Below, piece by piece: positions 1 through 64,000 of a DNA stretch of 64,000 bases. Source of the stretch: Eledone cirrhosa. Its lineage: Eukaryota. The stretch is taken from assembly GCA_964016885.1 (NCBI GenBank), contig OZ024741.1:295058001-295122000 (forward strand), written 5' to 3'. A model generated the notes under the pieces. It saw only the letters and a list, made by a program, of their open reading frames with translations. It did not search any database and had not been told where the DNA came from. A program made the position numbers and the translations under genes. Numbering within the stretch: position 1 is the first letter of the stretch; each line of letters starts with the position of its first letter.

Positions 1-300
<300 letters not shown>

Positions 301-337
301 ATATATAAGATCAAAAGATGGTTAAAAGAGTTCCATG

Positions 338-408
338 TATTTTATTATGCGCATTTCAAAAATAAATATCATCATACGATGACATTTGCGTTTTCGTCAG
401 ATAAAATA
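338..408 (-). ncRNA. Type I hammerhead ribozyme motif, mirror copy
   Basis: Reverse-complement copy of 536-606 in the left arm; core, stem I and stem III identical; one loop change and one C-A mismatch in stem II. Confidence 0.8.
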
Positions 409-535
409 GGGCGACATGATATGAAGGTTAAAAAACACTTGTGAATAGTGCAGTTTTAAATCAACATATGATCAATATGTTGATTTAAAACTGCACTATT
501 CACAAGTGTTTTTTAACCTTCATATCATGTCTCCC

Positions 536-606
536 TATTTTATCTGACGAAAACGCAAATGTCATCGCATGATGATATTTGTTTTTGAAATGCGCATAAT
601 AAAATA
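536..606 (+). ncRNA. Type I hammerhead ribozyme motif
   Basis: Stem I TATTTTAT (536-543)/ATAAAATA (599-606); core CTGACGA (544-550); stem II 551-586 with GCAT loop; GAAA (587-590); palindromic stem III TGCGCA; NUH = AUA, predicted cut after 598. Confidence 0.85.
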
Positions 607-734
607 CATGGAACTCTTTTAACCATCTTTTGATCTTATATATTATTTATACTCCAGTCCTACAAACTGTAGAGTGCTACTTATCCGATATCTGCATTGC
701 TTTATTGTACTACAATAAAACTCACCTCCTACAT

Positions 735-767
<33 letters not shown>

Positions 768-834
768 ATATATATATATATATTATATATATATATTATA
801 TAATATATATATATAATATATATATAATATATAT

Positions 835-1004
835 ACACTGTAAATGTGGTTGGTGTTAGGAAGGGCATCCAACTGTAGAAAACCTGCCAGACAGTCCTAT
901 GCGAGCAAGACAATCACTCTTGCCTCAAGTGGGACTACCCCCGTCCAAACCCATGCAAGCGTGGAACACGGACGTTAAACGTTGATGATGATGATGATGA
1001 TGAT
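835..1004 (+). mobile_element. RTE LINE 3'-terminal fragment (3'UTR type B) with (GAT)n tail
   Basis: Matches the 3' end of the RTE copy at 36836-38070 (ggttggtgttaggaagggc...ggacgttaaacg-(gat)n). Confidence 0.85.
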
Positions 1005-1127
1005 AATATATATATATATATAATATATATATATATTATATATATAATATATATATATATTATATATATATATATATAATATATATATATTATATATATA
1101 ATATATATATAATATATATATATATAT

Positions 1128-1171
<44 letters not shown>

Positions 1172-1243
1172 ATATATATATATATATATTATATATATAT
1201 ATATATAATATATATATATTATATATATATATTATATATATAT

Positions 1244-3038
1244 ATCATCATCATCATCATCACCGTTTTACGTCCGTTCTTCCACGCTAGCATGGGTTAG
1301 ACGGATTGTCCTGTTGTGGGCAGTGTCTGGTCGGCTGACCATGCCTTGCTCATACAGGAACTGATTTGGCTTGATTTCTACAGCTGGATGCCCTTCCTAA
1401 CACCAACCTCATTTACAGTGAGTGCTGGGTGCTTTTTCGTGGCGCCTACACATCCACTTTACAGTGTGGGCTGGGTGCTTTTTTGCCGTGGCACCTCCAT
1501 GACCACCTTGCGGTGGGGTGTGTGGGGGCATATTGTCTATATGCTTCAGCTTGTACCCATGGGAGGCCGGGTACTCTGTATTACTGCGTGACGCCAGAAG
1601 TCACGGTCGTGTATCATTGTCTTTGATAGGTGCGATTGGGTAAGGTCGGCTTTTATCACCTCATCCCAGGTCATCTTGGGTCTCCCCACTCCGCGGTTCC
1701 CATCAACTTCTAGTGCTCTGCACCTTTTTATGCAGCTGCCATCCTTCATATGCATCACATGTCCATACCAGCGCAACCGCCTCTCCTGCACACAACATTT
1801 GATTCCTCTTATGCTCAGTCTCTCTCTCAATTCATTTATGCTTTGTTGTTCACGTATATTACTGTTACACATCCATCGGAGCATACAGGCTTCGTTTCTC
1901 TCTAATCTACGTAAGTCTTCCACCTTCAGCGCCCAGGTCTCACTACCATGCAGCATTGCTGTTCGAATACACGCATCATACAGTCTGCCTTTCATTCTGA
2001 GGGAGAAGCCTTTTGCAGCTAGCAGTGGTAGTAGTTCCCTAAACTTCTTCCATCCCGTTCTTACCCTAGTTATTGTACTTTCTGAACACCACCTCCGCTG
2101 CTAATTCGGTCACCTAGGTAGCAGAAGCTGTCTACTGTTTCTACAGGGCCCTCCCAGAGATTGGTGGTACTTGTTTCCTGTCGCTGTTTGCTGCTTGCTG
2201 TATCAGCACAGCTGCTGCATGTGAATCCTACATTCTTAATTAAGCTTCCTGAGATCCCGCTACATCTCTTGTGTACCCATTGTTTGCATTTGGGGCAGAG
2301 AATGGAGTTCCTACCTACACCTTTCCTACATACTGAGCAAGGCCATTTCCCTGAGGGGATCTGGGTTCTGTTTTCTCGTCTACTTACAAGGACCTTAGTC
2401 TTTGTCATGTTGACTTTGAGACCCTATCTTTCCAGTCCCTGCTTCCAAGTTTGGAATTTATTCTCTAGTTCTACCATAGATTCAGCTATGAGTGCGAGGT
2501 TATCAGCATACAGGAGTTCCCATGGGCATCCGGTCTTAAACTCCTCCGTTATTGCCTGCAGGAATATGATGAACAGGAGAGGGCTAAGAACAGAGCCCTG
2601 GTGGACCCCAACCTGTACGCTAAATTCCTCGCTATACTCATTGCTAATCCTAACTTTGCTGACTGCTCCCCTATACATGGCTTGTACCGCTTTAACAAGC
2701 CATTCATCTACTCCTAGTTTTCTAAGAGCCCACCAGATTACAGAACGTGGAACTCTGTCAAAGGCGTTCTCAAGGTCGACAAATGCCAAGTAGAGTGGCT
2801 TACTTTTAGCTAGGTACTTTTCCTGTAATTGCCTCACAAGGAAGAGGGCATCAGTGGTGCCTCTCCCTGGTACAAACCCAAATTGCATCTCGTCTATTTT
2901 CACCCGGTCCCTAATCAACTGTGCTATAACTCTTTCTGTTACTTTCATGACCTGGTCCATCAACTTTATACCTCTATAGTTTCCTCTATCTAGTGCATCG
3001 CCTTTACCTTTGTAGCAGTTGACAATGATGCTACTGCA
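1244..3038 (-). mobile_element. 5'-truncated RTE-clade LINE (RT, PHD-like finger, C-terminal domain), disrupted
   Basis: ORFs 2424-2963 (QFGF..GRGTTDA, LAFVDLENAFD, GVHQGSVLSP, YADN), 2070-2408 and 1546-1995 ([16 protein letters not shown]); (CAT)n tail at 1244-1263. Confidence 0.95.
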
Positions 3039-3209
3039 TATATATATATATATATTATGCTACTGCATATATATATATATATATTATATATATATATATA
3101 TTATATATATATATTATATATTATATATATATATTATATATATGTATATATATATATATATATTATATATATATATATTATATATATATATATATAATAT
3201 ATATGTATA

Positions 3210-3270
3210 TAGGGTGGTGCCCCAGCATGGCCTCAGCCGGATGGCTGAAACAGGTAAAAGAGTAAAAGAG
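3210..3270 (+). mobile_element. 3' end of SINE family C
   Basis: ggtgccccagcatggcc...gctgaaacaggtaaaagagtaaaagag; related degraded minus-strand copies near 24160 and 32015. Confidence 0.55.
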
Positions 3271-3324
3271 TATATATATATATAATATATATGTATATAT
3301 ATATATATATATATAACATATATG

Positions 3325-3358
<34 letters not shown>

Positions 3359-3365
3359 ATATATG

Positions 3366-3411
<46 letters not shown>

Positions 3412-3481
3412 ATATATATGTATATATATATAATATATATGTATATATATATCATATATATATATATATATATATATAATA

Positions 3482-4637
3482 ATCATCATCATCATCATCA
3501 TCGTTTAACGTCCATCTTCCACGCTTGCATGGGTTTGGACGGGAGTTTTCCCACTTGAGGCAAGAGTGGTTGTCTTACTCACATAGGACTGTCTGGTGGG
3601 CTTTCTACGGTTGGATGCCCTTCCTAACACCAACCACATTTACAGTGTGGAACTGGGAGGTTTTTACCGTGTTACCTACACGGCCACATTACAGCGTGGA
3701 CTGTGTGTTTTTGTGTCGTGACACCTACACGACCTCATTTGTTTCGGCCTGGATGTTCTGGTACCAACATAACTTTACATTGAAAGGGGTGGTGTGGATG
3801 GGGTGGGGGTAGTAGGACGGGGGTGTATTTTGTTAGAGGCGCTGTAATGTGGCCGTGTAGGCAACACGGTAAAAACCTCCCAGCCCCACACTGTAAATGT
3901 GGTTGGTGTTAGGAAGGGCATCCAACTGTAGAAAACCTGCCAGACAGTCCTATGCGAGCAAGACAATCACTCTTGCCTCAAGTGGGACTACCCCCGTCCA
4001 AACCCATGCAAGCGTGGAACACGGACGTTAAACGGTGATGATGATGATGATGATGATGATGTGCCTACTGACTGTAGTAGGTTTTACTTTGTATTTAGGT
4101 AAGGCGGGTCTTCTCTATTACTGTGTAGCGCCAAAGATCCCGGTCCAGTGACATTGTCTTGGAGAGGTGTAAGTGTGTGAGGTCGGAATTTATTAAGTCA
4201 TCCCAGGTTTTTCTGGGTCTGCCTACTCCGTGGCTACCCCCTACTTTTATTGCCCTGCACTTTTTTATACAGCTGTCGTGTTTCATTTGCATCACGTGAC
4301 CATACCAACGTAGCCTTCTCAACATCTGATCCCTCTTATTTCTAATTTTTCCCTTAGTTCGTTTATGCTTTGCCGTTCACGTATATTATTATTACACATC
4401 CAGTGGAGCATGCAAGCTTCGTTCCTCTCTAGTCTGCGTATATCCTCTGCACACAATGCTCAGGCCTCACTGCCATGCAACATTGTTGTTCGTATGCAGG
4501 CATCATACAACCTGCCTTTCATTTTTAGGGAGAACCCTTTAGCGGCTAATAGTGGTATAAGCTCTCTGAACTTTTTCCACCCAGTTCTGACTCTAGCGAC
4601 TGTACTTTCAGAGCACCCTCCCCCACTGCTGATTTTG

Positions 4638-4641
<4 letters not shown>
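3482..4641 (-). mobile_element. 5'-truncated RTE LINE (type B) split by an inverted copy of its own 3' end
   Basis: 3482-3840 and 4061-4641 are colinear with the reverse complement of the 36836-38070 copy; ORFs 4095-4325 and 4460-4735 are RTE C-terminal sequence. Confidence 0.9.
3841..4060 (+). mobile_element. RTE type-B 3' fragment inserted antisense into a same-family copy
   Basis: gctgtaatgtggccgtgtagg...(gat)n interrupts the host sequence tgttagagg/gtgcctactg. Confidence 0.85.
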
Positions 4642-4675
<34 letters not shown>

Positions 4676-5287
4676 AACACACAACACACACAACACACAA
4701 CACACAACACAACACACACACATCAGCTGCTGCACTCATTTGATCCTAGATCCTAGTTTTTCTCATTTCACTACTACAATGTTACTTTACCTTCTTTTTG
4801 CCATAATTACAATTAGCACGCTTTTCTCTTTGCATGTATGTATATTTTTGTATGAGTGTATATTGATGTGTATGTATGTGTCTATGTACACATATATGTG
4901 TATATATATTTATATATATATATGTGTGTGTGTGTGCGTAGATATATGCGTATATTAATTCGTTAACCTCTGTATTAACTCTACAACTATTGAGCTTTGA
5001 CAGTGGTCCCACTCATGTATACTGTTGAAGATGAAGAGGAAGACTGTAAAAACTAGCTTATCTTTATAATTTAAAATTGATACACACTACGATACTTTTT
5101 GCCTTATGACAGCTGGTTTTCACGCCGTAACATTAGATACATTATATACCCCCCACCTAAGTAATGTCAGGGTCTCCTTAAATAGTTTATTTATAGCATT
5201 GTTGTAATTGTTGTTATTGTTCTAATTGAATGCCATAACTACTCCATATTTTCTTTTCTTTTCTTGCCTGTGTATTTTCTTCATTCT

Positions 5288-5404
5288 CGCATGCTCCGAA
5301 GATCTGACTGGTTATAATTCTGTATTGGCGATCGAGTGACGCAAAATTAGGCGGATAGCGATCTCTAGACATACCAGTTCAGTGAAACAAATGTAAGCTA
5401 TGTG
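5288..5404 (+). ncRNA. Hammerhead-like motif with variant core CCGAAGA and long stem II
   Basis: Stem I CGCATGCT/AGCTATGTG; CCGAAGA at 5296-5302; stem II base ctgactggt...accagttcag; GAAA at 5384-5387; ACAAATGT stem III; NUH = GUA. Confidence 0.55.
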
Positions 5405-5453
5405 ATTAAAAACTTTTTTGTATAGCAAACCATGTAAACCTTCTTTCCTGATT

Positions 5454-5480
<27 letters not shown>

Positions 5481-5485
<5 letters not shown>

Positions 5486-5812
5486 TGGCTTAGTGGTTAG
5501 AGCATTGGGCTTTGCAATCGAAAGGTTGTGAGTTCAATTCTCAGACCGGGTGATGTGTTGTTTCCTTGAACAAGACACTTTATTTCACATTGTTCCAGTT
5601 TACTCAGCTGTAGAAATGAGATGATGGGGACTGGGGTCCATATCATTCCACTGCAAAGTGGTCATGGCGGTGCCCCACGGCAAAAAAGCACACAGCACTC
5701 ACTGTAAATGAGGTTGGTGTTAGGAAGGGCATCCAGCTGTAGAAATCAAGCCAGAACCAGTTCCTGTCCCACCCTTGCAAGCAGGGAAAAAGCGGACGTA
5801 AAATGAAAAATG
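5481..5812 (+). mobile_element. tRNA-derived SINE family A (CORE-like body, RTE-derived tail)
   Basis: A-box TGGCTTAGTGG, B-box GAGTTCAATTC, tccttgaacaagacact core-like segment; near-identical copies at 11453 and 36103. Confidence 0.9.
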
Positions 5813-5817
5813 ATATA

Positions 5818-6050
5818 ATCATCATCATTTTACGTCCATTTCTCCACGCTTGGATGGGTTTTAGGAGTTGTCCCATTGTGGACAATGTTAGGTCAGGTGA
5901 CCATGTCTTGCTCATACAGGCCTGATCTTGGCTAGGTTTCTACAGCTGGATGCCCTTCCTAACGCCAACCTCATTCACATGAGTACTAGGTGCATTTTGT
6001 CATGACACCTACACGATCACTTTACAGTGTGGGCTGGCTGCTTTTTACCA
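5818..6050 (-). mobile_element. RTE 3'UTR fragment (type A), tail-to-tail with the SINE
   Basis: Similar to 1260-1500. Confidence 0.75.
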
Positions 6051-6118
6051 TTATATATATATATAACTTTGATAACTTTTGGTCAGTGTTGGCCCAGCCA
6101 TGTTAATTTAAAAGCATC

Positions 6119-6157
<39 letters not shown>

Positions 6158-6158
<1 letters not shown>

Positions 6159-6588
6159 CATTGCTGTAGTGGAGTCTGTGCTGCTGTATGGGTCTGAGAC
6201 TTGGACACTGACCAAGAAACTCACTCAGATGGTGGATGGGTGCTACACGGGAATGCTGAGGATGGCTCTGAACATTAATCAGTATACACTGAGGATGAAA
6301 AACTCAGAGCTGTATGGGAGCATCCCAAAAGTCAGCTCAAAAGTGACACAGAGGAGACTGAGGTTGGCTGGACATGCTCACCGACATCCAGAGTTGACAT
6401 TGCACTCAGTGCTCCTGTGGGAGCCCCTACATGGACACACTAGAAGAGGAAGACCAAGTTTAACGTATGTTGATGCCCTAAGGACAGACACTGGTCTGTT
6501 GGAGATGCAGGACATGGCAGCGATAATGAGGGACAGAGACCGCTGGAGAGAACTCATCCATGGATCTCAGGAATTTTACCCACCTTAG
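6158..6588 (+). mobile_element. 3' fragment of a second, divergent RTE-like LINE family
   Basis: VESVLLYGSETWTLTK...MLRMALNI...RRLRLAGH...RGRP...DRDRWR motif string. Confidence 0.85.
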
Positions 6589-8050
6589 AGATATATATAT
6601 ATATACATACTCTCACTATCATCATCATTATCATTTAATATCCATTTTCCCAGTACAAGTAAGAAAATAATGTACTCAATACAAACAAGCACTATTGTAA
6701 ATGCATACAAGAAATAATTTAAAACAGTACAAAGAGAATTATTTGGGATTCTATCCTTGTGACCACTTGTGCCGTCAGGCAGTCTCTTTAGGCTCTGTTC
6801 ATTTTGTTTGTCTATCAGTAAACTTCCTGCTCATTCTCTATAACATTCTTCTCACCATTCCCAACAGTCACCTTCTGCAGTATTATGTCAGTTTTTAGTC
6901 TGACACACAGTTTATATAGGATCACCAACAAGAACATCAAAATCACCTATGCCACTTGAAACCATGTTGTTGTGAAGCAAAACCATGCCTTGTTTTTTTT
7001 CATAGTGACTATATTATCTAAGAGCAATGGTTCATACCCAATCTATACCAATACAATTAGTGTCTATTAGAAAAGTGAGAAATATTTTATTGGTTTAACT
7101 ATTCAAACCCTGAGTAATTGTTAACAAAGGTCTCTGTGACCTTTTTATCTCAGAGTAAATGTCACTTATGTTACTGACCAATCCCTTGAAAACTAAAAAT
7201 AAATTGATACCTATTCCATTATAAAACTCCCTGATGCTTAATGATAAACAGAGGAATGGTAAAAAAATATATACATATATATTAGGTCTGAACATAATGG
7301 AATCAAATTCCCATTGTTACTGCCTCGTCTCTCTCACTCTATTGTAAATGTATTGAAATTCTCATCTTAGGATTAATGAAATACATTTACCCAATCTCTT
7401 GCCAACAATTATGTTGCTTCCACTATCCAACTTTCCTCATTATTCTATCACTCTGTTCTCCCCCTTCACACTCTTTCCCTTTGGTTGTTGTCTAACACAG
7501 CTCTGAAACCTTGACACTCTCCCAATTGCTCAAGCCCCCTTCTACCTGGCCCTGCCCCCCATATTGCTCAACCTCCCTCCTACTTCCTTCCCAGTAGTCA
7601 TGAAGTTCCTCAAAAATCTCCTTCCCTCCTTTACTAATCAATGAAAATAATTTATTAGAAATCATTATTATTATAAATAAAGTACCAGTAATGCACTGGG
7701 GTTGATTTAATTGACTTTTTCCTCCCCCAAAATTGTTTGGCTTTGTGCCTAAATCAGAAAGCATTATCATTATAGGAAAAGAGGAGTGGGGTTGTGGGGG
7801 TAAAATGCCTTATGTCATTTAATTTTATGCTGTAAGATCAAATCCTGCTGAAGTGAACATTACCTTTTATCTTTCCAGTCACATGCTGTGGTCAATATAC
7901 TCAACTTTCATCTCTCTTCAAATTGTTAGTCTTGAGCCTAAATTAGAAACCATGTTGACTTTGCCTTTCATCCTTACGGAGTCGATAAAATAAAGTACCA
8001 GTAATGAACTGGGTAATTGCTGGCCTTGTGCCTAAAGTAGAAACAATTAT

Positions 8051-8241
8051 TGTGGATTGGCAGTATCGGTAGAGGGTCGAACGTCATGCTTTGACGCAAA
8101 GAGTTACGGCCCTTTCCATTCTGAGTTCAAATCCCGCCGAGGTCAACTTTGCCTTTCATCCTTACGGGGTCGATAAAATAAAGTACCAGTAATGTACTCG
8201 GTAATTGCTGGCCTTGTGCCAAAAAGTAGAAACAATTATTA
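8051..8241 (+). mobile_element. tRNA-derived SINE family B, preceded by a partial tandem copy at about 7955-8050
   Basis: TGGCAGTATCGG A-box, GAGTTCAAATCCC B-box, ctttgcctttcatccttacggggtcgataaaataaagtacc central domain. Confidence 0.88.
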
Positions 8242-9537
8242 CTAATAATGAACAAAACAGCATGTAAAGACGCACACACATATACATCACACACACACAC
8301 ACACATGCTTGTACACATGCTTGCACACATACCTACATCAAACACAAACTTGCGCACATACCTACAACACAAACACACACATATATATTTAACACATACC
8401 CACACATGCACATCAAGAGTTAATATGGATCAATATTTTAAAACAGAGGGCAACTTAAATCTAACTGGGAGAAAAATGCAAATGTTGAGAGAGAGTGAGA
8501 GTGTGGTTTTGTGTGTTAGAGAGAAAGAGAGAGTCAGTGGGTGAAACACAGTGTGTATGCTTGAGAGAGAGAGGTGGGGAGATTTCCTTTCTAAATTAAT
8601 AAACTATGTAATGCTTTAATTCTATAACTGGTAAAGAAAACAAAGTAGAAAATATTATTTTATTATCATTATTATTATTTTTAAAAAAACACTGACAAGA
8701 TTTATTCATATTCATAAACAATGTACAATGTGTGCATATGTATATATATATGTGTGTGTGGTGTTTATATATATGTATATATATATATATATGTGTGTGT
8801 GGTGTTTATATATATGTATATATATATATATGTGTGTATATATATGTATATATATGTATATGTGTGTATATATGTATATATAAATATATATGTATGTATA
8901 TTTATAATATATATACTCGTATATAGTACATGCTTTTGATTGCTTGCAATAGAAAAATCATTCAAAGATGGCTTGTCTGAATAATATCATATTATATATT
9001 ATATATTGTTATAGTAGTTATTTTTGTTTTGTAAGTGTGACTTCTCTTAAAACTATAGTTCCTGTGCTTTATGTTGTTATTGTTATCATCATCATCATTA
9101 TCATTGTTGTTTATGTTTTTGCTGTTGCTGTCGTCATTATTAGCATTATTATGATTTGTATTGTTTTTTTTCTATTATCAGTTGTATTAGTACTATTTCT
9201 ACTACTAATATATATTCTTCTGTAGGAATATTATTTCATGCTGACTGTTTTTTAATTCCAAAGTAGTTATTTTTATTTATTTATTTTTATTAGCATTTTT
9301 TTTTTTTTTTACTTTACTTTTAAAACTGCTGGAAAAGACAAATAAAAAATATACATAAATATATAAATAGGTAGGCAGATTAAATAAAAACAACAGACAA
9401 GTGATGAGCAAGTAAAAAAAGATAGAGAGAGATATATAGATGCTGTTAATCTTACTGTGAATATGTATTTACTGATGTTAAGATTAATCTAAGTGGCAAA
9501 TAGAGAGAAAGAGGGTTAGATAACATTAAGAGCATGT

Positions 9538-9603
<66 letters not shown>

Positions 9604-9907
9604 GTGTGTGTGTGTGAGACAGAGAGAGTGTGTGTGTGTGAGACAGAAAGAAAGAGTGGGATATATACATAGAGAGAAAGGGGAAAGCGAGCATGTGTGT
9701 GAGAGTATGAGATATATATGTGAGACACATAGAAAGAGAGAGAGAAATAAAATTAACATGCTGAGGACTAAGAGGATGATCAAATATATAAAACAAAATA
9801 GATTTCAATAAAATAAAAATTGCAAAACAAAAGATCATTAAATAGCAGTTGTCTTTTTATCGTAGTTTTTTTTAGACTATTTTCAATTTGCAAGTAGAAT
9901 ATATATG

Positions 9908-9941
<34 letters not shown>

Positions 9942-10804
9942 GATATAAATAAAGTAGATACACTATCCAGATTCATTTATGTTCTCGCTCTTCTTTCTGG
10001 ACAACCCTTCTATCCAGACTCACAACAATGTTCTATCTAACCTCTTAATTATAATCTTATCTCATTTCATCTGGAGTTATGATATTATAATCTGTTCTTA
10101 TATCTTTTGACCTGAACTTCAAATTCAGACATGCTTATATTCTCATTATTCCTGGATAATCTTAAAACTTGGACTCCCTTATATATGGATTCACAATAAG
10201 GACTAAACTCTTTTATTATTAACTTTTATTTCATCAGGCCTGAACTTTAAACTAAGACATTAATGTTCAATCTTAAAACTTGGACTCTTGTGTAAGGGGT
10301 AAGGACTAAATTCCCATTGTAAGGGGTAAGGACTAAACTCTTGATTACTGTTCTTATCTCATATGCCTTGAACTTATTAATATAATCTGGATTTCTTTGC
10401 CTTATCGTCTCTCTCGCTCTCTTTATCCTAAGTTCTACTTCAAATCCAGACAGACTTATTTGTCTGTTGATCACTTTAAATCAACTTTAAGATTCAGACT
10501 GGCTTACTTTTTGTATCTTCTGGCAACCAAAAGTGACGACGGTATGCACACAAATGTGCAAACACATGTTGCAGTTGAATCTGCTTGCAAAAAATACGGT
10601 ATTTTATATCAATTTATATATATTTTAACATTTACCAGTTGTTTTTTTTTAATATTATGAAGTTGCTAAATTAGTTTTTATATGTTTTGTATTTAACCAG
10701 CAATGTTTTGTGTTTTTTTTTTTACATTTGTTTTTTGCTTCATATTGATGTGTAAAATATATGTGGTGGGTTCTGTTATTAGTATCTATAATACACATTT
10801 ATAA

Positions 10805-10994
10805 ATAATTGTTTCTACTTTTGGCACAAGGCCAACAATTACCCAGTGCATTACTGGTACTTTATTTTATCGACCCCGTAAGGATGAAAGGCAAAGTTAA
10901 CCTTGGCAGGATTTGAACTCAGACCATAAAGGACCGTAACTCTATGCTGCAGAGCATGGTGTCCGACTCTCTACCAATCCACTGCCAATCCACA
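10805..10994 (-). mobile_element. SINE family B
   Basis: Reverse complement of the 43372-43564 copy; flanked by the direct repeat cacatttata/cacatttatt. Confidence 0.88.
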
Positions 10995-11021
10995 TTTATT
11001 AATAATGTGTGTGTATTTGCT

Positions 11022-11054
<33 letters not shown>

Positions 11055-11185
11055 TATTCATGTGTAATGTTTAGTTACACAGTTTGAGCACCCAATGTCA
11101 ATATAGGTTCGGTTGCCGATGTGGTATTCTATATTGAGTATTACACTGTGGTTGGTACCCGTAAGAAGCAAAATATTTATAGTGT

Positions 11186-11780
<595 letters not shown>

Positions 11781-12197
11781 TATATATGTGTATATATATA
11801 TGTCTGTATATATATATCTACATACATATATATGAATGTAAGTATGTATATATATATATATATATATGCATGTATGTGTGTGTGTTTATATATATATGTG
11901 TGTGTATATAATTTTAAATAATTTTAGATGTTTTTAGTTAAAAAATGAAGAAGTTAAGAGGTAAAGGACTCGATTCCTACTAATTAATCAATTGTGTTTG
12001 TGTATTTCATGGTGTAAAACAATGGTTAAAATAACACACACACATTTTGTTGTACTGAACAGGAAAAAATATTGAGTAAATATTATTCATATATATATGT
12101 TTATTGTTTGTACTTTTGGGGTTGTGTCTTTATAACATTCTAGTTGGGAATGGAATTATAATTTTAAAAATGTGTAAATATAAACACACACACACAC

Positions 12198-12430
12198 ATC
12201 ATCATCATCATCATCATCATCGTTTAACGTCCATCTTCCACGCTTGCATGGGTTTGGACGGGAGTTTTCCCACTTGAGGCAAGATTGACTGTCTGGCGGG
12301 TTTTCTACGGCTGGATGCCCTTCCTAACACCAACCATGTTTACAGTGTGGACTGGAAGGTTTTTACCATGTTACCTACACGGCCACATTACAGCGTGGAC
12401 TGTTGTTTTTTTTTCGTGACACCTACACGA
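12198..12430 (-). mobile_element. RTE type-B 3'UTR fragment
   Basis: Matches 3482-3730. Confidence 0.85.
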
Positions 12431-12570
12431 CATATATTTGTATATATATATGTATGTGTGTGTGTGTGTGTGAGAACAGCCTGTTGACTTAAGAATCAAG
12501 GAGAAATTATTTAATTTGAAATGTAATCGGCACAACACAAATGTCTTTTTCCGACTCCAGAGGTACTTTA

Positions 12571-12738
12571 TCGTATTTCTCAGCGCCGAAGACGCTTCGT
12601 CCTCGAGGAAGCACCCTAATTTTGACAACCAAAAATTTGAAAAGAAATAATAAACAACCTTCAGCCTCCAGGATGCATGGTAGATTTTTGAGACGTATTT
12701 TAGGAAAAAAGTAGTGTCTTCGACGCCAGGAAATATGG
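12571..12738. mobile_element. Tc1/pogo-type MITE
   Basis: Imperfect ~25-bp TIRs TCGTATTTCTCAGCGCCGAAGACGC / GTGTCTTCGACGCCAGGAAATATGG; TA on both sides. Confidence 0.75.
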
Positions 12739-13145
12739 TACTTTATTTTCTCATCTATTATTAATAGAGATCAACTACTATTATGGTCATTTATACTAGG
12801 ACAACTACCTTTCAAATGTATATGTGTGTGTTTAAATTAAAAGATATATGTACATATATCTTTTAATTTGAATTATTGATGATCTGAACCAAGATCCATT
12901 GAGCTTTTTTATTAAGGAACAATCATTATACATATTATATATGTATTGATACCTTAACATAGTATATATATATTCAGTTTTGTACTGAAAAAAAATAAAT
13001 TGAGCACAAAAAGCTGTGTGCGGCTTACCTACTGAACCTTGCTCTGAATTTGAATTGAAATAAATAAGCAAAATATACACATGCAGCGGGGTGACTTACA
13101 TTCGAGTAGAACAGTTTATGTATATTGGTGTGTGTAAGCATACAT

Positions 13146-13181
<36 letters not shown>

Positions 13182-13268
13182 TTGATTCGTTTGCAAGCAA
13201 ACAGCCTGATAAAGCTGTGCTGTGCCAATGACCAATCATCATCCGTTTGTTCAACACTGGCATCGAGG

Positions 13269-13313
13269 AACAATCAACATGTTTCTGGGTCATTACCCTT
13301 CATCAGGACTGTT
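13269..13313 (-). ncRNA. Minimal type I hammerhead ribozyme motif
   Basis: Minus strand reads AACAGTC-CTGATGA-aGGGTaatgACCCa-GAAA-CATG-TT-GATTGTT: 7-bp stem I, canonical core, palindromic stem III, NUH = GUU. Confidence 0.75.
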
Positions 13314-13667
13314 TACGTCTCTGCCAAATGTAACAAACATATATATATAATGTTTGATGATTAAGTGTTAAAGAATAAAAACTAATGATAAAATAGAAAT
13401 ATGTCTTTTTAAATGAGATCCTCGAGGATGTGTGGCTATAGCTTATTTAGCTTAGAGGTAAGTCCAGTACTGAGTTGAACTTATGTTCAGAATGTTGAGG
13501 GTTCCATTCCTGGACCAGGGGTTGTGTTGTGTTCTTGAGTAAAACATTTTATTTCTTTTTGCTCCAGTACACTCAGCTGAAAATGTGTACTTGTTGTAAC
13601 TGGGGGTTAACCCTGTGTTGTACTGGTGTCCTATCTCAGGATAAGTCATGTACTGTCAGTCACTTAA

Positions 13668-14525
13668 TCATCATCATCATCATCATCATCATCATTTTAC
13701 GTCCGCTTTTCCCTGCTTGCAAGGGTGGGACGGGTCTTATTCAGCACAGCATCTCTCCACTCGTCACGGTCCCTCGTCATCTCCACCGTGAGCTTCAATG
13801 ATCTGAGGTCTGTTCTCACCACCTCTGCCCATGTTTTTCGTGGTCTACCTCTACCACGTCTTCCTTCAACTGGCATTTCCTGGCACTTCTTCACCCATCG
13901 GTCATCCTCCATGCGCATCACATGTCCATACCACCTCAGTCTCCTCTCCCGTACACTACATTCTATCCCTCTCAGACACAGTTTCTCTCTCAACACATTT
14001 ATGCTGGGTTGTTCACGCACATTTACACTGCACATCCAACGGAGCATGCTTGCCTCATTTCTCTCCAGCTGTCGCATATCTTCTGCGGTAGCTGTCCATG
14101 TCTCACTACCATGCAGCATCGCGCTCCTCACACAGGCATCATACAACCGGCCTTTCGTACGCAGGGAGAAACCCTTCTTCATCAACAGAGGAAGCAGCTC
14201 CCTAAACTTCTTCCAACCCGTCCTTATTCTAGATACTATGGCCTCGGAACACCCTCCTCCCATGCTAATCTGATCTCCTAGGTACCGGAAGCTATCCACC
14301 ACTTCTATAGCGCCCTCTCGCATTTGAAAAATGTGTCTATCAGTGCGACTTCTACTGTCTAATTTCCCTGTACATCTACTGCATACATATTTCTCCCTAC
14401 CTGTTAGTTTGCCTGCTATCCCGCTACATCTCTTGTGTACCCAGGACCTACATTGTGTGCATTTTATAGAATTTATGCCAGTTCCTTTTCTGCATATCGA
14501 ACATGGCCATTTCCCTGACGGGAAA
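13668..14525 (-). mobile_element. 5'-truncated RTE LINE (type C, no long 3'UTR)
   Basis: ORF 13697-14677 with PHD-like finger, [21 protein letters not shown]; ORF stop directly followed by the (GAT)n tail. Confidence 0.95.
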
Positions 14526-14939
14526 TGAAAATTAAAACAGAGCATAAGCATTGACCTGAATATGGTTTTAGAGAGACAGTAATTGTAACATTTTGAGAGA
14601 GAGAAAGAGAGCAATTGCTGTATAGTATAAATCAAGATTTCCCAAACTTTTTTTGGAAACTTTTGGGGGAACCCCAAAGTCTAATACTGTTATATGGTCG
14701 TAATATAAATATACTCCGCTACCTTTATTCATGGAACCCCAGATACTAATTTGTGAAACCCACTTTAGGAACCACTGGTATAGATAGATACAGTGAATAG
14801 GAGGTGTGGTAAGAGGTAGAGAGATGCATGACAGAGATAAGAGAATATCAAAGAGGTGGGAGCTGACAGTAGATAGAGACTTAATGAGAGGGAAATTCAG
14901 TAAGAGACTGAAATGTAGATATATTGTATATCCCAGCTT

Positions 14940-15870
14940 CATCATTACCCCCATTTCAATGTTCATTTCCTCTTGTAGGAATGGGTGGATGGGTCTTCTC
15001 CATCACCATGTGTTGCATATCAATGCAGTCCTTTGTCATATGTTGATTAACCCTTTGGCATTTAAACCAGCCGTATCCAGGAAAAATTCTCTCACCTCTT
15101 TCTGTTGAAACTGGCCATAACTGGCTGCTCATACTTATGTTAAGGTATTGTTCTCAAAATAAATATCAAAATCTCATAGATTCGATGTTATGTGAGATAA
15201 AGCCTGTTCTGTGAAAATACAGTAGTAAATATAGAGTAATCATCATTATCATTTAACGTCTATTTTCCATGCAAGCATGGTTTAGATGGGAATTGCCCCA
15301 CTTGAAGCAAGATTGATCAGGTCACGATGTCTCGCTCATATAGGAACTATCTGGCAGGTTTTCTACAGTTGGATGCCCTTCCTAACACCACCACTGTACA
15401 GCGTGGACTGGGTGCTTTTTTGTTATGACACCTACACAACCTCTTTAGTTTGGACTGGATGTTCTGTGGTACCAACATAACTTTACAGGGAAAGGGTAAT
15501 GTAAATGCTAAATGGTTAAGGCTCAGTATCCTGAGATCAGTTTCTACTATTTCACCCCATGTCTTCCTGGGATCCATTCTCTTCCACTGAATCCATCCAC
15601 TTTGAGTGTCTTCTACTTTACACAACTGTCATCCTCCATACATGTCACAGTGCAGTTTTCTTTCTTGTACACTACAGCTGAGTCCTCTTATATCTAGTAT
15701 TTCCTTTCAGCTCATTTATGCTTCAATGTTCATGTACACTAACATTTCACATCTATCTGAACATGTGCATTCCTTAGTAGTTTTTACAAATCCTCTACCT
15801 CCAAGGCCTATTTCTGGTGCCTACAAGCCCCATACAGTCTACCTTCATTCTCATAAAGAAACCCTTTTTT
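14940..15870 (-). mobile_element. Old degraded RTE fragment carrying nested insertions
   Basis: PRKTWGEIVETDLRILSL in ORF 15347-15625; interrupted at 15051-15515. Confidence 0.65.
15051..15515. mobile_element. piggyBac-type MITE (TTAA TSD), itself interrupted by an RTE 3' end at about 15240-15495
   Basis: TTAA-CCCTTTGGCATTTA...TAAATGCTAAATGG-TTAA; body matches 46621-46823. Confidence 0.75.
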
Positions 15871-16054
15871 CAACTGACCTATTACGATATACAAATATTC
15901 TGAAGTTCCCTGTTGGCATATTATCAAAAAGTAAAGTTCATTCAGTAAAACTTGGTATTAAACCAATTCTCTTTGCAAGTTTAATAATGCATTCATGCTA
16001 AAACACTACTAATACTACTACTACTATTTCCACTACCACTAATAACAATAATGA

Positions 16055-16270
16055 TAGTTTCTGATTTATGTACAAGACCAACAATTTTGAGGTAGGGGAT
16101 GTCAATTAGATTGACTCCAGTACATTACTGGTACTTTATTTTATCAACCCCCTTAACGATGAAGGCAAAGCTAACTTCGGCAGGATTTAAACTCATGATG
16201 TAAAGGGACGTGACTCTATGCCACAAAGCATGTTGTCCAACGCACTATTGATACAGCCAATTCGCCACCC
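16055..16270 (-). mobile_element. SINE family B, older copy
   Basis: ctggtactttattttatcaacccc...aaggcaaagctaac...gatttaaactc. Confidence 0.75.
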
Positions 16271-16354
16271 TAATTACTATAAAGTTAAGGCATTCTATGA
16301 AGGAGCAACATGGTCTTCCAGTAATACACATGGTTTTATTTTAGGTATATATTT

Positions 16355-16485
16355 TTTCTCTGGAAGAAATCTGCTATACTCAGGCCTGGAGAGGGATGGG
16401 CTCTGCTAGGCTTAAAATGCTCAGGAAACGGCATATGTCAATACAGCGCCACTACAACTTGATCAAGGATTACGGAACCATACAA
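16355..16485. repeat. Dispersed ~130-bp repeat of unknown class (also about 17205-17320 and 58320-58455)
   Basis: Shared ttctctggaa..aatct...gggatgggct...aaaatgc...ggaccatac segments. Confidence 0.6.
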
Positions 16486-17731
16486 ACATATATTTTTTCA
16501 CTCTTTCCTTTTTTGTGTCACCCTTCTTTAGCAAGTCACTGGTTATGTTTCCAAAGTTGATATACTCACTTGATTTGCCTAATACTTTTGTGAAAGACAC
16601 TGTCATTGTTCATTGTGATGTTTTCTCTTTTTCTCAATATGGGTTTGCGTACCTCTCTAAGATATCTTATATTGTATAATTCATAAATGTAAATAAGACC
16701 ATTATTGCTCCAATCAGTCCACAAAACACTGACCAAACACCCTAAACTGAATGTGAACCTGCTCTATGACTCCTGCTAAACCAACCCATGACCCACCCTC
16801 TAAATTTTGTTAACCCAACATGAATCACCCACCTTCCCAAACATGCGCAACCAAACGTGGACCACAACAGCCACCAAATATATGTGATACAGTGCTTCAT
16901 TTTATCTTATTGCCATCTAATACTAGTCTCTAATAGACTATAGAATTTCTACAGTATAATAGATTATAATAGATTATAGAATTTAGCACTGATTACTTTT
17001 TAAGGTGACAAATTGACAGTTGTTAGAGCATTGGATCGAGTAGTTCGTGGTATTCATTCTGGCTCTCTGCTCTCTGAGTTCAAATACCACCAAGGTCAAC
17101 TTTGCCTTTCATCCTTTCAAGGTCGATAAAAAAAGTACCAATCCAGTACAGGGGTTGATTCTTCCTCTATATCTTTCTCCCTTCCATTCTCTCCATCTCT
17201 CTATCCTTCTCTGAAAGAAATCTTCTGTACTCAGATGGAGAAATGGATGGGATTTTTCAGGTTTAAAAATGCTCCAAAAAATACCACACCTCCATCAGGA
17301 GTTATGGGACCATACCAATACTAAAATATGTAATAAAAACTTTTAAATGTGGCCTACATTTTACATCTGGCCTAGGCCTGTTACCAACTTTACATTGGCC
17401 TGAGTATGACAAATTATTTTGAGTTCTCATAGATTATGTAATGGGCTTAGCTTGGTGAGGTTGGTATAGCTGATGTTTTGCTACAGGTTGAAGAGAACAT
17501 GCATGATGAGAGAGTTTCTGATGAGAAAGATGATGTGTTTAATACAAGTTTCAAAATATGAAACAATGGGATGAGTTAGTTTTATCAAAGGGGTTTAAAG
17601 GTAGTCAGTGGGGTTTTTTTCTGTTTCTCTTTTATGATTTAGTCAACAAAAGAATGGCAGTGTCCATGATCCTTTGATTTTTTTTCAGTGATTTTGAGAC
17701 TAGGAAAAATTAAGTTCGAACCATTGACTTA

Positions 17732-18667
17732 TCTGTATATATAAAATTAAGTATGTGTGTGCGTGTCTGTGTGTCTGTTTATTACCTATAGGGGCCTACA
17801 TCTTACGACCGATTTTCATGAAACTTTACAGGCTCATAGATTAGTCATCGATGAGTGTTTTTCATATATCAGCGTATCGTTTTTTTTTTTATTCCGGGGT
17901 CATTCTGCAGATAAAAATCGATAGGGGGTCACTTTTTTTAGGTATCGAAAAATAAGATTTTTGGCTCTAGCTCCCACATTTTGCCACCGATTTCGTTCAA
18001 ATTTTAAAGCAAAATAGAATTTATCATTGAACATCCTGTAATGGCTTTATATTTTGCGTTTGTTGTTCAGGGACGGCGTGGCAGCCGCTTAAATATTCAA
18101 AAGTACCACGTTTAGACTCAAATTTCTACTTTTTCGACTCTTGCTCCCACATTAATCAACCTACTTTGTTCAAATTTTACACTACGCTAGATCTGATTAT
18201 TTCACGTCTTAAAGTGGCTTTACATTTTGGATTTTTTGTTCAGGAACGGCGTGGCAGCCGCTTAAATATTCGAAAATACCACCTTTTCGCTCAAATCTCC
18301 GCCTTTTTGGCTCTAGCTCCCACCTTTTTCAACCGATTTCGTTCAAATTCGAAACTTCGGCTCCACCTCACACATGATTCAATTTATTTGGTTCAACTTT
18401 TATACTATGATAGAACCTATCATTGCACATCTTATAGTAGCTTTACACTTTGGATTTTTTGTTTAGGGACAGCGTGGCAGCCATTTAACTCTTCAAAATA
18501 CGAGTTTTTCCACCTCCCACATATTCCATACGATTTCACTCAACATTTCGCCATTTTCTACACCTTACGACCGATTTTCAAGAAACTCGCAGTCGCTAAG
18601 ATCAACACCTTTTCATCAAAGCAGATATTATTTTACCTACCCAGGCAACGCTGGGTACTGCTGCTAG
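17732..18667 (+). mobile_element. Non-autonomous Helitron
   Basis: A|TC 5' end at 17732, subterminal hairpin TACCCAGGCAACGCTGGGTA (18638-18657), CTAG|T 3' end, no TSD, internal ~175-bp subrepeats. Confidence 0.88.
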
Positions 18668-20451
18668 TCCCAAATACTTGTAACTTTGGACTGCTAAAAA
18701 CAACCAAGTATTGGGTAGTTGTGTTAAACTGGACTTTACACAGATGTAAAGGTCATATGAGCAGTGACAACTGGTGTTGTCATGATAGGAAAAACAAAAG
18801 GAGAACAGTTTGTATGTGCGTGTGTGTTTATTGCTGGTTCAGTGGTTGCGAAATAGGAGTGAAGTGAAGCTTATTACAGCCAACATTTGTAGACAAGTTA
18901 TTCTAAAGTACAGAACAGAACAAATTCAGTAAATGCAGAGAAAAAAAAGACTACAACAACAATAGAACACCACTACAACAAAAACAAACATTTTCTGATA
19001 TACTTCTCTTGGCAAGATGATGATGAGGATAAATATAGTCAGTGAAGCATTTAGAAAGCCTTTCTTTGGGTTAATAAAATTTCTTATAAATATAGCTAAA
19101 CTGACAGACCTTTTCACCAGGCATAATTTACTGGCTTAATTGTTATTCGTGATGTGATTGTAGGTAGACTGGATATATTATTATTACTTGCTGCTGCTGC
19201 TGCTGCAGTAACAGGAGGCAATCTTAGGAATTCACATGAATTGGCTCACCTCTCAAGTGAGACAGAAGGTATGGGGGAGGAGAAGTGCATGAGCTAGTTT
19301 TCTTTATTTTGTGTGAAATAATTAAAATAATTGCTTTATCTTACTCTATCTAATGTACAAAACTATACAGCTCTGTTGAAATCAAAAATTGATTTATTAT
19401 TTTATTCAACCCAATTTCTACAGGTTTCCTTCCCTTATTTTTTCATATTAACATTCTTTCTTAATATTTATTATATATTATTTATCATTATTATTACTAT
19501 TATTATCATTATTATTATTATTGTTTTCCATGCATTGCTCCTATTTCTCAGATTTCATTCTTTATTTTATTTTTAATATATTTATTTTTATTTTTATTTT
19601 TATTTATTTACTATTATAATTTTTCCTAGACAGTCTGCCAAATATTTTACCTGAAAGGAAATTGATTTATTCCCTTTGGATGGATATGCATGGCAAGATC
19701 TAGGGTAGGGGATGAGATGTGAAATGTGTGTATGTATGCATATTAGGGTATATGTGTGTGTGTGCGTGCGCATGTATATATATCCTCCTCCTCATTATAT
19801 ATATATGTGTGTGTGTGTGCATTGTGGGTTTATGTATGTAGCTATGTGGAAGACAGCTTGCATAATTAAATATATACATATTTATACGTACACATATTGG
19901 TAATAAATATTAGTTATAGTTGTTTGACCATGTGTTCATTCAAACACTCATATACACGTGCATACATTTTCTCTTAAGGAGAAATGGGTTGGTGAAGTTG
20001 CACATACATATAAATTTATGTGTCTGAGTGTAATCTATGCTTGTATGTATGTATGTGTTTGAATAATTCCTGATGTAAGTATATATACATACTCACATAT
20101 TTGTACATGCATGTGTAGATGCATATATACATAAGTGCATATGCACCACACCCATATACACACATACATGCACACATGTCAACAATTACTTTGCTACAAA
20201 AATCATTATCGATCCTATTGATTTAATCTATTTTGAAATTTTTCTCTTTTTACTTTCGGACAACGAAAGACTGAAATGAACTTTAGTCAAACATCAGTAG
20301 AGAAATGAAGGGGAGAAAAACCTATTCTTTCATTATTATTTTCTACCAGGAACTCACTTTTACTCACTCTCCCTCAACAACTGAGAAATAGTCTGAAATT
20401 ATATTTTTTAGCTCTCATTTATGTTTCACTATTATACATATATATAAATAT

Positions 20452-20516
<65 letters not shown>

Positions 20517-21027
20517 ATTCTCACACAAATTCCCATCTCTGTTATATAGCTGGTGTAACTATGCCTGTTTAAGTTTTTCTCTGAACTTTTCTACATTGAG
20601 GGTTTCTTTTCTATCACACACACACTGATGTCAGTAAAAGAAGCAAGCAATCTGCCGTTCACTATGAATAGATACATATCATCATCATGTCAGATTGACA
20701 GACAAAAGCTGAACCAATACAGCTTTGGGGATGCCAATTCTCTAATTGGCTTGGCAATAGCAAATAATAGCCATTGAAGAGAAATTATAGATGTATATAC
20801 AGGCAGGAGGAAAGAAGGAAAAAAATAACAGAAAATGAATTGAAAAAAACAACAAAACACTAAGATGGCCAGCCAGCTGGACAGGTAGACATAATTATCG
20901 AAAACTTTTGAAGAAAAAAAGAAGAAACAAAGAAAAGAAGAAACAAAAGAAAATATTAAGAATAGCTTAAAGTCAGAATGAAGAGTTTGATGAAAGCAAA
21001 AAAGTGAAAAAAAAAACTCTCACTGAG

Positions 21028-21169
21028 ATGGAGGTACTTGGTGTGAAAGATCTTTTAAATCCTAAACTGAGGAAAGATATTAAAAGAAAAATTAGTCATT
21101 GGATACAATCATGGTGCTTTAGAAAATTGCAAGAACCCTGCTGTGATTCTAACTCTGTGATATCCAGCC
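21028..21169 (+). CDS. Candidate first coding exon of an unidentified host gene (MEVLGVKDLLNPKLRKDIKRKISHWIQSWCFRKLQEPCCDSNSVISS, phase-1 end)
   Basis: GAGATGG start context, upstream in-frame TAA, 47 codons + 1 nt, then donor GTAAGT at 21170; non-repetitive neighbourhood; no homology recognised. Confidence 0.4.
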
Positions 21170-21379
21170 GTAAGTTTTGAGACAAAAATGCATATTTCAC
21201 TTGTTTCTGTCTATATGTTTTGCTTGATGGTTTGTGTGATTGTTTATTTGTGTTTTTAAATTTTAGAAATCAAAATGTTATTATATTCATCCTTTGTTTG
21301 TTTAACTCTTAACATCCTGTATGGCACGAAACCACATTAACAAAACATTCTAGGAAAGTACAAACATCACTATAATTGC

Positions 21380-21768
21380 ATTCATCATCATCATCCTTTT
21401 ACGTCAACTTTTCCCTGCTTGCAAGGGTTGGACGGGTCCTATTCAGCACAGCATCCCTCGACTTGTCACGGTCCTTCGTCATCTCCTCGGTGAGTTTCAG
21501 TGATCTGAGGTCTGCTCTCACCACCTTCGCCCATGTTTTTCGTGGTCTACCTCTACTGCGTCTTCTCTCCACTGGAACTTCCTGGCACTTATTCACCCAG
21601 CGGTCATCCTCCATGTGCATCACATGTCCATACCATCTCAGCCTTCTCTCCTGCACTCCACAACTTATCCCTCTTATACCCAGTTTCTTTCTCAACTCGA
21701 CTATGCTTGGTCGTTCACGCACATTGACATTGCACATCCAACGGAGCATACTTGCTTCATTTCTCTAC
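21380..21768 (-). mobile_element. RTE type-C 3' fragment
   Basis: ORF 21399-21749 MLRWMC...RRLRWYGHV...RPTLASREK. Confidence 0.92.
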
Positions 21769-23078
21769 ATTAAAACTCTTTACTTTATTTTACTGCAAAC
21801 ATTCACAATAATCTATGAACTTGTAACAACAATATAAACATTTGGATTAACAAACTCATTTTTAGACATTTTCTGCTAAATCTCTACAGAACGTTAAAAA
21901 TTAACATACATTTGAAAGACACCAGGAATACATTGTTATTGAGATTACTTTATTTCATTTGATTGTTTACACAGAACTTTATTCAGATATTAGAAACTGA
22001 TTTATTCAGACTAGTGCTGTCACCTTGTTTGTTATACTCACAATGTATTGGTGGTAATGTTCTCAGAATTTCAAATTGAATACTTATTTCAAATCATGGA
22101 AGGGTAGATTGTTCTTAAGCTCAGTATGCTTGTTCTTATGTTCAAGTTGTTTGTATTACTTAGTTACATGTGATGTCACTAGCTTGTTCTGCTTAAGCTA
22201 AAATATATTTTGATACTTTAATCTATGTATTTAATTAACTAATACAAGGATATCCCTGGCATGGAGAACAAAATAAGAACAATCTATCCCTGTGATTTGA
22301 ATAAAGGGTTCAGTTAAAAACTCCAAGAACATATCAAATACCACAGGTACTCAAATAATGTTGGAGGGTATAGTGGTTGAAATGTGACAAAAACAACCAA
22401 GATGAGAACACTAGTCTTAATTAATCATTTTACTCAACGCAATGAATAATAATTACTCAACTCAGAAAGGTAGACAAAATAAATTTATATAGTTAACTAC
22501 ATTTAACAAATATTGCTATATATTGCACTAGAAAGGTGGAAATAACGTCATTTGTTCTTACTAATTATAATCCAGTCTGATAATAACTTTTAATGAATTT
22601 ACTGAACTAAATCATGGAATAGTAAGCTGATTAAATAGTCACCCCCTCTCTCTGTCTCTCTCATATTATCACTTTTCCTTTCAAATACATGATATTTCTT
22701 GAGTTCTATTTCTACTTGTAAGTAAAGGTTACTTTATTATATAATTTCCTAACTCTCATCACATCATCATCATCATCTTAATATCTGTTTATCTATACTG
22801 ACGTGGTTTCAATGGATCTCTATCTATCATCATATATCAGCCCCACATCTGTATGTTGTGTTATAATATTATGAAATATAATACATTATCCCCTTATTGG
22901 TACCCTTCACTGACAGCCACATAACATGGCTTTTACCCAGAAAGTGCTGTCTACTTGTATCACATGTCCTATACCATGTAGTAATCTGTCTTGCAAACAC
23001 CTAACAGTTAATGTCTTTAATGCGGATTCAATCTCAATTATCTTGAGATATATATCTCAATGTATCAGACTCAGTTTA

Positions 23079-23350
23079 CTCTCAGGTCCTAAAAAATGAG
23101 GTGGGATGGGTAATTTTTCTTGGTTGTCTCCCTTGATTTCTTTTTAAAAACCAGAATTAGTTGTTTAGTTTACAGATTGAGACTCCACCACCCATTCTAT
23201 TTATTTTATAACATATGGGATTTCTTGTAATTTCTTGTAAATTAATTCTCACATGAATGCTAACACTTAAAATAAAATTTAATAAGTGAGGGTTGGGGTC
23301 AGAGTTGGAATAAGACCAGCTGGAGGGGACGATTATTTGAGACCTGAGAG
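23079..23350. mobile_element. TA-flanked MITE, CTCAGGTC family
   Basis: TA-CTCTCAGGTC...GACCTGAGAG-TA; interior matches 41523-41914. Confidence 0.8.
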
Positions 23351-23365
23351 TATAGAATTCCAGCC

Positions 23366-23880
23366 TCAGTCCAGCTCCATCATCAGTACCCAAGTCTCAA
23401 TGCCCCTCAGTCCAGCTCTATCATCAGTACCCAAGTCACAGTACCTCCCTGTCCATTATCAGTGCCCAAGTCACAGTACCTCCCTGTCCATTATCAGTGC
23501 CCAAGTCTCAATGCCCCTCAGTCCAGCTCTATCATCAGTATCCAAGTCTCAATGCCCCTCAGTCCAGCTCTATCATCAGTACCCAAGTCACAGTACCTCC
23601 CTGTCCATTATCAGTGCCCAAGTCACAGTACCTCCCTGTCCATTATCAGTGCCCAAGTCTCAATGCCCCTCAGTCCTGCTCTATCATCAGTGCCCAAGTC
23701 TCAATGCCTCCTGTCCGGCTCCATCACCAGTGCCAAGTCACGATGCCTCCCTGTCCAGCTCCATTATCAGTGCCCAAGTCACACTACCTCCATGTCCAGT
23801 TCCATCATCAGTACCCAAGTCACAATACCTCTTTGTCCAGCTCCATCATCAGTGCCTAACCAAGTCTCACTGCCATGCAG
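23366..23880. repeat. Minisatellite of alternating 41-bp and 35-bp related units
   Basis: Units ccagctctatcatcagtacccaagtctcaatgcccctcagt and ccctgtccattatcagtgcccaagtcacagtacct. Confidence 0.92.
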
Positions 23881-24203
23881 CATTACATCTCTTTCACTTA
23901 TTTTACACAGTCTAATGTTTACATATTAAAATAAACCCATTATTGCTATCAAAGTTAACAGATCCAGGAGCATCATTCCCCACTTTCTTATCCTAGCTTT
24001 TAAACTATCATGATTGATAACGGTGGTGTGTGTTCTTAAGGAGCTAGGTAAGCATTGCTTATCTAGCTTTAAAATTATTATTTATTCAATTATCTAACCC
24101 TTTTTTTCTGTTTCACAATTTTGTAGACTACTAGAGTCATAACCATAATATCATTTCATTTGTGTCAGTCATAAACTGCAAACATACTGGGGCACTGCTT
24201 TAA

Positions 24204-24412
24204 CCCTTTACCATTCACATTACTCTATATTTGTACAGAAAAGGCTTTATCTCCCATAATTATCTCACTTAATATCAAATCTATGAGATTTTGATATTAT
24301 TTCTTTTGAGAATAATACCTTAACGTTGAAATGAGTGACCAGTTATGACAGGTTTGAACAGAAAGAGATGAGAGAATTCTGACTGGATATGGCTGGTTTA
24401 AATGCTAAAAGG
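24204..24412. mobile_element. piggyBac-type MITE inserted in a degraded SINE-C copy
   Basis: TTAA-CCCTTTACCATT...AATGCTAAAAGG-TTAA; opposite orientation to the 46621 copy. Confidence 0.75.
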
Positions 24413-25529
24413 TTAATTTGGTTGATCGCATTGACCTCCAGTATATATTTTATTGATCTCTTTTGTGTTGATATACTAAGTTATGAAATATAAACACACA
24501 CAAATACATATATACATATATATATGACAAGCTTCTCTAATCCTCCACAGCTTGTTTCTTCTGTCACAAGGTACTGGTTAACTTGAGACTGTAGTAGAAG
24601 ACACTTGCCTAAGGTGTCACATTGTGAGAGGTGAACTCAAAACCAAACACCATATGGTTGTGAAGTAAACTCCTTTATCACACAGCCATATCTTTACTTG
24701 AATAATAACATTAACATTTTCGAATAATACAATTTTTGGGGTTTGTTTTGAATATTTTTTTAATTTATGTGAACTATATTTTACAAACAAAAGTTATGCA
24801 ATGATGGAAATATTAAACAAGAGTTAAAAACAAAATTAAGTAACGATAAAAGGAAAAGGAGTAAAGAAGGGCAGATCTGGCTGTATAGGAAAGTAAAGGA
24901 AAGGACTATAAATGCCATAAATGAGAAGAAAAGGAGGGAAAGAGCAAGGACTATTAGGCAATGGAAGAAAGAGAGGGGAAGGGGAGACAGTGAGAGACTC
25001 TACACCTAAGCTAGGGCAGTGTTTTGGCTGCACTCTGCAGACAAAACTGCAAAGGCATTTCAACACCCACTGCTGATGTTCAAAATTTACAGATGAGCTC
25101 AACTGTACAGAGTTCAAGGACACCTGAGGCCTCAATGGTGGCTGGTGCAATAGGAATAGTATAAACATGTTTTTGAATCTATTAGATTTTGTTTTGAAAG
25201 AGATGGTATCACTGCCTGGAGCTACAATAAGTTATTTTCTGGGATGTTTCTTTTTTCTCCGTTTTTCATATGCACTATGTCGTTGGTGTTAGGTGTTTTT
25301 GGCATCAGGTGCTAAATGTGCAAAAAATGCACTGTGTGGGAAGAGGGTTGTGATATTATTTGGCAGCAACTGTAGAGTGTGATCTGTATAAGTTGTTAGT
25401 GTTATGTACTGTATGCATTGTGTTATTTTCTTGGGTGGTTACTGTGACAGTGTGTTGTGTTATTTTATTTAGTTGTAATAAAATGTGTTGTGTGAGTTGT
25501 GTTATTGTATTAGGTGGCAGTTGTATAGG

Positions 25530-25790
25530 AGGCACGTGGCCTAGTGGTAAAGGTGTTGGATATACAATTATAATGTTGCGGCTTCAATTCCTGGACTGGG
25601 TTGTGTGTTGTGTTTTGAGCAAAACACTTCATTTCACACTGCTGAAAATGAGAACCAGCAATAGTTAGGGGTTTAATCCTGTGATAGACTGGCATCCTGT
25701 CCAGTTGGGAGTCTTTACTCTCAGTCACTTCACACCATGGAACCAGGATAAGCACTGGTCTGACGAGCCTCCTGGCTTGAAACAGACTTT
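25530..25790 (+). mobile_element. Older tRNA-head CORE/V-type SINE
   Basis: ggaggcacgtggcctagtggt head, ttgagcaaaacacttcatttcac core-like segment. Confidence 0.65.
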
Positions 25791-25970
25791 TAGAGATGCT
25801 GCACTCTAAGTTCAAATCCAGCTGAGGACATCTTTGCTTTTCATCCTCCAGGAATCAATAAATAAAGTAGCAGTCCAACTCAGTGGATTGGCAGAAATTT
25901 TAGAGCATCAGATGAGATACCTTGTGGTATCTGTTCAGGCTCTTTCTGTTCTGAGTTTAAATTCTGCCTA

Positions 25971-26389
25971 CACTCAGGTCTCAAATAATCGCCCCCTTCC
26001 TCCTGTCTACTTATTAATTTTTCTTATTTTTCCCAACCCACCCGCTCTTATTCCAATCCCCTTGCTTATCAAATTTTGCTTATCTATCTCTGGCTAAATT
26101 TTATTTTAAGTAGTTGCAATCCTGTAACATTTAATTTTCTTTACACATCAAAAAAAATATTACACATGACAAAAAAAGTACAGTACTGGAAATCCCATAT
26201 GTTATAAAATAAATAGGATGGGTTAGGGTCTCAATATGTAAACTAAATGACTAATTCTGGGGTTTTTTTTAAATCAATGGAGGTAACCTAGAAAAATTAC
26301 TGATTCCCCCCCCCTCCTTCTGTCTATTCCACACACACTCACACACCCCACTTATTCACCCCGACCCCCTATTATTTGGGACCCGAGTG
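25971..26389. mobile_element. TA-flanked MITE (CTCAGGTC family) inserted in a SINE-B relic
   Basis: 19-bp TIRs CACTCAGGTCTCAAATAAT / ATTATTTGGGACCCGAGTG (2 mismatches); TA duplicated. Confidence 0.88.
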
Positions 26390-26844
26390 TAGGTGTCAAA
26401 TGTTAAGACTGATTACCAACCATAGAAGCACACCATTCAACCCATACTTAAACCAGTATAGACTGGTGCACTTAAAAACCAACATAGTCATTGAGGTTTT
26501 ATTCAGCAAGAGATTGAAAACTGGGTTAACAAATTCTGTCACATTCAATTTATCTAAGTCAAACTAATTAGTTTGTCTCATTACCCATATCCATTTAATG
26601 ATGCTACCATCATTACTGTACTTATCTAACTCCACAGCTTATTGGTTTCTCTGGGATATGAGAGAGTCCTTCCCTCCAGTTGTAAAATTATCTGCATTAA
26701 ATTATCTTATTGCAAATTCTTTCTTTTTTTATGTCTCTTCAAATTATCCTAATTCTCTCTGGTTTTATATTTCTCTTATCTAAAAAAATGGATTATTTTG
26801 TGAATATTTTCTTATTTATAAAGCCAGAAGAGCTAGGTTTTTAT

Positions 26845-27002
26845 TCTTCTTCTTCTTCTTCTTCTTCTTCTTCTTCTTCTTCTTCTTCTTCTTCTTCTTC
26901 TTCTTTTTCTTTTTCTTCTTTTTCTTCTTTTTCTTTTTCTTTTTCTTTTATTTCTTCTTCTTCTTCTTCTTCTTCTTCTTCTTCTTCTTCTTCTTCTTCT
27001 TC
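26845..27002. repeat. (TTC)n / pyrimidine tract
   Basis: Two TTC runs around a TTTTTC segment; explains the poly-S, poly-E and poly-R ORFs. Confidence 0.95.
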
Positions 27003-27773
27003 TCCCACATATTCCTGAGAGGGTCGTGGGGGCACAGTTCTCAAATACTCCTGCCAGCAAGTCTTGTCAGAAGCAACCTTTTCCACTTCTTATGTTTTGT
27101 GCAGATGTAACTTTGAGGGAACATTGCTGTGAAAGCGTCTCAGGGTTAGGATCCATTTGTTATATCTTTACATTTTTACATAGAGATATAGAGGAAGAAT
27201 CGACTCCAGTACTAGACTGGTACTTTTTTTATCGATCTTGAATAGATGAAAGGCAAAGTTGACCTCAATGAGATTTGAACTCAGAGAGCTGAAATAGATA
27301 CAGCAAAGTGTTCTATCCAACATTCTAATGGTTCTGCCAATTCAACGCCTTTATGTACAACTTGTTAAACTTAATTATTGAAATTGAAGTACTGTTATTA
27401 AGGACCACAGTACAGCATACTGCAGGGAAGGGGTGTCATTTGTTATTTCTCCAGTAGAAGTACAAAACAAGATTAACTTGGCTACCTCTTACTCTATATT
27501 CCAGGAAAGATATTTCTGAAATCATAATAGAAATATTTTGATAATTGATTCAAAATAATCATTATTTAATCATCTAATTATTTTGGCTACATTGGTTAGA
27601 AATTTGCCAGACATGGATCTCTCGTCTTTAATTATCTGAGATTTTACATTTATATTCTGAGTTTGATTTCTACATTTCAATTGTCTTTGATTGATAAAAA
27701 TATATACCAGTAGCACATTGGGGTTGATTTAATTGATTATAATTTTTAGTCATGTGGTATTAAAAATTCTTAT

Positions 27774-27856
<83 letters not shown>

Positions 27857-29919
27857 ATAGATCTTCAATGTACATGAGTACTGTTCTCCAGTGGTGTTTA
27901 ACAAATTCAATCAAACAAACAGAATAACCTTATTAAAATTAAGATAATATTAGAAAAGATCAATAAATTAATAGCTATATGAATGAACACATGTTCAAAG
28001 ATACAACAGAAGACATACAGATGCGTTCTTTATTGATCTGAAACCCATACAACCCCATTGACACACTCAGTAATTTAACATTAAAAACTAATTTAGAAAT
28101 GTCTGCTTATCTATTCTTTATTCCTTGAGAAATACGTATTTCAATCTAGACGTGTATTGTAGTATGGCTTCAGGCTCCATTTAGATAGATTCTAACTGAG
28201 ATAGTTTTTAACAAAATATGCTGAAACTCTTAAACAGCTGAAGAATAGAAAATGGGGATGTTGGGATAATATCTTTAGAGAAAATTCTGTTAGGAATATC
28301 TAAGATGAGAAATGATCATAGTTATAAACTGATTTATTTAGCCTAGTGTCACCATTTTGGTAGCCTCAATCACTATGTTTTGGTCTTTGTATAGGTAGGT
28401 AAAAACCCTGTCAGTCATAAATGACCATGGGCTTTACACCTAGAAAGTTCCTCTTCAAGGCACAAAGTCTGGACAAGTGTTTTTTTTATGTGGAAGACCA
28501 GCTGTTGCATACTAATGCATACTAATGCATACTAATCTCCTCTCTCCACAGCACCAATGTTGTCCAAAGGAAAGGCAAAGACCAATGCAGCTTGGCACTA
28601 GTGAGGTTACAACTCGTTTCTACAGCTGAATAAACTGGAGCAATGTGAAATAAAGTGCCTTACTCAAAGGCACAACATACTGCCTGGTCCAGGAATTAAA
28701 TGTACAACCTGACAATTGTTGTCCATGTCTAATATCCAAAATAAAGTACCAATCATGTAATAGACAGTGTAATCAACTAGCCCTCTCTTAAAATTACTTG
28801 ACAATGTTATCTCTGATGTATAAAAACATAGATCTTTGATTATAGACCTGATCATAAGTCTAATCTGGAGCTAAACAATAAACTAGCATATATAACAACT
28901 GTATATACAAAGAAAATATTGTAATAGTCTTTATTTTAGTTGAATTATTTTAGTTATGTATAATTACATTATCAATATGTAACTCCTGTATCAATATAAC
29001 CTAATTTATCTCGATGTTGTGTCTAGCCTCAGAAACGATCCTGTTTTTTTCTTTTCTGTTTTTTCTTTGTTTTAACTGTGCTGGTATTGTTTTTTAGTCT
29101 GTATTGTTGTTCTGCAGCCAAATAGATTTGAAAATTTCAAAGGAAATTTATTTTCTTCCTTTTTTAGGCATAAAATAAACAATTAGAAACAAAACAAGTA
29201 GTTCAAAGACATTAATGTTTGGAATGGAGACAATCCCAGAAGGTTAAAGTAGAACCAACATCATAGTAAACAGATCAATACACAATAATATCTATATGAT
29301 CACAAATTGGCAGAAGCATTAGTGCATCGGACAAAATGCCTTGCCTTCTGTGTTCAAGTCTCTCCAAGGTCAATTTTGCCTTCTTTTCATTCTTCCAGGT
29401 TACTTAATATGGTAGCAACCAGTCAAAGGCAGTAGTGGACTAGCTGAATTGTTAGAGAATTGGACAGGATGCTTTGTAGTATTTGTTCCAGCTCTTTGTA
29501 TTTGGAGTGCAAATTCTGTTGTTGCCTACTTGGGTGGTTGACTTAATGTCATTTGGTTTAATCTGGCCCTTGTGTGCCTTTAACAGAGTTCACATTGTTG
29601 CAAGTATTTGAGCCAGGTCTATGGTTTGAAGATACATTAACCTACTCCCACAAACCCTGATAAAATAAAGGATTATATATATAGACAGGAGTGGGTAAGA
29701 GTTAGTTTCAAATTTCAAAGAGGGATTTTACAATTAGTTAGTTATTTGATTATATATTTTGTGACACTCAGAAAAAAGTCAAAGATTTCTAAACTTTTTT
29801 TCAATCTCTTATATTATCCAAATTTAAAGTAAATCTGGATATATAATCATCATTACTCTTTAACATCCATGTTTTCATGCTGGTATGAGTTATATATATA
29901 TATATATGTATATATATAT

Positions 29920-30091
29920 AACGAAGTAATTGTGTTAAGGAACCAGATGGACCATAACGCACCAGAGTACTCAATACTTAGAGCAGTAGAGTGGGTAATA
30001 AGAAAAGGTATGATCCCCGACGGCAGAGCTATTCAGTCCAGAAATAGCCGTCAAAACGGCTTGAGCTCTGCCATCGGGGTCATACCTTTTC

Positions 30092-30095
<4 letters not shown>
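29920..30095. repeat. Dispersed repeat with strong hairpin (relative at about 40222-40420)
   Basis: Shared leader aaggaacca..tggaccata.cgcaccagagtactcaatact...gagtgggtaata; hairpin at 30002-30091. Confidence 0.75.
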
Positions 30096-30145
<50 letters not shown>

Positions 30146-30324
30146 TCATCATCATCATCATCGTTTAATGTGCATCTTCCACGCTAGCATGGGTTTGGAT
30201 GGGAATTTTCCCAATTGAGGCAAGATTGGTTGTCTTGCTTGTATATATATATATATAGTAGTAGTAATAGGTAGGTAAAAATATCCAAGGTATAGAGCAA
30301 CGCAAGTTTGTAGGGCAAGTTTGA

Positions 30325-30528
30325 ATATAATTATTAAGGCAAGTTACTACAATGGCACAATACTAGGTACATACGTTTCATGAACCCTGAGGACCTTGTT
30401 CAACCTGTGCTAATGAAAATGAACTGGTTTATTTTCATTGGCACAGGTTGAACAAGTTCGTCCTCTGGCTAATGAAACATACATACCTGGTATAACTCCA
30501 TTTTAGTAACTGGCCTTAATAATTATAT
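30325..30528. repeat. Imperfect inverted repeat, ~100-bp arms, with degenerate hammerhead-like motifs
   Basis: atataattattaaggc...cttgttcaacctgtgctaatgaaaat pairs with attttcattggcacaggttgaacaag...gccttaataattatat; centre near 30425. Confidence 0.8.
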
Positions 30529-30552
30529 ATGTGTGTGTATATATATATATAT

Positions 30553-30586
<34 letters not shown>

Positions 30587-30990
30587 GGGTGGGACTATAT
30601 GTATATGTGTGTGTGTGTGTGAATTTGTGATTATAGTGTAGTACTTCACTATTCTTTGGAAAGGTGAGATAAGATCAATTATTATCTGATAATTTCCAGT
30701 TGCTCTGCAAATGGATGTGATATTTTAGCTGTATTGAAATGTGCAAAGAGATAAAAGAATATATGATAATTTCATATCCTTGACTTTCTTATAATTTTGA
30801 ATATATATAAATATATATATTAGTAGCACTGTCATTTCACCAATGACTAGGTCTTTGCATTCATGTGTGCTCCAGTCCATGCATTAATTATTCCATTTCT
30901 CTTTATATCGGTTTTTATTTCTTTATGTCAAAATATCAAGAAGACATTACAGTTGAGAGTTATTAGCTATCCCTACCAACATGAATGGGT

Positions 30991-31220
30991 ATCATCATCA
31001 TCATCATCATCATTTTTACATCCGTTTTTCCATGCTTTCATGTTTTGGATGGGTCCTTTTCAGAACAACATCTCTCCACTCACCTCACTCCTTCATCATC
31101 TCCTCTGTGAGACTCCGTGATTTGAGATCAGCTCTCACCACCTCTGCCCAGTTCTTCCTTGGTTCACTTTTACTGTGTTTTTGTTCCACTGGGATTTCCT
31201 GACACTTCTTCACCCAGTGT
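30991..31220 (-). mobile_element. Degraded RTE type-C 3' fragment
   Basis: (CAT)n tail plus similarity to 13690-13900. Confidence 0.75.
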
Positions 31221-32687
31221 ATTTATTTATATACACTTGCAGTTATAAGTATCATGTATGTATGTATGCATGTATGCTATTTTGGTTTTATTATTTTATA
31301 AATTTTCACCAGTAGAGAGGGGGCTAGTTTCTAATATAAGCACAAGACTCTTTCATAAGAATTTAGACATGAATTAGGTAAATACATATGTATATCTGTG
31401 TGTGTGTGTGTGTGTGTGTGTGTGCAAGTATGGATGTTATTGTATTTATGGATCTGCATGTTTAGAATTGTATGTTTCTGTTTCTACATATGAGTATATG
31501 CAGTTATTACATATGAAGAATTTCTGATATCTATGTGTGTGTGCATCCAGTCATCCAATAATGCAGCTTTCAGATACAGACTGTGTTGAAAGGTTACCTA
31601 CGTTTCAATAGCAGAAACTAGTTGACAATCCTCTAACATTGCATTATGAGATGAAGGAACTGAAAATACAGTTCTAATGTTATCAACATTGATTATTTCT
31701 TCGGTGATATTGAATCCAGATGACAATATTGATTCACTACACAGCATTCTCAGTTTCCATCAGGTCTACTTGTGCTGCTTAGAAATTGTCTAATTGACTT
31801 TAGTAAACACACACCAAATTCTGTTTAAGCTTATATAATACTCTTCGACATATCTGTCAATTGAATAACTTTAACAATTATTTCAAGCAGTTCAAACAGA
31901 AAGTTCCAGATTGAAACTGCATTTTTCAATGTATCTGGTGAAATGGTTTGTACAATTTATGGCATATTTATTGAATTATAAATTTGTCATCATTGGCCAA
32001 ATTTAGAATTTATTATTCTTTTACTGTTTTCCTGTCATTAAACCTTGGCCATGCATAGGAACCAGCTCCAAGGGGTTTAGTTGATCATATCAACCCTGGT
32101 ACTTATTTTATCAATCTCTTTTTGTTGAACCACTAAATAAACATGCAAAGAGCTTTTCCATAGTTTTCTATTACCAGGTTTCACTCACAAGCTATTGGTC
32201 AACTTGTTGTTATAGTAAAGGACTCTTGCCCAAGTTGTAACACAATGGGACTAACCCTAAAACTATGGCTAACAAGCAAACTCCTTAACCATACAGCCAT
32301 ATCTGCATCTATGTTTTTCCTTTTTTTCTACAGGCCATCCAACATTGGTGAGATAATGTGGAGTTCTTTGAACTTCTGTAGGTTGACATCTACTGGAAAA
32401 AATACAGACAGGGAGAGAGTTATGATTTGGCATGAGGTGAGGGATGAGAGAGGGTGGAGATGGGTTCGTTGTATGGGTGTTGGAAGAGAATGTATTTAAC
32501 ATGCTTGTTATATTATAGTGTTTGTTGTAGCCAAAATCCTGGAAGAGTTTTTGGATTAATCCATCACAACATACAATTTAATTTCTCCTGTACAGAAATA
32601 CATTTGTTTCGCCAAGTTCCTATTTGGGACATGTAATTCAGTGTCATATATTTGAAACATTTCAAATTGTATTAATATTTATTATTA

Positions 32688-32910
32688 GGGTGGTGGATTG
32701 ACAATATCGGTATAGCATTGGACAACGTGCTTTGAGGCATATAGTTACATTCCTTTATGGTCTGAGTTCAAATTCCACCGAGGTTAGCATTGCCTTTCAT
32801 CCTTACAGGGTTGATAAAATAAAGCACCAGTAAGTACTGGGGTCTATTTAATCGACTTTCCCCTCCCCTTCAAATTGCTGGCCTTGTGTCTAAACTAGAA
32901 ACTATAATTA
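32688..32910 (+). mobile_element. SINE family B
   Basis: A/B boxes and tgcctttcatccttacagggttgataaaataaag central domain. Confidence 0.82.
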
Positions 32911-34562
32911 TATATTCAGTAAGTACAAGCAGAAAGGTTAGAACATCAGAACTAATTAATGTCTTGTGGTATTTATTCCGGCTTCTTGCATTCTGATTTC
33001 AAATCACACTTAGATCTATTTTGCTTTTCGCCCTTCTGGGTTTTATAAAATAAAATAGCAGTGTAGGGCAATGGACTGGAAAAAATGAAATTGTGATAGT
33101 TAAAGTAACTAAGTACATTATTAATATTTGCAATTGCTATTATATTAAATCAATAGATTATTCAATGATAAAATAATCCTGAACAATTTCACTTAAGAAT
33201 TTATGTAATGTTTATATTACTTATATTTTTACTGATCTTTTATTATCCTCATTATGTGTAGGTTTTACTAATTATTTTATATAACATAGCTCACCTTGTT
33301 TCAGTTGTTCTAATTCATCCATGAAATTGTGTTTGCAACCACTCAAAGAGTTTGTTATATTTCACAGCAATACCCTTAATGTTTTCTGATTTTCACGTTT
33401 CATTTCTCAGTGTAATTATAAAACCTCTGATCTAAAGAATTACAATTTCTCTCATATGATTTTTTTTTTTGGCCTTTTTTTAATAAATAAATGAATGAAT
33501 GAATAAATAAATAAATAAATAAATAAGAACATTTTTTAGTACGTGAATTGACTAGCAAATTTTGTGAATCATAGCAACAACAAAAATTGCACTTTTGGGC
33601 TAAAACTTCATTCTGTTATCTTGCTGCATAGGTTTATTTGATCTTAAATAAACCTGGATTGTTTCCATACTAAACAGCAAGAATTTTGCCCTAAAATTAC
33701 AAGACATTTTCCAGTTCCCTGATGAAATATTACTGTTTTCACTTCATTTGATTGTTTGAAATTAGCATCGTTGGCAGATTTCCAACATATCTTTTCCAAC
33801 ATACCTTCTGGCTGTGTCTCCTATGTTCAAGGAAGTATTCAAGTTATTTATAAAAAGTGTTGAAACAATTTCTAGACAGTCTGATTGATTCATCTGCTCT
33901 TTAATGATCAGAACAGAATTGCCCAAAATGTACCATGTTTATTTTTAAGAAATACATATGTAAGCCAAAAAAAAAAAAATGAATAATGGTAATAAAATGA
34001 AATAAGACGAAGTAAATATAAGAATCCTTTCCAGCTAATTTGGTCTTCATTAGGTGTTAGTATGACCTAGCTAATGAATAAAAGAAGCTTAGAGGAAGAA
34101 TAAAGATATTGAATTTTTTTTCATTATAGATATTTTTGTGATTTGATTATTTTATTGCTCTTTAGTCAGGGAGGAGAAGACAGTTCTCATGACCTTTTTC
34201 TAGCCCCTCCAAACTGGAGGGATGGGGAAAGGTATTTTGAAACTGATACCCACCAGTGATGTTAAGGACAGATTAATATAGTTATTTATTCATATATATA
34301 TTATACTTTGGGAGGTTCATGCTGCTAATAAAAACACACTCACTTGTTGGTTTTCACCTCAATTTATTATAAACTCCCAGGTTGTTAGTTAAATAACCAA
34401 ATGGTTGTTTAGTTGTTGATTGCCAAATCTCTTTTGTCATGTATACTGTGACCTCCTTAGTGATTACTTTTGTTGTTTTTTTGTGTCTCTCCTTTGTTCT
34501 GTCCTACACCATCTTGTTTTTGTCATATATACATACATCATCATCATCTTCTATAAACATCT

Positions 34563-35435
34563 CTAGACTTTGGGTTTTTTCGCAAATGAAAAGAACACTT
34601 TGGGATTGAGTTTGATTTTCTCAATGGCCCAGGCCTCTTCAGCTGCTCTTTGATTGTTGATGATGAACATCATGCTGTTGTGGAGGTTGTGGTTTTTCGT
34701 TTCTAGTGATGTAAAGGCAGTCAAATAGGTGTGTTGCTGCTGGCAGTATTTTAGTTTGTTGATTTTTTTGCTAATTCTTTTAATTTTTATGATAAGTGTT
34801 CTTCTATTTCTAGGGATTCTGCACTTAGATTTATTTACAGATCTTAATGGGGTGGTTTGCACATATATTTGTAGCAGTGTCTACAAATGTCTGCCAGGAG
34901 TTTTTTTATGTTAGTGGGTGTATGAGTGTGCATGAAAGACCAATTGACATGTGCAAGATCATGATTGATCGCTTCCCAGTTTACATTATGAAGATCCATG
35001 TTGCCAAATGGATGAACTGGAGAGATTTCAGTGGGTTTGCTTTTTGGATGGTGTAAACTCAGATCACAGAGAATCGTGTCATGATCTGAGAGTAGAGTTT
35101 TTTTCCACTGCAATATTGTGAATAATGTCAGTGTAATTACTTGATATTAGGTCCAAGACATTTTTGGGGCACCTTGTTGGTTCAAGAACAAGTTGGGACA
35201 GGGAAAACTCATCCATGAAGTGAAGAAGTAATTCTACTGCCTCCTTGTCAAGGGGTGTTGAAGTGGAAAATACTGGTATCAAGCTGTTTGTGGACCAGTC
35301 AACACTGGGGAGGGGAGTTGAAGTCCCCCATCATTAAGATGTTTCCAGGGTAACACTGTTAGATGAAACACTTTATGTTGTTGAGACATTCCTTGAAGCA
35401 TGGTAAAGACATTTGGGGTGGCCTATAGAGCCACC
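34563..35435 (-). pseudogene. Degraded APE-endonuclease region of a CR1/L2-type LINE ORF2
   Basis: Frameshifted motifs LYRPP, MGDFN, SQLVLEPTR..NVLDLI, SDHD, KIKLNPKVFFSFAK. Confidence 0.8.
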
Positions 35436-35612
35436 TATATGAGATACTCACAATGTTATATGACATACCCCATTTGGAATTGATCTGATAGGGGCATTCT
35501 TGTGAATATGTCTTATAACATTTTATACATCTAATATTGTTTTTTGTCTGAAGAAGGTATGCTATAATTTATGTCAAACATAAATTTTTAACTTCCCAGA
35601 AATATATATAAT

Positions 35613-35793
35613 TGTTTCTACTATTGGCACAAGGCCAGCAATTACCCAGTACATTACTGGTACTTATTTCATCGACCCCGTAAGGATGAAAGGCAAAGTT
35701 AACCTCGGCGGGATTTGAACTCAAAATGGCAAGGGCCGTAACTCTATGCGTCAAAGCATGGCGTCCGACCCTCTACCGATACTGCCAATCCAC
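35613..35793 (-). mobile_element. Young SINE family B copy with 18-bp TSD
   Basis: TSD cccagaaatatatataat at 35595-35612 and 35794-35811. Confidence 0.92.
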
Positions 35794-35864
35794 CCCAGAA
35801 ATATATATAATGAAATAAATAGTGATGCTATAGTATTCTATCTTTCGTTTATTACTATCATTAG

Positions 35865-36003
35865 CATAGTTACGTCCCTTTACAGTCTGAGTTCAAATCC
35901 CGCCGAGGTTAACTTTGCCTTTTATCCTTACGGGGGTCGATAAAATAAAGTACCAGTAATGTACTGGGTAATTGCTGGCCTTGTGCCTAAAGTAGAAACC
36001 ATT
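35865..36003 (+). mobile_element. 5'-truncated SINE family B, inverted relative to 35613-35793
   Basis: gagttcaaatcccgccgaggttaactttgcc...gtagaaac. Confidence 0.88.
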
Positions 36004-36011
36004 ATATATGC

Positions 36012-36045
<34 letters not shown>

Positions 36046-36102
36046 ATATAAATATGTATGTATAAATATGTGTATATATAAATAAATATATATATATATA
36101 CA

Positions 36103-36489
36103 GGCACAAGGCTTAGTGGTTAGAGCATTGGCCTTGCAATCGAAAGGTTGTGAGTTCAATTCTCAGACCGGGTGATGTGTTGTTTCCTTGAGCAAGACAC
36201 TTTATTTCACATTGCTCCAGTTTACTCAGCTGTAGAAATGAGATGATAGGGACTGGGGTCCATATCATTCCACTGTAGAGTGGTCATGGAGGTGCCACGG
36301 CAAAAAATCACCAGCCCACACTGTAAAGTAGACGTGTAGGCGCCACGGAAAAAAAGCACCCAGTGCTCACTGTAAATGAGGTTGGTGTTAGGAAGGGCAT
36401 CCAGCTGTAGAAATCAAGCCAGAATCAGTTCCCGTCCCACCCTTGCAAGCAGGGAAAAGCGGACGTAAAATTAAATGAAATGATGATGA

Positions 36490-36490
<1 letters not shown>
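36103..36490 (+). mobile_element. SINE family A, longer variant
   Basis: Same head and tail as the 5481 and 11453 copies, with an extra internal ~55-bp unit. Confidence 0.9.
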
Positions 36491-36536
<46 letters not shown>

Positions 36537-36835
36537 GTATATATATATGTATCTATATATATGTATCTATATATATGTATATATATGTATCTATATATGT
36601 ATATGTATGTATGTATATATATGTATGTATATGTATGTATATATATATGTATGTATATATGTATATATATATGTATATGTATGTATATGTATGTGTATAT
36701 GTATGTATATGTATGTATATATATATGTATATGTATGTATATATGTATATGTATGTATATATGTATATGTATATATGTATATATGTATATGTATGTATAT
36801 ATGTATATGTATGTATATATGTATATATATATATA

Positions 36836-38070
36836 TTAACCTGGCTAAGACTAAAGTTCTAGTTTGTAGGAAAGAAAATAAGGCGGCGGTCCCTTCTGGG
36901 AAATGGTCATGCTCAGTGAGTAGGAAAGGCGTAGGTAGAAACTCCATTTTATGTCCCAAATGCAAAGTATGGGTGCATAAAAGATGTAGTGGGATCACAG
37001 GTAAGCTAACTAAGAACATAGATTTTACATGTGGCCGGTGCTCTGGTGCAATAAGTAGCAGCAAGTGCCCACATAATACTAGCTCTTTCAATTGCGCAGA
37101 GGGTTCTATAGAAATAGTGGACAGCTTCCGTTACCTGGGCGATAAAATCAGCAGTGGGGGAGGGTGCTCTGAAAGTACAGTAGCTAGAGTCAGAACTGGT
37201 TGGAAAAAGTTCAGAGAGCTTATACCACTATTAGCTGGTAAAGGGTTCTCCCTAAAAATGAAAGGCAGGTTGTACGATGCCTGCATACGAACAGCAATGT
37301 TGCACGGCAGTGAGACCTGGGCATTGTGTGCAGAGGATATACACAGACTAGAGAGGAACGAAGCTTGCATGCTCCGCTGGATGTGTAACAGTAATATACG
37401 TGAACGGCAAAGCATAAACGAACTAAGGAAAAGATTAGAAATAAGAGGGATCAGATGTTGTTTACTCGAGAGAAGGCTACGTTGGTATGGACACGTGATG
37501 CGCATGAAAGTCGATAGCTGTATAACAAAGTGCAGGGCAATAAAGATAGACGGTAGCCACGGAATAGGCAGACCTAGAAAAACCTGGGACGAGCTGATAA
37601 ACTCCGACCTCACACACTTATACCTCTCCAAGACAATGTCACTGGACCGAGACCTTTGGCGGTACTCAGTAACAGAGAAGACCCGCCTTACCTAAATACA
37701 TAGTAAAACCTACTACAGCCAGTAGGCATCTCTAACAAAATACACCCCGTCCCACCACCCCCACCCCATCCATGTAAAGTTATGTTGGTGCTGCGCCATC
37801 CAGGCCGAAACAAATGAGATCGTGTAGGTGTCACGACAAAAAAACACACAGTCCACGCTGTAATGTGGCCGTGTAGGCAACACGGTAAAAACCTCCCAGA
37901 CCCACACTGTAAATGTGGTTGGTGTTAGGAAGGGCACCCAACTGTAGAAAACCCGCCAGACAGTCCTATGCGAGCAAGACAATCACTCTTGCCTCAAGTG
38001 GGAATACCCCCGTCCAAACCCATGCAAGCGTGGAACACGGACGTTAAACGTTGATGATGATGATGATGAT
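36836..38070 (+). mobile_element. 5'-truncated RTE LINE (type B) with open C-terminal frame and full 3'UTR
   Basis: ORF from INLAKTKV to the stop at 37695; (GAT)n tail; the ORF's N-terminal part is microsatellite read-through. Confidence 0.95.
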
Positions 38071-38407
38071 TTCTTTTTTTTTTTATTTTCTTTTTATTTA
38101 TTTATTATTATTTTTTTTATTTTTTATTTCTCCTCGTGCAATGGCCATACTCGATAACGAGGGGGCAGCCATCATATGTATGTATATATATATATGTATA
38201 TATAAATGTATGTATGTAACAGAGGTGAGAAAAACCACAAACTCTCCATCTCAATTCTAGTTTTGAAAAGCATAATAACTGTGAAACTGGTTAAGGAAAC
38301 AAATATTCTTAAAAAGACTCCAGTTGTATTTTCAATTTCTTTTCCTTATGTATGTATATATGTGTATGTATAAGTATGTGTGTGTGTATATATATATATA
38401 TGTATGT

Positions 38408-38731
38408 GTCCATTGGATGTGTAATGTCAATGTGTGTGAACGACCGAGCATGGATGTGTTGAGAGAGAAACTGTGTCTGAGAGGGATAAATTGTAGTGTG
38501 TGGGAGACTGCCATGGTATGGACATGTGATGGGTGAAGAAGTACCGAGAAATGCCAGTTGAAGGAAGACGTAGTAGAGGAAGACCTCAAAAAACATGGGC
38601 GGAGGTGGTGAGAGCAGACCTCAGATCGTTGAAGCTCACGGTGGAGATGACGAAGGACCGTGACAAGTGGAGAGATGCTGTGTTGAATAGGACCCATCCC
38701 ACCCTTGCAAGCAGGGAAAAGCGGATGTAAA
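38408..38731 (+). mobile_element. RTE type-C 3' fragment
   Basis: [21 protein letters not shown]...[10 protein letters not shown]. Confidence 0.9.
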
Positions 38732-38939
38732 ATATATGTATGTATATATACATGTATGTCTATATATATATGTATGTATATGTATGTATATATATGTATG
38801 TATATGCATGTATGTATATGCATGTATGTATATGCATGTATATATATGTATGTATGTATATATATATATATATACATACATATTTGGTTCGCAAGATTAC
38901 TGTCTAGGAAAAAATAACACGGTAGTTTTATTTTTTAAG

Positions 38940-40111
38940 ATTTATTTATCAAACTTGGGTCAGTTTGTCTTCATGACTTGTTCTTTCGATCTCACTCGAT
39001 AAACCCGCCATTAGCTTTGATGACGGCTTCAAGGCGGCCTCGGAACCAGTTACAGGCCTTCATCACTGTCCCCCGACTTAGGCCCCTAAAGGCACTTGTG
39101 ATCCTGGCCTTCAGATCGTCTTTCGTATTGCAGCTAGATCTGTTGGTGTCTCATTCCACTGCGCCCCACACAAAGAAGTCGAGGGGTTGCAGTCAGGCGA
39201 GCTGGGAGGCCAGATGTCAGGTGAAATGTGGTTGACAAAGTTCTCTGACATCCAGGCTTGGGTCTTTTGGCTGGTATGGCAGGGTGCTGAGTCTTGCTGC
39301 CACACGTACGGCCTACCTGCAGCTACCTGGTCGATCCAGGGCTTTACTATCTCGCTCAGAATGCGGATGTAGCCATTGGTGTTCAGCTTGATGCCTTCAG
39401 GGAAGAAGTGAGGTGGCGTGACGCCACCTTGACTGCTGACGACACTTAAGACCAATGTTGTCGCTGGAAACTTTGTCTTCTGGTCTTGGCAGAAGTTTTT
39501 CTCGTCGGAGACAAACCACAGCATGTCTGGCTCCAGTCGGTGTTTCAACTTGTTGATCAGCTTCTTTGTGTGCTTCAGTTGCTTTTCTTGCATCGCCTTT
39601 GACAGAAATTGTCCTTTCCTCATCTTGTATTAAACGTAGCGAATGTCTTCATGTACCACCAGCCTAATGAGCTTTTCATCCACGCCTTTCTCACTTGCAA
39701 TGGCACGCATCGACTTGCTAGGTTCATTGTTGATGATATCCTGAACTTCAGTGACGAACTCGGGCGTTCTGAAGGCGTCAGATCATCGATCATGTGTTTT
39801 CCTCTCTGATGTTGTGTTGTAGTCGAATCCTGAATCTTCCAATTCCTTTCTGACCTTTTCTACCATTCTCCTGCTGACGCTGAGAAAGTCTGAAATTTCC
39901 TTATTTGTCCTCCCGGCGTGGATTCCAAGAAGAACTCTGTGTCTCTTCCACAAATCTGGAGGTTCAAAATTATTCACAATCAATTATTCTGAAAATAAAT
40001 AATGGAAATATAGTCACTGTTTTTTATTAAGACAAGAGTGACAACGGAAGTAAAAAATATGTGCATAAAATTAGCAGTTGAAAATTGCAAACAAATATCG
40101 TCCGCACCCTG
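38940..40111 (-). mobile_element. Decayed Tc1/mariner-superfamily transposon, DD37D (maT-like)
   Basis: SDEKNF, WQQDSAPCH, WPPSSPDCNP then frameshifted LDFFVWG gives D-37-D spacing; HTH-like N-terminus in ORF 39783-39983; terminus TA-CAGGGTG at 40111; other TIR not found. Confidence 0.88.
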
Positions 40112-40441
40112 TATGTATATATATATATGTATGTATGTATGTATATGTATGTATGTATATGTATGTATGTGTATATGTATGTATATAAATATATATATGT
40201 ATGTATATATATATATTTATGTAACGTAGGAAGTGTGGGAAGGAACCAAGTGGACCATAGCGCACCAGAGTACTCAATACTTTGGGTAGTTGAGTGGGTA
40301 ATAGGAAAAGAGTCAGAACCCCACTGGGGTTCTAACTATTTAGTCAGGCTATTTAACCCCTAGTTAGTGTGGATGGCCATTGACTTGAGGATTTCATCCA
40401 TCCTCATCCTTGTAACTGTGTATTTATAAATATTATAAATA

Positions 40442-40575
40442 AAGCCAGATCAGTTCCTGTATGAGCAAGGCATGGTCAGCCGACCAGACACTGCCCACAA
40501 CAGGACAACCCGTCTAACCCATGCTAGCGTGGAAGAACGGACGTAAAACGGTGATGATGATGATGATGATGATGA
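40442..40575 (+). mobile_element. RTE type-A 3' end
   Basis: Reverse complement of 1245-1372. Confidence 0.88.
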
Positions 40576-40793
40576 TTAATGTCTTTAAACTGGCCATTCA
40601 GAATTACAGTTTTTAAACAGATCATGTGACATACTTAGGTTTCCTTCCGTAAACAAAATACATACTTGTTTCTCTTGTTAGATAATTCACTTCACATGGA
40701 ATTTCAAATGATAAAATTAATTCAGGCACCAACAATTTGTGCAATTGTGCAACTGATGTTAACTTGTGGAAGATAAATGCCAAAACATGTGAG

Positions 40794-40873
<80 letters not shown>

Positions 40874-41522
40874 ATGTGTGTATGTGTTTTAGTCTATTGC
40901 TACATGTTATCTTGACAAGTAGATGGCTTAATGGTTAGGGTGTTGGACTGTGGATCACAAGTTTGTGGGTTTGATTTCTTGACTGAGCAGTGTTATATTC
41001 TTAAGCAAGTTTCTTCATTTCATATTATTTTTTATGATGACTGAGGCTTTTAACACCTAAGAAATCTCCTTTGAGATATAACTTTGTTGGAGGCCAGCTA
41101 AACCTGATTTGGTGTGTGTTGTAAATGTCATTTCATTTTCTATTTTTATATAGTATATGAGATTTACTAGGTTAGTTAATTATTGTAACAATAGTAAAAA
41201 ATGCTGACTTTACCTGCTTCGATTACAAGAAGCTTGAGAACTCCTCACATGAATGATACAGTGATCTGTCTAATAAACACAAAAACACATTGTTATCTCA
41301 GTCATTTAAAAGAAAAAAATAATACTAATCATTGTCTTCAATTGTTCTATTTTTACTACACTTATTTTCCAACATCTTGTTGCCTGTTAATTATTATTTG
41401 AAGAAGTTACTGTTGTTCCCACTGTAATTATCCTTAATAAAACAAAACAAAAAAATGTCTCAGCATTATTTCAGCAGCATAGTAGACACCTGTATAGTTG
41501 AATTTTGTTTTATTGGTTTATA

Positions 41523-41914
41523 CTCTCAGGTCCCAAATAATGGGGGATGAGATGGAATAAGCAGTAGGGTTGGAAAATCGATAATTTTTGTAGGTTGTCT
41601 CCCTTGATTTCTTTTTAAAAACCAGAATTAGTTGTTTAGTTTACATATTGTGACCTCAACTCATCCTATTTATTTTATAACGTATGAGATTTCTTGTAAT
41701 GTTCTTTTCTTTTGTCATGTATAACGTTTTTTAATGTCTAAAGAAAGAATATGAATTGTCGCAAGAATGTTACTACTTAAAATAAAATTTTGCCAGAGAT
41801 AGATAAGTAAAATTGAATAAGTAGGTGGGGGGGGGGGAATAAGAGTGGGGATGGGTGGAAAAATCTGAAAAATTAATAAGCAGGGTCTGGGGACGATTAT
41901 TCGAGATCTGAAAG
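41523..41914. mobile_element. TA-flanked MITE (CTCAGGTC family)
   Basis: TA-CTCTCAGGTCCCAAATAAT...ATTATTCGAGATCTGAAAG-TA. Confidence 0.82.
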
Positions 41915-43289
41915 TAATTATTATCGGAAAATGTTACTACTGCTCCCACTGTAATTATCCTACATAAATCAAATAAATGTATCACCATTGTTAGTTATTT
42001 CAGCAACCTAGCAGACACCCGTATAGTTGAATTTTGTTTTATTATTTTATATGTTTTAAAAAAGAAAAATTAAGTACACATTCTAATTTATTTTGCATTA
42101 TTTTGGCTAATTTCTTTTTATATATATTTTTTGTTGTTGTAGTGATTAAAAATAGCATTTTGAATAAAACTTTTGCATATTCACATGGTAGAATTACATA
42201 TGTCTGTCTTTTAATTTGAAAAGATTCTTCTTTGCTTTATAACATTTTGTCTGGGATTCTTTCATTTTTCTAATGATTTTTTTTCCAATCAAATTTGCCT
42301 CGAAATAGGGGTATCTTTATGAAAAGTTCTTTTAACAAAGTCTTTCATTATATAAAACACACACACACAGACATATGTATATATATAACATCAATTTAGT
42401 TTATCACATTGTAAGATATTTGTAACTTGACAAAGTCATGATGACATTGAGAAATAACGAAATATAAATCAATGTTAGTGTGTGTCTAAAAACAGCAATT
42501 ATTGATTTCAATGCTAAGGAACCTACTACACTTAAAGACTATAAGTGTCAAATTGTTTTTGTTGAAGTGTTGGAATTATAAAGAAAAGAATACAATACTC
42601 TCTCTTACACCCTACCATACTTGCTCTGAAATTGTCAAATTCTCTAAACAAGTTTCTGATAATAAATTGGTAGCACATTTTTAAACAATATTCATCACTG
42701 CTTTCATTCTTATTCTCATTGATTCATGTTGTTATATTGGTTACAGTCCATAATAATGTAATAGAACTGAGATAGTTCTGCTTCACATGCAGTTTACACA
42801 ACTCCTAAACCTTTTTGTCAGCACAACATTATCATTTATTTACAGCCCAAAGTTATCACCCCTGTTTACTAAAGATCACATTATACTTCCTTCCTCAACA
42901 GATTTATTTATTTACATCATTATCATCATCATAGCCACCATCAACACAACCATCATTGATTTCATGTTGTATTTTTTCTGTGCTGGCATAGGTTTGACAA
43001 ACCTTTTTGAACCAGTATTTCTTCAGCTGGATATCCTTCCTAATGCCAGTGCACACTCTATTTACATCGATGGACTATACCACTTGTTTCTGTTGAAATG
43101 CTATGTTGTGGAATATAATGCTTACTCAGGAATTAACTGATTGTCAATAGTTGTATAAAGCATCATTGGTAAACTGACACACACACAGACAACATGCTTC
43201 ATTTACAGTTTACATCAATTAAATTCACTCACAAGGTATTGGTCAGCCTGGGGTTATAGTAGTTAAGTCCCTTGTCCATCATATCACAC

Positions 43290-44340
43290 CCTATAGACAA
43301 TCTTATTAGATCATATTCTATGTTGGTGATGTATACAAAAGAAAAAGCAATCTCTAAAGCATTATTAAGAAGGGCGGTGGATTGGCAGTATCGGTAGAGG
43401 GTCGGACGCCATGCTTTGCAGCACAGTTACGTCCCTTTACGGACTGAGTTCAAATCCCGCCGAGGTTAACTTTGCCTTTCATCCTTACGGGGTCGATAAA
43501 ATAAAGTACCAGTAATACACTGGGATAATTGCTGGCCTTGTGCCAAAAAGTAGAAACAATTATTAAGAAGGGTCTTAGAAATAGTGGAATAGAAATCTAT
43601 GGTGTCAAACTGTGAATTTGGTCCTGTTCTTAAAGGGGGGTTCCAGATAACCAGGACATAACAATTGTGTTATTCCACATTGAGAGATTGGTGTTCTTAA
43701 TAATACAAGTGTTGGTGTATCTTAAACATTTTACTAGCTAGTTCTAACTCTGTCCTTGCAGTATTTATTAATCTACAGCTAGGCTCATTTGTGAAATCAG
43801 GTTTGTGATCTTTCAGGGTAATGAAGGCATCACATTCTGCTAAGCATTCTACTCTATTCTCTATTTTAAAATTTGTGGCAATATCTTTGGCTTCATCATT
43901 AATCTTGTTATATGTGTTAGATTTGACATTCTGGTATTTATTTGCTATGTTATTAAGGATAAGGTTGTTATACTTTTCCTTATCTAGTACATCCAAATTC
44001 TTTGCTTTGTTCAAAAGTACAAAAACCTTCTTAGTCGATTTGAAGTTTTTAATGTCATTTGCAAGAAGTGTATGTTGGAAGGGATTATGATACATATGCA
44101 ACTTAATGGTAGCGACTAAATCTAATGGGTCAGCTTCAAAAGGGGCTAAGTCCTTAACTTAGGGGGGGGGGGGTTACTGAATGGATGTATCGTTAAATTT
44201 CTCGGTGGCAGTGGTGGCCATCTCACTGTCGAACAGAAGAGCCTTCCATCTCATCCTATGAACAGCAGTGTAAGGAGTGTTGGTAGATGTCGGAATGTTT
44301 TTGGTGGAATAATCTATCTTGTATAGATTCACATGTAGTA
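43290..44340 (-). pseudogene. Penelope-like retroelement ORF relic (N-terminal region and start of RT)
   Basis: YSTKNIP..RMRWKA, AFITLKDHKPDF..PSCRLIN.A..EL, then QFDTIDFYSTISKTLL (FDIxxxYPSI-type motif); stops and frameshifts; split by a SINE. Confidence 0.8.
43372..43564 (+). mobile_element. Young full-length SINE family B inside the Penelope-like relic
   Basis: TSD attattaagaaggg on both sides; intact A and B boxes. Confidence 0.92.
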
Positions 44341-45027
44341 GTGATAAACATATACTAATGTCGAAAGAATGTGCAACAAAATGGCTAGAGTCAGTTGAAA
44401 TAATATTCCGAAGGTCTGTAAAAGTTCCACATAGGAGCAATATATATATGTAGAAAATATCCATAGGTGTGAAAAAGGAAAAAGGATACAGTGCTCACTT
44501 TGGAAGAGAGCTGATATATCATTTATTTATGTTTTCAAAAGCCTACTACTTGATAAATGGATGTACTCAATAAAATTTAACTGATTTTCAACCACCTTAA
44601 TTTGATTTATATACTTTCTTAATGTCTTTTCTTTCTCTTTCCACACTTACATGATACAGTACACCTTCTTTACTACTATTCTCCATACCTTAATAAATGT
44701 TACCATCTCTATATTAAATACCACCTCATAATACCATACATCTGCTATAGTGCACGAATACTAGCATGTGTACAATTTTGCTATTTCAAATTTACATCTT
44801 GGAGTTATTTCCCCTTTTTATAATACGTTTTTGGGGGGTTTTTTTTCGTAAACTAGCGTTTTTAGCACACTATACTATTTACGGTATCTTAAAAGATAAT
44901 TTAAGCACCTGAAACTTAGGTGGATTTAGATCCCTCTTACAGTCTAGAGATATGGTCAATATTGGGCCTTGAAACCTTAAGCAGCACTTTTGTTCCATCT
45001 ATGAACATGAATAAATAATATAATATA

Positions 45028-45317
45028 CAGTGTACCCGTGGCATTTGTGGTGGTCCCGGCATGCGCGGTCCCAGTTATTCGCGGAATCATAAATATGTTC
45101 CGTTATTTTTTAATGGATTTTTTCATGGCAATATATATTTTTCCACTCTTTTTAATCCTAAATTATTAATAACAATATACCGTATTTGCCAGCCTATATT
45201 TAACGTCATGTTTTGATATTTATAGACATTTTTATGTACCACGTCCAATAATCATGGTTGTTCTCTCTTTGCGGGTGCTCTAGGAACATAACCCCTGTGA
45301 ATACCGGGGTACAACTG
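45028..45317. mobile_element. Tigger/pogo-type MITE
   Basis: TA-CAGTGTACCC...GGGGTACAACTG-TA imperfect TIRs. Confidence 0.7.
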
Positions 45318-45447
45318 TATATATATATATGGATAATCTTCTGTTCATAGATTGGCTTTCAAAATGTTTATCTATTACACATACTGTATATCTTTAGATA
45401 TACGAAATTCACATACATATATGTCTACAACAATGACAAAGCTAAAT

Positions 45448-45858
45448 TTCCTTCATCATCTCCTCGGTCAGTTTCAGCGATCTGAGGTCTGCTCTCACCA
45501 CCTCCGCTCATGTTTTACATGGTCTACCTTTTCTGCATCTTCCCTCCACTGGGACTTCCTGGCACTTCTTCACCCAGTGGTCATCCTCCATGCGCATCAC
45601 ATGTCCATACCATCTCAGCCTTCTCTCCTGCACACCACAACTTATCCTTCTTATACCCAGTTTCTTTCCCATCTCGTCTATGCTTGGTCATTCACGCATA
45701 TTGGCATTCCACATCCAATGGAGCATACTTGCTTCATTTCTCTCCAACCATCGCATATCTTTTGCAGTTGCTGCCCATGTCTCACTACCATGCACCATCG
45801 CGCATCTCACACAGGCATCATATAACCATCCTTTCGTACGCAGGGAGAAACCCATCTT
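45448..45858 (-). mobile_element. RTE type-C internal fragment
   Basis: GFSLRTKGWLYDACVRCAMVHGSETW in ORF 45688-45873. Confidence 0.9.
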
Positions 45859-46268
45859 TGTACGTGTATTCATATTATATGACTATATATATATGTGTGT
45901 GTATAGAACATAAATTAATTTCAAAATACATTTTGCAGATCTCACATTCAGATTTAAAAAATAGATATTCAATTGAAAAAATATCAAAGTAACGTCATAG
46001 GTTGGGTTTCTTTCACTTTTACTTCTTTACTAAAGTGGTTTGTAACAAAAAAAAAAGAAACAAAATATCTATTGATTTGAGGTTTTTGACATCAAACTTG
46101 CTTTCACAAATGACATCACACTGTCATTGGCTTATGTTACACCTGTACAAGGTGGCTGGTGCTAGAAATATAGAAAACTTTTCAACTGCATTTTATATGT
46201 AATGTTCTATTATCTCCTCTTCCTTCCTCTCTCCCTCTTTCTCCCTATCCCCACTCAGTCTCTCTCTC

Positions 46269-46305
<37 letters not shown>

Positions 46306-46620
46306 AATGATGATGATGTTATATGGAATGGTAGAAGCTGGAGCTGTTGTTGGTAAGAAATACAGGCATCTGAAGGTGACTTTCATTCCACCAAAATCTA
46401 AACTATCTGCATTGATGAAACCAACTGAAGTAATTATCCTTATAAAATATAAATGCACACAAGTACAGTGGTTACCTCTTTTTACTTGTGAGCCTGATAT
46501 TTTCATCAACCTTCATAAAATGGAAATGTTAGCCATCATTCTAATGGATAATAAAGGCAATAGAATTAGATGTGATAAGATGGACTTAGCAAGAATGAAA
46601 ATGAGGAAATAGCATTTTAA

Positions 46621-46823
46621 CCCTTTAGCATTTAAACCACCCATATTCGGCCAGAATTCTCTCACCTCTTTCTGTTCAAACCAGCTGTAACTGGCCACTC
46701 ATACTGATATTAGATATTGTTCTCAAAATCTCATAGATTCAATATTATAAGATAATTATGTGAGGTAAATATTTTACAATGAAAATATAATAGTAAATAT
46801 AGAGTAATGTAAATGCTAAAGGG
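46621..46823. mobile_element. piggyBac-type MITE
   Basis: TTAA-CCCTTTAGCATTTA...TAAATGCTAAAGGG-TTGA; perfect 14-bp TIR. Confidence 0.85.
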
Positions 46824-47046
46824 TTGATCCATTAAAAAATAAAGTAACACATACAAAACCTAGTGCATTCATCATTTATTTCATCATGTCAATATTTTTG
46901 TCTCACTGTTTGCAGCCTAGTCACTGAGTTGCAGTAGTATTGTATCAATGTGATGAAGATTGTGGTAAAATGAAATAGATGATAAATGTAACAATTGTTT
47001 TGTGTGTGTGTTTTTTAATTGCTAAAGTGACTCTTCTAAATTATTC

Positions 47047-50000
47047 AGATCATGCCAATTACCAGTCTAGTACCACACAGAGTCTTAGATCATGTCAATC
47101 ACCAGTCTAGTACACCACACAGTCTTAGATCATGTCAATTACCAGTCTAGTACAACACAGAGTCTTAGATCATGTCAATTACCAGTCTAGTACAACACAG
47201 TCTTAGATCATGTCAATCACCAGTCTAGTACACCACACAGTCTTAGATCATGTCAATTACCAGTCTAGTACAACACACAGTCTTAGATCATTTCAATTGC
47301 CAGTCTAGTACACTACACAGTCTTAGATGATGTCAATTACCAGTCTAGTACAACACACAGTCTTAGATCATGTCAATTGCCAGTCTAGAACAACACACAA
47401 TCTTAGATCATGTCAATTACCGGTCTAGTACACCACACAATCTTAGATCATGTCAATTACCGGTCTAGTACACCACACAGTCTTAGATCATGTCAATTAC
47501 CAGTCTAGTACAACACACAGTCTTAGATCATGTCAATCACTAGTCTAGTACAACACAGTCTTAGATCATGTCAATTGCCAGTCTAGTACAAAGCAGTCTT
47601 AGATCATGTCAATTGCCAGTCTAGTACACCACACAGTCTTAGATCATGTCAATTGCCAGTCTAGTACAATACAGTCTTAGATCATGTCAATTACCAATCT
47701 AGTACAACACACAGTCTTAGATCATGTCAATCACCAGTCTAGTACAACACACAGACTTAGATCATGTCAATTGCCAGTCTAGTGAAATGCAGTCTTAGAT
47801 CATGTCAATCACCCGTCTAGTACAACACACAGTCTCAGATCCTGTCATTGCCAGTCTAGTACAATTCAGTCTTAGATCATGTCAATTGCTAGTCTAGTAC
47901 ACCACACAGTCTTAGATCATGTCAATTACCAGTCTAGTACAATACAGTCTTAGATCATGTCAATTACCAGTCTAGTACAACAAACAGTCTTAGCTCAGCT
48001 CATGTCAATTGACAGTCTAGTACAACACAGTTTTAGATCATGTCAATTACCAGCCTAGTACAACACAGAGTCTTAGATAATGTCAACTGCCAGTCTAGTA
48101 CAATGTAGTCTTAGCTCATGTCAATCACCAGTGTAGTACAACACACAATCTTAGATCATGTCAATTACCAGTCTAGTACAACACACAGTCTTACATCATG
48201 TCAATCACCAGTGTAGTACACCACACTATCTTAGATCATGTCAATCACCTTTGTAGTACACCACACAGTCTTAGATCATGTCAATCACCAGTCTAGTACA
48301 CCACACAGTCTTAGATCATGTCAATTGCCAGTCTAGTACAACACTGTCTTAGATCATGTCAATTACCAGTCTAGTACACCACACAGTCTTAGATCATGTC
48401 AATCACGAGTCTAGTACAACACACAGTCTTAGATAATGTCAATTGCCAGTCTAGTACAATGCAGTCTTAGATCATGTCAATCACCAATCTAGTACAACAC
48501 ACATTCTTAGATCATGTCAATAACCAGTCTAGTTCAACACACAGATTTAGATCATGTCAATCTCCAGTCTAGTACACCACGCAGACTTAGATCATGTCAA
48601 TTACCAGTCTAGTACAACACACAGTCTTAGATCATGTAAATTGCCAGTCTAGTACAACACACAGTCTTAGATCATGTCAATTACCAGTCTAGTACAATGC
48701 TGTCTTAGATCATGTAAATTGCCAGTCTAGTACACCACACAGTCATAGATCATGTCAATTACCAGTCTAGTACACCACACAGTCTTAGATCATGTAAATT
48801 GCCAGTCTAGTACAATGCAGTCTTAGATCATGTCAATGACCAGTCTAGTATGCCACACAGTCTGAGATCATGTCAATTGCTAGTCTAGTACACCACACAA
48901 TCTTAGATCATGTCAATCACCAGTCTAGTACACCACACTACCTTAGATCATGTCAATCACCTGTGTAGTACACAACACAGTCTCAGATCATGTCAATCAC
49001 TAGTCTAGTACAACACAGTCTTAGATCATGTCAATTACCAATCTAGTACAACACACAGTCTTAGATCAGGTTAGTAACCAGTCTCATACAACACACAGAT
49101 TTAGATCATGTCAATTACCAGTCTAGTACACCTCACAGTCTTACATCATGTCAATCACCAGTCTAGTACACCACACAGTCTTAGATCATGTCAATTACCA
49201 GTCTAGTACAACACACTGTCTTAGATCATGTGAATCACCGGTCTAGTACACGACACAATCTTAGATCATGTTAATTACCAGTCTAGTACACCACACAGTC
49301 TTAGATCATGTCAATTACCAGTCTAGTACACCACACAGTCTCAGATCATGTCGATTACCAGTCTAGTACACCACACTGTCTTAGATCATGTCAATCACCA
49401 GTCTAGTACACCACACAGTCTTAGATCATGTCAATTACCAGTCTAGTACAACACACAGTCTTATATCATATAAATTACCAGTCTAGTACACCACACTATC
49501 TTAGATCATGTCAATCACCTGTCTAGTACACCACACAGTCTTAGATCATGTCAATCACTAGTCTAGTACAACACTTTCTTAGATCATGTCAATTACCAGT
49601 CTAGTACAACACACAGTCTTATATCATGTCAATCACGAGTCTAGTACAACACACAGTCTTAGATCATGTCAATAACCAGTCTAGTACAACACACAGATTT
49701 AGATCATGTCAATCTCCAGTCTAGTACACCACACAGTCTTAGAACATGTCAATTACCAGTCTAGTACAACACACAGTCTCAGATCATGTAAATTGCCAGT
49801 CTAGTACAATGCAGTCTTAGATCATGTCAATCACCAGTCAAGTACAACACATAGTCTTAGCTCATGTCAATTACCAGTCTAGTACACCACACAGTCTTAG
49901 ATCATGTCAATCACTAGTCTAGTACAACACTGTCTTAGATCAGGTCAATTACCAGTCTAGTACACCACACAATCTTAGATCATGTCAATGACCAGTCTAG

Positions 50001-53000
50001 TACATCACACTGTCTTAGATCATGTCAATTACCAGTCTAGTACACCACACAGTCTTAGATCATGTCAATCACCAGTCTAGTACACCACACAATCTTAGAT
50101 CATGTCAATTACCAGTCTAGTACAATACACAGTCTTAGCTCATGTCAATCACCAGTGTAGTACAGCACACAATCTTAGATCATGTCAATTACCAGTCTAG
50201 TACAACACACAGTCTTACATCATGTCAATCACCAGTGTAGTACACCACACTATCTTAGATCATGTCAATCACCTTTGTAGTACACCACACAGTCTTAGAT
50301 CATGTCAATCACCAGTCTAGTACACCACACAGTCTTAGGTCATGTCAATTGCCAGTCTAGTACAACACTGTCTTAGATCATGTCAATTACCAGTCTAGTA
50401 CACCACACAGTCTTAGATCATGTCAATCATGAGTCTAGTACAACACACAGTCTTAGATAATGTCAATTGCCAGTCTAGTACAATGCAGTCATAGATCATG
50501 TCAATCACCAATCTAGTACAACACACATTCTTAGATCATGTCAATAACCAGTCTAGTTCAACACACAGATTTAGATCATGTCAATCTCCAGTCTAGTACA
50601 CCACGCAGACTTAGATCATGTCAATTACCAGTCTAGTACAACACACAGTCTTAGATCATGTAAATTGCCAGTCTAGTACAACATACAGTCTTAGATCATG
50701 TCAATTGCCAGTCTAGTACAACACACAGTCTTAGATCATGTCAATTACCAGTCTAGTACAATGCAGTCTTAGATCATGTAAATTGCCAGTCTAGTACACC
50801 ACACAGTCATAGATCATGTCAATTACCAGTCTAGTACACCACACAGTCTTAGATCATGTAAATTGCCAGTCTAGTACAATGCAGTCTTAGATCATGTCAA
50901 TGACCAGTCTAGTACACCACACAGTCTGAGATCATGTCAATTGCTAGTCTAGTACACCACACAATCTTAGATCATGTCAATCACCAGTCTAGTACACCAC
51001 ACTACCTTAGATCATGTCAATCACCTGTGTAGTACACAACACAGTCTCAGATCATGTCAATCACTAGTCTAGTACAACACAGTCTTAGATCATGTCAATT
51101 ACCAATCTAGTACAACACACAGTCTTAGATCATGTTAATAACCAGTCTCATACAACACACAGATTTAGATCATGTCAATTACCAGTCTAGTACACCTCAC
51201 AGTCTTACATCATGTCAATCACCAGTCTAGTACACCACACAGTCTTAGATCATGTCAATTACCAGTCTAGTACAACACACTGTCTTAGATCATGTGAATC
51301 ACCGGTCTAGTACACAACACAATCTTAGATCATGTTAATTACCAGTCTAGTACACCACACAGTCTTAGATCATGTCAATTACCAGTCTAGTACACCACAC
51401 AGTCTCAGATCATGTCAATTACCAGTCTAGTACACCACACTGTCTTAGATCATGTCAATCACCAGTCTAGTACACCACACAGTCTTAGATCATGTCAATT
51501 ACCAGTCTAGTACAACACACAGTCTTATATCATGTAAATTACCAGTCTAGTACACCACACTATCTTAGATCATGTCAATCACCATTCTAGTACACCACAC
51601 TATCTTAGATCATGTCAATCACCTGTCTAGTACACCACACAGTCTTAGATCATGTCAATTACTAGTCTAGTACAACACTTTCTTAGATCATGTCAATTAC
51701 CAGTCTAGTACAACACACAGTCTTATATCATGTCAATCACGAGTCTAGTACAACACACAGTCTTATATCATGTCAATAACCAGTCTAGTACAACACACAG
51801 ATTTAGATCATGTCAATCTCCAGTCTAGTACACCACACAGTCTTAGAACATGTCAATTACCAGTCTAGTACAACACACAGTCTCAGATCATGTAAATTGC
51901 CAGTCTAGTACAATGCAGTCTTAGATCATGTCAATCACCAGTCAAGTACAACACATAGTCTTAGCTCATGTCAATTACCAGTCTAGTACACCACACAGTC
52001 TTAGATCATGTCAATCACTAGTCTAGTACAACACTATCTTAGATCATGTCAATTACCAGTCTAGTACACCACACAATCTTAGATCATGTCAATGACCAGT
52101 CTAGTACAACACACTGTCTTAGATCATGTCAATTACCAGTCTAGTACACCACACAGTCTTAGATCATGTCAATTGCTAGTCTAGTACACCACACAATCTT
52201 AGATCATGTCAATCACCAGTCTAGTACACCACACTACCTTAGATCATGTCAATCACCTGTGTAGTACACAACACAGTCTCAGATCATGTCAATCACTAGT
52301 CTAGTACAACACAGTCTTAGATCATGTCAATTACCAATCTAGTACAACACACAGTCTTAGATCATGTTAATAACCAGTCTCATACAACACACAGATTTAG
52401 ATCATGTCAATTACCAGTCTAGTACACCTCACAGTCTTACATCATGTCAATCACCAGTCTAGTACACCACACAGTCTTAGATCATGTCAATTACCAGTCT
52501 AGTACAACACACTGTCTTAGATCATGTGAATCACCGGTCTAGTACACGACACAATCTTAGATCATGTTAATTACCAGTCTAGTACACCACACAGTCTTAG
52601 ATCATGTCAATTACCAGTCTAGTACACCACACAGTCTCAGATCATGTCAATTACCAGTCTAGTACACCACACTGTCTTAGATCATGTCAATCACCAGTCT
52701 AGTACACCACACAGTCTTAGAACATGTCAATTACCAGTCTAGTACAACACACAGTCTCAGATCATGTAAATTGCCAGTCTAGTACAATGCAGTCTTAGAT
52801 CATGTCAATCACCAGTCAAGTACAACACATAGTCTTAGCTCATGTCAATTACCAGTCTAGTACACCACACAGTCTTAGATCATGTCAATCACTAGTCTAG
52901 TACAACACTATCTTAGATCATGTCAATTACCAGTCTAGTACACCACACAATCTTAGATCATGTCAATGACCAGTCTAGTACAACACACTGTCTTAGATCA

Positions 53001-56000
53001 TGTCAATTACCAGTCTAGTAGACCACACAGTCTTAGATCATGTCAATTGCCAGTCTAGTACACCACACAATCTTAGATCATGTCAATTACCAGTCTAGTA
53101 CAACATACAGTCTTAGATCATGTCAATTGCCTGTCTAGTACACCACACAGTCTTAGATCATGTCAATTGCTAGTCTAGTACACCACACAATCTTAGATCA
53201 TGTCAATCACCAGTCTGGTACAATGCAGTCTTAGATCATGTCAATTGCCAGTCTAGTACACCACACAGTCTTAGATCATGTCAATCACCAGTTCTAGTAC
53301 ACCACACAGTCTTAGATCATGTCAATCACCAGTCTAGTACAACACAGTCTTAGATCATGTCAATTGCCAGTCTAGTACAATGCAGTCTTAGATCATGTCA
53401 ATTACCAGTCTAGTACACTACACAGTCTTAGATCATTTCAATCACCAGTCTAGTACAACACACAGACTTAGATCATGTCAATTGCCAGTCTAGTACAATG
53501 CAGTCTTAGATCATGTCAATTGCTAGTCTAGTACACCACACAATCTTAGACCATGTCAATTACCAGTCTAGTACAACACACTGTCTTAGATCATGCTGAT
53601 TGCCAGTCTAGTACACCACACAGTCTTAGATCATGTCAATCACCAGTCTAGTACAACACACAGTCTCGGATCCTGTCAATTGCTAGTCTAGTACACCACA
53701 CAGTCTTAGATCATGTCAATTGCTAGTCTAGTACACCACACAGTCTTAGATCATGTCAATTACCAGCTTAGTACACCACACAGTCTTAGATCATGTCAAT
53801 TGCCAGTCTAGTACACCACACAGTCTTAGATCATGTCAATCACCAGTCTAGTACACAACACAATCTTAGATCATGTCAATTACCAGTCTAGTACAACACA
53901 CAGTCTTACATCATGTCAATCACCAGTGTAGTACACCACACTATCTTAGATCATGTCAATCACCTTTGTAGTACACCACACAGTCTTAGATCATGTCAAT
54001 CACCAGTCTAGTACACCACACAGTCTTAGATCATGTCAATTGCCAGTCTAGTACAACACTGTCTTAGATCATGTCAATTACCAGTCTAGTACACCACACA
54101 GTCTTAGATCATGTCAATCACGAGTCTAGTACAACACACAGTCTTAGATAATGTCAATTGCCAGTCTAGTACAATGCAGTCTTAGATCATGTCAATCACC
54201 AATCTAGTACAACACACATTCTTAGATCATGTCAATAACCTGTCTAGTTCAACACACAGATTTAGATCATGTCAATCTCCAGTCTAGTACACCACGCAGA
54301 CTTAGATCATGTCAATTACCAGTCTAGTACAACACACAGTCTTAGATCATGTAAATTGCCAGTCTAGTACAACATACAGTCTTAGATCATGTCAATTGCC
54401 AGTCTAGTACAACACACAGTCTTAGATCATGTCAATTACCAGTCTAGTACAATGCAGTCTTAGATCATGTAAATTGCCAGTCTAGTACACCACACAGTCA
54501 TAGATCATGTCAATTACCAGTCTAGTACACCACACATTCTTAGATCATGTAAATTGCCAGTCTAGTACAATGCAGTCTTAGATCATGTCAATGACCAGTC
54601 TAGTACACCACACAGTCTGAGATCATGTCAATTGCTAGTCTAGTACACCACACAATCTTAGATCATGTCAATCACCAGTCTAGTACACCACACTACCTTA
54701 GATCATGTCAATCACCTGCGTAGTACACAACACAGTCTCAGATCATGTCAATCACTAGTCTAGTACAACACAGTCTTAGATCATGTCAATTACCAATCTA
54801 GTACAACACACAGTCTTAGATCATGTTAATAACCAGTCTCATACAACACACAGATTTAGATCATGTCAATTACCAGTCTAGTACACATCACAGTCTTACA
54901 TCATGTCAATCACCTTTGTAGTACACCACACAATCTTAGATCATGTCAATCACCTTTGTAGTACACCACACAGTCTTAGATCATGTCAATCACCAGTCTA
55001 GTACACCACACAGTCTTAGATCATGTCAATTACCAGTCTAGTACAACACACTGTCTTAGATCATGTGAATTACCAGTCTAGTACACGACACAATCTTAGA
55101 TCATGTCAATTACCAGTCTAGTACACCACACAGTCTTAGATCATGTCAATTACCAGTCTAGTACACCACACTGTCTCAGATCATGTCAATTACCAGTCTA
55201 GTACACCACACAGTCTTAGATCATGTCAATTACCAGTCTAGTACAACACACAGTCTTAGATCATGTAAATTACCAGTCTAGTACACCACACTATCTTAGA
55301 TCATGTCAATCACCATTCTAGTACACCACACTATCTTAGATCATGTCAATCACCTGTCTAGTACACCACACAGTCTTAGATCATGTCAATCACTAGTCTA
55401 GTACAACACTTTCTTAGATCATGTCAATTACCAGTCTAGTACACCACACAGTCTTATATCATGTCAATCACGAGTCTAGTACAACACACAGTCTTAGATC
55501 ATGTCAATAACCAGTCTAGTACAACACACAGATTTAGATCATGTCAATCTCCAGTCTAGTACACCACACAGTCTTAGAACATGTCAATTACCAGTCTAGT
55601 ACAACACACAGTCTCAGATCATGTAAATTGCCAGTCTAGTACAACATACAGTCTTAGGTCATGTCAATTACCAGTCTAGTACACCACACAATCTTAGATC
55701 AAGTCAATTGCCAGTCTAGTACACCACACAGTCTTAGATCATGTCAATTACCAGTCTAGTACACCACACAGTCTTAGATCAAGTCAATTGCCAGTCTAGT
55801 ACAATGCAGTCTTAGATCATGTCAATCACCAGTCAAGTACAACACATAGTCTTAGCTCATGTCAATTACCAGTCTAGTACACCACACAGTCTTAGATCAT
55901 GTCAATCACTAGTCTAATACAACACTGTCTTAGATCATGTCAATTACCAGTCTAGTACACCACACAGTCTTAGATCATGTCAATTGCCAGTCTAGTACAC

Positions 56001-56541
56001 CACACAATCTTAGATCATGTCAATGACCAGTCTAGTACAACACACTGTCTTAGATCATGTCAATTACCAGTCTAGTACACCACACAGTCTTAGATCATGT
56101 CAATTGCCAGTCTAGTACACCACACAATCTTAGATCATGTCAATTACCAGTCTAGTACAACTTACAGTCTTAGATCATGTCAATTGCCAGTCTAGTACAC
56201 CACACAGTCTTAGATCATGTCAATTGCTAGTCTAGTACACCACACAATCTTAGATCATGTCAATCACCAGTCTGGTACAATGCAGTCTTAGATCATGTCA
56301 ATTGCCAGTCTAGTACACCACACAGTCTTAGATCATGTTAATCACCAGTCTAGTACACCACACAGTCTTAGATCATGTCAATCACCAGTCTAGTACAACA
56401 CAGTCTTAGATCATGTCAATTGCCAGTCTAGTACAATGCAGTCTTAGATCATGTCAATTACCAGTATAGTACACCACACAGTCTTAGATCATGTCAATTG
56501 CTAGTCTAGTACAATGCAGTCTTAGATCATGTTAATTGCCA
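47047..56541. repeat. Satellite array, about 240 monomers of 38-40 bp, with higher-order repeats
   Basis: Consensus AGTCTTAGATCATGTCAATTACCAGTCTAGTACA(A/C)CACAC; no ORF in the track across the array; diagnostic variants recur in fixed order. Confidence 0.98.
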
Positions 56542-57890
56542 ACAAATTAGGATTCAAAAAATGAATATATTTTGTTGACTGAATATCCTAACCTGATATG
56601 TTAGTTCTTACCTTATTACAAAATACACTAATTTCTGGTTTTTGCAGGCCATAATACAAGATAACGTAACTAACATTATTACTGATCAAATTCATTATGT
56701 ACTGGTTTACCTTACATCCTATGATAAATAGAAATTACTAAGTGTGAGGTTACAAGAACAATCTATCCATAGCTGTCACAAAAGTATTAATTATCTACAC
56801 TTATTAATTATGAGTATCAAATTTAAATGTTCAGATTACATGAAACATTAATTGGAATTAAAGATGAATGTACGTTGCAGAAAAAGTGAGTCTGGATCAT
56901 TTGGACAGAAGTCTGTATTTCAATTTTTAACAGATCTAAGTCATTTTCAAAGATCTTACACAAAATTTTCTGCTTTAGAGTTCTCAATATTTTGTCACTG
57001 TATTTAAATTTAAAAAATATCTATCTAGTTGTTGTCTATCTACTACAGGATGAAGCCTCAGCAATTGAGTTTGTTTTAGCCCTACATGTTCACACTAGAT
57101 GAAGAGTGTCTGGGATATAAACCTTTTCCAATCACATGAAGGATCCATAGAATTAGTTGATAGCTTCTGCTATCAAGGTGACCTAATTATCAGCAAAGGA
57201 TGGTACTCAGAGCATAATAGCTAGAATAAGGATAGGATGGAAGAAGTTTAAAGAGCTACTCAAACTGTTGACAATAAAATTGTGGGAGGGACAGAGGGTA
57301 AAATTTGAATTGAGAATGCAATCACTTGGAACAGTACAGCAAAGCATTTCATATGTCTCTGTAAAACAATGCTGCCAATCCATTGTATCTTCTAGACTTG
57401 TACTTATTTATCATCACTTAAAGGGTGAAAGGCAAAGTTGATATTAGCATGATTTGAACTCCGAGCTCTGAGAGCTGGGTCAAATACCATAAGGCATCTA
57501 ATTTGACACTAACAACTTTACAAATTTTCCACCTTAAATAAGGTACCAGCAGTTAAATATAGCCAAATATTGTTGTTTTGTGGCTTTATGGTTTATTAGT
57601 TCTTAGTTATGCAGTCTTAGTATATTTCAGTAGTAATATATAGAACAATAAATGTAGAAAAGTGAGGAAAATAAGTGAACCATGTCTAACAGTTGCATAC
57701 ACTGCATTGTTAACAGTTGTTTCTCCATATAATCTGTTGTTTTAACAGCATCTACTAAACAGCTTTTGTCTGTCTGCATTACTCAGTGCCAGATAATAAT
57801 ATTTATTTAACAACTGGCATATTTCTGCTACAAATTTAGACATAAATCACCTGCTCATATAGGCGTTCTATATATTTCTCTCTTTCTGCG

Positions 57891-57928
<38 letters not shown>

Positions 57929-57934
57929 CACACT

Positions 57935-57965
<31 letters not shown>

Positions 57966-59619
57966 AGACAGTGTATCTCTCTTATAAATGAGAATGTAAT
58001 GGAGTAATGCTTTGTTTTAAGAAAACAATGTATGTATGCTGCCAACTTCTGTGACTTTTGTTTATAGAAATGAGGTGAAAAAACCCATTCTTAGAAATTG
58101 ACAACTACTACTTAGATACTGAACATTTAAGTATGTACTATTAAGAGAAATATAGTCACTGAAACAGTTCCCTTGTCTGATGTCACACAATCACATCAGA
58201 CATGGAGAAAATGTTTCTGTTAATTTGATTTTCTAATAAAAATATTGATTATCTGTTTTAAAATTTTAATTGTGTTTATTAACCATATTCTTTCTCTATA
58301 TCTCTTTCCCACTTTCTTTCCTTCTCTGGAATAAATCTACAGTGTTCAGACATAAATAGGGATGGGCTCCACCAGGTTTTAAATGCCCAAGAAGCATAGT
58401 CTGCCACTATGGCACTCAAATGACTACATCAGGACTTATGGGACCATACCATACCAACCAAATTTTTCCCATATTTCTAATGAAAGACACTGCCCATAGT
58501 TTCCAATTTATTTTTTAAATATTCTCAAATTTGAAGGGATTTAGTAAAATAACTAACCATTTCATAATTAATCTTGTAATGAGAGCACAAATTAACAAAA
58601 TTTCTTATATATAATTATGACTGAAGTTTTTAGATAACTATAGATACTTTAAAGCAAAGAATTTTAAATCACTAAACCAAGGGCAATTTCAGGTAGTTTG
58701 TTGGTATTAGAAGGATTGAATAAATTAAATATATAAATATTCTTTTTCTTCTACTTATTCCTAGGAGGCTCATGGGGCAGAGTCCTCAATCACTTCTTTC
58801 AACAGATCCTGACAGAAGGAACTATCTCCAATTTATCCAGCTGGATCCGAAGTGAGATCAGCCAAGCTCATGGATGTTATCCAACCATTTTGCTCTGGAT
58901 CTACCCCTGAGTCTGCTGCTGGCTGGTTTACTGGCTAAAATACTGGTGCATTGAGTATTTGGTTTTGTCCTTCCATGTTTTGATTTAAAATCTTGGCAGA
59001 ATCAATTATATTTTTCGTGACTTTTGTGTTGGTGAATCATCATCATCATCCTTTTACACCTGCTTTTCCATGATGCTATGGATTGGACAGATTATTACTG
59101 ACCAAGTCAGTAGTTATTTGAAGCTACAGTTCTCATTCTTGGTGGACCACATCTCATTTATTTGTTTTAGTTTTCACATAGCTTTTACAGCATGATGTAC
59201 TTTCTAATTCCAACCACTTTACAAAGTGTATTGGATGTATTTTATTGTGATTCCAGCAGTAGAGAGATTGTTATATCTTTGACGGGACTGAATAGTCCTC
59301 TTTACTCTTTTTTGGCGTAGTTTCTACAGTTAGATATTCTTTCTAACATCAACCAGCAAAGTGTAATGTGTACATTTTGGTATGGTACCAGCACTAAGCA
59401 GATTGTCATGTCTGTTCTTAAGGTGAATGAAGTGCCTGCTCTGCTCATCTTTTACATGGGTTTTACAGTGGGAAGCTCTTCTTAACACTGCCAATCACTT
59501 TAATGAATATGTACCAACAATTCATTGGGGTTAATTCAGTATAGTCTTTCCTTTAAAAAATTTGGCTTTGTATCCTGTTAAAAGAAAATCTGTGCTATTA
59601 GGCCATATCTTGAACTATT

Positions 59620-59745
59620 TAGCTTTGCCTTTCATCCTTATGAGATTGATAAAATAAAGTACCAGTAATGCACTGGGGTCAATTTAATCAACTTCCTCTT
59701 TCCTGAAATGGTTGGCCTTGTGCCTAATTAAAAACAATTATTATT
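59620..59745 (+). mobile_element. SINE family B, 3' half
   Basis: ctttgcctttcatcctta...gataaaataaagtaccagtaatg...ggccttgtgcc. Confidence 0.78.
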
Positions 59746-60465
59746 ACTTTAATGTAATTCACTTTTAGATACATAGTACTCAACACACGTGGGTGCTTTC
59801 ATTTATGTATATACAAATGTAAATGGGTTGGATGACATTTTTTGAGGCACTGTACTACAGACAGATGTTCTTCCTGATGCTAACCCCTACTTGTTTTTTA
59901 AGTATGGTCTTAGTCTCCACTTATCTGACTATTGAGGTATGGAGAATATTGTTTGTGTAGAACTTGAATGTCATAATCTGGCAGTGTGAAATGCAAAATA
60001 AAAACAGGAACATACACTAACACATGAATGTGTGAAGATGGCCGGCTGAATATGCACGTGTGTTTTTTTTCTCCCCAAATGTTTTTCTCATCTTCCTTGT
60101 TCCTTCCTCATATCACTCTTTACTTTTTATTTATCTTCTCGCGATTTCAAGCATTAAACTAATATATTTCTTCCATGTACTGTGCCATTTGTTTTGTTGT
60201 TTTTGTTATGTCTGTTTATCTTTTACATACATATATATATATATTTATGTTGTACTTTGCATAGTTTTGGCAAGGTTTTACTGGTGGGATGCCCATTCTA
60301 TCACCAACCACTTTACAGTATGAACTGGGTGCATTATTCATGCCAACAATACTAGAGAAGTTGTTATACCAAATTAAAGGGTTCTCTCTACCCTTTATCA
60401 GTTTTATTCAGAGTGACAGCTCTCCTAGACTGGTTGCCATCTCCATGGCTTACGGAGGCCATGTC

Positions 60466-62300
60466 TACTATAAGGAGATGCCCTAGATAGGGGTAACTAT
60501 AGAGGCATTAAATTAATCGACCAGGTCATGAAGGTCACAGAAAAAGTAATAGCGCAACTAATCAGAGAGCGAATTGATCTAGATGAAATGCAGTTTGTGT
60601 TTGTGTCAGGTAAAAGTACCACAGACGCTCTTTTCATTGTACAACAACTACAGGAGAAGTACCTAGCTAAAAGTAAACCACTATACTTAGCTTTTGTCGA
60701 CTTGGAGAAAGCCTTTGACAGAGTCCCCCGTTCCATTATCTGGTGGGCTCTTAGAAAACTAGGTGTTGATGAATGGCTTGTGAGAGCTATATAAGCCATG
60801 TATAAATAAACAGTCAGCAAGGTTAGAATTAACAACGAATATAGTGAAGAGTTTAGCGTAAAAAGTTGGTGTTCATCAGGGCTCCCTTCTTAGCCCCCTA
60901 CTATTTATTATTGCCCTTCAGGCTATAACAGAGGAGTTCAAGACCGGCTGCCATTGAGAACTCCTATACGCAGATGATCTAACGCTCATAGCTGAATCAA
61001 TGGCTGAACTAGAGGAGAAATTCCAAACATGGAAGCATGGCCTAGAATCAAAAGGCCTTAAAATTAACCTGGCTAAGACTAAAGTTCTAGTTTGTAGGAA
61101 GGAAAATAGGGCACCGGTCCCATCCGAGAAATGGCCATGCTCAGTGTATAGGAAAGGAGTAGGCAGAAACTCCATTTTATGTCCCAAATGCAAAGTATGG
61201 GTGCATAAAAGATGTAGTGCGGTCACAGGTAAGTTAACTAAGAATATAGATTTTATATGTGGCCGGTGCTCTGGTGCAATAAGTAGCAGCAAGTGCCCAC
61301 AGAATACTAGCTCATTCCATTGCACAGATGGTTCTATAGAAATAGTGGACACCTTCCGTTACTTGGGTGACAAAATCAGCAGTGGTGGAGGGTGCTCTCA
61401 AAGTACAGTAGCTAGAGTCAGAACTGGATGGAAAAAGTTCAGAGAGCTTATACCACTATTAGCAGCTAAAGGGTTCTCTCTAAAAATGAAAGGCAGGCTG
61501 TATGATGCCTGCATACGAACAGCAATGTTACATGGCAGTGAGACATGGGCATTGTGTGCAGAGGATATACGCAAACTGGAGAGGAACAAAGCTTGCATGC
61601 TCCGCTGGATGTGTAATAGTAATATACGTGAACGGCAAAGCATAAACGAACTAAGGGAAAAATTAGAAATAAGAGGTATCAGATGTTGTTTACTCGAGAG
61701 AAGACTACGTTGGTACTATGAAAGACGACAGCTGTATAAAAAAGTGCAGGGCAATAAAAATAGACGGTAGCCACGGAGTAGGCAGACCCAGAAAAACCTG
61801 GGATGACTTGATAAATTTCGACCTCACACACTCACACCTCTCCAAGACAATGTCACTGGACCGAGATCTTTGGCGCTACACAGTAATACAGAAGACCCGC
61901 CTTGCCTAAGTACAAAGTGAAACCTACTACAGTCAGTAGACACCTCTAACAAAAATACACCCCGTCCCACTACCACCACCCCATCCACACCACCCCTTTC
62001 AATGTAAAGTTATGTTGGTACCACAACATCCAGTCCGAAACAAATGAGGTCCTGTAGATGTCACGACAAAAAACACACAGTCCACGCTGTAATGTGGCCG
62101 TGTAGGTAACACGGTAAAAACCTCCCAGTCCACATTGTAAACGTGGTTGGTGTTGGGAAGGGCACCCAGCCGTAGAAAACCCGCCAGACAGTCCTATGCG
62201 AGCAAGACAACCACTCTTGCCTCAAGTGGGAAAACTCCCGTCCAAACCCATGCAAGCTTGGAAGATGGACGTTAAACGATGATGATGATGATGATGATGA
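60466..62300 (+). mobile_element. 5'-truncated RTE LINE (type B), disrupted
   Basis: ORFs 60528-60794 (LAFVDLEKAFD), 61000-61770 and 61718-61909; YADD near 60966; 3'UTR and (GAT)n tail. Confidence 0.95.
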
Positions 62301-62659
62301 TATATATACACACATAGACACACAGAAGTATTTATTTATGTGATGCATATATAAATTTCATCATTAAAATGTATTTATAGACATAGCTATTTTCTCGATT
62401 CATCTCTCTATCTCTCATATAAACATACACAACGTTTGCTCTCTAAAATGTGTTCATACATACACATATGCACATACATATGTATACAGACATATGTATA
62501 CATATATATACATGCATACATATATACATACTTGAATACATACATATATAGAATATCTATTTTCTCTTTAAAATGTGTATGCACATTGGATGTCTGTGTG
62601 TGTAATATGTACAAACATATACAGAATAACATAGGCATATAAAATAGAATATGCATGCT

Positions 62660-62980
62660 TATTATTTCTGTGTGTCTGTATGTTGTGTGTTGCATGTTTG
62701 TATGTATGTCTGTTTGTATGTGTATTCTGCTTGTATGTGTGTGTTGCATGTTTGTGTGTGTATGTTGTCTGTTTGTTTGTGTGTGTCTGTGTGTATGTTA
62801 CCTCTTTGTGTCGGTGTATGTTGCCTCTTTGTGTGTGTCTGTGTGTATGTTACCTCTTTGTGTCGGTGTATGTTGCCTCTTTGTGTGTGTCTGTGTGTAT
62901 GTTAAATGTGTGTGTATGTTGCCTGTTTGGGTGTGTGTGTCTGTGTGTATGTTACCTGTTTATGTGTGTGTGTGTATGAC
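62660..62980. repeat. TG-rich minisatellite / low-complexity tract
   Basis: Repeats of tgtgtatgtt(a/g)cctctttgtgt. Confidence 0.85.
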
Positions 62981-63379
62981 TATCTTAATTAGTATGCTTG
63001 AGGGCATATTTCTTACTTTTTATCTAGTCAAACTTTTATTTATTTGTTCAGCGTAGAGAATTAAATTTCTTTCTTTCATCACAAGATACCTGATCATTTA
63101 GCACCTGTATAATAATAATAAAGACAGGTAGAGAGAGTTACTTGCTAGAATTAGAAAAAGGAAAGAGAGAATGAGTAAAAAAGCTGATTGAGTTTTTATC
63201 ACATTGTCTGCTTAGATCAATAATCAGAGTGTGTAAGATGTCTCCTTGTAAACTACTGTGTGAAAGTCTTGCAAGCAAAGTTGGTTTACAACGTTCACAT
63301 ACGAAACTAACAGGTAAGAAATATTTACTTGAATTACATTTACATATTAAATATGTTACCTTTTACCTTATATTGTGTG

Positions 63380-63412
<33 letters not shown>

Positions 63413-63557
63413 ATCTGTATATATGTATGTATATATGTATATGTGTGTGTGTGTGTGTGTGTAAATACATGTATCTGTATGTGGTTAACCGCTGAGAAAA
63501 AAGAGTACTCAATACCATAGTAAATTTTTGATATTTACTTTATTTAGCCTTAGTAAA

Positions 63558-63716
<159 letters not shown>

Positions 63717-63857
63717 TATATATATATATATATATATAAATATATACATGCAGATTGTATCTGGAATCTCAAATTTGGTGGTCACTCTAACACTGACGGG
63801 TACCATCGCTGAATGTTAATATCGGTAGGGTTTTTTTTTTATCGATATTGTTGGGCA

Positions 63858-63979
63858 TCCACTGATGATTTATAAGTGCCCACCTGCATATATTCCTATA
63901 GACTATGTGTAAGCTTCTACATAACCTGGATATTATTTTCCCAACTTCTAGAAAACTTATAATGAAACAATCGTTTGGA
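63858..63979 (+). ncRNA. Type I hammerhead-like motif with long stem II insertion
   Basis: TCCA-CTGATGA (63862-63868)-tTTATAAGT...ACTTATAAt-GAAA (63964-63967)-CAATCG-TT-TGGA; NUH = GUU. Confidence 0.6.
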
Positions 63980-64000
63980 AAGAGGGATGTATTTAATTAT

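Follow-up and report, generated by a model that had tools for sequence, protein, structure and literature searches.

A palindrome carrying two divergent hammerhead ribozyme motifs lies at 298-733 of the window, the stretch of 64,000 nucleotides that was analysed, and the question it raises is what kind of element it is and how it came to be inserted into a (TA)n microsatellite as an inverted pair. The palindrome occupies 436 bases, with arms of 172 nt each (298-469 and 475-646) that are 98% complementary across a gap of 5 nt and differ at three sites, at right-arm positions 532, 568 and 581, as the earlier sequence-only reading of this DNA had claimed. That reading was also correct in placing an AATAAA at 714-719 and (TA)n on both flanks. 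A tail (647-733) is present on the right arm only. A check of the open reading frames found none encoding a reverse transcriptase (RT) or a GIY-YIG endonuclease (EN) inside or adjoining 298-733, and the window as a whole is AT-rich DNA of animal type, with an apparent likeness to cephalopod genomes, that is rich in (TA)n and in LINE fragments, which we take to be RTE-like. The palindrome is likely to be the protein-less end of a Penelope-like element (PLE), probably of the Hydra clade, and its parts are given in Table 1.

Table 1. Features of the palindrome and its flanks, in window coordinates.
Feature	Position	Strand	Basis or remark
(TA)n microsatellite, left target flank	6..297	.	sequence
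Inverted arm, pseudo-LTR-like unit without tail	298..469	-	outer end matches the short 3' end of the family
Type I hammerhead motif, left copy	338..408	-	descriptor; predicted cut between 346 and 345
Head-to-head junction; includes CATATG (465-470), a hexamer that is its own complement	465..474	.	sequence
Direct arm, pseudo-LTR-like unit	475..651	+	475 is a sharp family boundary and inverted-junction hotspot
Predicted 5' stem-loop of the unit	475..530	+	folding, z -2.5
Type I hammerhead motif, right copy	536..606	+	descriptor; predicted cut after 598
TA-like tract holding the short 3' end of family copies	638..651	+	43-53 nt past the predicted cut
Tail of one arm only, about 82-87 nt, reaching the long 3' end	647..733	+	135 nt past the predicted cut
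Bulged stem-loop, candidate RT/EN recognition site	651..678	+	comparison with Hydra-clade tails
8-bp hairpin, its 3' strand including AATAAA (714-719)	701..719	+	folding
(TA)n microsatellite, right target flank	735..835	.	sequence

Immediately adjoining the palindrome, at 836-1420, are two 3' ends of an abundant RT-encoding repeat with (ATG)n-type tails, which face each other across a further (TA)n run (1006-1245) and together form an inverted repeat of 82%.

Each arm had been said to encode a complete type I hammerhead on its own strand, and a type I descriptor bears this out, with two matches in the 64-kb window, both of them the palindrome arms, and none in 20 block-shuffled windows. In the right copy stem I is 8 bp (536-543 with 599-606), the core consists of CUGACGA (544-550) and GAAA (587-590), stem II (551-586, 36 nt) has 15 pairs with one C-U mismatch and a 4-nt loop, and stem III is an 8-nt palindrome (590-597) with the AUA triplet at 596-598. 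Stem II is closed by an A-U pair in place of the usual G-C (G10.1-C11.1), a pair that is strongly conserved though not invariant, and both 551G and 586C are seen, unphased, as variants in the repeat family to which the arms belong. The left copy has lost one C-G pair of stem II (581) and its fold is poorer than that of the right copy. When 525-615 is folded the mean pair probability is 0.84 for stem I and for stem II, the closure of stem III as a monomer costs 2.9 kcal/mol, which leaves it unstable alone, and the self-duplex of stem III amounts to -10.5 kcal/mol, as in motifs of the dimer type. The hammerhead is a terminal-repeat ribozyme, and for cleavage it would need either a dimer, formed through the palindrome of stem III, or the help of a protein. 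The two ribozymes are on opposite strands, so that neither can serve as the cis dimer partner of the other.

The sequence-only reading had looked to hammerhead models for confirmation, and on this the two methods part: no Rfam hammerhead model matches either arm, whereas the descriptor finds both. Rfam also misses the hammerheads that the descriptor finds in two Hydra-clade loci, L071 and L072, and is therefore an insensitive test. At the centre of the palindrome Rfam gave only sub-threshold matches to hairpins of the miRNA type, and a miRNA identity was rejected as these matches reflect the hairpin shape alone. It had further been proposed that a read-through transcript would hide the ribozyme within a hairpin, which is upheld as a prediction: the 298-733 transcript is predicted to fold into a hairpin of -280 kcal/mol in which the probability of stems I and II is 0.00, and a transcript reading across the centre would form a 172-bp duplex that abolishes the ribozyme fold. 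Within the palindrome the hammerhead is most likely a part that is carried along.

The arms are copies of an abundant repeat. Four public runs were aligned to 420-734 of the window at 80% likeness, giving 5032 contigs and 5377 raw RAD reads from organism A, and 69 and 37 contigs from organisms B and C, which come from one study; run X1 may share its source with the window. Ten further organisms share 0.06-0.34 of words, with B and C being those that were aligned beside A. The counts that follow draw on the rows listed, which are 40 of 92 variants, 15 of 37 joints and 20 of 207 loose ends, with variants that are unphased, copies that are related and RAD data that over-weight a few loci. A high-copy family is found in all four runs and in all three organisms. 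At 475 raw depth leaps from some 30 to about 690, after which it rises toward the 3' end. An extension upstream of 475, of which about 30 letters are visible, is common to 341 reads (X16), 1 contig (X6) and 19 (X1), and it implies that a longer form of the family exists. Scans with arm patterns, of which the one used on the metagenome carried a minority allele, gave best matches of 20-25 nt in the metagenome (54 loci) and in viral contigs (13 loci); these were rejected as chance, with no hammerhead descriptor match in those 67 loci.

The family has two kinds of 3' end. Short ends run into (TA)n at about 641-651 in all four runs (274 + 106 reads; 53, 8, 2 and 2 contigs), and a long end runs into (TA)n at about 732-733 in one contig among the loose ends listed, with coverage reaching 734 in 4/4 runs. 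Of the two arms of the palindrome, the left one thus stops where the short copies do and the right one where the long copies do, and so 647-733, into which the right arm had been thought to continue as unique sequence, is a tail and part of the repeat family. The role in polyadenylation that had been implied for the AATAAA is likewise unsupported, as it belongs to the 3' strand of a hairpin and the element terminates in (TA)n with no poly(A) after it.

Head-to-head junctions recur among the joints. In each of the 15 that are listed of the 37, an inverted arm that breaks off at 459-475 is followed by a direct arm whose start lies at 568-704, which makes the 5' truncation variable, and for 5 of the 15 this start falls within the tail. 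Thirteen contigs of organism A, one of B and two of C have a junction 9 nt shorter than that of the window, and 2 contigs and 19 raw reads, these from 2 starts, have one that is shorter by 1 nt. By inspection both are perfect palindromes, the 9-nt-shorter one being centred on CATATG. The age of the window copy is harder to judge. It had been called young, for which the three arm mismatches speak a little, but the family is diverse, with only 274 of the 5377 raw reads showing at least 99% likeness, and the arms of a palindrome can be homogenised by repair, so that three mismatches date it weakly.

The variation among copies also bears on the ribozyme. Of the listed variants (40 of 92), 15 lie within 536-606. 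Pairing is kept on the ribozyme strand in 8 of the 9 listed variants of stems I and II and on the opposite strand in 3 of 9, a preference with p about 0.02 against a transition null among copies that are related, and the ninth variant (586) would pair with the listed change at 551 if the two were in phase. The only core change listed is at the free N7 position; the lack of changes at the 11 invariant positions of the core does not reach significance by itself (p 0.18). The expectation that other copies would keep both core and stems has thus held for the stems, with the core less telling. Loop II has four variants among the listed rows, all of them transversions, and a loose end before 578/579 marks a subfamily in which the 5' half of stem II has another sequence, the base of the stem still pairing by eye. 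A change at 592 (G>T) that breaks the palindrome of stem III is found in 1184 minus-direction reads (X16) and 1 contig (X1), and it coincides with 1142 molecules ending at 589 in the RAD run; its abundance may be a restriction-site effect. On the pattern of these variants the hammerhead appears to be maintained by selection at the level of the family, the activity of the copy here being a prediction.

The likely source of such a unit is sought among the Hydra-clade PLEs, of which the window itself holds a relic. At 43487-44332 (-) the 5' half of an ORF of this clade survives in decayed form, interrupted by stops and frameshifts; it is 43% identical to P0001 over 296 residues. The marks of the clade are RWK, DKT and CxCx5C with no CCHH (PMC8557442). 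The relic keeps RWK and has a degenerate DKT, and in the seven relatives checked RWK is found in 5/7, a DKT-like motif in 6/7 and CxCx4-7C in 6/7. Pfam gave nothing for the relic or for 5/6 relatives, and sub-threshold matches only for P0009. The relic is without its 3' half and hence cannot be tied to the palindrome.

A scan of genome contigs for Hydra-clade protein gave five loci (L068-L072), filed as bacterial bins and probably animal DNA within those bins, of which only L071 and L072 have hammerhead matches; the same scan of viral contigs gave no match. In L072 a hammerhead and (TA)n close a Hydra ORF, upstream of which lies a truncated copy in inverted orientation, and two ORF-less palindromes (6006-6289 and 6697-7107) adjoin this ORF. 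In both of these palindromes the hammerheads are divergent, the flanks TA-rich and the tail confined to one arm. Over 169 nt the first shares 80% identity with the 3' end of a copy of the Hydra ORF found in L071. From cut to short end is 51 and 51 nt in these units, against 48-53 at the window palindrome, and from cut to long end is 118 and 116 nt, against 135; published Hydra consensuses end 29-69 nt (12/24), 87-152 nt (11/24) or 354 nt (1/24) past the cut. More widely, Hydra-clade PLEs and several double-hammerhead units are spread over L072 2169-7107 and L071 1831-2660, and at L072 -7302 a hammerhead-like motif with a palindromic stem III sits inside a further inverted repeat (7117-7433).

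Insertion in (TA)n together with a canonical hammerhead near the 3' end is a Hydra trait that the palindrome shows, and one that is not exclusive to Hydra. At the level of sequence the arm gave no match in the five Hydra loci, and the segment after the ribozyme with the tail, compared with those loci, was not significant in 13 of 14 alignment tests, the other having an uncorrected p of 0.03. Five 11-nt motifs had no match in the six consensuses in Craig's files, a set without Repbase. Hydra-1_Obim was rejected as a match, since its hammerhead is not the same and its consensus stops early.

The tail provides a further point of comparison. Its stem-loop is made up, by eye, of an outer RCUC/GAGY stem, an inner stem of 3-5 bp and a 2-nt UW bulge, followed by RCU. 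A strict descriptor, which is post hoc and was built on the window, L071, L072 and Hydra-2_Amil sequences, gives five matches (window +651, window -29992, L071 +2108, L072 -6066 and L072 -6756) across 73 records totalling 446,774 bases and none in 50 shuffles, and all five fall in tails of this kind; a relaxed form gives three extra matches, at unrelated loci. Both window matches have A-U as the outer pair where the others have G-C, and the inner stems are not alike. The motif begins 53, 52, 58 and 57 nt past the hammerhead cut, with short 3' ends sitting 0-10 nt 5' of it. In the published consensuses it is also recognised by eye at the 3' ends of Hydra-2_Amil and Hydra-2_Ajap and at the 5' start of Hydra-1_Ajap, with an imperfect form in Hydra-1_Crog; the Ajap and Crog occurrences and the second window match came to light after the descriptor had been built. 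Among the hammerhead-bearing PLE clades this comparison covered Hydra alone. Within the family the variant 671 A>T yields a UU bulge, and none of the variants listed (40 of 92) lies within the stems of the motif. Unconstrained folding of 647-733 favours another local fold, and the structure is for that reason a comparative one. As such, the stem-loop may be a recognition site for the RT/endonuclease. In the open literature, outside subscription journals, Repbase and Dfam, no account was found of this repeat family or of the tail stem-loop.

The second window match belongs to another (TA)n-flanked unit (29921-30094, -), with inverted arms of about 30 nt, a 33-nt spacer that includes a 6-bp hairpin, and a tail of about 81 nt with the stem-loop. 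It is unrelated in sequence to the palindrome and gave neither a hammerhead nor an Rfam match. It is probably truncated before the ribozyme or carries a different RNA motif. The tail of this unit is 85% alike over 87 nt to 40224-40310 (-), which adjoins (TA)n and has a slightly decayed stem-loop with a different GC-rich hairpin upstream.

Other repeats of the window are of different kinds. An imperfect inverted repeat (30258-30537, about 81% over 208 nt) between TA-rich runs is MITE-like, a 40-bp satellite of 239 copies with strong GC skew takes up 9.5 kb (47047-56541), and a 41-bp/152-bp tandem array (23364-23856) has open frames on the + strand. A transposase remnant (39111-39629, -) has a sub-threshold match to DDE_3 (E 0.007), and a marginal tRNA match (11459-11516, +; 31.1 bits) heads a repeat that is also found near 5480 and 36100 and is probably a tRNA-derived SINE.

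The palindrome can be set beside several known systems. Hydra-clade PLEs share with it the (TA)n target and a canonical type I hammerhead, which lies some 30-150 nt before the 3' end (Craig et al. 2021, PMC8557442), Penelope-13_HM of Hydra likewise has an inverted 5'-truncated copy with a hammerhead on each strand, and Hydra-2_Ajap and Hydra-2_Amil have the tail stem-loop in common with it. It differs from them in having no ORF, in the lack of any sequence match found and in its stem II of 15 pairs. Its stem III is fully palindromic (AUGC/GCAU) and begins AUG, whereas that of Hydra-clade PLEs is of the form AC...GU and begins AC in all 25 Hydra-clade rows of File S2, and its tail of 82-87 nt compares with the 30-40 nt stated for PLEs. 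The PLE hammerheads described by Cervera and de la Pena (2014, PMC4209133) resemble those of the palindrome in their long helix II, palindromic helix III and predicted dimer activity, and differ in that the 8 bp of stem I here run without interruption, stem II has about double the length and A-U stands for G10.1-C11.1. With no ORF the palindrome is not classed as an autonomous PLE, only as an ORF-less derivative. The unit works like the terminal repeat of a PLE, and support is found for three points that were read from the sequence at the outset: its Penelope-like origin, the inverted form of its terminal repeat and a stem III of the dimer type.

How the pair was inserted is best considered through work on the one PLE that has been studied in vitro. 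The protein of Poseidon PAc from Anolis nicks and extends both target strands, has two internal RT starts that bound the tail and uses uncleaved RNA as template, with hammerhead cleavage assisted by protein (Frangieh et al. 2024, PMC11167929). Poseidon PAc also has two 3' ends with the tail between them, an AT-rich target and a ribozyme in the copied RNA, as the palindrome does. It differs in belonging to another clade, in being autonomous and in starting reverse transcription in an AC-rich stem-loop within the ORF (PMC11167929), whereas the short end of the palindrome lies just 5' of a non-coding bulged stem-loop. From this in vitro behaviour we infer copying from two starts at the palindrome. 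It is reasonably probable that its units are ORF-less, hammerhead-bearing ends inserted head-to-head in (TA)n in one event by the RT/EN of a PLE, probably of the Hydra clade, with the uncleaved RNA copied twice. The protein, supplied in trans, would bind the tail stem-loop (651-678) of the sense RNA and nick both (TA)n strands. One strand would then be extended from the long end at 733 and the other from the short end at about 641-651, just 5' of the stem-loop, and the two cDNAs would meet head-to-head; their joint would often be the hexamer at the 5' boundary of the RNA, which is self-complementary. Two starts with head-to-head joining are proposed to account for a tail on one arm only. The inverted 5'-truncated copy, one-sided tail and (TA)n bias are described for PLEs (PMC8557442), and palindromes occur at the inverted PLE junction (PMC3846280).

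A wider version of this can be put forward more tentatively, as plausible but somewhat short of probable: Hydra-clade PLEs would share an undescribed stem-loop about 40-58 nt past the cut, a protein recognition site that sets the inner RT start, and a short ORF-less RNA with a fixed 5' end would exploit it and be copied twice on the nicked (TA)n strands.

The same class of element could have formed its palindrome by fold-back, which is possible yet doubtful. Here cDNA begun at the long end would reach 475, loop back through the hexamer or microhomology, copy itself and be captured by (TA)n at 638-651. This would suit a junction hotspot fixed at the self-complementary hexamer and the recurrence of perfect-palindrome junctions, the short end of both L072 units, like that of the palindrome, falls within a TA-like tract, and self-priming has already been proposed (PMC3846280). 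Both arms carry the same minority alleles (548, 561, 563 and 566), and thus come from one template or subfamily, as fold-back would have it, but a shared haplotype is equally expected if one RNA was copied twice. Against fold-back stands the PLE protein that in vitro extends both strands from two internal starts matching the tail (PMC11167929). Short contigs cannot tell which arm bears the tail, and so two-start copying and fold-back explain the same data.

With either mechanism of insertion the parent might be another hammerhead-bearing, (TA)n-targeting clade (Neptune, Penelope/Poseidon or Nematis), although this is rather unlikely. PLEs of Drosophila, rotifer, shrimp and mosquito combine a small palindromic helix III with a long helix II (PMC4209133), stem III at the palindrome is unlike the AC start of the Hydra rows, and there is no sequence link to Hydra. 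The spacing from cut to end and the tail stem-loop nonetheless match the Hydra loci and consensuses, and there is a Hydra relic within the window, Hydra being the one PLE protein searched for.

The palindrome had also been called retrozyme-like. Non-LTR retrozymes are, like it, short and non-coding, with a type I hammerhead and a probable PLE origin (PMC7229834; bioRxiv 10.64898/2026.07.22.740005), and are argued to stem from PLE pLTRs in the latter; a type I hammerhead, a unit of about 260 nt and high copy number would fit a solo or rearranged monomer of such an element, spreading through tandem repeats and circular RNA. Those retrozymes, however, are head-to-tail tandems with circular RNA, where the palindrome is head-to-head with variable 5' truncation. 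The window has no tandem direct copy, the 15 joints listed of 37 include no 3'-to-5' head-to-tail joint and no listed copy boundary falls at the cut site, 598/599. With no tandem the palindrome is not classed as a retrozyme, and such an origin is quite improbable.

Long palindromes in (TA)n are prone to fold-back artefacts. That the locus is an artefact of assembly or library of this kind, or a MITE or foldback DNA element with a chance hammerhead-like sequence, is barely credible, for although no listed piece spans the whole of 298-733, the arms differ at three sites, the flanks are not mirrored, both outer ends are family ends, stem conservation is strand-specific, the recurrence of centre-spanning head-to-head junctions in three organisms and in raw reads makes an assembly artefact unlikely, and in place of the fixed-end inverted repeats of a MITE the family runs through the tail to 733 with variable truncation.

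In L1 twin priming an inverted 5' segment is joined head-to-head to a direct 3' segment. The palindrome differs from this in having no poly(A) and in having arms that overlap in sequence, from which it follows that the template would be copied twice, unlike in L1.

The insertion of PLE-derived ends, copied twice from one RNA, stays the favoured reading, and what it means for the family can be put as follows. Dual hammerheads 100-700 bp apart on opposite strands have already been described in PLEs (PMC4209133), and a double hammerhead within an inverted repeat is accordingly less surprising than it first appeared; it is a described by-product of Penelope-like insertion, to which the tail stem-loop is the added feature. 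As the family escapes Rfam, ribozymes of this sort are undercounted. The origin of the inverted pseudo-LTRs, the one-sided tails and the microsatellite bias of PLEs is named as open in PMC8557442, and the family, with a minimal template of 260 nt, ends defined at two positions, a junction that keeps to one hotspot and a stem-loop that is a candidate for a conserved protein-binding site, puts the question of the inverted repeat and tail within reach of a test. If a recognition stem-loop is indeed shared, the junctions would be a natural record of how PLEs form the inverted repeat and the one-sided tail, and the numerous palindromes with double ribozymes would be a large potential source of dsRNA.
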